IMG/VR virus record: IMGVR_UViG_3300044796_000394
Reading direction: 5' to 3' (one strand)
Length of the DNA stretch: 64,000 bases
Source of the DNA: a virus
Taxonomy: Duplodnaviria > Heunggongvirae > Uroviricota > Caudoviricetes
Part shown: positions 1-64,000 of the stretch, one piece after another
How the letters are laid out: each line of letters opens with the position of its first letter
Position numbering within the stretch: position 1 is the first letter of the stretch
Made by a program: the position numbers and the translations under genes
Notes under the pieces: generated by a model
What the model was told of the DNA's origin: nothing
The model's input: only the letters and a program-made list of their open reading frames with translations
Database searches by the model: none

Positions 1-81
1 CCCTTTTACGGCGGCAGTTCCGACGCCGTCCATGCCAGTCGTGTCACCAACCCGATCTACTACCTGAAAACCTTATTCAGT

Positions 82-747
82 ATGAAGAGGTATTTTGACC
101 GCATTGTATCCTTCGTTAACAATGAACGTGATAAGAAGTTCCTAGAAAATCTGCCGGGTAGCTCAGAAGTCATTCAAATTGAATGTAACCCAATCCACTT
201 GCCAGTTTCGGCAATGGGACACATTCAAACCCACGGTGATGATTTCCCCTTCGAGAGCATCTTCTACACCGAAGCCGACCAAATCCTCTATTGTACAGAC
301 CTTCCCGGTGTACTGGACAAGTGCGATGATACAACCTACGTGGTGCCTCACCGGTTCGTTAAGCTCCCTATTGCCGATAGACCGATGTTTACAACCAAGA
401 AGTACGATTTAGAGTCGCCGATTGTAATGTTTGATGGACGACCTTTTGAAATTCGCCATTACGTCGGAAGGGACAATCCAGAAAAAGAGCGGTTCTATCA
501 GGTTAAGAATAAATGGAGGGCATTTGGTGGTACATGGATTGCCAAACGCAATTTGTTCATGAAAACCAAGTTCAAGTTCGTGGATTACCAGCCGATTGAG
601 GAAGCTTGTTTTTCAATGTTTACAGATGATAGAAAGATGTATCGGACTTACGATCCTTATGATTTGTTCGTAGATCATTTGAGTGGATTTGAGCAGATAG
701 CTAGGGATTGTGGGATGGACATTTTGACATTGCCGGGAGGTTGGTAA
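82..747 (+). CDS. hypothetical protein (221 aa)
   Basis: Intact ORF with phage-like codon usage. It ends in a TAATG stop/start overlap with the next gene. No recognisable motif. Confidence 0.5.
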   Translation: MKRYFDRIVSFVNNERDKKFLENLPGSSEVIQIECNPIHLPVSAMGHIQTHGDDFPFESIFYTEADQILYCTDLPGVLDKCDDTTYVVPHRFVKLPIADRPMFTTKKYDLESPIVMFDGRPFEIRHYVGRDNPEKERFYQVKNKWRAFGGTWIAKRNLFMKTKFKFVDYQPIEEACFSMFTDDRKMYRTYDPYDLFVDHLSGFEQIARDCGMDILTLPGGW

Positions 748-1451
748 TGTACTCTGATTACGTCAAAAAATTAACTGCTGCTTGTGAAAAACGAAACTGG
801 AAATTAGACGGACAATATGAATTTCTGTCTATTAGGATCAATGAAGGGGCTAAAAAATCCGTTTGTTTTGCTGCTGGCATTCATGGGGACGAACCTGCCG
901 GGCCTGAAGCTATACTGAAATTTGTCAAAGAGGGTTCGGTACCTGATGATGTGTTTGTGATGTTGATGCCCGTGATCAACTCTTGGGGATATGCCAAAGG
1001 TACTCGCAGGAACGCTGCTAGGAAAGACATCAATAGACGATTTTGTGATAAGGTGTTAACTGGCGAAGCGGCTATTGTCAGTGATCTACTTAAAGAACAT
1101 CCTGTATCAATGTTGTGTTCTATGCATGAGTGGCCCGGACAGAATGGGTTTTACATGTACGCTTCTGACAAAGAGAAGAAAGAAGCGATATTGGGCATTC
1201 CGAAGATAGCCAGCGAATGGTTCAGGATTATCAATAATCGTAAAATTAACGATGAGTTTGTTGAGAATGGTATTATTTGGCATCCTGAAAAGAAGTACCG
1301 AAACAATAAGAGCAAATCGACATTAGAAAACAGGGTATTTCTTGATAAAACGCATTATGTTTGTTTGGAAACGCCGAGTGAGACGGATTTAGGCAAACGT
1401 TGCACTTGCCAATTCACCATCATGGAATATATAATCAAAGGAATTCTCTGA
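747..1451 (+). CDS. M14-family zinc carboxypeptidase / AstE-AspA-like deacylase
   Basis: GIHGDEPAG motif (GxHGxExxG zinc site) and a downstream CSMHEW His/Glu. GGAGG ribosome-binding site 6 nt upstream. Start coupled to the upstream stop by TAATG. Confidence 0.6.
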   Translation: MYSDYVKKLTAACEKRNWKLDGQYEFLSIRINEGAKKSVCFAAGIHGDEPAGPEAILKFVKEGSVPDDVFVMLMPVINSWGYAKGTRRNAARKDINRRFCDKVLTGEAAIVSDLLKEHPVSMLCSMHEWPGQNGFYMYASDKEKKEAILGIPKIASEWFRIINNRKINDEFVENGIIWHPEKKYRNNKSKSTLENRVFLDKTHYVCLETPSETDLGKRCTCQFTIMEYIIKGIL

Positions 1452-1462
1452 AGGAAAAAATT

Positions 1463-1771
1463 ATGTTAGAACTTACCGAAGATACGTTTAAGGCCGAAAT
1501 AGAAAACCATGCAGGTTTAGCAATTGTAGATTTTTACACGCCTGCTTGTGCTCCGTGTCGTGTACTCGCACCGGTGTTCAAGGCATCGGCAGATAAGCAT
1601 GTCGCAATCAAGCACGCCAAAATTGAACCTAGCAATGCACAGACTACCTTTGTGAATTTCGGCGTTAACTATGTGCCGACCTTGATTTTGTTCAAGGACG
1701 GTAAAGAACTTGCCCGCAAGGGATTTATGAACGCTGCTGAATTGGATGCTTGGTTGGAGCAAGCTCATTAA
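1463..1771 (+). CDS. thioredoxin-like protein
   Basis: C-A-P-C active site in a FYTPACAPCRVLAPVF context, about 100 aa, thioredoxin fold pattern. AAGGA ribosome-binding site upstream. Confidence 0.75.
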   Translation: MLELTEDTFKAEIENHAGLAIVDFYTPACAPCRVLAPVFKASADKHVAIKHAKIEPSNAQTTFVNFGVNYVPTLILFKDGKELARKGFMNAAELDAWLEQAH

Positions 1772-2336
1772 GTTCAAGTGTATTGTTGCTGATCCACCGT
1801 GGCCTTATAAATCAAGCGATTTGAAATCTTCCCCCGAACATAGACCCAATAGTTGGAATACACCATTGGGTAGTGTTAGCTCGATATATCGTTATGGTTC
1901 CATGTCTTTGAAGGAATTGGGTGAATTGGCGGTCAAGAGCAAGGCGGAAGATAATGCCCATTTGTATTTGTGGGTTACGAACAGTTTTATGGTTGAAGCA
2001 CATCAATTGGCCCGTCAGTGGGGCTTTGAGCCGAAGACGATTATTACTTGGGTTAAGAAGAAAGCGGATGGTACCCCGTCTATGAAGATGGGGTATTATT
2101 ATCGTGGGGCTACTGAACACGCTTTGTTTTGCGTACGAGGCAGTTTGAGGTTAAAAGGCCCGCCACATCCTACAGCGTTTGAGACGCCTAGATTGCCGCA
2201 CAGCATGAAACCTGATTACTTTTATGAAATGGTAGAGAAACAATCCGAGGGACCGTACCTCGAATTGTTCTCACGCAAGAAGAGAGAGAGATGGGCAATT
2301 TGGGGAAATGAATTGCCCAATGATGTTCAAGTTTAA
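1746..2336 (+). CDS. MT-A70 family N6-adenine DNA methyltransferase
   Basis: CIVADPPWPY (the DPPW catalytic motif of MT-A70/Dam-like methyltransferases), followed by LYLWVTNSF and ITWVKK blocks. Confidence 0.75.
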   Translation: MLGWSKLIKFKCIVADPPWPYKSSDLKSSPEHRPNSWNTPLGSVSSIYRYGSMSLKELGELAVKSKAEDNAHLYLWVTNSFMVEAHQLARQWGFEPKTIITWVKKKADGTPSMKMGYYYRGATEHALFCVRGSLRLKGPPHPTAFETPRLPHSMKPDYFYEMVEKQSEGPYLELFSRKKRERWAIWGNELPNDVQV

Positions 2337-2950
2337 GTAATTGGTTTTCCGTCTGGCGTTTGACGACCAAAGTAGATTTCCCAAGACTTAATCTTGTGGT
2401 TGTTGCCCAACACTTCCATTCCCGGCTTCCTTGGAATCTTTATCAAATGCATGCCAGATTGCTGCAAGGTCTTATCGGCCTTTTTCTGGTTGCATTTGTA
2501 GCAAGCCGTTACACAGTTTTCCCAAGTCGATCCACCACCTTTAGAGCGGGGGATAACGTGGTCGATGGACAGGTCGCCACGTGGAGGGTGACAACCGCAG
2601 TATTGGCATTCATCGCAATCCCGTCTGAACACGTTTTTCCTGTTAAAGTTTAACTGGTTCTTTGGGATACGACCGTAGCGGCTCACGATGATGATTTCGG
2701 GAGCACGGTACACCTTTTCGCCGCACCCGTGGATGATGCCTTCATCCGGTCGGGTAGGCAATTCGATCCATTCATCGAAGTCGTATGTACGGCTTTCGTA
2801 AACGTCCAAAATTTGGGCTTTGGTGTGTTTTTTATTGCGTTCATCGAACCAATCGTTAGAAACCATCGTCAAGGCCCGGCGAACCGAAACCGTGTTAATT
2901 GGTATCCAGTAACGATTGAGAACGAGAGTAGGTTGGGTCAAGATGCTCAT
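2333..2950 (-). CDS. HNH endonuclease
   Basis: CDECQYCGC...DHVIPRSKGG...WENCVTACYKCNQKK, a canonical HNH with a zinc finger. Confidence 0.8.
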   Translation of the reverse strand: MSILTQPTLVLNRYWIPINTVSVRRALTMVSNDWFDERNKKHTKAQILDVYESRTYDFDEWIELPTRPDEGIIHGCGEKVYRAPEIIIVSRYGRIPKNQLNFNRKNVFRRDCDECQYCGCHPPRGDLSIDHVIPRSKGGGSTWENCVTACYKCNQKKADKTLQQSGMHLIKIPRKPGMEVLGNNHKIKSWEIYFGRQTPDGKPIT

Positions 2951-2955
2951 GGTAA

Positions 2956-3468
2956 TTAATTAGTTTGGACTTCAAAACCTTTGAGTGAGTAAACGCCACG
3001 TTTGAGTTTAACAATGACTTTGCCTTCGCTAATCAGTTGTTTTTTGACACGTGCAAGGTGATTGCAAAGTGCCGGTTTGGATAATGAGAAGTCTTTGAAT
3101 TTATTTTCTAAATCCAAAAGCGATACTTCTCGTCCTGCTAGGAACTCTTGTCGTACGTGTGACGAAAGGATGTCTGCTTGCGCAAGAATCTTCCGTCTCG
3201 TTCTTGAAGAAGAGTTGATTTCTCCTACGGGAGAGAGTTTAATTTCCACAACCTCATAGGAACCCTTGTTGGGATTGCCATGATGATCGCAAATGGATCG
3301 AGCCAATTCTTGAAGACTTTGAATCTTGACGTTATTGGCTTTGACCACAGAGATTTCAGCCGAACAAGTACGAGCGAATTCAACCAATTGGGCGAAATGT
3401 GCTGCTTGTGTGAAGAATTCCCTGCTGTCGGCGGTTTTGAGCATTAGACAATTAATTGTTTCTGACAT
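2956..3468 (-). CDS. hypothetical protein (170 aa)
   Basis: Intact ORF between the HNH gene and the amidoligase gene. No clear motif. Confidence 0.45.
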   Translation of the reverse strand: MSETINCLMLKTADSREFFTQAAHFAQLVEFARTCSAEISVVKANNVKIQSLQELARSICDHHGNPNKGSYEVVEIKLSPVGEINSSSRTRRKILAQADILSSHVRQEFLAGREVSLLDLENKFKDFSLSKPALCNHLARVKKQLISEGKVIVKLKRGVYSLKGFEVQTN

Positions 3469-3588
3469 TGGTTACTCTAAATTATTGATGTGCCCTTATT
3501 ATAAGGTGACAACCGCCAGATAAAAAGTGCTCTTCGTAATTTGTTTTGATTTGGTAATATCAGTAAGTGAATTCACGATACATCGGAG

Positions 3589-4635
3589 ATGGTTATGGGA
3601 GCGCCTGTGAACAAATTGCCTTACCTGTCGTTTTGCTCGGATCGCCGTTTCGGCATCGAGCTGGAGATTAACGCCTACGACGGGAAAAATCGTCCCGACC
3701 AAGGCCAAAAGGTCGCCGGGATTGACGACGTAGCTATGGTGGTTGCTGCCAGTAGCACGGAGGCGGTCGAAATTCGTGAGTGGGAACACACCCACAACAA
3801 TGAAGTCTGGGTACTGAAACCCGACTCGTCTTGCGGCATGGAAGTTTGTACGCCCATCTACAAAGGGTGGCCGGGACTTCGCAAGGTCGTTCAAGTCGTG
3901 GAAGCCTTCAACAAATACCCCAAAGTTAAGGTCGATAATCGCTGTTCGGTACACGTCCACGTTGAAGTGGCCGATCTTACCACCGAACAAATCGGCAGCA
4001 TTATCGCCCACTGGTTTAAAGTGGAACCCGTGTTTATGGACTCTGTGCCGCCTCACCGCAAGCGGAACCGGTATTGCCAATACATGGGCTTCAACAACCT
4101 CGTACAGACGGAAACCAAGCTCAACGCTGCCGATCTGATGAAGAAAGTGGGGAATGTTAAGTATTATTCCCTCAACACCAACCAGATGATGAAAAACGGT
4201 CGCAAAACCGTTGAATTCCGCATCGTGGAAGGTGACGGCTGCAAAGACCCGTTCCTCATCAAGAATTGGACTCGCCTCCTGCTCCAATTCATTGAAATGG
4301 CAGCACGCCGTCCGCTACCTCCTGAATATGAAGAAGGTAATCCGTGGTCGTCGCTCTGCTGGTTGGAACCTTCGGACACATTCAAATTGCTCGGCTTTGA
4401 TCCGAGTGAGTACGAATTGTCTCCCGGTCTCCAACAGACCCGCAACTGGTTCTTGGCTCGCCTTCAAAAGAACATGTCTCCGGACATTGGCGAAGGTTTC
4501 CGTCAATACGCCTACGAAAACCTACAGAAGATGCTGGCCGATTACAAAGAAATGGGTGTTGTTATTTGTCCCGAAAAGCACTTGTCGCCTACGGACTTGA
4601 AAGAAGCATTATACAAAGAAGAGTTAAGGGTATAA
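3589..4635 (+). CDS. Amidoligase_2-family (GS/GCS2-like COOH-NH2 ligase) enzyme
   Basis: N-terminal GIELEIN (E-x-E) and CSVHVHVEV (H-x-H) motifs typical of the phage amidoligase family. GGAG ribosome-binding site. Confidence 0.65.
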   Translation: MVMGAPVNKLPYLSFCSDRRFGIELEINAYDGKNRPDQGQKVAGIDDVAMVVAASSTEAVEIREWEHTHNNEVWVLKPDSSCGMEVCTPIYKGWPGLRKVVQVVEAFNKYPKVKVDNRCSVHVHVEVADLTTEQIGSIIAHWFKVEPVFMDSVPPHRKRNRYCQYMGFNNLVQTETKLNAADLMKKVGNVKYYSLNTNQMMKNGRKTVEFRIVEGDGCKDPFLIKNWTRLLLQFIEMAARRPLPPEYEEGNPWSSLCWLEPSDTFKLLGFDPSEYELSPGLQQTRNWFLARLQKNMSPDIGEGFRQYAYENLQKMLADYKEMGVVICPEKHLSPTDLKEALYKEELRV

Positions 4636-4638
4636 GGT

Positions 4639-4887
4639 ATGCAGAGAAATGTTTATGGCGAAGCATTTGTTATAATAATGGCAATTGCTATCATCGTTGA
4701 TCTTTTGTTGGTAGGGTTGGGTCTTTCCAGTATTTCATGGCGAACATGGATGGCTACTCAGCATCACCCCACATTAATTGCTGCTGGTACGCTGGCAACT
4801 GTGGGTATTTGCTACTTGATCAGATACTCATGGAAGTATGTGATGTTCATGGGGATTATGGGTGGTCATTTGTTTGTCCACTGGTAA
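4639..4887 (+). CDS. small membrane protein (2-3 transmembrane segments)
   Basis: Hydrophobic stretches AFVIIMAIAIIVDLLLVGLGL and LIAAGTLATVGICYLI. Confidence 0.5.
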   Translation: MQRNVYGEAFVIIMAIAIIVDLLLVGLGLSSISWRTWMATQHHPTLIAAGTLATVGICYLIRYSWKYVMFMGIMGGHLFVHW

Positions 4888-4902
4888 TTAACTTCTTGTG
4901 AG

Positions 4903-5493
4903 ATGATTATGTACGCTCTTCGTGATACACGCTCCGGAAGATTTCTAAAGAATTTTTCCGGAAGCTTCAGCAGATTTGAATGGTACGCCGGATACACTCT
5001 TGAGAAGGATTTGGGTCGAAAGCCCACCGTTGAAGAGTTGCATTCTACCTTGTGGTGCCAAGATACGCCCAATGATGCAAAACTCTACAAAACGATTGGG
5101 GGAGTTAAGACAGCTCACCATAGCGTACGCAAAAACCCAATTGAAGGCAAGTCACCACGATATGTGACGGTTCCACTCAATGAATCCTGTCCTTGGATGG
5201 AAATTGTGAAAGTGGAAGTTGCTGTTAAGCCCACTTCAAAAGATGCGTTTCTTTTGAAGGTTTTGGATGAAGCATGGAGCACCGTTACCAGTAACATAGT
5301 CCAAGATGGCTTGGCAGGGGCACATGACCGCATTGGGGGCATGACTTCCGAAGAAGTTAAGGTTCATTATCCCAAATACAATGAATCCTTTGATCCCAAT
5401 CTCGTTGGCGATGATTTTAACGATGATGTCGCCGACCAAGTGATGAAAGATGTTGGCGATTTGTTGGAACGATTAAGGAAAGAAGCAGAATGA
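4903..5493 (+). CDS. hypothetical protein
   Basis: Intact 196-aa ORF. Confidence 0.5.
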   Translation: MIMYALRDTRSGRFLKNFSGSFSRFEWYAGYTLEKDLGRKPTVEELHSTLWCQDTPNDAKLYKTIGGVKTAHHSVRKNPIEGKSPRYVTVPLNESCPWMEIVKVEVAVKPTSKDAFLLKVLDEAWSTVTSNIVQDGLAGAHDRIGGMTSEEVKVHYPKYNESFDPNLVGDDFNDDVADQVMKDVGDLLERLRKEAE

Positions 5494-5951
5494 TTGATCT
5501 AAAAGAAACTGTGAGAGAGATGAAAGAGGTTGCGAAAAACCTCGTCTCTCGCAGTTTTCCTCTTGTTACGAGGGAAGAAGAAGTTGCTATTGCTGAGCTC
5601 AAAAAGAGAAAAGTGGTAGTTAATGGTTATCATATCGGATTGTATTACAACGAATGCCAGTATGGAAAGTATTTGTTGAATTCGCTACAAGTTTTCGGTA
5701 GATCCCATCCTTATTTGCCGTTTGATCTAGTAACTGACGTAGCGGTTAGGTTTTTAGGCAAGCACAAACTTTCGCTCATAGAAGTTCCATACGAAGGTAA
5801 AAGTTCGACTAGAAAAATTTATGTTTGGACGGTATATTATGGTACCGAGTCAGTGGCGGTTGATAATCCTTTTCATACAACATCCACCCCCGGTTCGTAT
5901 GGCGACATCAAGTTTAATAAAATAAACTCACATGATGTTAAGTTTTTCTAA
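5490..5951 (+). CDS. hypothetical protein
   Basis: Intact 153-aa ORF whose start overlaps the upstream stop (ATGA). Confidence 0.5.
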   Translation: MIDLKETVREMKEVAKNLVSRSFPLVTREEEVAIAELKKRKVVVNGYHIGLYYNECQYGKYLLNSLQVFGRSHPYLPFDLVTDVAVRFLGKHKLSLIEVPYEGKSSTRKIYVWTVYYGTESVAVDNPFHTTSTPGSYGDIKFNKINSHDVKFF

Positions 5952-6316
5952 TACAGGTCAGTGTATTTTTTGGATTTGACGACTACACCGGCAAAATCAT
6001 TAACAATAGTTTTTCCGTCAAGCGTCAAAATTAATTCCAAGGTACCGGCAATATAAGAGTCTGTTTGAGGGACTGTGAAATTTACTAAAATTTCTAAACC
6101 TGAAGGATGCAAATTGGCTGTACCGACCTTGATACTCACTGCTCTCCTATGGTAAGATATGTCATCGATTTCCGTTTCGGAAAAGTTCTTATTTTTTACA
6201 AATTCTTTCACGAAATTGGTGAGAAGATGCACATCAATGAAGTCGGTCCAATTTTTGACTAAGAGTTTCCCCAAGTTATCACGTAGAAGCATAGGCGGTT
6301 TCCATGAAGGGCACAA
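5948..6316 (-). CDS. hypothetical protein
   Basis: 122-aa ORF on the opposite strand, filling the gap. Confidence 0.4.
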   Translation of the reverse strand: MCPSWKPPMLLRDNLGKLLVKNWTDFIDVHLLTNFVKEFVKNKNFSETEIDDISYHRRAVSIKVGTANLHPSGLEILVNFTVPQTDSYIAGTLELILTLDGKTIVNDFAGVVVKSKKYTDLY

Positions 6317-6591
6317 AATTTACAGAAGTAGTTAAAGAGTACGGTCGCAAATTATCTGATGCGGATCTTCGTTATTTACTACAGAGATTTCATCAAAGAA
6401 TCGGTGAAGACGTAGCCGAAGCAGTTGAATTTCTCCAAAAGAGCAGCGATATTGATAGTTGGTTGAGTACGGCAAAATCTGCTAATGATTTTTTCGACAT
6501 GACTGATACAATTGATAATATCCTACAAGGCGAGTCACGCAAGAGGTTTAATTCTTATGACTCAAAGGACAAATACCGCTTGGGTACCTGA
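6304..6591 (+). CDS. hypothetical protein
   Basis: 95-aa ORF. Confidence 0.4.
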   Translation: MKGTKFTEVVKEYGRKLSDADLRYLLQRFHQRIGEDVAEAVEFLQKSSDIDSWLSTAKSANDFFDMTDTIDNILQGESRKRFNSYDSKDKYRLGT

Positions 6592-7444
6592 GTTTATTGC
6601 TTGTACCTGTGGTATTGCGTATAAAATGAATACAGGTGCACACAAGTGTATGTGTGGTGTACGAGTCTATACCGGGGACAAACCAGTGTTCAAGTGCTGC
6701 CCAGAATGCTCCAACCCTAAATACATTGCAGAGCGCAAATTTCATTGGTGCGGTGATGAAACCAAGCAATGTACGACTTGTGGTTACGATTTAACCAAAC
6801 GTCCAAAAATCATCAGTGAAGACGCCAGAATCAGCGGTAAGATTTCGTTGCCATTTAGCTTCAAAGGCTCGGATGGCAAGGCATACGAATTTCTAGGATG
6901 GGAAAAGAACGATCCGGAAACCAAACGGCTCGTTATCGTAGCAGCCGATGAAACTAAAACGGTTCTTAATCAAAAAAGTTCATCGGAATTGTTAAGTAGA
7001 CTCAAGATCAATCCTTACACTGTTCCGATCAAACACAAACCACAACAACGCAAAATGTCCCCCAAAGAATGGGGCGAATATGAAAGATTCAAAGACACTC
7101 GCAGTCGTCTGGAAGACATGACGGGCGAGTTGTTGTTGTGTTGGCGCAACCACTTGGAATACATCAGGGATGAACTTGGTCATTACGATGAAGATGAAAC
7201 CATCGATGAAATGACGGAAATGTGTCGTACTCTGCCACGACTAATGATGTTTATTAGAACATCGCATTTTCCAGCGATGGAAATGGATGACGACGAATTT
7301 ACGGATCGCCAACGAATGTACGACGAGGATGACATCGAAAGTCGTACACAATACTATCACGCTTATAAACCAACCGAATACATAGAACAAAAACCCAAGA
7401 AGGTTCATGTGACTATACAGGATATTTCGGACGGGCAACTTTAA
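6557..7444 (+). CDS. zinc-ribbon / Cys-cluster protein
   Basis: Multiple CxxC pairs (CTCG, CMCG, CCPEC, CTTCG). Acidic C-terminus. Start uncertain (6512 or 6557). Confidence 0.5.
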   Translation: MTQRTNTAWVPEFIACTCGIAYKMNTGAHKCMCGVRVYTGDKPVFKCCPECSNPKYIAERKFHWCGDETKQCTTCGYDLTKRPKIISEDARISGKISLPFSFKGSDGKAYEFLGWEKNDPETKRLVIVAADETKTVLNQKSSSELLSRLKINPYTVPIKHKPQQRKMSPKEWGEYERFKDTRSRLEDMTGELLLCWRNHLEYIRDELGHYDEDETIDEMTEMCRTLPRLMMFIRTSHFPAMEMDDDEFTDRQRMYDEDDIESRTQYYHAYKPTEYIEQKPKKVHVTIQDISDGQL

Positions 7445-7460
7445 CAACCTGAAAGTAAAG

Positions 7461-7487
7461 AGCGGATTTTATCCGCTCATTTTTTTA
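7461..7487 (+). terminator. rho-independent terminator
   Basis: agcggat-ttt-atccgct hairpin followed by a T7 run, immediately before the helicase ATG. Confidence 0.6.
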
Positions 7488-7488
7488 C

Positions 7489-9513
7489 ATGACAATCAAA
7501 AAATCTCTTGAATATATCTACGAATCGTCCGATCTCAAGCTGACAGCAGATTATCCTTACGCTAAATTTCCTTTTGAGAAGTTTAATCCTGTTCAAACCG
7601 GATTGCTGAAAACTTACGAACAAGATACCAACTGTATCGTAGCTGCTTCAACATCTGCCGGTAAAACCGTTTGCTTTGAAATCTACGCCAGTCACACCAT
7701 CCGAAAACACGGTAAGAAGGCCATCTACCTATCACCGTTAAAGTCCCTCTCACAAGAGAAGTACGACGATTGGACAGATCCAAGCCACCATTTCTCGGAC
7801 TTGAAAGTTGCTATCTGTACAGGTGATTACCGAATGACACCGGCACGGAAGCAAGAGTTGGATGAAGCAAATATCATCATCATGACGAGCGAAATGCTTA
7901 ATTCAATGTCCCGTAACTTCTTCTCAGAAAAGAACAAGTTTTTGTCGGATGTCGGATTGGTAGGAATTGACGAATCCCACTTGTTGGGCGTTGTCGGTCG
8001 GGGCGGTCACTTGGAATCGGGAATTATTAAGTTCACGGAATCCAACCCCGAAGCCAGACTCCTTCTCCTTAGCGCCACCATGCCCAATGTTGATGAAATA
8101 GGTAAGTGGATCAATAGCCTTAACGATAAAACAACGTTATTGTTGGAATCAGATTATCGTCCCTGTAAGTTGAATATCCACTACGAACGATACTACAACT
8201 TAAATTATGGATATGATGCAGGCGAAGAACAGAAGGTTGCTTTAACGATTAAACTTCTCAAAAAGTATCCCAACGACAAATTCATTTGCTTTGTTCACAC
8301 AAAGAGAACAGGCGAACTTTTACAGGGCAAACTCAATGCGGCCAAGATCAGCAACCATTTTCACAATGCCAATTTAGAAAAAAATGAGCGAGTGAAAATT
8401 GAGCGGCAGTTTAGAGAAAATCCCGATTTGCGGGTGATTGTAGCTACGAGTGGTTTGGCTCAAGGTTTGAACATGCCAGCCCGTAGAATTGTGATCGTTG
8501 GCATCCACAGAGGTATGACCGAAGTGGATACCCATGAGATTGTACAGGAATGCGGTCGTGCTGGTCGTCCGCAATACGATCCCGAAGGCGATGCTTATGT
8601 ACTCGTACCATCTTCGCATTTCGCCGAACACGTAGCCCGTTTGACTGAGCCTCAATTGATCAAGAGTCAAATGCAGGATTTCAAGACTTTGGCCTTCCAC
8701 CTTGTCAGCGAAATCCACCACAAGAGCATTACGAACATGGATGATGTTCACAAGTGGTACAGTCGTACATTGGCCCACTTCCAACAAAAAGACCTTGATG
8801 AAGAAGATGTTCGTGGTATAATTAAAAACTTAGTGATGTGCGGTTGCGTGAGGGAAGAAGATGGACAATACGTTACTACGACTGCCGGTACAGTTGCCAG
8901 CATGTTCTACTATTCGCCTTATGACGTTGCCGATCTAAGTCGCAATTTCACAAGACTCTTCCAAAACAATCTAGCCGATAACGATGTCGCTGTTTGTATG
9001 GCATTGGCTAATTTGGACGGATACAGAAATGGAATTGTTAATAAGGCCGAACAGTATGAAATGGAAACGTTCGGGAGATTGATAACCGGCTCAATTACTA
9101 GAGCACTTTCTCCGAAGGTTGATTTTACCCCGGCAACAATCAAAACGGCTTATTGTTACCATCTCCTCATGAAAGGGGAGCATTCGGTAGCAATGAACAA
9201 TACGATGCGAACCCTTCAAATGGACTTCGGTCGTGCTTCGGAAGTTTTGTCGGCGCTGGATAGCATGGGCAGCAAGTGGGATGAAGCGGAATTCTTTAAG
9301 CTCATGAAATTGCGTGTGTCTTACGGTGTGCCTATTGAGATGGTGGAATTGTGTCAGATCAAGGGAATTGGAAAAGCCAAGGCGAAGAAGTTGTACGCTA
9401 TGGGAATGCGGACACCGAATGAAGTCAACGATGTGGTTAAGGTTATTAAGGCTTTGAATTGTTCAAAGAAGGTTGCGGAAGATACCATAGCAAACGCTAA
9501 AACAATCAAATAA
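7489..9513 (+). CDS. SF2 DEAD/DEAH-box helicase (Ski2/Hel308-like)
   Basis: Walker A AASTSAGKT, DESH box (GIDESHLLG), SAT-like LSATMPN, motif VI ECGRAGRPQYD. C-terminal HhH-like GIGKAKAKKLYAMG. Confidence 0.85.
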   Translation: MTIKKSLEYIYESSDLKLTADYPYAKFPFEKFNPVQTGLLKTYEQDTNCIVAASTSAGKTVCFEIYASHTIRKHGKKAIYLSPLKSLSQEKYDDWTDPSHHFSDLKVAICTGDYRMTPARKQELDEANIIIMTSEMLNSMSRNFFSEKNKFLSDVGLVGIDESHLLGVVGRGGHLESGIIKFTESNPEARLLLLSATMPNVDEIGKWINSLNDKTTLLLESDYRPCKLNIHYERYYNLNYGYDAGEEQKVALTIKLLKKYPNDKFICFVHTKRTGELLQGKLNAAKISNHFHNANLEKNERVKIERQFRENPDLRVIVATSGLAQGLNMPARRIVIVGIHRGMTEVDTHEIVQECGRAGRPQYDPEGDAYVLVPSSHFAEHVARLTEPQLIKSQMQDFKTLAFHLVSEIHHKSITNMDDVHKWYSRTLAHFQQKDLDEEDVRGIIKNLVMCGCVREEDGQYVTTTAGTVASMFYYSPYDVADLSRNFTRLFQNNLADNDVAVCMALANLDGYRNGIVNKAEQYEMETFGRLITGSITRALSPKVDFTPATIKTAYCYHLLMKGEHSVAMNNTMRTLQMDFGRASEVLSALDSMGSKWDEAEFFKLMKLRVSYGVPIEMVELCQIKGIGKAKAKKLYAMGMRTPNEVNDVVKVIKALNCSKKVAEDTIANAKTIK

Positions 9514-9524
9514 GGATTATACCA

Positions 9525-9749
9525 ATGAATTCGATCAAACCGTGCAAGTGTGAAACGAACGCCATCATTTTCCAATTGGATCGTGAAATTAACACGATGG
9601 TGTGTTTGCGGTGTAAGACGCCGTACAAAATCAAACAAACAGAACCCTTTAGTATGCAAATGCCGATAAGGGTACAGATGAATTTCAGACACGAAGCTGA
9701 AATCGTCCCGAAGTATTCAGTAAATCAATTGACAAAGGAACCTCATTAA
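9525..9749 (+). CDS. small zinc-ribbon protein
   Basis: CKCE...CLRCKTPY Cys pairs. Confidence 0.45.
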   Translation: MNSIKPCKCETNAIIFQLDREINTMVCLRCKTPYKIKQTEPFSMQMPIRVQMNFRHEAEIVPKYSVNQLTKEPH

Positions 9750-9761
9750 AGGTATACTGCT

Positions 9762-10025
9762 ATGAGTAAGCACATAGGACGCAAGGAACGATGGGTTAAT
9801 GGGGGCAACTGCCACACGACCTTTAATGGATACATCCAAAGGAATTATCGTGGTTGGTGGAATGGATACGCAGTTTATCAAAAGAGGATGAAAAAGAATT
9901 CCACCCTTGTTAAACAATATGACATGGTCGGTGAGTTCAAGCGACCGGAACAAGCCAAGATGGTTGTTGAAGATCGTTTGAAGTTGCTGAGAGCCACTAT
10001 CAAGCCAACCATGATTCTTTTCTAG
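9762..10025 (+). CDS. hypothetical protein
   Basis: 87-aa ORF. Confidence 0.4.
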   Translation: MSKHIGRKERWVNGGNCHTTFNGYIQRNYRGWWNGYAVYQKRMKKNSTLVKQYDMVGEFKRPEQAKMVVEDRLKLLRATIKPTMILF

Positions 10026-10026
10026 G

Positions 10027-10263
10027 ATGAATGTAATGAAGGAACTACCTCTCAAAGATGTTGCTTCTTTTGTTCTATCAGACCTAGAAGTAGTACAAAG
10101 AGAATTGGATAAGCTGCGTAGTTTTATCAAAGAAGCAGGAGCTTATGAATTTCCAAAAGATTCCCCGGAAATAATGTCCTACAGGGCAAATTTGTCCGGG
10201 CTTTTGGAGACTTCGCACGCAATTAAAGGTCTTCATCAAATTCTTTTCAAAGGGAACAGATGA
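10027..10263 (+). CDS. hypothetical protein
   Basis: 78-aa ORF. Confidence 0.4.
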   Translation: MNVMKELPLKDVASFVLSDLEVVQRELDKLRSFIKEAGAYEFPKDSPEIMSYRANLSGLLETSHAIKGLHQILFKGNR

Positions 10264-19729: not shown

Positions 19730-19936
19730 ATGTACTTTTACTTAAGACAGCGATCAAGTGGCATGGTGTTGGAAAGTGATATTAATCAATCTCGTCCCAT
19801 GTTAGAACCGGGTTTTATTAGATGGACGCCCGAAATTCAACACTCAATTGATATTACTCCTCAATTAATTGAACAACTACAAGTAGAGTGTGGTAATTGG
19901 GCTGCAAGACCAATTCCTACATGGTGGGAAAACTAA
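19730..19936 (+). CDS. hypothetical protein
   Basis: 68-aa ORF. Confidence 0.4.
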   Translation: MYFYLRQRSSGMVLESDINQSRPMLEPGFIRWTPEIQHSIDITPQLIEQLQVECGNWAARPIPTWWEN

Positions 19937-19959
19937 TCACTGATCTAAATACTCTCACT

Positions 19960-20856
19960 ATGGACTTTAAACTTTGGTTAGAATATAGCGGGGCTAAATC
20001 GGTTCTCGTTTATCACGGTACAGATCCCAAAAACATTCCTTCTATTATGTCGCAGGGTTTGATTCCAAATCCCAAAGCAAGAAAATGGGCTGATGATCCA
20101 CATGCCAATTTCAATTCAGCAAGCCGCAAATCAATTGGTGGTATTTATTTAACCACCAATCTACAAACGGCCTTTTCTGCTGCCCCACCGAGAACTGCTT
20201 GTATTGTTGTGGCCGAAGTACAGCCGAGAAGTATGTTGGCGGATGAAGATGATTTGATGTCAATGGGACAAGCAAGCGATCACGAATATACTTTATTGGA
20301 ATTGTTTTTTGCGATCAAAACGAATACCAATCACGAATTCGTAGAGCAAATGAAAGCCAAATACGAACAAAGTGTATTCGCAAGAATTACATGGAAGATT
20401 CCAAATATATCACCACAATTGAAAATTAGAGTTAAGCAAATTCTCGATGACGCATTTCCTTACGTTGTAGACCGTCAAACAGCACACGTTCATACAGATG
20501 AATTTCGCAATAGAAAGTATTACCACAAAGAAGCCAAGGATGTTCAACAACCCAATAAGCAAGCTGCGGAAGCCGCTTATCAGAAACACCTAGATTTGGC
20601 AACCAGAGCCTTGAAGTCAATCGGCAATCCTTATAGTCGTAAAGAAAACAGTTTGTTCATGTTCGTCGGACGGCTAATGGAACCAATTAGATTCAGTGGT
20701 GCGAATAAAATTGTATGCGTTATTGAAACTTGGCTTAATGAAAAAAATAAGACAAGAGTGAAATTGCTTTACGGAAGCGTACCAGATAAGCTCATTAAGG
20801 ATTGGAACTCAGCCATTGGCCCGTGGGAAAAGGCCATTAGCGAAGAGGGCAATTAA
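19960..20856 (+). CDS. PARP-like (H-Y-E class) ADP-ribosyltransferase
   Basis: VLVYHGTDPKNIPSIMSQGL matches the PARP HGS...ILSQGL block. IGGIYLTT matches the GIYFA Tyr block, and there is a downstream Glu (VVAEV). Start chosen at MDFKLWLEY. Confidence 0.6.
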   Translation: MDFKLWLEYSGAKSVLVYHGTDPKNIPSIMSQGLIPNPKARKWADDPHANFNSASRKSIGGIYLTTNLQTAFSAAPPRTACIVVAEVQPRSMLADEDDLMSMGQASDHEYTLLELFFAIKTNTNHEFVEQMKAKYEQSVFARITWKIPNISPQLKIRVKQILDDAFPYVVDRQTAHVHTDEFRNRKYYHKEAKDVQQPNKQAAEAAYQKHLDLATRALKSIGNPYSRKENSLFMFVGRLMEPIRFSGANKIVCVIETWLNEKNKTRVKLLYGSVPDKLIKDWNSAIGPWEKAISEEGN

Positions 20857-20862
20857 CGAATA

Positions 20863-20890
20863 AAACCCACTTATTATAAGTGGGTTTTAT
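20863..20890. terminator. bidirectional hairpin terminator
   Basis: aaacccactta / taagtgggttt stem between convergent genes. Confidence 0.55.
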
Positions 20891-20897
20891 TGCGATT

Positions 20898-22397
20898 TCA
20901 ATAAGACGAACTACTAGATCCGGTTTCACATGTTGAAACACGCATTCTCGGAAGATCGTACTTTAACCAATCACGATAAATCTTGGTAAAATCTCTTATC
21001 ATTTTTTCAATTGATGAACATAGGTCATTCATCCCGTCAATGGTAGCCTTCCAATCACACTTACAAGTAAACGCAAGAATAAAATCATTCAAATTTTTCA
21101 ATGCATTTTGAATTGGTGTAAAATAATCTTTAACAGTAGCAAAAGAATTCAGTATTGCTGTTCCAATTTTACAACAAGCTTCACTCTTACTGCAATAAAG
21201 ATTCTTAAGAGCAATCATTTCGTCATTCGTTTTATTGACTTCTTGGATGATAGCATTAGCACTGTAAGTAATAGTATTCAAACGATTGAATACAGCTAAA
21301 TTGGCAGCATCACACTGAGCTTGTCTTTCAGGAGGAGCAGCAACAGCATTTACTCTATCGCATAAGCAACCTACAATTTGCTGTCTCAAATAAGTGCAAA
21401 TGCTCTTACAGTTATCGTCTCCTCCTGCACACTGAGGAACTACGTTTTCGGGTGTATTGGTGTCAGTGAGGAGTTGTCCAAACTTGTTACAGCCTATTTC
21501 TACAACTTTGTTAAGTGCAAATTTCATCAATGCATCAATTTGCCTTCTTTCGGCTTCATCGGGGCTTATTCTTCTTGCACCTGAATCAACAGCGTATTCG
21601 TAATATAATCTTTGTGCTTCGGTAAATGTGCTTCTCGTAACACCAAACGGTGAAACTTGAATCGTATATTTTAAAACATCCGAAGTTAAGGTGCGGGAAA
21701 TACCAAACGCATCGGTATAATTAGTGGCGTCAGCACCCATTGTTTCGAATAACTTAATTACGCAAGCATCCTCTGCGGGAGTAGGAGTTGGGAAAAACAA
21801 AGCTAATGGTCCACCGCCGCCTTTTGGTCCACCTTTTGGACCACCTTTTGGGCCAAGTCCTCTTGGCCCGGTGCCCGGCGATACTGTTGCAGATGGTGCT
21901 GCAGGAACAGGAACGACTTGCGGTCTAATAATAGCCGTCGGCTTTGGAAGTTTAACTCCGGGTTGCTCGACGGAAGAGAAAGGCTCTCCTAGAGGGCCGG
22001 ATATAATTGGTTGGCCATTTGACGGCACAATTGGGCTTCCTTGTGGCGGCACCGTAGTTAACGAATATGGTCCTCTTGCACCACCAGTACTCATGCCTTT
22101 ATCATAACCCATACCTTGATCGCCAACAATAAGTTGTCCGTTGCCGAGGCGTCCATTAGCATATGGTTGCGCTGGCATAGGTATACCAGGACCAGTAGAT
22201 GGTGCTGGAGCAGGTTGCGGTCTGACCGTACCCGGAATTAATTGGCCAGTATTCCTATCAAATTGTGCACCATCGAGTCTTTGTCCTGCTCCATATGGCA
22301 TTGCACTATTTCCTTGTCCTGCCTGTGGCATTGGTGGGAATGGACCGAGAGGTCCGGGGGTGCCGGGGATTGGAGGTGTACCGGGTGGTGGTGCCAT
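20898..22397 (-). CDS. collagen-like / Gly-Pro-rich structural protein with Cys-rich C-terminal domain
   Basis: N-terminal 200 aa Pro/Gly-rich with GPKGGPKGGPKGGGGP. C-terminal globular part with about 14 Cys. Ends GSSSSSY. Confidence 0.6.
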   Translation of the reverse strand: MAPPPGTPPIPGTPGPLGPFPPMPQAGQGNSAMPYGAGQRLDGAQFDRNTGQLIPGTVRPQPAPAPSTGPGIPMPAQPYANGRLGNGQLIVGDQGMGYDKGMSTGGARGPYSLTTVPPQGSPIVPSNGQPIISGPLGEPFSSVEQPGVKLPKPTAIIRPQVVPVPAAPSATVSPGTGPRGLGPKGGPKGGPKGGGGPLALFFPTPTPAEDACVIKLFETMGADATNYTDAFGISRTLTSDVLKYTIQVSPFGVTRSTFTEAQRLYYEYAVDSGARRISPDEAERRQIDALMKFALNKVVEIGCNKFGQLLTDTNTPENVVPQCAGGDDNCKSICTYLRQQIVGCLCDRVNAVAAPPERQAQCDAANLAVFNRLNTITYSANAIIQEVNKTNDEMIALKNLYCSKSEACCKIGTAILNSFATVKDYFTPIQNALKNLNDFILAFTCKCDWKATIDGMNDLCSSIEKMIRDFTKIYRDWLKYDLPRMRVSTCETGSSSSSY

Positions 22398-22448
22398 AAT
22401 TTCTTTCTTTCTTTTGGGCGACTGAGTGCCATTATTATATTGATGTGC

Positions 22449-23420
22449 TTATTTTTTTTTAGGCAAAACAATTGGCTTAACATTTAATTCTTGTCTCGCC
22501 TGTTCGAGTTGTTCTTCAAACTCTTTGATTTGTTCTGGAAATTCTTTGACTATAGCATTTTTTAAGTGATTCAATAATCTGAAGTGATTTCTTCTTTCAT
22601 TGTCGTCGCCATGAACCATTAATGGTACTAAATTTATAGCATCTTCCCATTCCCTATCAATCATACTAACGCCGCTTTTATCGACCAAAGTATTAAATCT
22701 ACTCATATCATCTTTGAACGACCAGTCGTCTCCCTTTTGCATTTTCCCTAAATCGTAATGATATATTTTACCACGATAAACACCTACTTGAATTTGGTCG
22801 TTGATTGAGTATCCTGCTTTGTGAAAAGCGTTTATAGTATCCTTAACTTCGTTCAATTGTTCTTTGGTTAACTTACCCGGAATATCCACTTTCGGCCTTA
22901 CCGCAAATGCTTTGTCGCCTATAATTCTAACATATGTCGGCAGAATACCGGGAACGCCTTGCTTTCTCAATTTCTCTGTTAGTCTTACATTTTCCAGCAT
23001 ACTTCTTGCAGCGCCAGCCGGTGTTCTATGAAAGACACTTGCATTTGTGGGTTGAAACGGTACAGTTGTAGAAACTTTAACGATCATATCTCCAACCTCA
23101 AACGCCATACCGTCATCGCCTTTTCCTAAATACTTGGCTTGACCGTTAATGACTTTTGAAATATAGGGATCATCGGTTTTTTTGGATACTTCAACTTTTT
23201 TGGTTAGATCGTTGGCGAAATGTTGTACGGCAGCACGTGTCATTTTGAACGCACCGATAAGGTCATCATGTTGGAGATGTTGAGTTAGCCAAACCGAATC
23301 GCCTCTGATGTGTACGATCTTGACTTTGATGGGTGAACGGTTATCTTCCTCGGAAGCAGGAATGTCAATGATCTGTCCAATTTTCAAGTCTACGGCTTCT
23401 AACCACAGTTTGAAATTCAC
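22449..23420 (-). CDS. hypothetical protein with N-terminal MNFKLWLEA motif
   Basis: 323-aa ORF with a glycine-rich LGKGDDGMAF loop and a coiled-coil C-terminus. Confidence 0.5.
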   Translation of the reverse strand: MNFKLWLEAVDLKIGQIIDIPASEEDNRSPIKVKIVHIRGDSVWLTQHLQHDDLIGAFKMTRAAVQHFANDLTKKVEVSKKTDDPYISKVINGQAKYLGKGDDGMAFEVGDMIVKVSTTVPFQPTNASVFHRTPAGAARSMLENVRLTEKLRKQGVPGILPTYVRIIGDKAFAVRPKVDIPGKLTKEQLNEVKDTINAFHKAGYSINDQIQVGVYRGKIYHYDLGKMQKGDDWSFKDDMSRFNTLVDKSGVSMIDREWEDAINLVPLMVHGDDNERRNHFRLLNHLKNAIVKEFPEQIKEFEEQLEQARQELNVKPIVLPKKK

Positions 23421-23599
23421 TTCTTGGCATTCCTTACAACTGTAGGCTCGCCGCTATCATCAAAAGTAAATTTGACTTTCTTCTTTGGCTTGTCACCGCC
23501 AACTACAATCGGCTCACCTTCTAAATTTGAGGCTAAACGAATTTTATCGTGATGCTTTTTGGCTTCAACGAACTCTCTGAATGTTTTGAATGTTTTCAT
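23417..23599 (-). CDS. small protein with MKTFKTFREFVEA N-terminus
   Basis: 60-aa ORF with ATGA coupling. Confidence 0.4.
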   Translation of the reverse strand: MKTFKTFREFVEAKKHHDKIRLASNLEGEPIVVGGDKPKKKVKFTFDDSGEPTVVRNAKK

Positions 23600-23643
23600 A
23601 ACGTTATATAGGATTTCTTTTTCGTTCCATTCTAAATAACTTC

Positions 23644-24027
23644 ATGTTAACTTGGCAAGATTTCCTGAAAATTCGTGAACATCAACTACACGAACCCAAA
23701 AACCACAAAGATGCTGTCAAGGAAGCCAAGAAGGTTAAGTTGGAATTTTTCGAAAAACGAAAACAAGGAGCGGCTAAGATTGCTGCCGAAGCACGATCAA
23801 AAGGTGGCCCGTCAATGTTAACAGCTTGGCATTTCGCTGCCAAAGCCCAACCTTACAATGATGTATTGTCTGCCATTCGTACTGATAAAGATGAAAACTT
23901 CTTTATGCAAAAGTGTTTGTTGTTAGCCACCAAGTTGAAATTCGCCAAATTGGATGAAGAGCAATTTCAAAAACTGATGGGTCAAATTGAGGTTTGGGGC
24001 GAAGCGTTTGCCAAACTATGGCATTAA
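23644..24027 (+). CDS. hypothetical protein
   Basis: 127-aa ORF. Confidence 0.45.
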   Translation: MLTWQDFLKIREHQLHEPKNHKDAVKEAKKVKLEFFEKRKQGAAKIAAEARSKGGPSMLTAWHFAAKAQPYNDVLSAIRTDKDENFFMQKCLLLATKLKFAKLDEEQFQKLMGQIEVWGEAFAKLWH

Positions 24028-24030
24028 AGT

Positions 24031-24062
24031 AAAACGGATTGGTTTTCCAATCCGTTTTTTAT
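24031..24062. terminator. bidirectional rho-independent terminator
   Basis: aacggattgg-tttt-ccaatccgtt hairpin plus a T6 run. Confidence 0.65.
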
Positions 24063-24068
24063 TTAACA

Positions 24069-27000
24069 TTAGCCCGGTGATGAGACGTTCGTAATAATAC
24101 CACCAACAACTTCAACAAGCATTCCATCGCCTGATTGGAATGATCCTGTATATCCTTGAACCCCACCAATTGAAAAGTAATTTGTAGCATTGAACCACGC
24201 AGCGTTAATAATTCCAGAGGCATTAACCGCAGGGGCAATGAGATCAATAGCAGGATCTTCGCCAGTAGTTCTACATAAAACTTGGGCATCAACAGTACCC
24301 ACAACTACCGAATTATCGATATTAGATGTGATGCCGAATCCGAAAGCATATTGATTTTCAGATATGTCAGCACCTTCAATGAATGTCGGAGCAAATACAT
24401 TGTTCGCCAAGGTTCCACTCAAACTTCTATTACCAGCAGCACCATAAACAGCTTGTGCCAAAGTACCAGAAGGGCCGACATTTGATTCAAGGAAAACAAT
24501 AAAATGGGAACTGTAATTGGTGGTAATTTCATTATAGAAATTTTGAGAAGTAAACATAGCACTATAACCACCATCATTAAAGATGGTGATGGGGATATTT
24601 CCACCAGACACACTTGAATTATCATCAAATTCAAAGGTGTAGACATTGCCATTGGTGTCAGTTAGCACAATAGTATCACCATCTACTACTGTTTGTGAAC
24701 CAAAATTGAAAGATGCTGCTCCTTGAGCTGGTTCGTGTCCAACTGTATTATCGTTGCCAATAGTCAAATTATTATTAGTGTCTGGTCCAACAAGGAAATC
24801 ACCGTCACTTAATAAAGTATGATCCACAACAGTGCCCATTGCGTCAACCGTAGTGACCATTGGGGCAAAGCCGCTTTCATCATCCCTCAGCCAAAAGAAC
24901 ATCTTGTGAACATCCCCTTCAACAATAGAAGGGGGAGCAGCTGCGTGTGTACCTAATGGACCAGATATTTCAAGTTGTCCATCAACGCCAAGATTCAATA
25001 AGGTTTGATGATTATCCCAAGTAGTTGCTTCTTCACCAGCATCGACACCTTGAATTTGAAGCCCATTGTATCCGGCAGTACCTTGGAATCCTAATTTGAA
25101 TGCGGCATTACTCTTATTGTCAATTTCATCATTATCTGGATTGACATTATAGCCCCAAACCAACTCGCTGTTTTCTTTTTGAATTAACCAACCGCTTTCT
25201 AGTGGTGTACTTTCGTGAAGGGTATTGTTAATTGTAATGCCTGGCGAAACATTGATGTGGGTTGCGTGTAAGTTCAGAGTATTAGTATCGCCCAAAGCTT
25301 CAATGTAGTTTGCGTCAACCCCAAATCTGGAAGAGTTATCAACACTGACAGTTAAGCCTTTACCAAACGCAGTCATATAAGTTCCAATATCCGATCCGTC
25401 ATGGAACTGAGTTTCAAATATTGTTCCAGCTAAAGTGCCAACAACTTCCGTGTTTCCACTTTCCCCTTGATAGACTTGCGTTAGAAGATTGCCACCAATA
25501 TCCACATTGAATACAGCATCTTGACTTTGGTAATTGTGGGCGTTTAAGAAAGCGAATTTTGTATTTGCGGCACTATAAGTTCCGGCAATGGCAACCTGAA
25601 TACCATCGGTATGCGTTCCTACATTGGTGAAGTAGAAATTATAAACGTTTCCAGAAGTTGCCGTGAAGCCAATGGTGTCACCTTCTGTGATGGTGCCACC
25701 GATACCGAAGTCGCAAGATGCCGTCGCCCCGTTATCAACATCACCATTGGTGAATGCTGACGGGAAGAAGCCACCGTTCAAATTTCCAGTAAAAGCCGTG
25801 TTGCCTGCCGTGCCGTTGGCTTGGGTAAACAATATGGTCGTTGGTCCAGTCTGAGTAGCAGTGATTTCAAAACCGGGACCGGCTTGAAACATTTCAAAAA
25901 AGTTTGTAGTAGTGTTGTTCGCATCGTAACCGGTCGTTCCAATACGAACAATAATAGAGCCGTCAATAGAACGAACACCATTTGTGAATTCATAATTGTT
26001 AGATAGCTCAACCGCCCCGGCTTGGAAAGTGACATAATCACCATTGGAAATTGATCCAGCAGTGAAATCAAAGTTAAGAATCGCACTTGCCGCACTTCTG
26101 TTGGTGCTGTTGTTAAACCCTATAGCAACTAGATTATTTGGACCGTTAAGATTGTTGCCGCCACCCATTTGAATGCTGGCTGATTGGACGATGAAATTGT
26201 TTGTGGTTGACATGTAAAGATCAACTCCGCCCTCACCAGACGCAATGAAGGTTGTATTGTCTTCATTGTTCAATCCAATATATGCACTGTCAAAGTGTAA
26301 AGTTCCACCAACTTCAATGAGGGAATTGTTACCATTGAATGTTAAGTTGACATCATCAATACCTATTTTTAGGGTATTTTCTACTTGGTTATCTTGACCA
26401 GTTCCAATAGAATAAATGTTAACTAGTGGATTGAGACCGCCTGAAAAAGATGATGATCCAAAGTAATCACTACTGATTGAAGTATTGCCATCTGTGCCTG
26501 TAAAATTTTGCGTTAATTGAACAATGCTACCATCAACACCATAGCCTAATGGAACATTACCTTCGCTGAGAGCATCAAGAAAATTATTTGCTTGTGCTGA
26601 AGAACTTCCAGCAATCGTTACTGGAATATTGCCTTCTGTTACCGACATATCGTCATCAAACTCAAGAGTATAAGTGGTAGTAGCACCTGCCGCCTTGAGA
26701 ACTTCGATAGTTACCGTTTGTCCATTCGTAGGAATACTCGTAAATGTTAGTGTTGCTTGTGCTGGAGTGCCGTCGCTGCCGGTTGTATTATTATCACCGA
26801 AAACAAATGTGTTCCGTCCATTAACGGTATTATCGCCAATGTCAACACGACTTGCTTTCAATTGCATGGTATTGAAAGACGCCTCCGTTGTATCAAAATA
26901 CAATAGACCATAAGTGTTGCCTTGGTCGTCTTCTTCCGAACTTAATTCAACTTCACAATAACTATTTATGATTTCGGCATCACCGCCAATAGCTTGAACT

Positions 27001-28532
27001 GAAATCGTGCTACCGTTGCCATAAACTTGTGCGTAATTATTTGGATCATCATCTTGACCCAAGAAAAGACGACCTTCAGTAACATACAAATTGCCGTTAT
27101 CCATAGTGAATTTTTCGGCATTGTTATCAATTTTTAGACATGTATCATGAGCACCAATTGTAATTGTTTTGTTATTGACATTTAATCCGAAACCAAAACC
27201 GAATGCATTATTCGGATCATCCGTACCACCCTGAAATACCGTTCCAAAAATACAGTCAGTGCATGAAAAATTACCTTCAATATTCGTATTTCCAAAAGCA
27301 CCTTCAACATTTTGAGCAACAGAGCCAGTTGTGCCATCTTCATTAATGTTTACTGTAAACGGACTATTGGCTTCAACGGCGATCTTAAAGTTCGTAACGG
27401 TTTCGGCAAGAGTCCCACCGATTGTTACACCATATGTTCCTCCTGTAATGCTTTCATTATTATCAAATTCAAAGACATATTGTTCACCATTGGTATCTTG
27501 AAAACTGACGCCATAACCATCTACTACGCTTTGACGACTAAAATCAAACTCTGCCGAAGCAGGCGCAAGTGCATCACTGAAATGATTGTTGTTTCCAATC
27601 AACATAATATTGGTATAAGTGTCACCGATGACATTAACATCCTCGCCTCCGTTGAGATTGTTAATGTTGATAGCATCGAGAATATCGCCGCCGTTCATAT
27701 TTAGAACACCAGCAGGGTCTTCGTCTGCCCCTTTCATGATCAAGGCACTAATATTGTGAAGATAACTAACTCCGGCCCCGCCACACGATTCTACACCACC
27801 AACAAATGCTATGCCCGGCGTATAAATTCCCGATCCAAATTGGAATGTTTCTTGATCGGAATTAAAACTGACTATGGACTCTTCACCCGCACCAAAAACA
27901 AGTGTGGGTGTTTGAACTAGATCAAAAGCCACTTGATCGGTCGTATTCAAACTTTGATCAAATGAGTCCCCACCACCGCCTCCACCTGTTGCTGCCCATG
28001 AAGTTGTCGTGCCGTTAGTAGTCAAGAACTGTCCACTGTGTCCGGTTTGTGTTGGAAAAATACCGGCAGCATCACCCGTAATATTCAAATGATGAACATC
28101 TAGTGTTCCTGTATAAGTCCCATTGTTGCCACTTAAAGTATCAGCCATCAATTGGCCATCCACACCGGCATTATTGCTGACAACGAGATTGTTAAACGTG
28201 ACGTCATCGGTTGTATTCAAATCCTGATCAAACGAACTGCCACCACCACTAATGGTTTTGAATATGATTGTTTCACTTTCAGAATCATATGCCAAAACTC
28301 TATTGTTTGCTTTATTGGACGTATCAACGTTAATACCGTCAATGGTATTATCATCTACGGTTTTGAATTCTATCGCTTGCGTATCAGCGTTATAGAATAA
28401 GACTTTTCCGTCACCCTTGTTTGTAACATCAATCTTTATCCCTTTGATAAAATTTGCATCCGTTCTATTGGTGGATGCAAACTTAAGAGTTATAAATGGA
28501 ACATAGGCGCCGTTGAGAAAATACATTGTCAT
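24069..28532 (-). CDS. large tail-fibre-like structural protein (1487 aa)
   Basis: Asn/Gly/Thr-rich beta-structure composition. Repeated SFDQ[DS]LNTTD and Y[VT]FEFDDN..GG.IP.TI blocks. Confidence 0.65.
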   Translation of the reverse strand: MTMYFLNGAYVPFITLKFASTNRTDANFIKGIKIDVTNKGDGKVLFYNADTQAIEFKTVDDNTIDGINVDTSNKANNRVLAYDSESETIIFKTISGGGSSFDQDLNTTDDVTFNNLVVSNNAGVDGQLMADTLSGNNGTYTGTLDVHHLNITGDAAGIFPTQTGHSGQFLTTNGTTTSWAATGGGGGGDSFDQSLNTTDQVAFDLVQTPTLVFGAGEESIVSFNSDQETFQFGSGIYTPGIAFVGGVESCGGAGVSYLHNISALIMKGADEDPAGVLNMNGGDILDAININNLNGGEDVNVIGDTYTNIMLIGNNNHFSDALAPASAEFDFSRQSVVDGYGVSFQDTNGEQYVFEFDNNESITGGTYGVTIGGTLAETVTNFKIAVEANSPFTVNINEDGTTGSVAQNVEGAFGNTNIEGNFSCTDCIFGTVFQGGTDDPNNAFGFGFGLNVNNKTITIGAHDTCLKIDNNAEKFTMDNGNLYVTEGRLFLGQDDDPNNYAQVYGNGSTISVQAIGGDAEIINSYCEVELSSEEDDQGNTYGLLYFDTTEASFNTMQLKASRVDIGDNTVNGRNTFVFGDNNTTGSDGTPAQATLTFTSIPTNGQTVTIEVLKAAGATTTYTLEFDDDMSVTEGNIPVTIAGSSSAQANNFLDALSEGNVPLGYGVDGSIVQLTQNFTGTDGNTSISSDYFGSSSFSGGLNPLVNIYSIGTGQDNQVENTLKIGIDDVNLTFNGNNSLIEVGGTLHFDSAYIGLNNEDNTTFIASGEGGVDLYMSTTNNFIVQSASIQMGGGNNLNGPNNLVAIGFNNSTNRSAASAILNFDFTAGSISNGDYVTFQAGAVELSNNYEFTNGVRSIDGSIIVRIGTTGYDANNTTTNFFEMFQAGPGFEITATQTGPTTILFTQANGTAGNTAFTGNLNGGFFPSAFTNGDVDNGATASCDFGIGGTITEGDTIGFTATSGNVYNFYFTNVGTHTDGIQVAIAGTYSAANTKFAFLNAHNYQSQDAVFNVDIGGNLLTQVYQGESGNTEVVGTLAGTIFETQFHDGSDIGTYMTAFGKGLTVSVDNSSRFGVDANYIEALGDTNTLNLHATHINVSPGITINNTLHESTPLESGWLIQKENSELVWGYNVNPDNDEIDNKSNAAFKLGFQGTAGYNGLQIQGVDAGEEATTWDNHQTLLNLGVDGQLEISGPLGTHAAAPPSIVEGDVHKMFFWLRDDESGFAPMVTTVDAMGTVVDHTLLSDGDFLVGPDTNNNLTIGNDNTVGHEPAQGAASFNFGSQTVVDGDTIVLTDTNGNVYTFEFDDNSSVSGGNIPITIFNDGGYSAMFTSQNFYNEITTNYSSHFIVFLESNVGPSGTLAQAVYGAAGNRSLSGTLANNVFAPTFIEGADISENQYAFGFGITSNIDNSVVVGTVDAQVLCRTTGEDPAIDLIAPAVNASGIINAAWFNATNYFSIGGVQGYTGSFQSGDGMLVEVVGGIITNVSSPG

Positions 28533-28590
28533 AGTAAGATATTTACTTTTTTTTACTCAATATCCTAGAAAAAGTTTTTTAGAGGTGTTG

Positions 28591-29097
28591 CCAATGGATT
28601 ATCTGAAAATGGGATTAGTGATGATTCCCGACTTTATCACCGAGGATGAAGAAAAAGCCATTATGTCTCATATCATTAAGGCAAAAGCAACTAAAAGTAA
28701 AAGTCGAAATACCATTAAACGTTTCGGTTCTAGTTTGCCTTACAAAAGTAATATGGCATCTAAAGTCATCCCGCCTTTTTTAGACGCAATTGCCAGCAAG
28801 CTTTACGATCAAAACTTATTAACTGCAAAGCCCGATTCCGTAACGATCAACGAGTACTTTCCCGGCCAAGGGATTGCACCGCATATCGATAGCAAGAGCA
28901 GCGGCGACATTATTACTATTTTAAGTTTGTTGGGATCTGCTAAAATGGATTTCGTGAAAGGTGATAAAAAGTTCAGTATCGATTATCCCGCACGCTGCTT
29001 GTTGCAGATGAAAGATGAAATTCGATATTCTTGGATGCACTCAATCTTAAAAGTTAATGAAATACGATATTCCCTTGTTTTTCGCAAGGGAACTTAA
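28591..29097 (+). CDS. AlkB-like 2OG-Fe(II) dioxygenase
   Basis: PHID (HxD) iron motif with 2OG-Fe(II) oxygenase spacing. AGAGG ribosome-binding site. Confidence 0.55.
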   Translation, partial: PMDYLKMGLVMIPDFITEDEEKAIMSHIIKAKATKSKSRNTIKRFGSSLPYKSNMASKVIPPFLDAIASKLYDQNLLTAKPDSVTINEYFPGQGIAPHIDSKSSGDIITILSLLGSAKMDFVKGDKKFSIDYPARCLLQMKDEIRYSWMHSILKVNEIRYSLVFRKGT

Positions 29098-29098
29098 T

Positions 29099-29356
29099 TC
29101 ATATTAACCATTGATGCGGTTTGGCAGCAAGTTTGGGCTTTGTTAATGTTGGCGACACTTCGGTTTGAAGGGTTGGCGTATGCTCAATGTTTGGTGTAAT
29201 AATTGGCGAAGGTGTGGGTTGTTTGAATGGATCGCCGTAAATTGCACAATGCAGTACACCGAATAATACAACCAAAACAACCATAATCAAAAAAATGACA
29301 GGTGCGGGTCGTAATTGCGGTGGTCTGACGCCGGGATCATAACTCCATAATTTCAT
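29099..29356 (-). CDS. small single-pass membrane protein
   Basis: VIFLIMVVLVVLFGVL transmembrane segment. Confidence 0.4.
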   Translation of the reverse strand: MKLWSYDPGVRPPQLRPAPVIFLIMVVLVVLFGVLHCAIYGDPFKQPTPSPIITPNIEHTPTLQTEVSPTLTKPKLAAKPHQWLI

Positions 29357-29408
29357 TTTGAATCTCCAAAGTGTAACTAATTTACATAGATGAATTTATT
29401 TAAGTTTG

Positions 29409-30359
29409 ATGAAGGATAATACGATGATTGATGCGAAAGATATGCAAGAAAAGATGGCTCTCTGGGAAAAAACTGGCCTTCTCAAAGGTCTTTCTGACGA
29501 TAAAAAATTGGCAGTTTCAATTTTGATGGAAAATCAAAGGGTTTTAAATGAAAGCCATGACGATCAATCAGTGAAACGCTTCAATATACCTCTTGTTAGA
29601 AGATGGGTTGGTAATACCGTCTTATTTGATTTAGTGTCAGTCCAAGCATTGACAGAAGCCAATTCTGAAATTTACCATTTTAGCAAAAACACGTTAATAT
29701 CTTCGGAAGTCAAAACGACACCTCGAAAAATGAAAACGTCTTGGAGTCTTGAAGCCACTCAATCATTACGATCATGTAACGGTATTGATGCCGAGATGGA
29801 CTTGTTGAGCATTATAGCAGCAGAACTTACACTAGAAGTTGATCGTTCCGTTATTAGCGAAATGCGAATTAACGCTGCTTTACATAAAAAGATAAACTTT
29901 AAGTATCTGTCAGGAACATATCAAGAAAAAAATGAAATTGTCAAACAGCAAATTTACAATGTCGGCAAAGAATCCAGTGAAATGTATGGTCGCTCTTTCC
30001 CCAATTGGATGATCTGCTCTCCTGAAATGAGAGAATCTGTCGGTAATAATACCAGCAAAAAAACTCGTTCGTGGAATTTGGGGGTTCGGAAAGAAGGGGT
30101 CTTTGAGTTTGAAGATGCCACTATTAATATTTACAGCGATCCCCTTTTCCCTGTTGGTACAGTTCTCCTTGGATACAAAGGTGAACACGTATGCGACTCA
30201 GGTTATGTGTTTGCCCCGCACTTGATGGTTCAGGCATCACCCGTAGTTCTTGATCCTGATGACTTTGTCCCACGACGACAGTTACTCAGCCAATTCAGCG
30301 GCAACCTCATTAATCCCACTTATTATTCCACTTTGGAAGTTAAAGATTTTCTCGCCTAA
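29409..30359 (+). CDS. capsid protein, T4 gp23/gp24 family (compact form)
   Basis: ILMENQRVLNE aligns with T4 IIAKIFENQEK, LGYKGEHVCDSGYVFAPHLMV with VGYKGPNEMDAGIYYAPYVAL, and DPDDFVP with DPKNFQP. Confidence 0.6.
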   Translation: MKDNTMIDAKDMQEKMALWEKTGLLKGLSDDKKLAVSILMENQRVLNESHDDQSVKRFNIPLVRRWVGNTVLFDLVSVQALTEANSEIYHFSKNTLISSEVKTTPRKMKTSWSLEATQSLRSCNGIDAEMDLLSIIAAELTLEVDRSVISEMRINAALHKKINFKYLSGTYQEKNEIVKQQIYNVGKESSEMYGRSFPNWMICSPEMRESVGNNTSKKTRSWNLGVRKEGVFEFEDATINIYSDPLFPVGTVLLGYKGEHVCDSGYVFAPHLMVQASPVVLDPDDFVPRRQLLSQFSGNLINPTYYSTLEVKDFLA

Positions 30360-31144
30360 TGAGATATGAGCAAAAAGATGCGCTAGATAGGTTTTATACC
30401 AACCGTGAAACTGCCTCTCGTTGTGTATCGTTGCTTGATTTAACACAGTATGAATTGATTGTAGAACCATCAGCGGGGGATGGTTCTTTTGTGGATGCTA
30501 TCAAAGTATCCCACTTGATTGCCTTGGACATCAACCCCGGTAGAGAAGATATTCAACAAGCCGATTTTTTTGACTTTACGACATCTATTGATGCTTCCAA
30601 AGTATTAGTCATAGGAAATCCGCCTTTTGGGAAACAAAACAGTCTGGCCTTAAAGTTCATCGCCCACGCTTCCAAGTGGGCGGATACAATTGCCTTCATT
30701 TTACCTTTGTCTTTTATGAAGCCATCGGTTCAAAATAAAATCAATCCGACATTTCATCTTTTTGTTTGTGAAGAGCTTCCGCCAATCAGCTTCTTATTTA
30801 ATGGGGTGCCTTATGATGTGCCTTGCGTATTTCAGATTTGGCGAAAAGGTGAATTGCGAAAACCGCAACGACCAGATACACCCATAGGGTTTGAATATAC
30901 CAATTCCAATTATGGCAACGTTTGTGTGAGACGGGTTGGATATTATGCGGGCAAGGCATCCGATGATATGACGAAAAACAAGGAATCTCATTTTTTCTTG
31001 AAAGTAGACACCAATAAGGTAGACACGGTTATTGCCGGGCTAAATCAACAAGTCTGGAATCATAAAAACACCGTTGGGCCACGAACGGTATCTCGCTTCG
31101 ATCTCAATCCCATTATTAATGGCATTCTCAAAGAAAATTGTTGA
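30359..31144 (+). CDS. small N6-adenine DNA methyltransferase (NPPF)
   Basis: FYTNRETA, EPSAGDGSF (motif I), VIGNPPFG (motif IV). Confidence 0.75.
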   Translation: MRYEQKDALDRFYTNRETASRCVSLLDLTQYELIVEPSAGDGSFVDAIKVSHLIALDINPGREDIQQADFFDFTTSIDASKVLVIGNPPFGKQNSLALKFIAHASKWADTIAFILPLSFMKPSVQNKINPTFHLFVCEELPPISFLFNGVPYDVPCVFQIWRKGELRKPQRPDTPIGFEYTNSNYGNVCVRRVGYYAGKASDDMTKNKESHFFLKVDTNKVDTVIAGLNQQVWNHKNTVGPRTVSRFDLNPIINGILKENC

Positions 31145-31169
31145 CAAGTGATATGGGATAGGTTATAGT
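31141..31169 (+). promoter_or_regulatory. sigma-70-type promoter
   Basis: TTGACA, 17-nt spacer, TATAGT. AGGAG ribosome-binding site 7 nt before the ATG at 31215. Confidence 0.6.
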
Positions 31170-31214
31170 CTTTTGTAATCCGGGTTCTTTCTACCCGGCA
31201 CACAGGAGAATCCC

Positions 31215-32825
31215 ATGAAGGATTGGATTGAGGCCAATGTCGGCAAGCTCATCGCTGCCGGTATTGCCTTTGTACTGTTCGTGATTGTTGGTATCATCAC
31301 TTACAGCAGTGTCCGCATCGACGTTCCGGCAGAACACATTGCCGTTTTGACACGGAATACCGGCGAAGACATCGATAACGGCGATGCGGTGGCACCTGAT
31401 GCCAACCACAAAGGGCTGCAACTCGGTGTGTTAACCGAAGGCCGACACTTTTACAATCCGTATTCGTGGTCGTCCAACGTCTACCCGATGATTACCATCC
31501 CTGACGGCAAGCTCGGCGTTCGCATCCGCCAATACGGGAAGAACCTTCCCTACGGCGACTTCCTTGCCACGCAGGAAGATCAGAAGGGTATCGTGCCCGA
31601 AGTGCTTCGCCCCGGACGCTATCCCATCAATGGCGTGATCAAGGGTGAAGAAGCCAAACGCCCCAAAAACGACTATGTGGAAATCATCGAGCTTTACACG
31701 CCGGTCACCATTCCCGCCGGATACCGTGGGGTGGTTGCCAATCTCGCCGGGCCGCTTCCCGAAAATCCCAACGTGATCCTCGTTCCAAAGGGTTGCCGTG
31801 GCGTTCAAGAGGAAACGCTCGATACGGGAACCTACTACCTGAACCCATACCTTCACCGTGTTAACGTTGTGGATTGCCGCTCGCAACGGTTCAATCTCGC
31901 CGAAACGGTAGACATGGGCTTTCCGAGCCGGGATGGATTTTGGGTGTCCCTCGACGGCATCATCGAGTTCCGTGTCGATCCAGCCAAGGCCGCACATGTA
32001 TTCGTCGTCTACAACGAAACCTCTAACGACAATGTCGCCGACTCCATCATCCACGACGAATTGATCCGCAAGGTCATCATGCCGAACGCCCGCTCATTCT
32101 GCCGACTGAAAGGGTCGGACAAGTCGGGCCGGGACTTCATCGGCGGCGAAACCCGGATTGAATTCCAGAAAGATTTCCAAACGGCAATGGCGAAATCGTG
32201 CCGTCTCGAAGGCGTGGATGTCGTCCAAGCACTGATTACGAAGATTAACCCGCCGCAAGCAATCGCCAAGCCGGTTCGGGATCGAGAAGTCGCCCACCAA
32301 AAGCAACAGCAATACGTGGAGCAGAAAAAGCAGCAAGTGGCCGAAGCGATGCTGGCGACGGAAAAGGCATTGATCGCCCAACGTCAAGCACTGGTCACAA
32401 CGGAAACGACTGTGATACAGAACACGACCACTGCGAAGCAAAACCAGCAGGTGAAAGTCACCGAAGCAAATCGGGACTTGTCGGTTGGCAAGGCCGATCT
32501 CGAAGCAGCGAAGGATAAAGCCTCAGCGGTTCTTGCCGGGAAGAAAGCCGAAGCCGGGGTTATCGACTTCCAAAATCTCGCTGATGCTGCCGGTTGGAAA
32601 ACGGCGGTAGACGCATTGGGAGGCGATGGCGAAGCCTATGCCCGGTTCGTTCTCTACCAGAAGTTAGCACCGGCATTCAAGAAGATGATGGTTAACACTG
32701 GCGATAGCCCACTCATGAAAATCTTTGAGGGCTTCAACAAGGATAACCAAAAACCGGCACCACCGGCAGGCGCACCGAAACCGGTTGCTGCATTGCCGGA
32801 ACCGAAACCGCTCGAAAAGAAATAA
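31215..32825 (+). CDS. SPFH/band-7 (flotillin/YqiK-like) membrane protein 1
   Basis: N-terminal transmembrane segment, SPFH-like core, C-terminal coiled coil (QKQQQYVEQKKQQVAEAMLATEKAL). GC-rich relative to its flanks. Confidence 0.65.
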   Translation: MKDWIEANVGKLIAAGIAFVLFVIVGIITYSSVRIDVPAEHIAVLTRNTGEDIDNGDAVAPDANHKGLQLGVLTEGRHFYNPYSWSSNVYPMITIPDGKLGVRIRQYGKNLPYGDFLATQEDQKGIVPEVLRPGRYPINGVIKGEEAKRPKNDYVEIIELYTPVTIPAGYRGVVANLAGPLPENPNVILVPKGCRGVQEETLDTGTYYLNPYLHRVNVVDCRSQRFNLAETVDMGFPSRDGFWVSLDGIIEFRVDPAKAAHVFVVYNETSNDNVADSIIHDELIRKVIMPNARSFCRLKGSDKSGRDFIGGETRIEFQKDFQTAMAKSCRLEGVDVVQALITKINPPQAIAKPVRDREVAHQKQQQYVEQKKQQVAEAMLATEKALIAQRQALVTTETTVIQNTTTAKQNQQVKVTEANRDLSVGKADLEAAKDKASAVLAGKKAEAGVIDFQNLADAAGWKTAVDALGGDGEAYARFVLYQKLAPAFKKMMVNTGDSPLMKIFEGFNKDNQKPAPPAGAPKPVAALPEPKPLEKK

Positions 32826-32876
32826 CCCTCACCCCACTCTTACTTTCCCCTTAACATTGAAACAGGAGATTGCGTC

Positions 32877-34469
32877 GTGAACTGGAAACTCAAATTCGGC
32901 TTGCTTGGATTGCTCGCCGTGATGGTGATCTATGTCGGCGTGGATTGGCTTTGGAACCGGGTACAAGTTCCAGACGGCCACAGCCTGCAACTGCGATACA
33001 AAGGTCCGATGTTCTTCGGTAAACACAATCAAGCCGAAGCAGGCAATTGGGCCAAAGAAGGCGAAGTCGGCATTTTGGAAAAACTCCGTGGGCCGGGCCG
33101 ACACTTCTACTGCCCGATCTGGTGGGAACGTACGATTGTGCCGGATGTGATCGTCAAGCCGGGTGAAGTCGGCTTGGTGACGTGCAAGTTGGGTGCCTCC
33201 TTGCCAGAAGGCGAATTCCTCGTAGACGGCGAAATCGGGGATACGAAATTCAAGGGAACGCTTCGGAAGGTATTGGGGCCGGGTCGCTACCGGGTTAACC
33301 CTTACGGCTACGAAGTGAAAGTTGTTGGCACCCACACCATTGACTCTGGCAACGCCAAGAAGCAATCTGGTTGGGTTAACATTCCAACAGGATACGTCGG
33401 CGTCGTTTCCAACTTGGCTGACAATCCGATTACTCACCAGAAAACCGGCATTCAAGACAAGGTTCTGCCTCCCGGCCTGTATCCGATGAATCCGGCTGAA
33501 CAACACGTGGACGTTGTGGAAATCGGCTTCCACGAAACCCACATTGACATTACCAGCGGTGGAAAGAACACGCTGGAAATGGCCAAGGCGGATGAAGAAG
33601 GAAATAACCTCGATGCGACATTGACCGGGGGTATTAACTTCCCATCAGCGGACGGGTTCAGCATCACGATGGACTATACGGCAGTGTGGGGGCTGATGCC
33701 AAATCAAGCCCCGAATGCTATCCGCAAGTTCGGCAACGTCGGCCTTGTGGAGCAGAAGGTGGTGTTGCCACAAATCGAATCGATCTGCCGCAACAATGGT
33801 TCCGAATATCCGGCAGTGAAGCTGTTGGTCGGCGAACAGCGAGAAATCTTCCAGAACAAGACTCTGACTGAATTCCAAGCTGTTCTGGCAGCAAAAGACA
33901 TTACCTTACTCTACGGATTGGTACGGCACATCTATATTCCAACAGATGTTCGCCGTCCTATTCAAACGGCATACATTGCCGACGAGTTGAAGCTGACACG
34001 GGAAGTGGAACAGCTAACGGCCAAAAAGGAAGCCGAATTGCGGGAAGCAGAGCGAAAGGTTGAACAGGCAACACTCGAAACCAACGCTCTGACGACGAAG
34101 TTGGTTGCCGAAAAATTGGCAGACGGTGACAAGATAGTTGCCGAAACGGACGCCGAAACCCGGAAGCTGGTTGCCACAATTAACAAGCAAACCGCCGAAT
34201 TGAAGGCGCAAGCGACACTTGTGGCAGGGCAAGCGGAAGGTGAAGGCAAGATGGCTATCGAGACGGCGAAAGCCAGCAAGTTCAAGATGGCTGTGACCGC
34301 CTTTGGAACACCCGCTGCCTACAATAATTGGGTGTTCGCTACCGCTCTGCCCGATGGATTGGAATTGAACCTGTTCTATTCGGGCACCGGAACCCTGTGG
34401 ACGGACTTGAACGGCGGTAAGTTCAACATTAACGTGCCAGCACCGGCAGCAGAAGCTCCGAAGAAGTAA
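32877..34469 (+). CDS. SPFH/band-7 (flotillin-like) membrane protein 2 (paralog)
   Basis: GTG start with an AGGAG ribosome-binding site and an N-terminal transmembrane segment. Shares blocks with gene 1 (GxGRYxVNP, coiled-coil tail). Confidence 0.65.
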   Translation: MNWKLKFGLLGLLAVMVIYVGVDWLWNRVQVPDGHSLQLRYKGPMFFGKHNQAEAGNWAKEGEVGILEKLRGPGRHFYCPIWWERTIVPDVIVKPGEVGLVTCKLGASLPEGEFLVDGEIGDTKFKGTLRKVLGPGRYRVNPYGYEVKVVGTHTIDSGNAKKQSGWVNIPTGYVGVVSNLADNPITHQKTGIQDKVLPPGLYPMNPAEQHVDVVEIGFHETHIDITSGGKNTLEMAKADEEGNNLDATLTGGINFPSADGFSITMDYTAVWGLMPNQAPNAIRKFGNVGLVEQKVVLPQIESICRNNGSEYPAVKLLVGEQREIFQNKTLTEFQAVLAAKDITLLYGLVRHIYIPTDVRRPIQTAYIADELKLTREVEQLTAKKEAELREAERKVEQATLETNALTTKLVAEKLADGDKIVAETDAETRKLVATINKQTAELKAQATLVAGQAEGEGKMAIETAKASKFKMAVTAFGTPAAYNNWVFATALPDGLELNLFYSGTGTLWTDLNGGKFNINVPAPAAEAPKK

Positions 34470-34482
34470 TCCGTGTCATGTT

Positions 34483-34511
34483 GCCGGGGTAGCAATACCC
34501 CGGCGTTTTTT
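34483..34511 (+). terminator. rho-independent terminator
   Basis: gccggggta-gcaa-taccccggc hairpin, then gtttttt. Confidence 0.7.
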
Positions 34512-34535
34512 CCACCTTCAATTTTAGGCTTCATC

Positions 34536-34964
34536 ATGCGATGGCAACCATATCTGACAAATGCCTCGGTGGCTTCCATTACTTCCGCATCCATTAAGCT
34601 AGATGCGGAGCATTATGGAGAATGGTTTAAGGATTTGGACAATCCTACGGATGAAGAGGTCGCCAATTACTTTCGCCACTTCTTTTCTGGTATGAGTGAT
34701 GAGTGGGAAATTCCTATCAATGGCAATTTCCGCATCGATAAATTCGAAGGCGAGTTGGATGATCTTCCAAAAGGAACAGTTGTCCAAGAGGGCAAAGAGG
34801 AAATGAAGCGACTAGATGTTAATAAAATTCAAGTCATCATAGATGGCGAAATTTACATCCTCGAAGCCGCTGCTCCAATCCGAGCCAAACGAGTTGATGC
34901 CGAACAAGAAGAAACAGAAACAAAGCCTCTCAAGCAAAAAGCAATGGAACCGCCTTACGAGTGA
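34536..34964 (+). CDS. hypothetical acidic protein
   Basis: 142-aa ORF. Confidence 0.45.
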   Translation: MRWQPYLTNASVASITSASIKLDAEHYGEWFKDLDNPTDEEVANYFRHFFSGMSDEWEIPINGNFRIDKFEGELDDLPKGTVVQEGKEEMKRLDVNKIQVIIDGEIYILEAAAPIRAKRVDAEQEETETKPLKQKAMEPPYE

Positions 34965-35000
34965 CCATACACCACTTATCACAACTAATGGACTAAAAAA

Positions 35001-35612
35001 ATGGGCTTCTCCTTCATCATTGATACCGACAAATACGCAGGTAATTTTGAACGAGAAATCTGTGCTTTTGTCACGGGTCGTATCGGTGAAGACGGCGTTG
35101 GTGAAGAAGAAGGCACCCAATACATCAAAGACGGCTACGATCCATTGGAATTTGTTGAGAACCGCTTTGATGAAGATGATCTTGAGGATGATACATATCG
35201 ACCAGTTAATGTTTATCCTACACCGGGATGGTTCAACCACGGACTAGGCAAAGAATTCAAAGACGGGGAAGAGGAAAAGGCTCTCAAAATACTCAAGCAG
35301 GATGCTGCCGATAACTGCAAGAAGCAAAATGATAAAATCAAAAATTATAAGCATTGGCCACTGGAGTCACGGGAACAATCTATCAAGCAAAATACAGAAA
35401 CAATGCTTGCGGTTGTTCAGCGTGAAACCATCATCAAGTACCCCGCCTATCTATCGGTAGCCATTTTTTGCAGCCGTCAACCTACCACAGACGAAATGTT
35501 TTTCATGCAAGAGCGGGCCAGACTCTATGTCAAAGACCGTAATATTAACATCAGTGGTTTCCGTTTACTTGTTGATTCCAAGCCGGAACTTATCAACGAG
35601 AAGGACATGTAG
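35001..35612 (+). CDS. hypothetical acidic protein
   Basis: 203-aa ORF. Confidence 0.45.
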   Translation: MGFSFIIDTDKYAGNFEREICAFVTGRIGEDGVGEEEGTQYIKDGYDPLEFVENRFDEDDLEDDTYRPVNVYPTPGWFNHGLGKEFKDGEEEKALKILKQDAADNCKKQNDKIKNYKHWPLESREQSIKQNTETMLAVVQRETIIKYPAYLSVAIFCSRQPTTDEMFFMQERARLYVKDRNINISGFRLLVDSKPELINEKDM

Positions 35613-36734
35613 ATCGCTACATTGCTGAGGGTGAGCAATTGCGACATTTCGTTTCTCATTTGGGTCGGTATCTAAATTGTACAGTTCACTTGTTTCGGTG
35701 TTGTGTGTGTAGATGTATTTCCACTTTCCTAATCGTACCATATGCTGAGTGCCCACAAAACGGCTTCTATTAGACTTGGCAAAGGCCCAATCTTTCCATT
35801 TCTTGCCTTTCAACAAAGACGTTAAATTTCTACCTTGCCCGAATTTTTCAACACCCAACTTGCGAGCAATTGTTGTTGAAACGTCCAATGATGAACAAAC
35901 ATTGTCTTTGACACCATAATGCTCACCATCTGAGATAATCAATGGCACCTTGATTGCGCCATCGTACAGACAAGGTTTACTCCACAAGCCGTGGTGTCCC
36001 ATCATATTTCCGTGGTCAGACGTATAAATCACTTCGCTATTATTGATTAATCCAGTTGAATGAAGACTGTTCATCAATTCACCAACTCTTTCATCCATCC
36101 ACATAATCATTCCATAATATGATGCCAATACTTTTCTGGATTCTTCTCTGGTGAGTTTGGGTTGATTGACAAATTTGGCAGCACCTTCGTGTGCAGGCCA
36201 CGGGGGGTTTGGAAACTGTATTTGATCCATGAATCGATCAACATATCTTTTTGCTGGAACCGCCAAAGGTGGATGTGGTGCCAAGTAATTCAGCATGGCA
36301 AAAAATGGTTGTTTGGGTGCCCCTTCAAATAAACGACATACATGTCTGGTTGATAGAATGTCATGCTTATGATTTTTATTAACTTCTACATTTTTGGCCT
36401 TTAGGAGTTTTGGTCTATGGTTTCTTTTTTGAGCAAATCTCGGACAAAGAAGATTGAATTTACCTTTGATCGTACTCATTTTGCCGACATAAAAGGAGTG
36501 TATTTCTTGTTGTGATAGTTTATAGGCAAGTGCTGGTTTTTGAGAGTTTGATTGACCGGAGAGAAAGAGTGATCTTGCCGAAGTGCATGAAGGACTGGCA
36601 GCGTAGCAATTGGTTAAGGTTGTTCCATTTTTTGCGAGCAAGTCCAAGTTTGGGGTATGAGCAATTTGATTTCCGGCACAACCCATGAAGTTGTGATTGT
36701 GTCCATCTGACATAATAAGAATAACATTTTTCAT
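35565..36734 (-). CDS. sulfatase / alkaline-phosphatase-superfamily enzyme
   Basis: N-terminal ILIMSDGHNHNF metal-binding start. CTSAR at the position of the C-x-P-x-R formylglycine motif, so the proline is replaced. DHG and H motifs downstream. Confidence 0.65.
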   Translation of the reverse strand: MKNVILIMSDGHNHNFMGCAGNQIAHTPNLDLLAKNGTTLTNCYAASPSCTSARSLFLSGQSNSQKPALAYKLSQQEIHSFYVGKMSTIKGKFNLLCPRFAQKRNHRPKLLKAKNVEVNKNHKHDILSTRHVCRLFEGAPKQPFFAMLNYLAPHPPLAVPAKRYVDRFMDQIQFPNPPWPAHEGAAKFVNQPKLTREESRKVLASYYGMIMWMDERVGELMNSLHSTGLINNSEVIYTSDHGNMMGHHGLWSKPCLYDGAIKVPLIISDGEHYGVKDNVCSSLDVSTTIARKLGVEKFGQGRNLTSLLKGKKWKDWAFAKSNRSRFVGTQHMVRLGKWKYIYTHNTETSELYNLDTDPNEKRNVAIAHPQQCSDLHVLLVDKFRLGINK

Positions 36735-36836
36735 TTTAGATCAAATCCTTACAAGTCGTCGTATTGAGCGTTTTTTATCACACGGAATTATTTATTGACC
36801 CCTCCAACTACTTTATTTTGTTCGTGGAGGATCTCA

Positions 36837-37592
36837 ATGAAAAAATTATTTTTAGGCGTAGTGGCTGCGTTGCTGCTCGTCGGTCCGGCTTTTTCAGCCG
36901 AACCGGAAGTTAAAGTTCCCGTTGCAAAGGCCAAAGTAGCCGATGTGCCGGAACTTAAAGTCCCGACTGAAATGAAAGTTAAACCGGGTCGCCTGTTGCG
37001 AATTCCGGCTGAAACTGCTTGCAAAACCGTTATCTGGTACCTTGATTCCGCTGATGCCGATTTGGTAACTTTTGAATCAACTAAAGAAGCTGTATTTAGC
37101 AGCCCAGTACCCGGCAAATACAAAATTATCGTTTATACCGCTGCTGGTGATGTACCAAGTCAGCCATATGTTTGCGTAGTAACAGTAGAAGGTGATGTGC
37201 CTGTGCCGCCCACACCGCCCACTCCACCCGGCCCTGGTCCCGATCCAATTCCGGTGGATGTATTACTTCAAAATCTAGTTAAAGCGTATCAAGCTGATAC
37301 TACGGCTGATAAGGCTACAAAATTACAAGCACTTGTTACTTTGTGGAAAAGTGCTGCCAAAAACACAGTTAACGATGCCGACATCAAGACCACCGGAAAA
37401 CTTCTTGAAGTTCTCCACAATTCAGCTCAACAACTTTTGGGTAATGACTTAATGGGATTGAGAGAGGCCATCAGAGTTGATTTGGACTCAAAATTGCCGA
37501 AGACCGCAACAGCCGCTCTTGATGATGCTACTCGTAAAGCAATTGCCGTTCACTTTCAAAATGTAGCCGATGCGCTAGGGAAGGTTAAATAA
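36837..37592 (+). CDS. secreted protein with PT-rich linker
   Basis: Signal peptide MKKLFLGVVAALLLVGPAFSA, PVPPTPPTPPGPGPDP linker, GGAGG ribosome-binding site. Confidence 0.6.
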   Translation: MKKLFLGVVAALLLVGPAFSAEPEVKVPVAKAKVADVPELKVPTEMKVKPGRLLRIPAETACKTVIWYLDSADADLVTFESTKEAVFSSPVPGKYKIIVYTAAGDVPSQPYVCVVTVEGDVPVPPTPPTPPGPGPDPIPVDVLLQNLVKAYQADTTADKATKLQALVTLWKSAAKNTVNDADIKTTGKLLEVLHNSAQQLLGNDLMGLREAIRVDLDSKLPKTATAALDDATRKAIAVHFQNVADALGKVK

Positions 37593-38536
37593 TGCTAAAA
37601 TCATTCAAGTATAATAATGCAGAATTCTTCTTCGGATGGAAGAAGGATAATAATGCTGTAGCTCGTGTTCTCAGTCAACTTCAACATCCGTTCTTTTCGG
37701 GTGCTGCTCCTCACCTTAAGGGAACAGGTGAAAATAAGGATGTATTTTTCTGGGAAGCCGAACAAAAAGTTTTAGGTCAAGTTCTTAATTCGTGGGATCA
37801 AGGACAAGTTGGAAGTTGTGTTTCACACGGTTCAGGTCGTGCAGCACAAGACTTGTTAATTGTTCAAATCGCTTTGGGCGCTGCCGAAGAATGGGAAGGT
37901 CACGAAGTAGCCCGTGAACCGATTTATGGCGGTAGTCGCTGTGAAGTCGGTGGGCAATACGGTGATTATTCTGATGGATCGGTTGGTGCTTGGGCAGCTG
38001 AGTGGTTAAATAAGTGGGGAATTGTTCTCGGCGAAAAATACGACTCAGTGGATTTGTCAAGTTATAACGAAACTCGATGCCGTGATTGGGGTGCCAAGGG
38101 CGTTCCAAGCGATATTGAAACAATCGCTAAACAACACCATATCCAAACGACAATGGTAAGCACTGTTACCGAAGCAAGAGATGCTTTGGCAAACGGCTAT
38201 CCGATTAGCATTTGCGGTTCATTGGGCCGTACAATGCAACGTCAAGCCGGTGGATGGTGTCCGGTGTCTGGAGCATGGGCACACTGCCAAGCTCTGCGTG
38301 GCGTATGTACAGTCAAGGGTGGCACGCCTGCCTTTGTTTATCAAAATTCTTGGGGTGATTACTTGGGAAATACCAACAATGTTGTGACCTTGGAAAGTGG
38401 TCGTCAAGTGACTCTTCCGCAAGGTTGCTATCTCTCAGATTTTGATAGTGTTGGTCGTGAATTGAAACAGCAAGATACATTTGCTTATTCGCAAGCAGTT
38501 GGTTGGCCCGCTCAAACAATTAGCTGGCTAGTCTAA
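37592..38536 (+). CDS. papain-like (C1 family) cysteine peptidase
   Basis: DQGQVGSCVSHGSGRA (QGxCGSCW-type active-site Cys), a downstream His, and YQNSWGDYLG (the NSWG block). Confidence 0.55.
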   Translation: MLKSFKYNNAEFFFGWKKDNNAVARVLSQLQHPFFSGAAPHLKGTGENKDVFFWEAEQKVLGQVLNSWDQGQVGSCVSHGSGRAAQDLLIVQIALGAAEEWEGHEVAREPIYGGSRCEVGGQYGDYSDGSVGAWAAEWLNKWGIVLGEKYDSVDLSSYNETRCRDWGAKGVPSDIETIAKQHHIQTTMVSTVTEARDALANGYPISICGSLGRTMQRQAGGWCPVSGAWAHCQALRGVCTVKGGTPAFVYQNSWGDYLGNTNNVVTLESGRQVTLPQGCYLSDFDSVGRELKQQDTFAYSQAVGWPAQTISWLV

Positions 38537-38543
38537 AAAAAAG

Positions 38544-38570
38544 AAAACCTCCCTTCGGGGAGGTTTTTTT
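38544..38570 (+). terminator. rho-independent terminator
   Basis: cctccc-ttcg-gggagg hairpin with a T7 run. Confidence 0.75.
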
Positions 38571-38608
38571 GTGCTGCATACATAGAGTAACATCTAAAAG
38601 GTGAATCT

Positions 38609-39202
38609 ATGAAAAAGTATCTCGCATTAATTGTTGTATTGTTAACGTTATCGTTTATTCCGGCGGCTGAATCACAAGTCGAAACGGATGTTAAAGTAGC
38701 CCTTGCTATCGCCAAAGCCAAAGCATTAGCCGTAGCCCCTGTTTCCGAGTCCGCTCCGGACTTCAAAGAATATGGTGTCGCACGTGAAAAAGCAATCAAA
38801 GAACATAAAAACCTGATTGTTTGGGTTGGTTATTATTCGCCACTCATGATTGATGATTTATCTGATTTCGTACACGTTGCCGTGTCGCCTGATTTGTTCG
38901 GTCGTGGTAAGGATAAAGAAATTCTTGTTGGTAAGTATTTCAATAACGAACTTTGGATTGTTCCGGGTATTGAAACTACGGATTTACCACCAACCATTAA
39001 ATCTAAAGTAGAAGCCTATAAAATCGCTTTATCTACACAAGGTAAAGTTGAAGTGCAACAACCTGTATTCAGCGGCACAATCATTCAAGGTTGCTCCGGT
39101 GGACAATGCGGTGTTGGACGTATCATTCAACAACCTGTTTTTTCCGGACAAATCAGAGGTAGCAGCAGTGGTTGTGCCAATGGTCAATGTCCCGTTAAGT
39201 AA
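38609..39202 (+). CDS. secreted repeat protein
   Basis: Signal peptide MKKYLALIVVLLTLSFIPAA. Duplicated QQPVFSG.I..C.GGQC units at the C-terminus. Confidence 0.55.
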   Translation: MKKYLALIVVLLTLSFIPAAESQVETDVKVALAIAKAKALAVAPVSESAPDFKEYGVAREKAIKEHKNLIVWVGYYSPLMIDDLSDFVHVAVSPDLFGRGKDKEILVGKYFNNELWIVPGIETTDLPPTIKSKVEAYKIALSTQGKVEVQQPVFSGTIIQGCSGGQCGVGRIIQQPVFSGQIRGSSSGCANGQCPVK

Positions 39203-39271
39203 GTTGATTATCTGTCTTATTATGGTATCTTCATGGTAGTTCCTTTTAGTTGCTAAAACTTGGAGTGTATC

Positions 39272-39640
39272 ATGAAGATCCCGTGTCCTCTTAGCAAGAC
39301 GGCCAAGAAGTTTAAGTTCCAGTACATTGCTGGCCCCTTCCTGCCGTTTACGGATGCTGAACTTGCAAAAAAAATGGCGGTTAACGTCGCCAACAAAGAA
39401 AACGTCGTCATCGCTGACTACCGATCATTCGGCTATCACGAAATGGACGAAACTCTCAAAAAGGCTTGGCTCAATGCTCAAATCGGTTGGGATCACCCAA
39501 TGTTGAAGGGTCAAGGCCCGGATAGTAAGATTGCCGCCCGTAGCTATTTCGTTTGCTCCAAAACGGAAAGTGATAAGCCGTACTCGTTCTTTGAAGATCA
39601 AAACGATGAGTATTGGAAGACGATTGAAAAACGAGGCTAA
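39272..39640 (+). CDS. hypothetical protein
   Basis: GGAG ribosome-binding site, 122 aa. Confidence 0.5.
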   Translation: MKIPCPLSKTAKKFKFQYIAGPFLPFTDAELAKKMAVNVANKENVVIADYRSFGYHEMDETLKKAWLNAQIGWDHPMLKGQGPDSKIAARSYFVCSKTESDKPYSFFEDQNDEYWKTIEKRG

Positions 39641-39646
39641 TTATAA

Positions 39647-39668
39647 CCCGGCTTGGCCGGGTTTTTTA
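39647..39668 (+). terminator. rho-independent terminator
   Basis: cccggc-ttg-gccggg hairpin plus a T6 run. Confidence 0.6.
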
Positions 39669-39688
39669 TTCGATATTCTAAATAAAGA

Positions 39689-39823
39689 ATGATGAACTTC
39701 AAAGAATGGTTAAAAATTAATGAAATGGCTGGAGTTGCCACCATTATAAATCCAAAGAAGGATTGCAAAAATCCCGATTTTCAGGTATGGGGTGCGGTTT
39801 GTAAAAAGTCTAAGAAGAAGTAG
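39689..39823 (+). CDS. small protein (44 aa) with MMNFKEWLKINE N-terminus
   Basis: Below the ORF-track cutoff. Paralogous to the 15327-15497 ORF. Confidence 0.45.
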   Translation: MMNFKEWLKINEMAGVATIINPKKDCKNPDFQVWGAVCKKSKKK

Positions 39824-40184
39824 GTAATCTTTCCATAATCGCATGACCTAACGGATTTCCCCGGCCAATAATGCGGAATCCAAGATTCAGATAAAAGTTT
39901 CCAAGTCGATTAAGGTTTGTTCGTTTGTCGAGTGGCGATGCTAAAAGTTTGATTCTTAATTTTCTTGCATCTGCCTCTGCTACCAATGCTTTCATGGCAG
40001 CAAGAGCTAATCCCTGATTTCTTTTCTTTCCTGAAACACGAAGAGAAGCAAGGTCAATAAGGTCGCCTGACACTTGATAAAGTAACCTTGCACCATTAAT
40101 GTTTTTCTGATGATGCTTTTCAGCGAAATCTTCATCAGAAAATGGCAGGTTCTCGGACTCTAAATAGTATTGCTTGAAGTTCAT
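39810..40184 (-). CDS. GNAT N-acetyltransferase
   Basis: RNQGLALAAMKALV (motif A). Confidence 0.55.
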   Translation of the reverse strand: MNFKQYYLESENLPFSDEDFAEKHHQKNINGARLLYQVSGDLIDLASLRVSGKKRNQGLALAAMKALVAEADARKLRIKLLASPLDKRTNLNRLGNFYLNLGFRIIGRGNPLGHAIMERLPTSS

Positions 40185-40843
40185 TGGTCTGAAATTTGAA
40201 ACTCCTTCTTTTTAGCGGCAATCCAAACCTCCGTAATAATGATAAATTTTATACCCCGCTTCTTACAGTACTCGTTGCAATAACTCCATTTAGATTCATT
40301 TATCGCCAAGTTTGTTTGATTGACCGGCTTGATTTCCCACACTTCTTTTCTTCCATCGGTAAAGTGAACACGCAAGTCAGGAAGATAAGTATGTCTCTCA
40401 CCATCAAAGAAATACTCAATTTCCAGCGGCTCTACTTCGTAACCAATTACATCATCCATCTTATCCAGAATGCGATAAACATCTAATTCCCATCCCGAAT
40501 TGTAATGGAGCTTTCTGCGATTTTTTGGCGAAACGTGCCACCCTTCCTTGAATGATATTTTCTTTTTCTTACGATTAGGATCTTTGGGATCACGCCAGAT
40601 CAATGATTTCATTTGACAAGTTTTAGGCAACACTTCTTGTGGATGTATTGATTTGAAATGTGCTCTGACATCTCTAACGGGAGCACAGCAACGAGCCAAG
40701 GGGCATACGACGTATTCTCGCCCCTCTTCGTGGTTATTGCGTATATGTTCTTTGAAACTGGCCCAATCGGGCTGCAGGACGCCACAGACGAAGCATTGAA
40801 ATTGTCTCTTGCCGCCGTGGTTATTGTTAAATGGTAATGGCAT
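40181..40843 (-). CDS. C2H2-type zinc-finger protein fused to a PD-(D/E)xK nuclease-like domain
   Basis: FQCFVCG...H..H zinc finger at the N-terminus. LPDLRVHF...EVWEIKP matches PD...E-x-K. Confidence 0.45.
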   Translation of the reverse strand: MPLPFNNNHGGKRQFQCFVCGVLQPDWASFKEHIRNNHEEGREYVVCPLARCCAPVRDVRAHFKSIHPQEVLPKTCQMKSLIWRDPKDPNRKKKKISFKEGWHVSPKNRRKLHYNSGWELDVYRILDKMDDVIGYEVEPLEIEYFFDGERHTYLPDLRVHFTDGRKEVWEIKPVNQTNLAINESKWSYCNEYCKKRGIKFIIITEVWIAAKKKEFQISDQ

Positions 40844-40951
40844 ATAAAAATCTTTTTTAATTTGACTATAATTGGCATTCCTTATTATGCCAATTGTTTA
40901 ATCACCTGTGTCAGAAATCCCATCCCATTAAGACAAAGCAATCTTCGAGCA

Positions 40952-41458
40952 TTATGAACACGTATCGCCAAAAAGTTCATGCGTTTCTTTAACGAAATCT
41001 GAGAACATTTTGACTAAGTGAATATTAACAGCTTCTAGCAATTTCAATGAACTATCAAGAGTGCCTAAAAATACATAAGATCCTCTTTCACATTGAGTAC
41101 AAGAAATTTCACTCATATAATGGTTAATGTCTTTAACTGCTTTCAAGAAATCGTCGTTATAAAACATTAACTCTTTTTCAACTTGTAAAATGGCATTTTT
41201 TGTACTTACCCATTTAGCATGACAAGGGGCCGTTGAGTAAAAGGTTGCCTTGGTGTCACACTTAGTTTTCCAATCCGCTATTTGTTCTGATAATTCATGA
41301 AATTCTTTTGATATAACATCATTCAATCTATTTAGCTGATCTTTTTTGAATTGATGACAAGATGGTGCGAATGTCAAATCATCACAAGGCGTGTGATCTT
41401 TCACCAAGGGTGTAATAGCTTCGATTTTGGCTGGTGCTATATTGGATATATTGCTCAT
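40952..41458 (-). CDS. hypothetical protein
   Basis: 168-aa ORF. Confidence 0.45.
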   Translation of the reverse strand: MSNISNIAPAKIEAITPLVKDHTPCDDLTFAPSCHQFKKDQLNRLNDVISKEFHELSEQIADWKTKCDTKATFYSTAPCHAKWVSTKNAILQVEKELMFYNDDFLKAVKDINHYMSEISCTQCERGSYVFLGTLDSSLKLLEAVNIHLVKMFSDFVKETHELFGDTCS

Positions 41459-41500
41459 GTAATCCTTTTTGTAACAATGACTTAAATATTATATATTCCA

Positions 41501-42262
41501 TTAATCGTATTTTATAGACTTGACCTCTAACATGAGGTTTTGATTGAAAACCCCTATTACAATTTTGTCGGCAATAAACTTGTAATGGTTGCCGGTTTCA
41601 ACCAATGTGGTAAAATTAACACCATCTGGTGAAATGGAAATTTTGCGATAATTATCATCATCTTCCAATTGAACAAACTTGGCAGCAGACATGGACATTT
41701 GTTTTGTTTTCATTTCAAATCCTTTGAAATGAACTTGATCTTGCCAACGTGCGACAAAGGCATTGGGTTTTATACCGAAATCCCGTAATCCAAGAGTCAT
41801 TGCTTTGCCGCAATTTGATCCAAATCCAAAGTAAATGGCCCCGGTACGATTTTCAGGAGCAAATTCATCAGCTATCAAACTTGATTCCCATTGAAACGTC
41901 ACCTTGTATGGTGTTATTGGTATTTCACGATAGAGAAACACTGGATGTGGCGTATAAGATGACCGACAAACGACATTTAACGATCCTTCATTTTCGCTAC
42001 AAACGGAATCTTCTTTGTTGTACGACCATTCCCATCCTTGTGCTGGTACATCAAACATCTTGCCATATTCGTTGTATCTTGTCCAAGATGTGCCATCGTC
42101 ATAGAGTTTGAAGGGTCTATCCTCACAGATAAACAATCTCCCGGCATTTCCTGCTTCTGGACAATCTTCATATTTACCTGCGATGATTGGTGAAGGGACG
42201 CATTCTTTGACTAATCCATAGACCATATCTTTGACGGCACATTTTGAACACTTGCATTTCAT
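41501..42262 (-). CDS. hypothetical Cys-containing protein
   Basis: 253-aa ORF with an MKCKCSKCAVK N-terminus. Confidence 0.5.
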   Translation of the reverse strand: MKCKCSKCAVKDMVYGLVKECVPSPIIAGKYEDCPEAGNAGRLFICEDRPFKLYDDGTSWTRYNEYGKMFDVPAQGWEWSYNKEDSVCSENEGSLNVVCRSSYTPHPVFLYREIPITPYKVTFQWESSLIADEFAPENRTGAIYFGFGSNCGKAMTLGLRDFGIKPNAFVARWQDQVHFKGFEMKTKQMSMSAAKFVQLEDDDNYRKISISPDGVNFTTLVETGNHYKFIADKIVIGVFNQNLMLEVKSIKYD

Positions 42263-42297
42263 GTTAATTTCCTTTTGTAATATTATGTATTTTTATC

Positions 42298-42326
42298 TTG
42301 CAAATGATTTTCAATTATGGTAGACT
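42298..42326 (+). promoter_or_regulatory. sigma-70-like promoter with extended -10
   Basis: TTGCAA, 17-nt spacer, TGgTAGACT. Shares the 12-mer ttatggtagact with the PncA promoter. Confidence 0.5.
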
Positions 42327-42350
42327 ATTTCCATCCTTCCGGAGTAGATC

Positions 42351-43547
42351 ATGGCCATTAAAAGCTTGCTGGACAACGACATCTATAAAATTTTCATGCA
42401 ATATGCCGTACTCAAAGAGTTTCCGGGTACGCATGTCCGTATGGCTTTCATGAACCGTCGTAAAACCGATGTTCTCTCAAAATCGCTTTTGAAATCTTTA
42501 AGGGAAGTCGTAAATTCCGTGAAAGGCATGAAAGCCGATTCATGGGAATTGTCACACATCCATAAACACTACCCATTCCTGCCAAATTGGTATATGGATT
42601 GGCTTAGTGAGTTTGCCCCAAATCCCGCCCACGTTAATATAACGGAAAACGGTGAAATTACCGTTGAAGGCCCGTGGGAACAAGCCATGTGGTGGGAAAT
42701 TCCCATCCTCTACACAATCAGCGAATTGTTCTGCGGGGAAATCGATGCTGAAATAGGACACATTCCTCGTAGCGAAATAGTCAAATCCACATTGACCAAA
42801 ATGGAAATTCTGAAAGGTCACTACAGTCGCTATGGCGAGGCAATCGAACACGATCCTTGTCAATACGTTCAATTCGGCTGTCGTCGTCGTCGCTCATACG
42901 ATATTGAGGATGAAGTTGTTCGTACAATGAAAAAGGCCGATCATCCGAATATGCTCGGTATTAGCAACATCCACTTGGCAGCGAAATACGATATTAGGCC
43001 GGTGGGCACAATGGCTCATGAGTTCGTTATGGGTGTCAGTGCATTGAAAAGCCTGCGATATGCCAACCGTGAGGCAATGGAGACATGGCTTCGTGTTTTC
43101 AAGGGCGAATTGGATATTTTCCTGCCCGATACTTTTGGAACGAATGTGTTCCTGAAAGACTACACTCGCCAATTTGCTCAAGCATTCAATGCGACTCGAC
43201 AAGATAGCGGGTCAGCGTATGAATACGGCGAAAAACTCATTAACCATTACAAAACAGTAAAACTTGATCCAAAAACCAAATCGATCACATTCAGTGATGG
43301 GTTAACTGCTACAGAATCAACGAACATCCAGCAACACTTCTACAATCGAATTAAAAGAGCTTACGGCATCGGCACACACTTCACTAACGATTTCATGAAC
43401 AGACCTGCCATGAATATCGTGATGAAGTTAACACATGTCAACGGAATTCCGGTCGTCAAGCTCAGCGACGTTCCCGGCAAAGCCTGTGGCGATCCCAATG
43501 CTCTCAAAGCAGCAAAGTGGGTGTTTCTCGGCGAACCTTTAGTATAA
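42351..43547 (+). CDS. pncB: nicotinate phosphoribosyltransferase
   Basis: LLDNDIYKIFMQYAV and GPWEQAMWWEIPILYTISE align block by block with E. coli PncB, with similar length (398 aa). Confidence 0.85.
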   Translation: MAIKSLLDNDIYKIFMQYAVLKEFPGTHVRMAFMNRRKTDVLSKSLLKSLREVVNSVKGMKADSWELSHIHKHYPFLPNWYMDWLSEFAPNPAHVNITENGEITVEGPWEQAMWWEIPILYTISELFCGEIDAEIGHIPRSEIVKSTLTKMEILKGHYSRYGEAIEHDPCQYVQFGCRRRRSYDIEDEVVRTMKKADHPNMLGISNIHLAAKYDIRPVGTMAHEFVMGVSALKSLRYANREAMETWLRVFKGELDIFLPDTFGTNVFLKDYTRQFAQAFNATRQDSGSAYEYGEKLINHYKTVKLDPKTKSITFSDGLTATESTNIQQHFYNRIKRAYGIGTHFTNDFMNRPAMNIVMKLTHVNGIPVVKLSDVPGKACGDPNALKAAKWVFLGEPLV

Positions 43548-43556
43548 GGATTTACG

Positions 43557-44045
43557 ATGAAGTACGTTGAATGTCCCGACTTGTTCATTCCTGAATCCAT
43601 CGATGATTACAAGAAAACCTTGTTTCTCGGTGGGGGAATTTCAGGTGTGGGCAATTGGCAAGCGGAGATGGTGAGATTGTTGCAGGATACGGAGTTAATC
43701 CTCATCAATCCCCGGCGAACCAACTTCGACGTTAATAATACAAAAATGACTGTGGAACAAATCCAGTGGGAATATCACCACTTGAATTTGTCTCATGCTC
43801 GTATGTTCTGGTTCCCACCGGAAACTCTGTGTCCGATCACCTTATTTGAATTAGGGAGATTCTCCGTACAGAGCAATCCCCTATTCGTAGGGTGTGATCC
43901 CAAATACGCACGGTCGCTTGATCTCGAAGAGCAAATGAAGCATGTCCGAAGATCGGAAGTCATGTTTGATTTGGAGATTCTCGCACGACAGATTATTTTG
44001 TATGCGAAACATATGTCAAGCAACGGGCGATACTACGCCACTTAA
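43557..44045 (+). CDS. nucleoside 2-deoxyribosyltransferase-like (Nuc_deoxyri_tr2 fold) protein
   Basis: TLFLGGGISG N-terminal glycine loop and a later FELG block. Typical phage NDT-like size (162 aa). Confidence 0.45.
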   Translation: MKYVECPDLFIPESIDDYKKTLFLGGGISGVGNWQAEMVRLLQDTELILINPRRTNFDVNNTKMTVEQIQWEYHHLNLSHARMFWFPPETLCPITLFELGRFSVQSNPLFVGCDPKYARSLDLEEQMKHVRRSEVMFDLEILARQIILYAKHMSSNGRYYAT

Positions 44046-44332
44046 CCACTACTACTAGAAGAAGACGAACTTGATGAATGAATAACTTTGTGTGTTGGAA
44101 AATTGCTCACTCTTAACGGTACGCCCGGCAGCAATCCAATTGGTGGAGGCACGAAGTCATCAAAATCAGGATGCCGCAAATTCGGTAAAGGAATTGGAAT
44201 TCGTCTCGTTCCCCACGGCCAAAGTAATGGTAAAAAATACCTCATTCCCGGTGGTGGCACCATTGGCGGTGGTGCTTGCGGTTGTGGTTGTGGTTGCGGT
44301 TGTTCGATTGGTGGCGGTGGTGGTAATTGCAT
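44042..44332 (-). CDS. proline-rich protein with C-terminal poly-serine tail
   Basis: PPPPPIEQPQPQPQPQAPPP, ending THKVIHSSSSSSSSSSSG. AAGGA ribosome-binding site. Start chosen at MQLPPP. Confidence 0.5.
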   Translation of the reverse strand: MQLPPPPPIEQPQPQPQPQAPPPMVPPPGMRYFLPLLWPWGTRRIPIPLPNLRHPDFDDFVPPPIGLLPGVPLRVSNFPTHKVIHSSSSSSSSSSG

Positions 44333-44354
44333 ATTATTCCTTTTCTTGTGGTGT

Positions 44355-44732
44355 TTAACTACTACTGCTGCTACTACTATCACTTGACGAAGATGATGAG
44401 TGGCTAACTACGTGAGTGGGTCTTATGGGTTCAGGTCGTAATACCATGCCGGGTGGTGTATCAAAAAATGGGAAATCTGGTAACTTAAATTTAGGCCACC
44501 ACTTTGGCGGAGTTGGAATTGGCGGAATCGGTATCGGCGGTATTGGTGGGAGTGGGAACGGCCAAGATCGCCGTGGTGTCCCCGGAGGTGTCGGGGGCGT
44601 CGGCGGTGAAGGTATTCCTCTCGGTGGTTCAGGCGGCATAGTCGGCGGCAATAGCGGCATCATTGGAGGCCCATAAGGCCCAATTGGTCCAAAAGGCGGT
44701 GGTGGTGGAAGCGGGGGTAAAGGTGGATTCAT
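44355..44732 (-). CDS. proline-rich protein with C-terminal poly-serine tail (paralog)
   Basis: PPLPPLPPPPP...PIPPIPIPPIPTPP, ending THVVSHSSSSSSDSSSSSSS. AAGGA ribosome-binding site. Confidence 0.5.
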   Translation of the reverse strand: MNPPLPPLPPPPPFGPIGPYGPPMMPLLPPTMPPEPPRGIPSPPTPPTPPGTPRRSWPFPLPPIPPIPIPPIPTPPKWWPKFKLPDFPFFDTPPGMVLRPEPIRPTHVVSHSSSSSSDSSSSSSS

Positions 44733-45136
44733 TATTTTCCTTGTGGGGTTGTTTGATCTTTTTCACGTTCAAAAAATGCTGAAAGTTGAGCCAATACTTC
44801 ATCTCTAGAGATGATATGAACTTTCGGCAAATCTGTTTCTCCAAAAATCATTTGAAGTTGAACGCCTTGTCCCATTTTGTTCAGGTTAATAGCAGTAAAG
44901 TGGGCTTCTTTAAGCCATCCCGGTGAATTGTCTTCATCATCCAAGTCTTTCATCTTAGCAAACATTACACGACTGCCTTCATCACCACCGAAAACCGAGT
45001 CTTCGAAAGTAAAGAAAAATGAAAAGTTTCCACCATCCAACATTAACTTCAATTTATTTTTTTGAATAGAATCCAATGCCGCTTCTAGCAAAACGGAAAG
45101 ATTCTTTCGGCCAAAAATTTCATCCATGTTGATCAT
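44732..45136 (-). CDS. hypothetical protein
   Basis: 134-aa ORF. Confidence 0.45.
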   Translation of the reverse strand: MINMDEIFGRKNLSVLLEAALDSIQKNKLKLMLDGGNFSFFFTFEDSVFGGDEGSRVMFAKMKDLDDEDNSPGWLKEAHFTAINLNKMGQGVQLQMIFGETDLPKVHIISRDEVLAQLSAFFEREKDQTTPQGK

Positions 45137-45172
45137 GCTCTATTTAGCCCCTCATGTCACAATCATTTCAGA

Positions 45173-45200
45173 TTGATTGTCATTCTTGTTTCGTTATAAT
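45173..45200 (+). promoter_or_regulatory. sigma-70-type promoter
   Basis: TTGATT, 16-nt spacer, TATAAT. A second TTGACT-N18-TTTTAA sits at 45222-45251 ahead of the dNMP-kinase operon. Confidence 0.5.
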
Positions 45201-45265
45201 AACACCCAGAATAATAGAATTTTGACTATCTGAAATAGGCGAAGCTTTTAATTTACGGAGTATTG

Positions 45266-45862
45266 ATGTTAAAATATATTGGTTTTGGTGGACAATATCG
45301 TTCGGGAAAAGACGCTGCTTCTGATCATTTATATGCTCGTTTGAGTGGAAAATGGAAACGTGCCTCGTTGGGTCATGCCGTCAAAAAGATTTTCGCTGAA
45401 CACTTTAACGTAAGTATGGAATTTATTGAGGAATGGAAAGTCAAAGAAGAAGTGCCGCCCGGATTCAATTGCCCTTTGCGAGATGGGTTAATTAAAATTG
45501 GGGATGGCTGGCGGGACACCAAGGCTGATATTTGGATTAGAAAATTATTCGATAACAATAAAGATAATTTGATTATCTCAGATGTTCGTTATATTAATGA
45601 AGCTGAGCATGTTCGTAATAACAATGGTATTATGAATTTGGTTTGGCGACCGGGATATGAAAACAAAAAACCATCACGATCAGAACAAGAATTGATGCAA
45701 TTTGTCAAAAGGCTTCAAAAAGAGCCAAGCGGTCGTATTGATCATGAAAAATATCCTGACGTTCCTTTTGACTTCTGGTTAGTTAATGATGGAAATTATA
45801 GGGATTGGCTGGAAAAGGTTGATAACATCGTATTGCCATATGCTCTTAAAAGGTTAAGTTAA
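45266..45862 (+). CDS. deoxynucleoside monophosphate kinase (T4 gp1-like)
   Basis: GFGGQYRSGKDAAS P-loop resembling T4 dNMP kinase GVKRSGKDT. About 200 aa. Confidence 0.6.
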   Translation: MLKYIGFGGQYRSGKDAASDHLYARLSGKWKRASLGHAVKKIFAEHFNVSMEFIEEWKVKEEVPPGFNCPLRDGLIKIGDGWRDTKADIWIRKLFDNNKDNLIISDVRYINEAEHVRNNNGIMNLVWRPGYENKKPSRSEQELMQFVKRLQKEPSGRIDHEKYPDVPFDFWLVNDGNYRDWLEKVDNIVLPYALKRLS

Positions 45863-46608
45863 TGCATTTCGTTATAAGAAACAAAGATTTTATTTTCACA
45901 GAAACCGTATTGCCGGGCGATGATGTTCTTACATCCAATGGCGGTAAGGTATTTCAAGATTACATCCAAGAAACTAAAGTTTTATGTGGGCCTTACTCTG
46001 AATGTAAATTTCCACAAAGTTACTTCGGCAACATCCGACCTTGGGATTACGAGCGGATTTTAGAATACGGGGACTTCGCTGCCAATCAAAAGGTTTTAGA
46101 ATGCGGTGGGCTTCATAGCTATTTCGCTATTGCCACTTCCCAAAAAGTTAATCATTACACTTGTACTGATAGTTTTTATTGGGCGACTCGTGACTATGCT
46201 CAAAATCCACAATTACAAAGTCCTCAAGAGTGGTGTAAGTATTTGATTGGTAAAGGTCGTGGCAAACTTCACGCCGAAGAAGCCGACTTGCAATCCATGA
46301 AGTATGCCAACGAACAATTTGATAGAGTTGTCTGTATCAGTGTGATTGAGCATGTACACGAAGATCGCAAGGGTATTCTGGAAATGATGAGGGTTCTTAA
46401 GCCGGGCGGTTTATTGCTTTTGACAACTGAATACAATCCCACTTGGTCTAAGCCTTACGCTGAAACAGACGGCAGTTATTATCGTGTATATGATCAAAGT
46501 GACTTGAGTAATCTTTTGGCTGGTCTTGATGTTGAAGTAATGCAAGCCCAAGGTGGGGATGTTCGTGACGGGCAATTTACTACTACGTTCATACGGATCA
46601 GAAAATGA
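45862..46608 (+). CDS. class-I SAM-dependent methyltransferase
   Basis: VLECGGLHSY (motif I), DRVVCISVIEHV, LKPGGLLLLT (Methyltransf_11 pattern). Confidence 0.65.
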   Translation: MHFVIRNKDFIFTETVLPGDDVLTSNGGKVFQDYIQETKVLCGPYSECKFPQSYFGNIRPWDYERILEYGDFAANQKVLECGGLHSYFAIATSQKVNHYTCTDSFYWATRDYAQNPQLQSPQEWCKYLIGKGRGKLHAEEADLQSMKYANEQFDRVVCISVIEHVHEDRKGILEMMRVLKPGGLLLLTTEYNPTWSKPYAETDGSYYRVYDQSDLSNLLAGLDVEVMQAQGGDVRDGQFTTTFIRIRK

Positions 46609-48014
46609 ATGTATCTGACATCATTAATAAGTTCAAAATTCAAAATGCCAAAACGAGACTGAGAATAGCAGTTATTGGTGATACGCTCGTTGATGAATAC
46701 CGTTACGGCCAAGTCAACCGGATTTCGCCCGAATTTCCCGTTCCGATATTAACTTCCGAGTCAGACGCCAAGGAATCTTGTCCCGGTGGCGCTGCGAATG
46801 TATGCCATCAAATGACACACATGAACGCCGAAGTCTTTCTCGTAGGCTTTGTGGACAATGTCACACGTAAATTGTACGGTCAGCAAACCTTCAATATTGA
46901 CTACTGCGTTGATTTGCCAAGCGGCTTTGTACCAATCAAAGTTCGATTTTATGAAGGCGACTTTCCTCTCCTGCGATGGGATATTGAAAGTCCTAACTAT
47001 GGCGAAAAAGATTTAAGTGAATTGAGACGAAAAATTCTCATTAATTTTGAATCTCTCATCAAAGAGGGATTGAGTGCGGTCATTATTAGTGATTATAATA
47101 AAGGCATCTTTGACGAAGCTACCGCTCGTTCTCTCATGCAATTATGTACTTATTACCGCATTCCTACTATCGTTGATCCCAAGAAACCACCAGTGAGCAA
47201 ATGGTTCGGGGCTACAGTCATTAAGCCAAATGCGGCTGAAGCCAAGACGCTAACTGGTGAATCTACTATTTCATCTCAATTGAGTAAATTATGTGAAAAT
47301 GCTCATACGAGTATGATCACCCAAGGCGGCGACGGTGTTATTTGCCAAATTGGAAAAGAAATTTTTGAATACATGTCCCCCGTACCACGATCTAAGGAGG
47401 TGAACAGTGTTATCGGGGCGGGGGACTGTTTTATAGCAATGTTAACTCTTGGGATGTCGCACGGTATGACAACTCAAGAAGCTGTAGCATTGGCATTTGA
47501 AGCCGGTGCTGTTTACGTTAAAGCAAGACATAATAAACCAATTCATCTTAATGAAATACTCGCAAGAGTTGATGTTGAAGGCTCTCGTATCGTCAAAGCC
47601 GAAGAGTTAAACTTTAACAAAAACGAACGTATTGTTTTCACAAATGGTTGTTTTGACGTTATTCATGCTGGTCACTTGGATACTTTGAAATTTGCCAAAT
47701 GTCAAGGTGATCGATTGATTGTCGGTGTTAATTCGGATGCTTCTGTCAAGCGACTTAAGGGTGATAAGCGACCCATTTATGGACAAGATGAACGTGCTAG
47801 ATTTTTAGCGTCAATGTATTTCGTAGATCATGTTGTGATTTTTGATGAAGATACACCAGCCGAATTGATTAATAAAATTCAGCCACACATTGTTGTTAAG
47901 GGCGGCGATTACTCTATTACGGATGTTGTTGCCGGTAATGCCAAAGTTGTTTTGTCGCCTCTCAGAAAAGGATACTCTTCAACTAATACAATTAATAAAC
48001 TATCTGACGACTAA
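46605..48014 (+). CDS. hldE: bifunctional D-beta-D-heptose 7-phosphate kinase / heptose 1-phosphate adenylyltransferase
   Basis: N-terminal pfkB/ribokinase-like domain (IAVIGDTLVDEY, GGAANV, GAGD). C-terminal cytidylyltransferase domain (VFTNGCFDVIHAGH, RLIVGVNSD). Confidence 0.8.
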   Translation: MNVSDIINKFKIQNAKTRLRIAVIGDTLVDEYRYGQVNRISPEFPVPILTSESDAKESCPGGAANVCHQMTHMNAEVFLVGFVDNVTRKLYGQQTFNIDYCVDLPSGFVPIKVRFYEGDFPLLRWDIESPNYGEKDLSELRRKILINFESLIKEGLSAVIISDYNKGIFDEATARSLMQLCTYYRIPTIVDPKKPPVSKWFGATVIKPNAAEAKTLTGESTISSQLSKLCENAHTSMITQGGDGVICQIGKEIFEYMSPVPRSKEVNSVIGAGDCFIAMLTLGMSHGMTTQEAVALAFEAGAVYVKARHNKPIHLNEILARVDVEGSRIVKAEELNFNKNERIVFTNGCFDVIHAGHLDTLKFAKCQGDRLIVGVNSDASVKRLKGDKRPIYGQDERARFLASMYFVDHVVIFDEDTPAELINKIQPHIVVKGGDYSITDVVAGNAKVVLSPLRKGYSSTNTINKLSDD

Positions 48015-48021
48015 ATAAGGT

Positions 48022-48306
48022 ATGTTCAAAAAATTCAAAGAATTCGTTTCACTAAAAGAGGCAATGGCTCCTCAAATGGGCCAACCGGGTCAAATGACTC
48101 CACAGACGCCAAATCCTGCCGCTAAAATGAACGTTCAAAACACTTTGAAGCAGGCGATGAATGTGCCGCCTCCGACTGGTATCAATCAATCAATATATAA
48201 GAACAAGTTGATGGCAGCTATGAAAATGTCTCAAACGAGCAATGTTCAAACACCTCAACAAGCGATAGATTTAGTTAATATTCAGCAGCGGGCGGCTCAG
48301 GCGTAA
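48022..48306 (+). CDS. small Q/P-rich protein with MFKKFKEFVSLKEA N-terminus
   Basis: 94-aa ORF. Confidence 0.45.
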   Translation: MFKKFKEFVSLKEAMAPQMGQPGQMTPQTPNPAAKMNVQNTLKQAMNVPPPTGINQSIYKNKLMAAMKMSQTSNVQTPQQAIDLVNIQQRAAQA

Positions 48307-48586
48307 ATCTCTCGGTTTCATCAATCCAATATTCTTTATCGTTCATCCATAAATGAACAATCCAATGACCTTTAGTAGAAAAATATTTGCGGTCGACTTT
48401 AATGTTTTCCGAATGTATACTACGATGACAATTACAGCACACGGTAATTACGTTACTTGAGTGGTAAGTTCCACCTTCAACAATACGGTGAGCATCAAGT
48501 AGCTTGTAATTGTGTTCATCACAAAGCAGACATTTCCCGTCTATTCTTTTTTTGATCTGTTGGCGAGAGTATTTTTTCTTTTTCAC
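48275..48586 (-). CDS. HNH endonuclease
   Basis: CLLCDEH...DAHRIVEGG...VCCNCH. Confidence 0.75.
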   Translation of the reverse strand: MKKKKYSRQQIKKRIDGKCLLCDEHNYKLLDAHRIVEGGTYHSSNVITVCCNCHRSIHSENIKVDRKYFSTKGHWIVHLWMNDKEYWIDETERFTPEPPAAEY

Positions 48587-48640
48587 TTATTAAGAGAGTG
48601 ACCTTTCTATGATAATGTTGAAAATAACTCACAGGAATTA

Positions 48641-48937
48641 ATGATGATTAAAGTTACAGGTGTTAGAGCTTCTGGATATTCTTTCATTGTGGAATTACTT
48701 AACGAACAAGAACTTGCAGCCGGTCATTCCGTCTTGAGTATTCGTGATCGAGAAAGTAATCACGGGATTATCAAGAGCGTCGGCCCACTCGTTCAAAAAG
48801 AAGCAGGTATTAAAGAAGGCGACATCGTTCTTCTCCAAAGTCAATTCGTACCGGTTCCAAATCCAACGAATTCCAAGCGAAAGTGGGGTTCAGTTGAACT
48901 CCATGCGATCAAGGCAATCTTAACCACCGAGGAATAA
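48641..48937 (+). CDS. GroES / T4 gp31-like co-chaperonin (tentative)
   Basis: 98 aa with GroES-like blocks (IKV.G.R, GIIKSVGP, IKEGDIVLLQ, acidic C-terminus). Confidence 0.35.
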   Translation: MMIKVTGVRASGYSFIVELLNEQELAAGHSVLSIRDRESNHGIIKSVGPLVQKEAGIKEGDIVLLQSQFVPVPNPTNSKRKWGSVELHAIKAILTTEE

Positions 48938-49287
48938 TGTCGCAAATTTTAGATTTAGTCGTCAGTCAAGTATCTGATGCCCTTCAAGTAGAAAAAGTTG
49001 ATAAGAAAATCGCTGTTGATCCTATGATGATTGATGTAATCCTTCAAATCATTTTGGCAGCGATTCAGGCTTATCAAAAGTGTCAGCAACCACCCGCACA
49101 AGTAGTAGCAGATTTGAAATCTCTTAATTTGATGCGAAGATGGCAACTAAGACGTTTGATTTTACAACATATTAATGATGGTGAAGTTTCACTCAAATTG
49201 GGATCGCAAGTATTCACCGCTATCTCAAAAGTAGGCGCAACACTTACCGAAGAAAGCGTCAATAAGATGTTTTCAGAAGTTCATTGA
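48937..49287 (+). CDS. hypothetical protein
   Basis: 116-aa ORF with ATGA coupling. Confidence 0.45.
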   Translation: MSQILDLVVSQVSDALQVEKVDKKIAVDPMMIDVILQIILAAIQAYQKCQQPPAQVVADLKSLNLMRRWQLRRLILQHINDGEVSLKLGSQVFTAISKVGATLTEESVNKMFSEVH

Positions 49288-49293
49288 AAAACA

Positions 49294-49319
49294 AAAACCG
49301 GGCAAAGCCCGGTTTTTTA
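49294..49319. terminator. bidirectional rho-independent terminator
   Basis: ccgggc-aaa-gcccgg hairpin flanked by A5 and T6 runs, between convergent genes. Confidence 0.7.
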
Positions 49320-49321
49320 CT

Positions 49322-49762
49322 TTAACTACCACTATCGCTACTACTGTCCATATTCATATCAAATGGCGGCGAATAAAAGTTCAACAATACCGTACCAGTC
49401 TTTGAAAGGTTGGTGAGTTGATGGATCGCCTCACCATCCAATCCTGAAATATCACCCTTGCGAAGATAATGCTGGTGATAGAATGACAACTCGCCCGGAT
49501 CTTCTTCTTTATAAAGCGTTTCCAGCAACTTGCCATTAACTACACGGATCACACAATTGCTACCTTGGTGATTGTGTACCGAACTTGTTTGGCCTTCTCG
49601 GAAGCAAATCAAAACGATTTCCATGTCGTCGTCACGAGAGATAGAAACTCTCGTATAAGGTTCGTCGCCGAAACTTACCGGCAAGTTCTTTAACTTGAAT
49701 TGGTAATTATAGGCAAAATTGGTCAGGGCTGATAGGTCGTAACTCATGTTATTAAATAGCAA
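49322..49762 (-). CDS. cupin, cysteine-dioxygenase type-I-like
   Basis: VLICFREGQTSSVHNHQGSNCVIRVVNGKLLE matches the CDO core (H.H...C...G.L.E). Ser-rich C-terminus. Confidence 0.55.
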   Translation of the reverse strand: MLFNNMSYDLSALTNFAYNYQFKLKNLPVSFGDEPYTRVSISRDDDMEIVLICFREGQTSSVHNHQGSNCVIRVVNGKLLETLYKEEDPGELSFYHQHYLRKGDISGLDGEAIHQLTNLSKTGTVLLNFYSPPFDMNMDSSSDSGS

Positions 49763-51427
49763 TTACCAACCAAATTCCTGTAAAAGTTTATGATGTGGTC
49801 TTTGTGTGTCGAACATCATTCTTGGCAACAAGTCAACATCTGGATCTAGATTGGCCAACAAATCGCCCGTTTCAATACCAGCTTCCAATTCTTTCCACAA
49901 TGCCTTAACGTCGTCACCCGAAAAACTCTTGTGAATGATATTAGCATCAGGCGTAGCACCGATTGGCATTTCCCGGTTCAAAACGTCAGAGATGTACAAT
50001 GCTATACTGAGGCAAATCACCAAGTCGTCATGCTTGTTCTTTTGTGCTTCGGCTCTTTGCTTTTCTTGATTGTAAATGAATGTTAACAATTCCCGAATAA
50101 TACGAACGCTTCGAATCTTGACAAGACGATTCAACATACACGTTTGTAATGCTTCCATACAAACTGGACGCAATACTTTATTCATGTTAACGCCGGGACG
50201 ATCTCTAGTTGCCCCTTGCGTAAAGTAAAGGTTGTCATAACTCAATGAGTGTTCAAGTCGTTCACAAACAGCTTGGCCCGGTCCCATTGAGTTTTCCACA
50301 ATAATCAAAGCATTGTTATAAAGTTTTCCCACATGCGCCAAAACTTGACTGAACTTATATGTCGGAATTGTCTTGGAATAAAATTCAGCCACTTGCGTTA
50401 ACGTGGAAATGTCCATGACAATAAAGGCGCAGTTATCGCCTTCTTGTCCAACACCCATAGCGGCATCGGCAGTAATGAGATATTCACGACCGGATTTAGG
50501 CATTTCCCAAACCCACATCGCACCGGGTTCGTATTTTGCATTCGGAAGTTCGTCTTCTTTGAAGCTTTCTTCGGGGATGATGTCCCATTCACCCATCATC
50601 TTTTTAATTGGATTAGAGCATTGTTTTTCAAATTCTTTGATAACTTCACCGGGAATGTAAGTATCACCGGAGCCGAGGAATGAACCTTCGTATTCCTGTG
50701 CGAAGCCTTTTTCGCCGATGTTAGCTCGTGTTCGCTTTTCCCATTCGGCATTGTTATAGTCGGGGTGTTCATGCCAGTCAATATGTACAACAAAAAACTG
50801 ACTTCTCTTGTCAATAGCCTTTTGGTATTGTTCGTAGTACCAACCACCGACGCCACCGATACCGTTAACCGTGGAGATGATAATAGCATTACCACCGGTT
50901 GAGAGCGTAGGATACATGCTCTTCCAGTGTTCTTCCATACCTTGAACGAACGCCGCTTCATCGATAATTAGATAAGTTAAAGCACGGGAACGAGCAGCGG
51001 CAGGAGTATAGAACCACATAACCGAACGAGTTTCAGCAAACTCTTTTTCGTGGTCGTTATCGTTGTTCATTTCCGGACGAAGCCATTCCGGAAGTTCATT
51101 CTTGGCATTAGCTACCGTTTTACCTACAGCTTTAGCTTCACGGTCAGTTTTAGAAGCAATGAGAATACGCTGATCGGTGTAGAAAATGCACTTCCATAAC
51201 ATCCACATAGATGTTACAGTGGTCAGACCGGCTTGACGGAATTTCTTAACAATGCTAAACTGATTAGATTCAAAGTCAGAGATAACTCGATTTTGGAAGT
51301 CGTATAGAACGAATGGTACCAAACCCTTTTTCGGGTGGGTAATCTGTAAGTACTTCTCAGAAAAGTACTTGAAACTATTTCGACATCTGATAAACTCTCT
51401 AAGTTGCTCGTCATTTAATTGGCCCAT
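49763..51427 (-). CDS. terminase large subunit (T4 gp17-like)
   Basis: FRQAGLTTVTS Walker A-like block, IIDEAAF Walker B, and a C-terminal nuclease-sized region. 554 aa. Confidence 0.85.
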   Translation of the reverse strand: MGQLNDEQLREFIRCRNSFKYFSEKYLQITHPKKGLVPFVLYDFQNRVISDFESNQFSIVKKFRQAGLTTVTSMWMLWKCIFYTDQRILIASKTDREAKAVGKTVANAKNELPEWLRPEMNNDNDHEKEFAETRSVMWFYTPAAARSRALTYLIIDEAAFVQGMEEHWKSMYPTLSTGGNAIIISTVNGIGGVGGWYYEQYQKAIDKRSQFFVVHIDWHEHPDYNNAEWEKRTRANIGEKGFAQEYEGSFLGSGDTYIPGEVIKEFEKQCSNPIKKMMGEWDIIPEESFKEDELPNAKYEPGAMWVWEMPKSGREYLITADAAMGVGQEGDNCAFIVMDISTLTQVAEFYSKTIPTYKFSQVLAHVGKLYNNALIIVENSMGPGQAVCERLEHSLSYDNLYFTQGATRDRPGVNMNKVLRPVCMEALQTCMLNRLVKIRSVRIIRELLTFIYNQEKQRAEAQKNKHDDLVICLSIALYISDVLNREMPIGATPDANIIHKSFSGDDVKALWKELEAGIETGDLLANLDPDVDLLPRMMFDTQRPHHKLLQEFGW

Positions 51428-51474
51428 GTTAAGTATGTAGTGGCTTCATTTGCTAAATTACCAAGGGTCTTACC

Positions 51475-51795
51475 ATGCGACGACGCCTTAGAAAACTCAT
51501 TGTGTTTGTCATGGAAGCTGCCATGCTCGGAATGCTGGCATCGCAGATAGTTAATATCGGCTCAGGTGAAGCGACAATGTCTGTCATACTTGGCGACATA
51601 TTGAGCTGTGTAGTATTGGCATTTTTCTTGTACCTATTTACTGTGTTTGAAGTGGCAGAATACAAAGAGGTTTTCGCCTTATCATATTGGAGAAGAAAAG
51701 TTCGTTGGATTTGGCCTATAAAGCCAAAGGTTTATCCGCATAATATCAATGACATCGTTGCTGACGATTATCGTCGTCAATTAAATCGCAGATAA
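51475..51795 (+). CDS. membrane protein
   Basis: Transmembrane segments AAMLGMLASQIV and ILSCVVLAFFLYLFTVF. Confidence 0.45.
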   Translation: MRRRLRKLIVFVMEAAMLGMLASQIVNIGSGEATMSVILGDILSCVVLAFFLYLFTVFEVAEYKEVFALSYWRRKVRWIWPIKPKVYPHNINDIVADDYRRQLNRR

Positions 51796-51798
51796 AAA

Positions 51799-52200
51799 AT
51801 GTCCAAACCCGACAAGAAATGTACTTGGTGTACCCTAGAGCATCCGCTTTCACAAGGCAGAATGCGAAATGGGGATTGGGTCTGTTACACATGCTTTCCC
51901 CAAGATGCCGGGTTTATAACCTGTGTACGTAAGTGCGATATTTGTGGAAACAAAGCAAATCAAGGAACGGTAGCAGGTAGAAATTTCTTTTGTGTTAATT
52001 GTAGTGGTCAACCACTTTACTCAAATCACAAACACACAAACGCCAAGAAAAAGAGCCGCAAAGGTTGGTATCAGCCTTCGCAACCCGAACCAGAAGTCTA
52101 CAAAAAAGGCCGCAAAAACAAACAAGAATATCACGAACCACCAGTCAAAATTGAGCGGTGGAAAGTTCTGATTGAAGACATTACAACGGGCGAACTATAA
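51799..52200 (+). CDS. zinc-ribbon protein
   Basis: CTWC, CYTCF, CDICG and CVNC pairs. Confidence 0.5.
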   Translation: MSKPDKKCTWCTLEHPLSQGRMRNGDWVCYTCFPQDAGFITCVRKCDICGNKANQGTVAGRNFFCVNCSGQPLYSNHKHTNAKKKSRKGWYQPSQPEPEVYKKGRKNKQEYHEPPVKIERWKVLIEDITTGEL

Positions 52201-52206
52201 GTTAAT

Positions 52207-53007
52207 ATGAAAAAAATTAGACCTGTTTTCAAAGTGCATGGCGGCAAGTATTACATAAGCGATTTTGTTATCGCTCATTTCCCACAAAACTTTCACAAGT
52301 ACGTAGAAGGTTGCGGCGGTGCTGCTTCTGTTCTACTGAATAAGCCTCAATCTCTCATTGAGGTTTATAATGATGCCGATCCTGCCATTGCCAACATATT
52401 TCATCACCTCAAAGAAAATCCCGAAGCATTTTTGGCTTTAATACAAGGTATTGAATACGCCGAAGCATCTTTTGATAATGCCAAAATCCATTGCCATGAA
52501 CCGGGTTTGATTGGCGCAGTATCCGAATTAGTTGTACGACGTATGAGTCGTGGCGGATTGAGAAAAGCCTTTAGTTGGTCAGAACGACTACGAGGTGGAA
52601 GGCCCGGAGATTTGAATGCGTGGGAGACATACAAAGAACATTTGCCGTTAATTATTAATAGACTTCATAATGTTCAAGTAGAAAACAAACCGGTAGCTGA
52701 GTTGATAGCAGCTCACGATGCTCCTGATACATTCTTCTATGTCGATCCGCCTTATCTGCCATCAACCAGACAATCCAACAACGTTTATTCCGTGGAAATG
52801 ACCGAAGAACAGCATATTGAATTACTCAAGATTGCTAACGACATACAAGGTAGGATACTCATCAGTGGATACCCTTCACCACTGTATGAAAAATACTTAA
52901 AGGGATGGAAGATGAATTGTCGTCCTATTGCCAATCATTCTTCACAGTCAAAACAAAAAGAAAAAAGAATTGAAGTCTTGTGGATGAACTACAAATTGGA
53001 GAAATGA
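52207..53007 (+). CDS. dam: DNA adenine methyltransferase (Dam, D12 class)
   Basis: VHGGKYY N-terminus, FFYVDPPYL (DPPY catalytic motif), and Dam-like length. Confidence 0.85.
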   Translation: MKKIRPVFKVHGGKYYISDFVIAHFPQNFHKYVEGCGGAASVLLNKPQSLIEVYNDADPAIANIFHHLKENPEAFLALIQGIEYAEASFDNAKIHCHEPGLIGAVSELVVRRMSRGGLRKAFSWSERLRGGRPGDLNAWETYKEHLPLIINRLHNVQVENKPVAELIAAHDAPDTFFYVDPPYLPSTRQSNNVYSVEMTEEQHIELLKIANDIQGRILISGYPSPLYEKYLKGWKMNCRPIANHSSQSKQKEKRIEVLWMNYKLEK

Positions 53008-53588
53008 TGAAAATAAATTTAGCAAAATTTGGCTTTGACAATGAAGTGGAAATCATTGGCACTTTAGAAAAAGAACATTGTATTGATAATCAACCATTGG
53101 TCATTGTATTTGGCGAAAATCATAAGAATGAAATGATTCTCAAAAACGCCAAAGATGCTATTGCTTTTTGTGATTGTAATATAATTGGGTGTATTGGAAC
53201 AGAGCCTCAGTTCAGTATTCTTTCACGTTATAATTTTGCTACCGAATTAAAAAAACTTCACCCGAAAATTAACCTCGTATGTGTTGAAGATGAAAACTTA
53301 CTTAAAGAAACAGAAATCGTTCAACCGAAATATAATGATTATGAGTTTTGGGTCGGAGAAGGCAAGACGATTGAGCACCCTTTTCCAAAATATCCAAAAA
53401 GAAATCAACATCCTAATACCTTAAAACGAGAAAAGCGATTTTTGGAAATTCTTTTTGACCATTGGGATAAAGAAAAAATAGCTATTTTAAATTTAGGAAG
53501 AGATCACGTTTTGCCTATTTTGGATGATCTTGTAATAAAAAAATGTAATTATATTTACATAAGACATGATGATGAAGATGGTTTATAA
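53004..53588 (+). CDS. hypothetical protein
   Basis: ATGA-coupled to dam. 194 aa. Confidence 0.45.
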   Translation: MMKINLAKFGFDNEVEIIGTLEKEHCIDNQPLVIVFGENHKNEMILKNAKDAIAFCDCNIIGCIGTEPQFSILSRYNFATELKKLHPKINLVCVEDENLLKETEIVQPKYNDYEFWVGEGKTIEHPFPKYPKRNQHPNTLKREKRFLEILFDHWDKEKIAILNLGRDHVLPILDDLVIKKCNYIYIRHDDEDGL

Positions 53589-54449
53589 AAATAATTTTCT
53601 CTTTGAGTTGTGTTTGCGTCTTACAGCCAATTCCGTACGCACCAAACTAGCGGGGTCTTTGAGCGGGTGAACTATGGAGGCTTCGGGATAAATCTCCCCG
53701 GAGGCGATGTCTGGTGCGTTGCGAATGGGGTATTTGCGGAACTTCCCCCGCCAAGTATCATGATCTTTTCCGGCATAATAAACTTTAGAGTCTGTTCGGG
53801 TAGATTGGTGGTCACTTTGATCGCCATATTTCCAACAAGAAAGTTCGTAGAGGTTGCCGCCTAGACTGGTTGCCAGAGTAGGCCATAGTTCCTCTTCAAA
53901 TGCCCATCGGTTGTATCCGGGGAATTTGCCCTTTTCGTAATCTTTGGTTGCTTCTAGGAACTTGTCGAAAAAGTTAATTTCAGCCAATTTGCGAACGAAT
54001 GAACCCCTGTGAAAATGGCAACAACCTAAGAAGTAATAAGAGAATTTAGGAATTGGCAAGTTGATGATGTTGAACAGTTCGGGAAATTCAAAGGTAAATC
54101 GACGGAGATCAACGCCGACAAGCCAAGCGTTTCGTTCTTCTGCCGATTTGAGTTCTTCTTTGAATTTGTCAGAAACAAAAACGCAGTCGTATTCTGTGTA
54201 GAGGTACCAATCAGAGTCCGGCCATCGTTCGTATAATCGTTTGAGTCCAAGTGCGTAGTTTCTATATGGACTTCTTTTGTGTGCGTGGTAAAAGCCTTTT
54301 TCGGCATTGGGAAAATTTTGAAATTGATCCCAACCCGCTGCGTCCACAAGAGTCATAACACGATCACCCGTAAATTCACGGATTGAATTAACGGTATCCT
54401 TAGTTAATTTAGGATATGCATGAGTCAGAACTACGCTGGATATTTTCAT
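53583..54449 (-). CDS. putative glycosyltransferase (GT-A-like), tentative
   Basis: 288 aa with an N-terminal Rossmann-like beta-alpha pattern and an acidic EYD patch. Weak call. Confidence 0.3.
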   Translation of the reverse strand: MKISSVVLTHAYPKLTKDTVNSIREFTGDRVMTLVDAAGWDQFQNFPNAEKGFYHAHKRSPYRNYALGLKRLYERWPDSDWYLYTEYDCVFVSDKFKEELKSAEERNAWLVGVDLRRFTFEFPELFNIINLPIPKFSYYFLGCCHFHRGSFVRKLAEINFFDKFLEATKDYEKGKFPGYNRWAFEEELWPTLATSLGGNLYELSCWKYGDQSDHQSTRTDSKVYYAGKDHDTWRGKFRKYPIRNAPDIASGEIYPEASIVHPLKDPASLVRTELAVRRKHNSKRKLFL

Positions 54450-54682
54450 TTAGTTGTCGAGTCAGTGACGCCTTCCCAAATGAGTTTACCGCCCGGCGTT
54501 GAACACAACGGATTATGACAGCGGTACTCCCAAGGTCCGTAGCCTCCGGCCCAAAACATGGCACCTTCCCATTGCTTGCCGCATTCGTAGCACAATGGCC
54601 ATACTTTGCCTTGATTCGGCTGTTGGACACCTGTATAATCGACGTAAAAGTAACAGCAATCATTCATTTTGGAACTTCCCAT
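54446..54682 (-). CDS. small Cys/Trp-rich zinc-binding protein
   Basis: CCYFY, CYEC, C..C. Confidence 0.4.
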   Translation of the reverse strand: MGSSKMNDCCYFYVDYTGVQQPNQGKVWPLCYECGKQWEGAMFWAGGYGPWEYRCHNPLCSTPGGKLIWEGVTDSTTK

Positions 54683-54707
54683 TATGGTCTAACTACATAA
54701 AGTAGTT

Positions 54708-54974
54708 ATGAAAAAAAATCACGAACAAGTAGAATTGCTGATTCGCAATGCGATAGCAGCCTGTGGATATGATGCGGCATTTTCTGAGACTAAACGTTAT
54801 TTATCTGCCGCATTACAATCTACTCAAAAAGTTTCCAAAAAACGCTCACGTTCAGTAGCGAATGAGAAACATAATCAAGAAGTAAAGACCTACCAAGAAA
54901 AGTGGTGGGAAATGATTAAACGTAATAATGCCAATTACAAAGTTGAAGATGTTAATTATAAGGAAAACCAATGA
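54708..54974 (+). CDS. hypothetical protein
   Basis: 88-aa ORF. Confidence 0.45.
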   Translation: MKKNHEQVELLIRNAIAACGYDAAFSETKRYLSAALQSTQKVSKKRSRSVANEKHNQEVKTYQEKWWEMIKRNNANYKVEDVNYKENQ

Positions 54975-55423
54975 CTATTGATGAATTTGTTGATGAAATG
55001 CAGGGCGACCTAGTAAACGAATACACTCATATGCTTTTTTATATGCATGCGAGTTTTACCTTAAACGGCTACGAAAGAATGTTTGCCGTTCCTTGGCTGA
55101 CGGCACAATCCAATGAGGAAATGGGTCACGTTCGCCAATTCGCAGAAAAGATCAGGGCTTTCGGTAAAATGCCTACTCACGCCAATGGTAAAGGCTATCA
55201 AGGCGGTGAGTATTCCTTTACGACCCTCAAAGAAATTTTAGAATTCGCTCTTGCTTTAGAGAAGACGGTTATTGAAAATTATCACAAGAGATTGGGACAA
55301 GCACAAAAATTATTTGAAAAAACTGGCAAGTATTACGATTTGGTTATTTTCTACGAAGAACATATTGAACATTCTCAACATGACGTTGATGAAATAGTCA
55401 AAATGTTGTCTTCCACACGGTAA
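54971..55423 (+). CDS. ferritin-like diiron-carboxylate protein
   Basis: Two E-x-x-H motifs (NEYTHM and EEMGHV) spaced as in ferritin/Dps/rubrerythrin four-helix bundles. Confidence 0.5.
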   Translation: MTIDEFVDEMQGDLVNEYTHMLFYMHASFTLNGYERMFAVPWLTAQSNEEMGHVRQFAEKIRAFGKMPTHANGKGYQGGEYSFTTLKEILEFALALEKTVIENYHKRLGQAQKLFEKTGKYYDLVIFYEEHIEHSQHDVDEIVKMLSSTR

Positions 55424-55424
55424 G

Positions 55425-55457
55425 TAAAAAAGCCACTCAGATGAGTGGCTTTTTTGT
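55425..55457. terminator. bidirectional rho-independent terminator
   Basis: agccactc-agat-gagtggct hairpin plus a T6 run. Confidence 0.7.
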
Positions 55458-55706
55458 TTAACCTAATGCTGTATCCCCTAACGTAAACGGCAAAACCGCA
55501 CCTTCTTCCATAGAAAGTGAAGATGAAGACGAAGAGGAGGAGGAGGAGGAGGAGGAACAAGGGTCATCATCTATAACATAATCAATACTATTAGTATTAT
55601 TAGTTGTTGCTGCTGTTTGAAAAGCGCCAACTAATCTACGCAAGCTGTAATTTGGATGCACTAGCGATTTGATTTTTCGTAATTCGATAAGGGTTGGGTT
55701 AGACAT
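55458..55706 (-). CDS. small protein with internal Ser13 tract
   Basis: DDDPCSSSSSSSSSSSSSLSMEEG encoded by a (GAG)n run on the + strand. Confidence 0.45.
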   Translation of the reverse strand: MSNPTLIELRKIKSLVHPNYSLRRLVGAFQTAATTNNTNSIDYVIDDDPCSSSSSSSSSSSSSLSMEEGAVLPFTLGDTALG

Positions 55707-55719
55707 ATTGTATACTTAT

Positions 55720-64000: not shown

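Follow-up and report, generated by a model that had tools for sequence, protein, structure and literature searches.

An old SPFH gene pair of Planctomycetota type forms a moron-like cassette in a probable huge phage

We analyzed a 64,000-nucleotide stretch of viral DNA (IMG/VR record IMGVR_UViG_3300044796_000394, referred to as the window) and found a cassette of two genes, A and B, that encode paralogous SPFH proteins and for which sequence comparisons well support an origin in the host lineage, the Planctomycetota. In our preferred explanation, which we consider probable, the cassette is a moron-type insertion of an old host-derived SPFH operon that would supply an HflK/C-like A/B ring during infection of a host likely to belong to this phylum. 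The window phage is most likely a huge phage that infects Planctomycetota, the host being called from the A/B pair alone. Among the products of the window are a Gp23-type capsid protein (Pfam, E 2e-30) and a large terminase (phrog_2, E 9e-45) whose relatives are found on contigs as long as 669 kb. The length of the source contig, 614,480 bp, is taken from the protein database record and not from the sequence read here.

All features of the cassette are on the plus strand. It is preceded by a phage open reading frame (ORF) of 261 amino acids with an NPPF motif (positions 30359 to 31144) that had no Pfam match. A homolog with 61% amino acid identity is found directly upstream of the A/B pair in a related phage fragment (L003), and this ORF marks the insertion's left border, which is conserved. 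Its TGA stop codon lies inside the -35 hexamer of a sigma-70-type promoter, TTGACA-17-TATAGT (31141 to 31169), which matches 11 of 12 positions and was the top-scoring site in the 10 kb scanned; across the whole window, 6 sites with at least 11 matches were observed vs 1.9 expected from shuffles. L003 has the same two hexamers at the same 17-nt spacing, with a different spacer sequence. The 5' untranslated region (5'UTR) contains a small hairpin with a 6-bp stem (31180 to 31198; z = -1.6, not significant alone), and L003 has a hairpin of unrelated sequence at the equivalent position. AGGAG ribosome-binding sites, read from the sequence, precede gene A (31204 to 31208) and, in the 51-nt intergenic spacer, gene B (32864 to 32868). 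Gene A (31215 to 32825) starts with ATG and encodes 536 amino acids; gene B (32877 to 34469) starts with GTG and encodes 530. The unit ends in an intrinsic terminator (34482 to 34511) composed of a 10-bp GC-rich stem with a 4-nt loop (34482 to 34505) and a run of six T, with a fold energy of -20.6 kcal/mol (z = -4.2; none of 200 shuffles was equally stable). Terminator-like hairpins also trail gene B in L003, L004, L006, L009, and L010. The near-consensus promoter, the ribosome-binding site, and the strong rho-independent terminator reported by the initial annotation were all recovered, and they support the reading of the pair as an autonomous transcription unit. With its own promoter and terminator, a composition unlike that of its flanks, and its position between phage genes, the cassette has all the hallmarks of a phage moron. 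It departs from typical morons in that it is located in a huge phage-like genome, has two large genes instead of a single small one, and is both ancient and conserved, not sporadic.

The GC content of the pair was 0.537, compared to 0.420 for the remaining window. The sharp contrast with the flanks noted previously is thus real, but the range of 55 to 60% given for the pair is slightly high, since local values over 200 nt were between 0.50 and 0.58. Similarly, the description as a GC-rich island with its own promoter applies to the genes but not to the promoter and 5'UTR, which are in AT-rich phage-type sequence; the GC-rich segment starts at the ATG of gene A. Recalculated codon usage showed the same anomaly: the GC content at third codon positions was 0.64 for A and 0.61 for B, whereas 52 other ORFs averaged 0.40 (sd 0.07), and AGA/AGG arginine codons, which account for 39% in the other ORFs, were absent from the pair. 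The amino acid composition of the pair alone would predict a GC content of 0.45. In 76 bacterial loci, the difference in GC content between the pair and its flanks averaged -0.006 (sd 0.018), as compared to +0.118 in the window (z = 6.9). The composition is therefore not uniform, and the GC content of the pair is within the range of the same pair in bacteria (0.554, sd 0.041).

Both proteins matched the Pfam family Band_7/SPFH (PF01145) well above the cut-off of 23.6 bits (A, 95.2 bits, E 6e-27; B, 78.7 bits, E 7e-22), and they are paralogous, with 26% identity over approximately 490 residues (E 1e-33). According to Pfam and the structure models, protein A contains an N-terminal transmembrane (TM) helix (approximately residues 2 to 33), three beta-repeat modules (34 to 94, 95 to 165, and 166 to 228), the Band_7 domain (165 to 374), a single long helix (348 to 458), and a Pro/Ala/Lys-rich tail. 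Protein B, modeled with a pLDDT of 85, has a similar layout: a TM helix (3 to 26), beta-repeat modules (28 to 216), Band_7 (168 to 386), a single long helix (356 to 476), and a disordered tail. Both thus show the SPFH alpha/beta fold with a long helix after it, and the claim of paralogous SPFH proteins in tandem, each having a TM helix at the N-terminus and a long helical tail, was confirmed. A Gln/Ala-rich tail, as also proposed, was found in A, with an Ala/Gln-rich helix, but not in B, in which the helix is rich in Ala, Glu, Thr, and Lys. Over 82 loci, some of which may have over-extended ORF starts, the net charge before vs after the TM helix was +2.3 vs +0.6 for A and +1.8 vs +0.2 for B. 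From this positive-inside bias, the N-terminus is probably cytoplasmic and the bulk of the protein periplasmic.

The more specific assignment of the pair as flotillin-like did not hold. A/B resemble flotillins (FloT/YuaG, YqiK, and flotillin-1/2) in their SPFH core and in having a long helical stretch; however, besides Band_7, nothing in Pfam, including the Flot domain, matched at E <= 1 except DUF7867 (0.062), and no NCBIfam family, including the HflK/HflC and flotillin models, was found for A or B at E <= 0.1. Bacterial flotillin (SPFH2) operons include an NfeD-like partner gene (PMC2636767), whereas the cassette consists of A and B only and its flanking ORFs have no NfeD Pfam match. In structural comparisons, the best matches were prohibitin, HflK/HflC, and erlin, and flotillin ranked below prohibitin, stomatin, HflK/C, and erlin. 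The pair is therefore not specifically flotillin. In a profile search of the Protein Data Bank (PDB), only prohibitin was retrieved at E <= 0.01 (prohibitin-1 best, E 3e-4), and not HflK or HflC.

A close parallel is HflK/HflC, a bacterial SPFH pair whose cage surrounds FtsH. These proteins are likewise encoded by two adjacent, co-oriented paralogous genes and have a single N-terminal TM helix, an SPFH domain, and a long helix, with A/B also predicted to have the N-terminus inside and the bulk outside. A/B differ in having approximately 130 extra residues, corresponding to two added beta-repeat modules before the SPFH core, in their length (536 and 530 amino acids, as compared to 267 and 299 residues in the matched solved HflK and HflC chains), and in lacking an NCBIfam match and a conserved neighbor gene. 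Given that no NCBIfam HflK/HflC or flotillin model matched, any functional analogy is based only on the fold and the paired genes. Prohibitin-1/2 and erlin-1/2 resemble A/B in that two paralogs were solved in one complex, but the match to prohibitin-1, the top PDB sequence hit, is limited to some 100 residues within the SPFH core, both families lack the N-terminal repeats, and they belong to other organisms and membranes. As stated in their PDB titles, the HflK/HflC, PHB1/2, and erlin1/2 structures are ring or cage complexes, each of two paralogs.

Homology searches retrieved more than 1,300 homologs each of A and B, and all those with a named source were from Planctomycetota. In GTDB, there were 232 matches, of which the best 80 species representatives all belonged to this phylum. 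Homologs were thus not restricted to phages; the bacterial, host-lineage origin proposed initially was borne out, and the comparison with bacteria points to Planctomycetota as donor. Even the nearest bacterial homologs share no more than about 70% identity with the window pair. The adjacency and order, A then B, are kept in every bacterial or phage-like locus long enough to show both genes, and the phage copies are nested within the diversity of the cellular family. In bacteria, the pair is a phylum-wide, housekeeping-like single locus. There was no conserved neighbor gene across 81 bacterial loci, so a partner such as FtsH or NfeD cannot be read from the genomic context.

SPFH genes have been annotated in numerous phages and giant viruses, and the initial view that a phage-borne pair is unusual was overstated. 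Matches to PHROG 200 (phrog_200, E 2e-25 and 4e-14) and fold matches in BFVD relate A/B to other virus-encoded SPFH membrane proteins, such as those of Rhizobium phage Pasto, Vibrio phage pVa5, mimivirids, and pandoraviruses; these matches, at approximately 280 to 340 amino acids, lack the N-terminal repeats, as judged by length. In INPHARED, we found just 8 distant matches (23 to 26% identity), the best on a 642-kb uncultured phage. The pair itself is present on the phage-like contigs L001 (107 kb) and L006 (664 kb), the latter with a homolog of T4 gp13 close by, as well as on two contigs that IMG/VR classes as viral, L007 (356 kb) and L010 (527 kb). In a neighbor-joining tree of 82 taxa with bootstrap, monophyly of all phage copies received 0% bootstrap, and these copies occupied at least three places. 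These data suggest that huge phage-like genomes acquired the pair at least three separate times; since L002, a bacterial chromosome, is nested inside the main phage clade and the tree is a neighbor-joining tree of 82 taxa, the direction and number of transfers are only partly resolved.

The abrupt GC steps at both gene borders would be expected if a bacterial fragment had been misjoined into the phage contig. This explanation is exceedingly improbable: the order Gp23, 261-amino-acid ORF, A, B recurs with identical junctions in two independent assemblies, JGI and Logan, the junctions are also found in the diverged relative L003, and the stop codon of the phage ORF upstream falls within the promoter. 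That the pair is recent, essentially neutral passenger DNA from the current host, as its bacterial-range GC content and a codon usage sharply unlike that of the phage would suggest, we consider highly improbable. L003 carries the pair at the equivalent site and with the same promoter, whereas the flanking proteins of the two phages are only 52 to 61% identical, the lower value being that of a shared gene further downstream. The window and L003 pairs are 79 to 82% identical, with a saturated dS of 1.8 to 2.3, a dN of 0.15, and a dN/dS of approximately 0.07. Furthermore, the window, L003, L001, and L004 form a clade with 100% bootstrap, and the modest identity to the closest bacterial homologs also argues against recent transfer. 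The recent acquisition initially proposed was thus not confirmed; the sequence comparisons indicate that the capture is old and under strong purifying selection.

In the explanation that we favor, host RNA polymerase would transcribe the cassette from the sigma-70-type promoter, and A and B would enter the host cytoplasmic membrane via their single N-terminal TM helix, with the bulk probably in the periplasm. The two proteins may then alternate in a ring or cage, as the two subunits of HflK/HflC, prohibitin-1/2, and erlin-1/2 do around their rings, with a wall made taller by the two extra beta-repeat modules that separate the SPFH core from the membrane anchor. In a long infection, this phage copy could supplement or replace the complex of the host and keep membrane housekeeping running, for example, by corralling or regulating FtsH-type proteases or by stabilizing the membrane. 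The analysis shows the layout of the cassette, its family membership, its origin in the host phylum, its age, the selection on it, and its recurrence in huge phages; the assembly of A with B, the topology, the expression timing, and the physiological role are inferred.

The membrane remodeling and superinfection exclusion suggested initially are speculative. The same gene organization could instead serve conflict, with a membrane complex that excludes superinfecting phages or that blocks or triggers membrane-based host defense. The classic moron build, the predicted membrane location of the products, and the gene neighborhood are consistent with this role: in L006 and L009, an NAD-salvage cluster (NAPRTase, NAD synthase, and NUDIX) immediately precedes the pair, and a NAPRTase gene is located 8 kb from the pair in the window. 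Phage NAD-reconstitution genes are known counter-defense genes. We nevertheless regard a conflict function as unlikely. A PADLOC search gave no significant match (best E 0.026), and the bacterial pair has no defense-island context. In addition, divergence between phage and bacterial copies is no greater than that between bacterial copies, and the distance matrices of A and B are correlated (r = 0.91); this bacterial-like rate and the coupling of both proteins argue for an unchanged ancestral function over an arms-race function.

A phage-specific structure, namely, a tall vault-like SPFH cage that, in the invaginated membrane of planctomycetes, organizes a site or compartment where the genome is replicated, virions are assembled, or lysis is timed, would be consistent with the adjoining Gp23-type capsid gene, with the recurrence of the pair specifically on very large phage-like contigs, and with full-length Foldseek alignments of the predicted model to vault chains. 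The two added modules resemble, according to the models, the repeats seen in major vault protein (MVP), and the order of tandem beta-repeats, an SPFH-like shoulder, and a long cap helix is common to MVP and the A/B models. However, this resemblance comes from predicted monomer models only. Pfam Vault and MVP_shoulder gave no match at E <= 1, and a profile of the repeat region retrieved no PDB chain, MVP included, at E <= 10. MVP has nine repeats and is soluble, whereas A/B have only three modules, of which the third forms the beginning of the SPFH domain, and are predicted to be membrane anchored. The N-terminal repeats are present in all bacterial homologs and are thus not a phage innovation. 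A structure of this kind is very unlikely. A broader conjecture, which we also consider quite unlikely, is that Planctomycetota and huge phages share an undescribed heteromeric, membrane-anchored SPFH cage with a vault-like wall, intermediate between HflK/C and the eukaryotic vault, and that its capture on at least three occasions reflects a need to organize or protect the unusual, invaginated host membrane during infection.

If our preferred explanation is correct, the pair would be a host marker connecting Planctomycetota with a clade of uncultured phages of very large size. A host-type membrane scaffold would then have been long retained by phage, and its capture by huge phage-like genomes on at least three occasions would point to membrane organization as a limiting resource in infection. 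The pair would also offer a way into an uncharacterized, phylum-wide SPFH system with triplicated N-terminal beta-modules of predicted vault-repeat-like fold, which, according to the models, may bear on the relationship between SPFH cages and vaults. The case also shows that GC islands of phages are not necessarily signs of recent transfer. The retention of GC-rich codons by the pair, although dS is saturated, is an observation that we count against the preferred explanation.

The two SPFH genes lie in a cassette (31141-34511) with its own promoter and terminator, an arrangement proposed in the initial annotation and confirmed by ORF calls, Pfam, a promoter scan and hairpin folding. Gene A (31215-32825, + strand, 536 amino acids, ATG start) and gene B (32877-34469, + strand, 530 amino acids, GTG start) have the same orientation, are each preceded by an AGGAG ribosome-binding site, and both exceed the curated Pfam threshold for Band_7/SPFH by a wide margin. 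They are paralogs that share 26% identity across ~490 residues. The promoter (TTGACA-17-TATAGT, 31141-31169, + strand, hexamer match of 11/12 or better) was the top-scoring site within the surrounding 10 kb; the 64-kb window contained 6 sites that matched the consensus at 11/12 or better, as compared to 1.9 expected. Being of the sigma-70 type, it implies transcription by the host RNA polymerase. The terminator (34482-34511, + strand), located 3' of B, is formed by a 10-bp GC-rich hairpin followed by a T-run, with a fold energy of -20.6 kcal/mol that was reached by 0 of 200 shuffled sequences. Two long minus-strand ORFs (31431-32054 and 32829-33542) were rejected as genes, since what looks like conservation in them reflects that of the sense strand.

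The proteins had been described as flotillin-like, a specific identity that the database searches did not bear out. At E <= 1, the Pfam scan of A and B returned only DUF7867 (0.062) beyond Band_7, none of the NCBIfam models matched, and the sole sequence match in the PDB profile search was prohibitin-1 (E 3e-4, ~100 residues); a specific assignment to the flotillins is therefore not supported. The placement of A and B in the 2009 SPFH classification (PMC2636767) is not derivable from the text of that paper. By their paired-paralog arrangement and single N-terminal transmembrane (TM) helix, A and B are closest to HflK/HflC. The structural reading is based on the AlphaFold model of B (88 sequences, pLDDT 85), which was preferred to the mediocre model of A (22 sequences, pLDDT 65). 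B is predicted to comprise a TM helix (residues 3-26), a beta-rich region (28 to ~230), an SPFH core extending to residue 353, a single helix (356-476) and a disordered tail. Profile-profile comparison (probabilities of 94-98%) revealed three copies of one module in A (residues 34-94, 95-165, and 166-228), with matching parts in B; the third copy is the part with which an SPFH domain normally begins.

More than 1300 homologs were retrieved for each of A and B, with identities of 56-82% among the 120 listed, and all those named by any source belong to Planctomycetota. A scan of GTDB, with one genome per species, returned 232 matches, the best 80 of which were all from this phylum and span Pirellulaceae, Planctomycetaceae, Thermoguttaceae, Gemmataceae, Phycisphaerales, and Kuenenia. 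Wherever a locus was of sufficient length to include both genes, B directly follows A on the same strand. Conserved neighbors, such as an FtsH- or NfeD-like partner, were sought in 81 bacterial loci, and none recurred in more than 9 of them; the pair is thus a stand-alone bicistron.

The base composition of the pair differs markedly from that of its surroundings, with a GC content of 0.537 versus 0.420 in the remaining window; the anomaly initially reported therefore stands, with small corrections to its numbers. The step is abrupt and coincides with the ATG of A, so that the promoter lies outside the GC-rich segment. GC3 was 0.64 in A and 0.61 in B, as compared to 0.40 ± 0.07 across 52 other ORFs, and the pair contains no AGA/AGG codons, which account for 39% of the arginine codons elsewhere in the window. 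If A and B were recoded according to the codon usage of the window, their GC content would fall to 0.45, indicating that the excess is mostly due to codon choice and not to amino acid content. In 76 bacterial loci, the GC content of the pair minus that of its flanks was -0.006 ± 0.018, so that the value of +0.118 in the window is 6.9 standard deviations away. This deviation, together with the exclusively planctomycetal best GTDB matches, bears out the proposal of a bacterial origin: an origin in bacteria with Planctomycetota as donor phylum is well supported, and the donor probably belonged to the host lineage of the phage. The sole other gene in the window that matched the GC3 of the pair was the first of two Amidoligase_2-type ORFs (3589-4635, GC 0.51, GC3 0.61, and 16003-17367, both + strand), and it may be another foreign gene.

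The acquisition had been considered recent, which proved untenable. The closest pair (82% and 81% amino acid identity in BLASTP alignments) was found on L003, a 4.45-kb metagenome contig, in which a homolog of the window's 261-amino-acid upstream ORF (61% identity) directly precedes A, and a homolog of window ORF 36795-37592 (52% identity) is located after B. The promoter in L003 shares the TTGACA and TATAGT hexamers and their 17-nt spacing with that of the window, over an unrelated spacer sequence, and in both cases the stop codon of the upstream ORF falls within the -35 hexamer. The two pairs differ by a saturated dS of 1.8-2.3 and a dN of 0.15 (dN/dS ~0.07), a ratio by which the pair is under strong purifying selection. 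Considering the shared but only 52-61% identical flanks, the shared promoter, and the saturated dS, the cassette is older than the split of the two phages. The shared site and promoter and the saturation of dS contradict the possibility that the pair is neutral, recently acquired passenger DNA. An assembly chimera is contradicted by an independent Logan assembly with the identical order Gp23/261-amino-acid ORF/A/B, and by the same junction between upstream ORF and A in L003. The 5' untranslated region of A contains small hairpins at the same position in the window (31180-31198) and in L003 (461-479); their sequences are unrelated, and they are individually nonsignificant (z = -1.6 and -0.7, respectively).

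L003 is also GC enriched (0.523 in the pair versus 0.37 in the flank), and GC-rich codons were retained in both copies (window 31215-34469 and L003 501-3784) despite the saturation of synonymous sites between them. This retention may reflect selection for host-type codons, a very GC-rich donor whose composition has been ameliorated only slowly, or repeated gene conversion from host copies. In L004/L005 (70% and 69% identity), the pair is partly AT shifted, with a GC content of 0.405 versus 0.30-0.32 in the flanks.

The initial view that a phage-borne pair is unusual was weakened. Annotations of SPFH proteins in viruses already exist (PHROG 200, and BFVD matches in phages and giant viruses), so that the presence of an SPFH gene in a phage is by itself no novelty. 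The pair recurs on L004/L005; on L001 (80% and 77% identity), which is 107 kb long and consists of small unknown ORFs; on L006, a scaffold of 664 kb that also encodes a T4 gp13 homolog; and on contigs classified as viral by IMG/VR, namely, L007 (356 kb), whose class II ribonucleotide reductase contains an intein, L008/L009 (49-61 kb) and L010 (527 kb). In a neighbor-joining tree of concatenated A and B from 82 loci, the window grouped with L003, L001, and L004 at 100% bootstrap, and these with L006, L007, and the bacterial chromosome L002 at 100%, whereas all phage-like copies as one group received 0%. L010 and L008/L009 were placed elsewhere, amid bacterial sequences. This scatter implies that the pair was captured three times or more, or that exchange went both ways. 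The L002 pair (10001-13245), which has an ordinary bacterial context on a 7.56-Mb contig, is nested within the main phage clade, grouped with L007 (97%), and represents either the donor lineage or a return transfer from phage to host. IS605 OrfB/TnpB-type (Cas12f-like) genes are present a few kilobases from the pair in L001 (15372-16478) and L010 (2045-3328, - strand).

Divergence of the pair between phages and bacteria was no greater than among bacteria, and the distance matrices of A and B correlate (r = 0.91), indicating that both travel and evolve together. Since the ancestral rate and the coupling of A and B were kept, we infer from these sequence comparisons that the phage-supplied pair does the job of the host complex during infection and not a new one. 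SPFH proteins among the matched PDB entries assemble into rings or cages attached to the membrane, and the solved structures of HflK/HflC, prohibitin-1/2, and erlin-1/2 are complexes of two paralogs. The subunits of such complexes occupy alternating positions in the ring. An analogous ring of alternating A and B subunits may be built in the cytoplasmic membrane of the host, and the positive-inside charge bias around their TM helix suggests a cytoplasmic N terminus and a periplasmic bulk. Candidate roles are the control of a membrane protease (e.g., FtsH), membrane stabilization, and the organization of the invaginated planctomycete membrane.

Two other functions were considered. One is a moron for superinfection exclusion or counter-defense; the PADLOC defense library contained no significant match for A or B. 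The other is a phage-specific, vault-like compartment, in line with the predicted structure of the N-terminal repeats; because a profile of this region had no sequence match in PDB, the vault resemblance is a lead and not evidence of membership. We rate the cassette as a host-derived moron, i.e., an autonomous promoter-genes-terminator insertion of deviating composition, that encodes an HflK/C-like SPFH pair. The literature search retrieved no paper on the planctomycete pair or its phage copies, and we found no description either of this phylum-wide planctomycete A/B family, in which the N-terminal module is present three times, or of huge phages having captured it repeatedly and kept it for long.

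We treat the source genome as that of a huge phage, judging from the 64-kb window and a protein database record that places A and B on a single JGI contig of 614,480 bp. Genes in the window specify a large terminase, a Gp23-type capsid protein, a helicase, and DNA methyltransferases, along with metabolic enzymes (a sulfatase, a NAPRTase, and an HldE-like kinase/cytidylyltransferase); tRNA genes are absent. The terminase belongs to a large clade whose contigs reach 669 kb; none of the known SPFH-bearing contigs was among its best 120 protein matches, and a terminase scan of IMG/VR returned only relatives of 25-26% identity, none tied to such contigs. A nucleotide search of INPHARED phages with the cassette and the 24 kb around it gave no match, and the protein search only 8 distant ones, including a 23%-identity homolog in the 642-kb uncultured phage LR756502.1 (344099-345475) that covers A residues 37-469, N-terminal repeats included. 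The Gp23-family ORF (29406-30359, + strand, 317 amino acids) covers positions 139-354 of the 376 in the Pfam model and may be a truncated or accessory paralog and not the main capsid protein. A 1487-amino-acid ORF (24069-28532, - strand) had no Pfam or PHROG match. The sulfatase gene (35565-36734, - strand; Pfam Sulfatase E 3e-33, plus SGSH_C) is located 1.1 kb 3' of the cassette and has a phage-like GC content. The NAPRTase gene (42351-43547, + strand) lies 8 kb from the pair, and an NAD-salvage cluster with NAPRTase and NAD synthase is found within 6-9 kb upstream of the pair in L006 (501-1895 and 4672-6738, with additional NUDIX and cytidylyltransferase-like genes) and L009 (3-410 and 738-2714), which may reflect conserved synteny or a functional link.

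Follow-up and report, generated by a model that had tools for sequence, protein, structure and literature searches.

A probable shared extended -10 promoter design before the NAD-salvage genes pncB and pncA of a very large phage, with candidate start-codon hairpin gating at pncA

The DNA analyzed here is a stretch of 64 kb (hereafter the window; GC 42.5%) in which two genes of NAD salvage, pncB and pncA, lie 18 kb apart. The window is phage DNA and encodes a terminase large subunit (49763-51427, minus strand) and helicases. The pncB and pncA proteins are on record in a contig of 614,480 bp, which makes the source a very large phage; all counts given for the window thus cover 64 kb, about a tenth of the ~614 kb contig. 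No near-identical DNA was present in the phage collection and no tRNA genes were found in the window.

The initial annotation had named the two genes from the sequence, and both names were upheld by protein domain matches: the first product carries the NAPRTase domains of a nicotinate phosphoribosyltransferase and the second matches the isochorismatase domain (Table 1). Homologues of the second product are named nicotinamidase/pyrazinamidase in the sources. The gene upstream of pncB is divergent and is separated from it by an intergenic gap of 88 nt (42263-42350), so pncB needs a promoter of its own within this gap. It is followed by a nucleoside 2-deoxyribosyltransferase-like gene, which is probably co-transcribed with it, and this two-gene unit runs up against convergent genes. 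The gene upstream of pncA (59413-60216), on the other side, is co-directional and ends in a TGA stop codon at 60214-60216. A small lysine/glutamate-rich ORF after pncA is probably co-transcribed with it. Convergent to pncA is a gene for a Nudix hydrolase of 175 aa (61021-61548), whose single Pfam match is the Nudix domain.

Table 1. Predicted promoter elements, predicted hairpin arms and genes at the pncB, pncA and 39272 loci
Feature	Positions	Strand	Remarks
Gene 39272 promoter, third of this design	39204-39231	+	TTGATT, 16 nt, TATCTT; TTATGG at 39220-39225 abuts the hexamer
Gene 39272 hairpin, 5' arm	39227-39238	+	ATCTTCATGGTA; overlaps the -10 hexamer (39226-39231)
Gene 39272 hairpin, 3' arm	39268-39279	+	TATCATGAAGAT; over the ATG at 39272-39274
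pncB -35-like hexamer	42298-42303	+	TTGCAA; 4/6 to TTGACA; 17 nt from the -10 hexamer
pncB 12-mer	42315-42326	+	TTATGGTAGACT; extended -10 TTATGG (contains TRTG/TGn) and -10 TAGACT; hexamer 42321-42326
pncB ribosome site and start	42341-42353	+	GGAGTAGATCATG; motif GGAGTnnAYCATG
pncB, nicotinate phosphoribosyltransferase	42351-43547	+	Pfam NAPRTase, E 3e-58; NAPRTase_N, E 1.5e-24
Nucleoside 2-deoxyribosyltransferase-like gene, after pncB	43557-44045	+	
pncA -35 hexamer	60213-60218	+	TTGACA; 6/6; spacer 16 nt; overlaps the upstream TGA stop
pncA hairpin, 5' arm	60227-60241	+	ATTTATGGTAGACTT; holds the entire 12-mer
pncA 12-mer	60229-60240	+	TTATGGTAGACT; extended -10 and -10 TAGACT; hexamer 60235-60240
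pncA hairpin, 3' arm	60250-60264	+	GAGTCTACCATGAAT; Shine-Dalgarno end, ATG (60259-60261) and next codon
pncA, nicotinamidase-like	60259-60864	+	Isochorismatase fold; DWHPADH motif; isochorismatase domain match
Lysine/glutamate-rich ORF, after pncA	60867-61052	+	61 aa

Elsewhere in the window, a PfkB and CTP_transf_like fusion gene (46605-48014) represents further NAD-related gene content. The NadD and NMNAT enzymes are members of the adenylyltransferase superfamily to which the CTP_transf_like domain belongs. The window also holds two adjacent paralogues with Band_7/SPFH domains (31215-34469, plus strand), a 1487-aa ORF (24069-28532, minus strand) for which there was no PHROG match, and a gene for a protein with a TnsA-like N-terminal domain (40181-40843, minus strand) that is kept beside the pncB locus in the relative L004 described below.

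The exact 12-mer TTATGGTAGACT is present on the plus strand before both pncB and pncA, as the initial annotation had reported, and the layouts proposed there, TTGCAA-N17-TAGACT for pncB and TTGACA-N16-TAGACT for pncA, were both confirmed. The box has the same layout at each site (T-TATG-G-TAGACT), with TG one base ahead of TAGACT, so that the claim of a TG extended -10 element with a common hexamer was also borne out. Read as a promoter element, TATGgTAGACT is a TAnnnT hexamer with TGn within TRTG, an arrangement that we take to be the classical extended -10 or "-16 region". Each copy has a -35 box at a distance of 16-17 nt and lies in sense orientation in non-coding DNA; the end of TAGACT is separated from the start codon by 24 nt at pncB and 18 nt at pncA. 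TAGACT matches the -10 consensus at four of six positions, the consensus being that of sigma-70/TRTG promoters, which may not be the host's. The pncB promoter scores 8/12 over its two hexamers and is absent from the list returned by a consensus scan. Two high scorers in the promoter scan, 19669-19697 and 20873-20901 (TTGAAA, 17 nt, TATAAT), sit in the loops of the terminator-like hairpins aaagcccgcTATAATaggcgggcttt and aaaacccacttATAATAagtgggtttt and were set aside as false positives.

A third promoter of the same design, again with TTATGG directly ahead of the hexamer, was found before gene 39272. TRTGnTAnnnT is not enriched across the window (19 matches compared to 16.8 expected). Its placement, on the other hand, is non-random: four of the 19 matches are in sense orientation 18-40 nt ahead of the starts of gene 39272, pncB, gene 48644 and pncA, where our own estimate of the chance expectation is ~0.3-0.6, depending on the width taken for the upstream window.

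The three TTATGG promoters have a further feature in common. Each precedes one of the four copies of the ribosome-site motif GGAGTnnAYCATG in the window (0.05 expected, for a motif that was defined post hoc). The distance from hexamer to GGAG differs among the three (8, 14, and 30 nt). The fourth copy of the motif, GGAGTTTACCATG, is on the minus strand at 59661-59674, within gene 59413-60216; it would serve an antisense ORF of 23 codons, and the plus strand at the same place reads TCATGGTAAACT, a two-mismatch version of the 12-mer. This copy is probably due to chance.

To assess conservation of the promoters we turned to relatives. The closest PncB (58% identical) is encoded on contig L004, where the unit consists of TTGACA, 17 nt, and TAAAGT with TTATGG ahead, followed by a tRNA gene, a small ORF and pncB; the tRNA gene and small ORF occupy the interval between the TTATGG-type promoter and pncB at 1580-1660. 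The closest PncA (55% identical) is encoded on contig L008 and is preceded by TTGACA, 17 nt, and TATACT with TGTGG, and the -35 box overlaps the stop codon of the homologous upstream gene, as it does at pncA in the window. A third relative, L011, encodes a PncA that is 52% identical and has TTGCCT, 17 nt, and TATACT with TGn. On L004 and L008 these promoter sites are the only matches to TRTGnTAnnnT on either contig. A promoter is therefore found at the homologous place in all three relatives, while the sequence of the hexamer varies: with TAAAGT or TATACT at a promoter whose place is unchanged, the relatives do not conserve the TAGACT hexamer. Beyond the lineage consensus TTATGG-TAnAnT, just two hexamer positions, G3 and C5, are specific to pncA and pncB.

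Protein matches to PncB and PncA in the phage collection were at most 37% identical, so that their promoters could not usefully be compared. A metagenome scan with the PncA alignment returned high-GC bacterial loci (GC 0.54-0.73; best matches 43-54% identical) and neither phage relatives nor the source contig. Among named cellular proteins, the homologues nearest to the phage PncA (45-49% identity) come from Planctomycetes, mainly Gemmataceae (Zavarzinella, Gemmata, Fimbriiglobus, and Urbifossiella) along with Isosphaera. Together with the contrast between the GC content of the phage (42.5%) and that of the related metagenome loci (54-73%), these homologues may hint at the origin of the gene or at the host.

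How much weight the identity of the 12-mer can bear depends on its background frequency. The initial annotation held it very unlikely that chance would yield a 12-mer twice within 64 kb, and this did not survive counting: there are 386 same-strand identical 12-mer pairs in the window, compared to ~215 in a first-order Markov simulation and 122 from uniform theory. When the comparison was restricted to the 70-nt upstream regions of the 91 called genes, four of 4095 pairs shared 12 nt or more, pncB/pncA among them, so that for this function-chosen pair a shared 12-mer has a probability of roughly 1 in 1000. Two other upstream pairs share the 13-mers GAAACAAGAATGA and TAAGGAATGCCAA (45137-45262 with 62552-62612, and 40844-40951 with 23421-23490), and one 13-mer falls in the spacer of a promoter-like site (TTGGCA, 17 nt, TATAGT) before gene 40181-40843.

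With one mismatch or fewer, the 12-mer occurs five times in the window compared to 0.20 expected, and one of these occurrences belongs to pncA itself, where the 12-mer is part of an inverted repeat and this copy forms the other arm. No further copies were found in the 6.8 kb beyond the window end that contig L006 provides. We also considered whether the 12-mer might belong to a larger dispersed repeat, the circumstance named at the outset as counting against a promoter. The identity ends at 12 nt, the flanks and spacers are unrelated, and the other copies with one mismatch or fewer are isolated. The box is thus not part of a longer dispersed repeat, and a mobile element was likewise rejected. 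Of the single-mismatch copies, TTATGATAGACT lies on the minus strand at 14313-14324, where a spacer of 18 nt separates genes 13504-14313 and 14332-14544; 54 nt on, inside the next gene, is the near-inverted copy TTATGATAGATT (14379-14390, plus strand), and neither has a usable -35 box. As promoters, 14313-14324 (minus) and 56850-56861 (plus) were rejected, since they lack a -35 box or are antisense within a gene, and we treat them as chance. For the heptamer GGTAGAC there is no enrichment (8 copies in the window compared to ~8 expected by our own estimate).

What the initial annotation missed is that the pncA copy of the box also serves as an arm of a predicted hairpin of 15 bp in which the start codon is paired. 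A second hairpin of this type is present at gene 39272. In both cases the 5' arm overlaps the promoter and the 3' arm covers the ATG (Table 1). Pairing of the arms is possible because TAYCATG at the ribosome sites is complementary to the promoter sequence TATGGTA. RNA folding predicted a stability of -20.0 kcal/mol for the pncA hairpin (z = -8.05) and -19.1 kcal/mol for the 12-bp hairpin of gene 39272 (z = -5.13). Among 89 gene starts, the longest ungapped start-codon stem is that of pncA, followed by that of gene 39272; in random segments of the window, stem scores of at least 11.5 and at least 14 had p = 0.004 and p = 0.0003, respectively. RNAs beginning at the predicted own start sites of the two genes, on the other hand, are predicted to be unstructured (z = +0.5 and +0.2). 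Both stems were predicted to be 5.5-7 kcal/mol more stable as sense than as antisense RNA because of G-U pairs, and the loops are 8 nt and 29 nt long. The strand bias and the unequal loops favor a role in RNA over a protein-binding DNA palindrome. An operator was therefore rejected as the main reading of the pncA inverted repeat, given its variable spacing and its sense-strand G-U pairs. An intrinsic terminator was also rejected for both hairpins, as neither stem is followed by a T-run, and no terminator was seen between the upstream co-directional genes and the starts of pncA and gene 39272.

No significant hairpin was predicted at pncB (z = +0.5 over 81 nt and -1.1 over 51 nt). Since its upstream gene is also divergent, a hairpin cannot account for the box at pncB. 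The sequence of the pncA hairpin is not conserved either: L008 has a different stem of 10 bp that brackets the Shine-Dalgarno sequence and AUG rather than pairing with them, and L011 has a weak stem (z = -0.17) in which the -10 element pairs with the spacer between Shine-Dalgarno sequence and start. In the window, stems scoring 11 or more are found at five of 89 gene starts compared to ~0.45 expected, so start-codon hairpins seem to be generally enriched in this phage. A third one is formed by TTCATATATAT (57132-57142) and ATATATATGAA (57169-57179) and covers the start codon of gene 57175-58593, which opens the operon lying upstream of pncA; it was predicted to have -20.8 kcal/mol (z = -3.34; antisense -12.6 kcal/mol), and its 5' arm holds no convincing sigma-70-like promoter.

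We propose to read each 12-mer as the -10 hexamer, together with its upstream extension, of a bacterial sigma-70-type promoter (TTGnnn, 16-17 nt, TAGACT, with TRTG/TGn ahead). One such promoter would transcribe pncB and the deoxyribosyltransferase-like gene and the other pncA and the small ORF. The phage appears to employ this TTATGG plus TAnnnT sub-class for at least one unrelated gene, 39272, which implies that most of the 12-base identity is class consensus. By this account pncA and pncB are probably turned on by the same form of polymerase, with like strength and at a like time. At pncA and gene 39272 the box would have an additional effect. In read-through RNA from the co-directional upstream gene it could pair with the Shine-Dalgarno sequence and AUG and should block translation, while RNA begun ~7 nt past the -10 hexamer would lack the 5' arm and be open for translation. 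The comparisons show the sequences with their spacings and positions, the conserved placement of the promoter in relatives, and the predicted stability and strand bias of the hairpins; that the promoters are active, where their transcripts begin, that read-through occurs, and how translation and timing are affected is what we infer. We regard the explanation as a whole, with sigma-70-type extended -10 promoters at each gene and hairpin gating at pncA and 39272, as probable. Taken by itself the promoter reading is quite likely, while hairpin gating by itself is tentative and, in our estimate, falls slightly short of an even chance.

The same observations bear on several other explanations. It could be speculated that the 12-mer is the site of an operator or activator, overlying the -10 element, through which a NAD-responsive or phage-encoded regulator coordinates a split pncA/pncB regulon. 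This would account for the 12/12 identity before two functionally linked genes (~1 in 1000 per upstream pair), for the non-consensus G3 and C5 that pncA and pncB alone have in common, and for the near-perfect inverted repeat at pncA, of which pncB has a degenerate second half-site, AGTAGATCAT. We consider it unlikely, however, as the sequence fits neither the NrtR nor the NadR operator, the half-sites are spaced 10 nt apart at pncA and 16 nt apart at pncB, and the T:G mismatches in the pncA arms become G-U pairs on the sense RNA strand alone. Furthermore, the relatives retain the promoter and not TAGACT, GGTAGAC shows no enrichment, no HTH protein was detected beside either gene, and the neighboring Nudix protein shows no sign of a DNA-binding domain. 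In a more far-reaching version the exact 12-mer, including the unusual TAGACT, would mark a dedicated regulon in which a phage or host factor co-induces the split PncA/PncB salvage route against NAD-depleting defence, the 12-mer gating the translation of pncA as well; we give it a slightly lower probability still. The suggestion in the initial annotation that the two genes are co-regulated from a common promoter class can thus be upheld in part. A common class is indicated by the orientation, the -35 spacing, the short leaders and the promoters of the relatives, but gene 39272, the tRNA-ORF-pncB unit of L004 and the hexamers of the relatives argue against one that is specific to NAD genes, and a NAD-specific control element is not supported by the sequence comparisons.

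Another possibility is that the box belongs to a phage-specific temporal class and is recognized by a phage-encoded sigma factor or RNA polymerase, not by the housekeeping holoenzyme of the host. Very large phages often encode their own transcription factors, and the block TTATGGTA, seen at three genes of the window and again in L004, extends further than TGn by itself. Every instance nevertheless combines a TAnnnT hexamer with a TTGACA-like -35 box 16-17 nt away, as a housekeeping sigma factor needs, and no sigma or polymerase gene was identified among the fraction of window genes that was screened; the TRTG "-16 region" is reportedly a known feature of housekeeping promoters. We therefore judge a dedicated phage factor to be improbable, and no less so the idea that box and GGAGTnnAYCATG are a copied promoter-RBS cassette spread by recombination, whose identity would reflect common descent and not selected co-regulation. 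A cassette would explain why the three TTATGG promoters precede three of the four ribosome-site motifs (0.05 expected, motif post hoc) and why the pncB box matches the start region of pncA better than its own, but the spacers, leaders and flanks have no similarity, the leaders differ in length (8, 14, and 30 nt), and homology cannot be deduced from as little as twelve bases. Finally, the match might be a coincidence, with one or both copies not being functional promoters. The hundreds of repeated 12-mers in the window, the three additional upstream pairs that share 12-13 nt with no obvious meaning, and the 8/12 score of a pncB promoter that the consensus scan missed are all consistent with this. 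On the other hand, the boxes stand in one register relative to the -35 boxes and start codons, promoters occur at homologous positions in three relatives, the pair-specific probability is ~1e-3, and pncB, coming after a divergent gene, needs a promoter inside its 88-nt gap. Coincidence is accordingly a very unlikely explanation, slightly more so than the cassette or the phage factor.

If the proposed sigma-70-type promoters are real, they offer a first handle on the timing of NAD-salvage genes in an uncultured very large phage. Such genes are topical, as many bacterial defence systems destroy NAD. The identity of the 12-mer by itself adds little, being mostly promoter consensus. Hairpin gating would matter for annotation and for the reading of phage transcriptomes: a hairpin-gated gene would be translatable from its own promoter alone, so RNA coverage of that gene would not imply protein synthesis. 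Were the regulon reading true instead, the two genes would add a fourth type to the NAD-restoring pathways of phages, one that has its own control element.

Among known systems, the boxes resemble the extended -10 promoters of sigma-70/sigma-A in bacteria and their phages most closely in their parts: TAnnnT, a TG in TATG, a TTGACA-like -35 box, a short leader, and a weak hexamer offset by the extension. They differ in that TAGACT is uncommon and that the phages of this lineage repeatedly show one more conserved T and one more G, giving TTATGG.

The bacterial NAD regulons (NrtR, NadR, NiaR, and NAD+ riboswitches) offer a likeness of another kind, namely a shared, promoter-overlapping sequence before two NAD-salvage genes, an overlap that is frequent among repressor operators. 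The NrtR operator is a 21-bp palindrome with the core GT-N7-AC and the NadR operator is TGTTTA-N6-TAAACA (PMC2330246). The NrtR palindrome is absent at both sites, and the NadR operator is absent from 42263-42350 and 60217-60258. No Rfam covariance model, those of the NAD riboswitches included, matched the window at the gathering score, and the two leaders gave noise (E >=2). NrtR combines a Nudix domain with a wHTH domain, so the 175-aa protein next to pncA, with just a Nudix domain, does not resemble an NrtR. In contrast to these regulons, then, the phage sites have no operator or riboswitch match, no regulator gene was found, and the box design is also present at a non-NAD gene, since 39272 is an orphan for which we found no homologues and no link to NAD.

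The gene content recalls the phage NAD+ reconstitution pathways NARP1-3 (bioRxiv 10.1101/2024.02.11.579819; PMC13464706). As in those cases a phage carries NAD-restoring enzymes, and nicotinamide, the substrate of PncA, is the product of NAD-depleting defences. On the other hand, a pairing of PncA with PncB, leading from nicotinamide through nicotinate to NaMN, does not figure in the two-gene modules described so far (PMC13464706), the genes are 18 kb apart, and reaching NAD would require NadD and NadE activities.

The closest parallel to the candidate gating is in phage T4, where e (lysozyme), soc, 49 and I-TevI each have a promoter within the 5' half of a structure that inhibits translation, and only RNAs begun there can be translated (PMC3014915, section 29; McPheeters et al. 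1986, as cited in PMC3014915). In T4, as predicted here for pncA and gene 39272 and absent at pncB, a stem pairs the Shine-Dalgarno sequence and AUG in the long RNA, the gene has its own promoter in or at the 5' arm, and a gene on the same strand lies upstream, not set off by a terminator; in the present case the arrangement is read from sequence. The T4 internal promoter is late (TATAAATA), gp55-dependent, and delays expression, whereas the promoters described here are sigma-70-like with a -35 box. The two genes thus fall outside the T4 late-gene set, which leaves the analogy of mechanism unaffected. With an internal promoter that is sigma-70-like, unlike that of the T4 late genes, the timing may be reversed, or the hairpin may merely insulate the gene. 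By analogy, the candidate promoter-in-hairpin gating at pncA and gene 39272 suggests a further example of the mechanism known from T4, in which the same trick would occur in phages far removed from T4 and would work with sigma-70-type promoters of the ordinary kind.

Follow-up and report, generated by a model that had tools for sequence, protein, structure and literature searches.

Two adjacent minus-strand genes, here called ORF A and ORF B, were found at exactly the place that the original prediction had assigned to them (44042-44732) in the window, that is, the whole 64,000-nt stretch of phage DNA that was analysed. On balance, the evidence favors two real genes, which would be old, diverged tandem duplicates in the distal part of a three-gene unit headed by a gene for a 134-aa protein, and which would form an accessory insertion specific to this lineage; their proposed products are disordered binding proteins. 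The pair can be assigned to an established category, the lineage-specific accessory ORFan genes of phages. Its significance is modest, and its main value lies in the example that it provides of small low-complexity genes for which gene callers substitute the mirror frame.

Each of the two genes has its own AAGGA ribosome-binding site, as had been predicted, and this lies 5 nt before the ATG (Table 1). The arrangement AAGGA-N5-ATG occurs four times in the entire window, and two of these occurrences are those of A and B. An SD-like motif was detected upstream of 17 of the 49 confident genes in the window, AAGGA being the usual form where one is present. The ATG of A and the stop of the co-oriented 134-aa gene overlap (TAATG), and the stops of B and of the convergent nucleoside 2-deoxyribosyltransferase-like (Ndt-like) gene lie in one shared palindrome, TTAA. 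From TAATG to TTAA, A and B tile the insert, with the 22-nt spacer between them as the sole gap. The predicted proline richness with PPxP/PQ repeats was also found in both proteins.

Table 1. Positions of the features discussed in the text, in coordinates of the window
Feature	Position	Strand	Description
Ndt-like gene	43557..44045	+	Convergent; nucleoside 2-deoxyribosyltransferase-like, Pfam PF15891, E 1.6e-15; segment boundary
Lineage-specific 686-bp segment	44046..44731		GC up to about 0.54 vs 0.43 in the window; absent from the sole relative found
ORF B (from ATG)	44042..44332	-	96 aa, 28% Pro, pI 10; PPPPP at residues 4-8, QPQPQPQPQ tract, core and Ser tail
Ser tail of B	44048..44077	-	S10, then terminal Gly; TCN and AGY codons mixed
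Conserved core of B	44078..44170	-	PDFDDFVPPPIGLLPGVPLRVSNFPTHKVIH; alignment with A
Shine-Dalgarno of B	44338..44342	-	AAGGA, 5 nt before ATG, in the 22-nt A-B spacer
ORF A	44355..44732	-	125 aa, 38% Pro, pI 10; PPPPP at residues 9-13, conserved C-terminal core and Ser tail
Ser tail of A	44358..44399	-	S6-D-S7; TCN and AGY codons mixed
Conserved core of A	44400..44480	-	PDFPFFDTPPGMVLRPEPIRPTHVVSH; alignment with B, z about 6-7
Shine-Dalgarno of A	44738..44742	-	AAGGA, 5 nt before ATG, within the 3' end of the 134-aa gene
134-aa gene	44732..45136	-	Stop overlaps start of ORF A (TAATG); good codon score
Promoter-like motif	45134..45146	-	TAAATAGAGCATG; abuts ATG of the 134-aa gene
TAAATAR-NNN-ATG sites	13494, 15968, 15993, 39679, 45134, 48012		Near variants at 23633 and 55722
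Antisense Gly/Cys-rich mirror ORF	44088..44387	+	99 aa, TTG start; no SD, frame with stops across unit B, no family match; judged non-coding
Antisense Gly-rich mirror ORF	44416..44676	+	86 aa from GTG or 83 aa from ATG 44425; no SD, stops, conserved block outside; judged non-coding
Nucleotide/NAD-type cluster	42351..43547, 43557..44045, 45263..45862, 46605..48014		Strand of the HldE-like gene opposite to A/B
82-aa ORF	55458..55706	-	Internal run of 13 Ser, TCN-only, perfect (TCC)7

In each unit, minus frame 0 is the only one of the six frames that is free of stops. The stop counts per frame are 0, 4 and 12 (minus) and 8, 2 and 4 (plus) for unit A and 0, 3 and 6 (minus) and 7, 1 and 2 (plus) for unit B. 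A frame as open as minus frame 0 was obtained in 1.6% (A) and 5% (B) of dinucleotide shuffles, and when openness of any frame was counted, the values were 5% for A and 18% for B.

The similarity between the two proteins exceeds what their composition would produce, supporting the predicted tandem paralogy. In Smith-Waterman alignment (BLOSUM62), the non-Ser cores of A and B scored 61 to 65, against 27 ± 5.5 for shuffles (z about 6 to 7), and none of 5,000 shuffles equaled the observed score; plain BLASTP with composition adjustment gave E = 3.2. The alignment reads PDFxxF..PP..L..P(I/L)R-(gap)-PTHxVxH-Ser(n), and the N-terminal Pro-rich parts are no longer alignable. The shared LP(D/N)F core of the original prediction is thus confirmed as a region of similarity, but its register is not, PDF/PDF being the better pairing than LPDF/LPNL. 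The sequences just 5' of both ATGs are also alike (CCACAAGGAAAATAATG versus CCACAAGAAAAGGAATAATATG), indicating that the duplicated unit included the ribosome-binding site. In the ancestral unit, this SD sequence and an ATG would have been followed by a Pro-rich N-terminal region containing PPPPP, then by an aromatic/Pro core of the form PDFxxF..PP..P(I/L)R..PTHxVxH and finally by a Ser tail.

Identity between A and B at the first, second and third codon positions is 24, 24 and 14 of 38. Divergence amounts to a pS of 0.77 to 0.91 and a pN of 0.36, a contrast that is inflated because the minus-frame amino acids served as the guide for aligning the two genes. Ser, Leu and Pro are retained across multi-base synonymous changes, such as TCT/AGT and TTA/CTG. 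Orthologues flanking the pair, compared between the window and the only relative found (contig L004), have a pS of 0.62 to 0.74 and a pN of 0.22 to 0.24. The divergence of A from B is at least equal to this, indicating that the duplication is either old or fast-evolving. Since no homologue of A or B was found in the databases searched, the conservation evidence comes from one paralogue pair.

The relative L004 (ENA contig k141_3440140) was found via the 134-aa protein. When the 134-aa gene and the Ndt-like gene were used as synteny anchors, it was the one useful relative obtained, and its flanks share about 75% identical DNA with the window. In L004, the 133-aa homologue (66% identity) and the Ndt-like homologue (63% identity) are arranged tail to tail with a 16-nt overlap. 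The flanking genes are thus joined directly in the relative, and the 686-bp segment that holds A and B is specific to the lineage of the window. Whether the segment was gained in this lineage or lost in that of L004 is a matter on which the two genomes would fit either direction. The segment is richer in GC than the window, an excess that is partly trivial because it follows from the CCN codons.

Like phage morons and other accessory ORFan genes, the A/B block occurs in one genome but not at the corresponding junction of its relative, deviates in base composition, has no homologues and lies between conserved genes. It differs from them in that no convincing sigma-70-type promoter or intrinsic terminator was found within or flanking the block; instead of having its own promoter and terminator, it is attached to the end of a conserved upstream gene, to which it is coupled in translation. 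The pair would be an accessory insertion between two convergent genes of a phage of roughly 614 kb and as such offers a dated snapshot of how accessory genes turn over at such a site in very large phages of a little-sampled lineage. At the other end of the 133-aa gene, L004 carries a LAGLIDADG homing-endonuclease gene (257..1054 of the contig) between this gene and the dNMP kinase gene, where the window has a 126-bp spacer. Taken with the A/B segment and the overlap that replaces it, this indicates that genes have been gained or lost on either side of the 134-aa gene.

The window is a piece of a very large phage of ~614 kb; the gene adjoining the pair is on record on a 614,480 bp contig. The GC content of the window is 0.43. 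It contains a T4-type large terminase gene at 49763..51427; the nearest public match, with 41.6% identity, is the uncultured phage LR756511.1 (595 kb). No near-identical record was found among deposited phages. Profile searches placed NAPRTase, Ndt-like, dNMP kinase, methyltransferase, HldE-like kinase/nucleotidyltransferase and cysteine-dioxygenase-like genes around A and B. Several of these (NAPRTase family, Ndt-like, dNMP kinase and a PfkB kinase fused to a cytidylyltransferase-like domain, here called HldE-like) form a cluster of nucleotide/NAD-type metabolism, which may be a set for NAD salvage or replenishment or a set for DNA modification. A cysteine dioxygenase type I-like protein is encoded at 49322..49762 (-), adjoining the terminase gene, and the annotation lists a protein with a TnsA-like endonuclease N-terminal domain at 40181..40843 (-).

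Homologues of A and B were sought widely. Pfam, PHROGs and NCBIfam profiles gave zero matches for either protein (Pfam none even at E 5), and no homologue of A or B was found by a word-indexed search of 5.8 billion clusters, by tblastn against phage records or by pattern scans of IMG/VR, JGI metagenomes and GTDB genomes with the single proteins and with the A/B core alignment. An exhaustive phmmer search of A against 1.84 billion representatives likewise yielded no homologue. One IMG/VR match (L001) was discarded, as it covered the PPPPP/QPQ tract only. Nothing pertinent was found in the literature on phage Pro-rich or polyserine proteins.

This absence of homologues from all databases searched, together with the absence of the segment from the sole relative, is what would be expected if the segment were a non-functional low-complexity insertion, its open frames arising from C-rich composition or representing young or decaying proto-genes without a selected product. 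The low complexity of the DNA, the partial openness of several frames, the any-frame openness values given above and the lack of structure in the predicted products point the same way. However, both units retain an ATG, an AAGGA at optimal spacing and a frame that is open throughout. This is so although the synonymous sites of the two units have reached saturation (pS 0.91) and the replacement sites have not (pN 0.36), and the specific, non-repetitive elements PTHxVxH and PDFxxF are retained, as are the Ser runs across switches between both Ser codon families. Such an insertion is therefore possible but unlikely, and two functional minus-strand genes are the preferred explanation.

The original prediction held that expression of the complementary Gly-rich plus-strand ORFs would speak against the minus-strand genes. 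These ORFs (44088..44387 and 44416/44425..44676) might be expressed, for instance as microcin-B17-style Gly/Cys-rich peptides, by read-through from the NAPRTase and Ndt-like genes; their position 3' of two plus-strand genes would permit this, and a GCGCGCGCGC-type tract is present. The whole-codon log-likelihood slightly favors them (0.17 to 0.31 versus about 0 per codon), and the third-base choice at the Pro codons fits the Gly codon preference a little better. Codon usage failed as a discriminator of the strand, because the Pro and Gly frames have their wobble positions in common and Gly is the more frequent residue. Against the plus ORFs, their starts are TTG, GTG or an unsupported ATG, all without an SD sequence, and the plus frames have stops within each unit. 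The similarity between the paralogues is weaker in the wobble-matched plus frame (z 4) than in the minus frame (z 7), and this Gly frame is stopped just before the block of PTHxVxH and Ser. This best-conserved block lies outside the plus ORFs, except for the tail of the Ser run of A, which is overlapped by 44088..44387. Profile searches gave no family match for the plus ORFs, and no neighbor of the YcaO/cyclodehydratase type was present among the genes scanned. Expression of the plus ORFs is thus improbable, and the sequence evidence supports the minus frames of A and B as the probable coding frames.

The gene callers made a different choice. Three contigs cover the ORF A stretch with identical DNA (in window coordinates, L002 spans 44296..45502, L003 38557..49045 and L007 44352..45290), and ORF A was called on none of the three. 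The plus-strand calls differ between the contigs, with a 45-aa ORF on L002 and an 83-aa ORF on L003 and L007; the selection of the 83-aa ORF is a point in favor of the plus strand, and the disagreement between the calls is a point against it. For ORF B, L003 carries a minus-strand call. In a collection of 15 billion proteins, the A and B queries returned no self-match, and the exact B sequence was absent. That both proteins are missing from this collection may be attributed to the choice of the plus strand by the gene callers, and in particular ORF A is absent from protein databases of billions of entries because its Pro-rich frame was out-scored by the Gly-rich mirror frame. ORF A is therefore a clean example of a likely real gene missed by automatic annotation, and small low-complexity genes of huge phages may be systematically under-reported.

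Two further readings of the region were rejected. For a structured RNA, no Rfam match was obtained and the folding z was +1.2. For an A-B fusion by a +1 frameshift in the Ser-coding region, the frame of B is open back to 44407, but a shift-prone site is absent.

The 134-aa gene upstream of the pair has a pN of 0.22 and a pS of 0.62 relative to its L004 homologue. Its product had no family match in profile searches, and a PDB sequence search was empty. The AF2 model of the protein is of low confidence (pLDDT 42) and was too poor for a fold search for a Pro-binding module.

The 134-aa gene starts with a motif of the form TAAATAR-NNN-ATG. The window contains six such motifs, where 0.46 would be expected, and in each the ATG is an ORF start. 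In all five of these genes that were covered by the SD survey, an SD sequence is absent. The motif resembles the T4 late promoter, TATAAATA, and its proposed promoter role is based on this likeness. It looks like a T4-late-type promoter that would give leaderless or nearly leaderless messages. At the 134-aa gene, TAAATAGAGCATG likely marks the start of a transcription unit 134aa-A-B. The 134-aa gene, starting directly behind TAAATAGAG, would be the first, leaderless or near-leaderless cistron of this unit. ORF A would be coupled translationally to it through TAATG while having its own AAGGA, and ORF B would follow after 22 nt with its own AAGGA-5 nt-ATG.

The two products (13.4 kDa for A and 10.5 kDa for B) are predicted to be small, basic, soluble and intrinsically disordered, with a polyproline-II style of chain. 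Disorder is suggested by the AF2 model of A (pTM 0.14, with one helical turn and otherwise essentially no secondary structure), by the absence of a hydrophobic segment in either protein (maximum 19-residue hydropathy of 0.33 and 0.87) and by the pI of about 10. Most likely, the conserved aromatic/Pro core would bind a host or phage partner, and the Ser tail may serve as a flexible hydrophilic end and possibly as a site of modification. Our best guess is that A and B are polyproline-II binding proteins co-expressed with the 134-aa gene. No Pro-binding module or Ser-modifying enzyme was identified among the neighbors in a Pfam/PHROGs scan of about 20 flanking ORFs.

Each protein has PPPPP near its N-terminus and many PP motifs. 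Translation of polyproline is established to depend on EF-P (PMC11611912, PMC6544042), and stalling of the ribosome on A and B is expected unless EF-P acts, so their synthesis should depend on this factor owing to the N-terminal PPPPP. The likeness to other EF-P-dependent polyproline proteins is one of a translation property and not of a protein family.

The extended, polyproline-II-style Pro-rich segment is also reminiscent of the Pro-rich spacers of TonB, but A and B lack both the N-terminal membrane anchor (maximum hydropathy below 1) and the C-terminal domain of TonB. Their long homo-Ser runs of mixed codons resemble the polyserine linkers of bacterial glycoside hydrolases and serine-rich repeat proteins. 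In those proteins, however, the runs join folded domains or form long glycosylated regions of secreted proteins, whereas in A and B, which are small and have no signal peptide, the run stands at the very C-terminus. Elsewhere in the window, a 499-aa protein (20898..22397, -) has a Pro/Gly-rich disordered stretch in its first 200 residues and a Cys-rich C-terminal domain, ends in SSSSSY and had no PHROG match. Further Pro-rich linkers are encoded at 37146..37298 (PPTPPTPPG, a string that also occurs in A) and at 63405..63644 (PQ repeats).

If the genes are real, the Ser tail could itself be the functional point, as a substrate for O-glycosylation, phosphorylation or RiPP-type modification. Heptosyltransferases that act on Ser are known, as are phage proteins with glycosylated C-terminal extensions, and heptosylation via ADP-heptose is a candidate because the HldE-like gene (PfkB plus cytidylyltransferase, 46605..48014) lies 2 kb away. 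The Ser tail is kept at the extreme C-terminus of both paralogues despite the codon-family switches, which suits this explanation. No glycosyltransferase, kinase or RiPP enzyme was identified among the scanned neighbors, however; the HldE-like gene is on the other strand, and the nucleotide/NAD-metabolism cluster explains its presence equally well. For RiPPs of the LAP/TOMM and lanthipeptide types, YcaO, cyclodehydratase and dehydratase domains were absent from the about 20 flanking ORFs scanned by Pfam or PHROGs, several of which carried no annotation. A modified tail as the point of the two genes therefore has little probability, compared with the preferred reading of disordered proteins that bind through their core.

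It is very improbable indeed that A and B form a new family of intracellular Pro-rich phage effectors, a counterpart of the eukaryotic Pro-rich antimicrobial peptides (Bac7, oncocin, drosocin, apidaecin), in which the core would dock on the translation apparatus or the chaperones of the host, host EF-P would gate synthesis through PPPPP and the Ser tail would be modified. Like these peptides, A and B are Pro-rich, basic, extended and foldless, and their local PIRPTH and PFPLPPIPP strings resemble strings of that type. The antimicrobial peptides, however, are eukaryotic, secreted, about 18 to 60 residues long and strongly Arg-rich with PRP repeats, whereas A and B are 96 to 125 aa long, have 5 Arg each, a net charge of only about +2 to +3 and a Ser tail, and lack a PRP repeat. 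Were an effector role to be established, a new family would be defined by the conserved core and the Ser tail.

The Ser tails differ from their earlier description in several respects. C-termini of 11 to 16 serines had been claimed; these numbers are the totals of Ser per protein, and the real runs are S6-D-S7 in A and S10-G in B. Encoding by AGT/AGC does not hold either, since both tails mix TCN and AGY codons (TCA TCA TCT TCG TCA AGT GAT AGT AGT AGC AGC AGT AGT AGT in A; TCA TCA AGT TCG TCT TCT TCT AGT AGT AGT in B). The longest perfect trinucleotide repeat in the tracts is (AGT)3, and Tandem Repeats Finder detected weak arrays only (scores of 30 to 58) in the A/B region. These observations indicate that the A/B DNA is not particularly prone to slippage.

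The suggestion that the nucleotide composition allows variation in repeat length was likewise not borne out. Gene A is covered by three datasets (JGI 3300045923, SRR35360338 and SRR35908228) and gene B by SRR35360338 only, and all of them are 100% identical to the window DNA; an apparent 22-nt difference at the start of L007 is an Illumina adapter. Thus, neither the long perfect short-unit repeat nor the length variants of a contingency locus were found in the datasets covering A (three) and B (one).

The Ser run at 55458 uses TCC/TCT codons, as had been stated, and is TCN-only. Its predicted independent origin is plausible, as its codons differ from those of the A/B tails and its protein has no similarity to A, but the premise that the A/B tails are AGT/AGC-only was incorrect. 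In contrast to those tails, the Ser tract of this 82-aa ORF is a true trinucleotide repeat, which could vary in length. A terminator-like hairpin plus T-run lies 3' of the ORF, and a TAAATAAG motif lies 5' of it.
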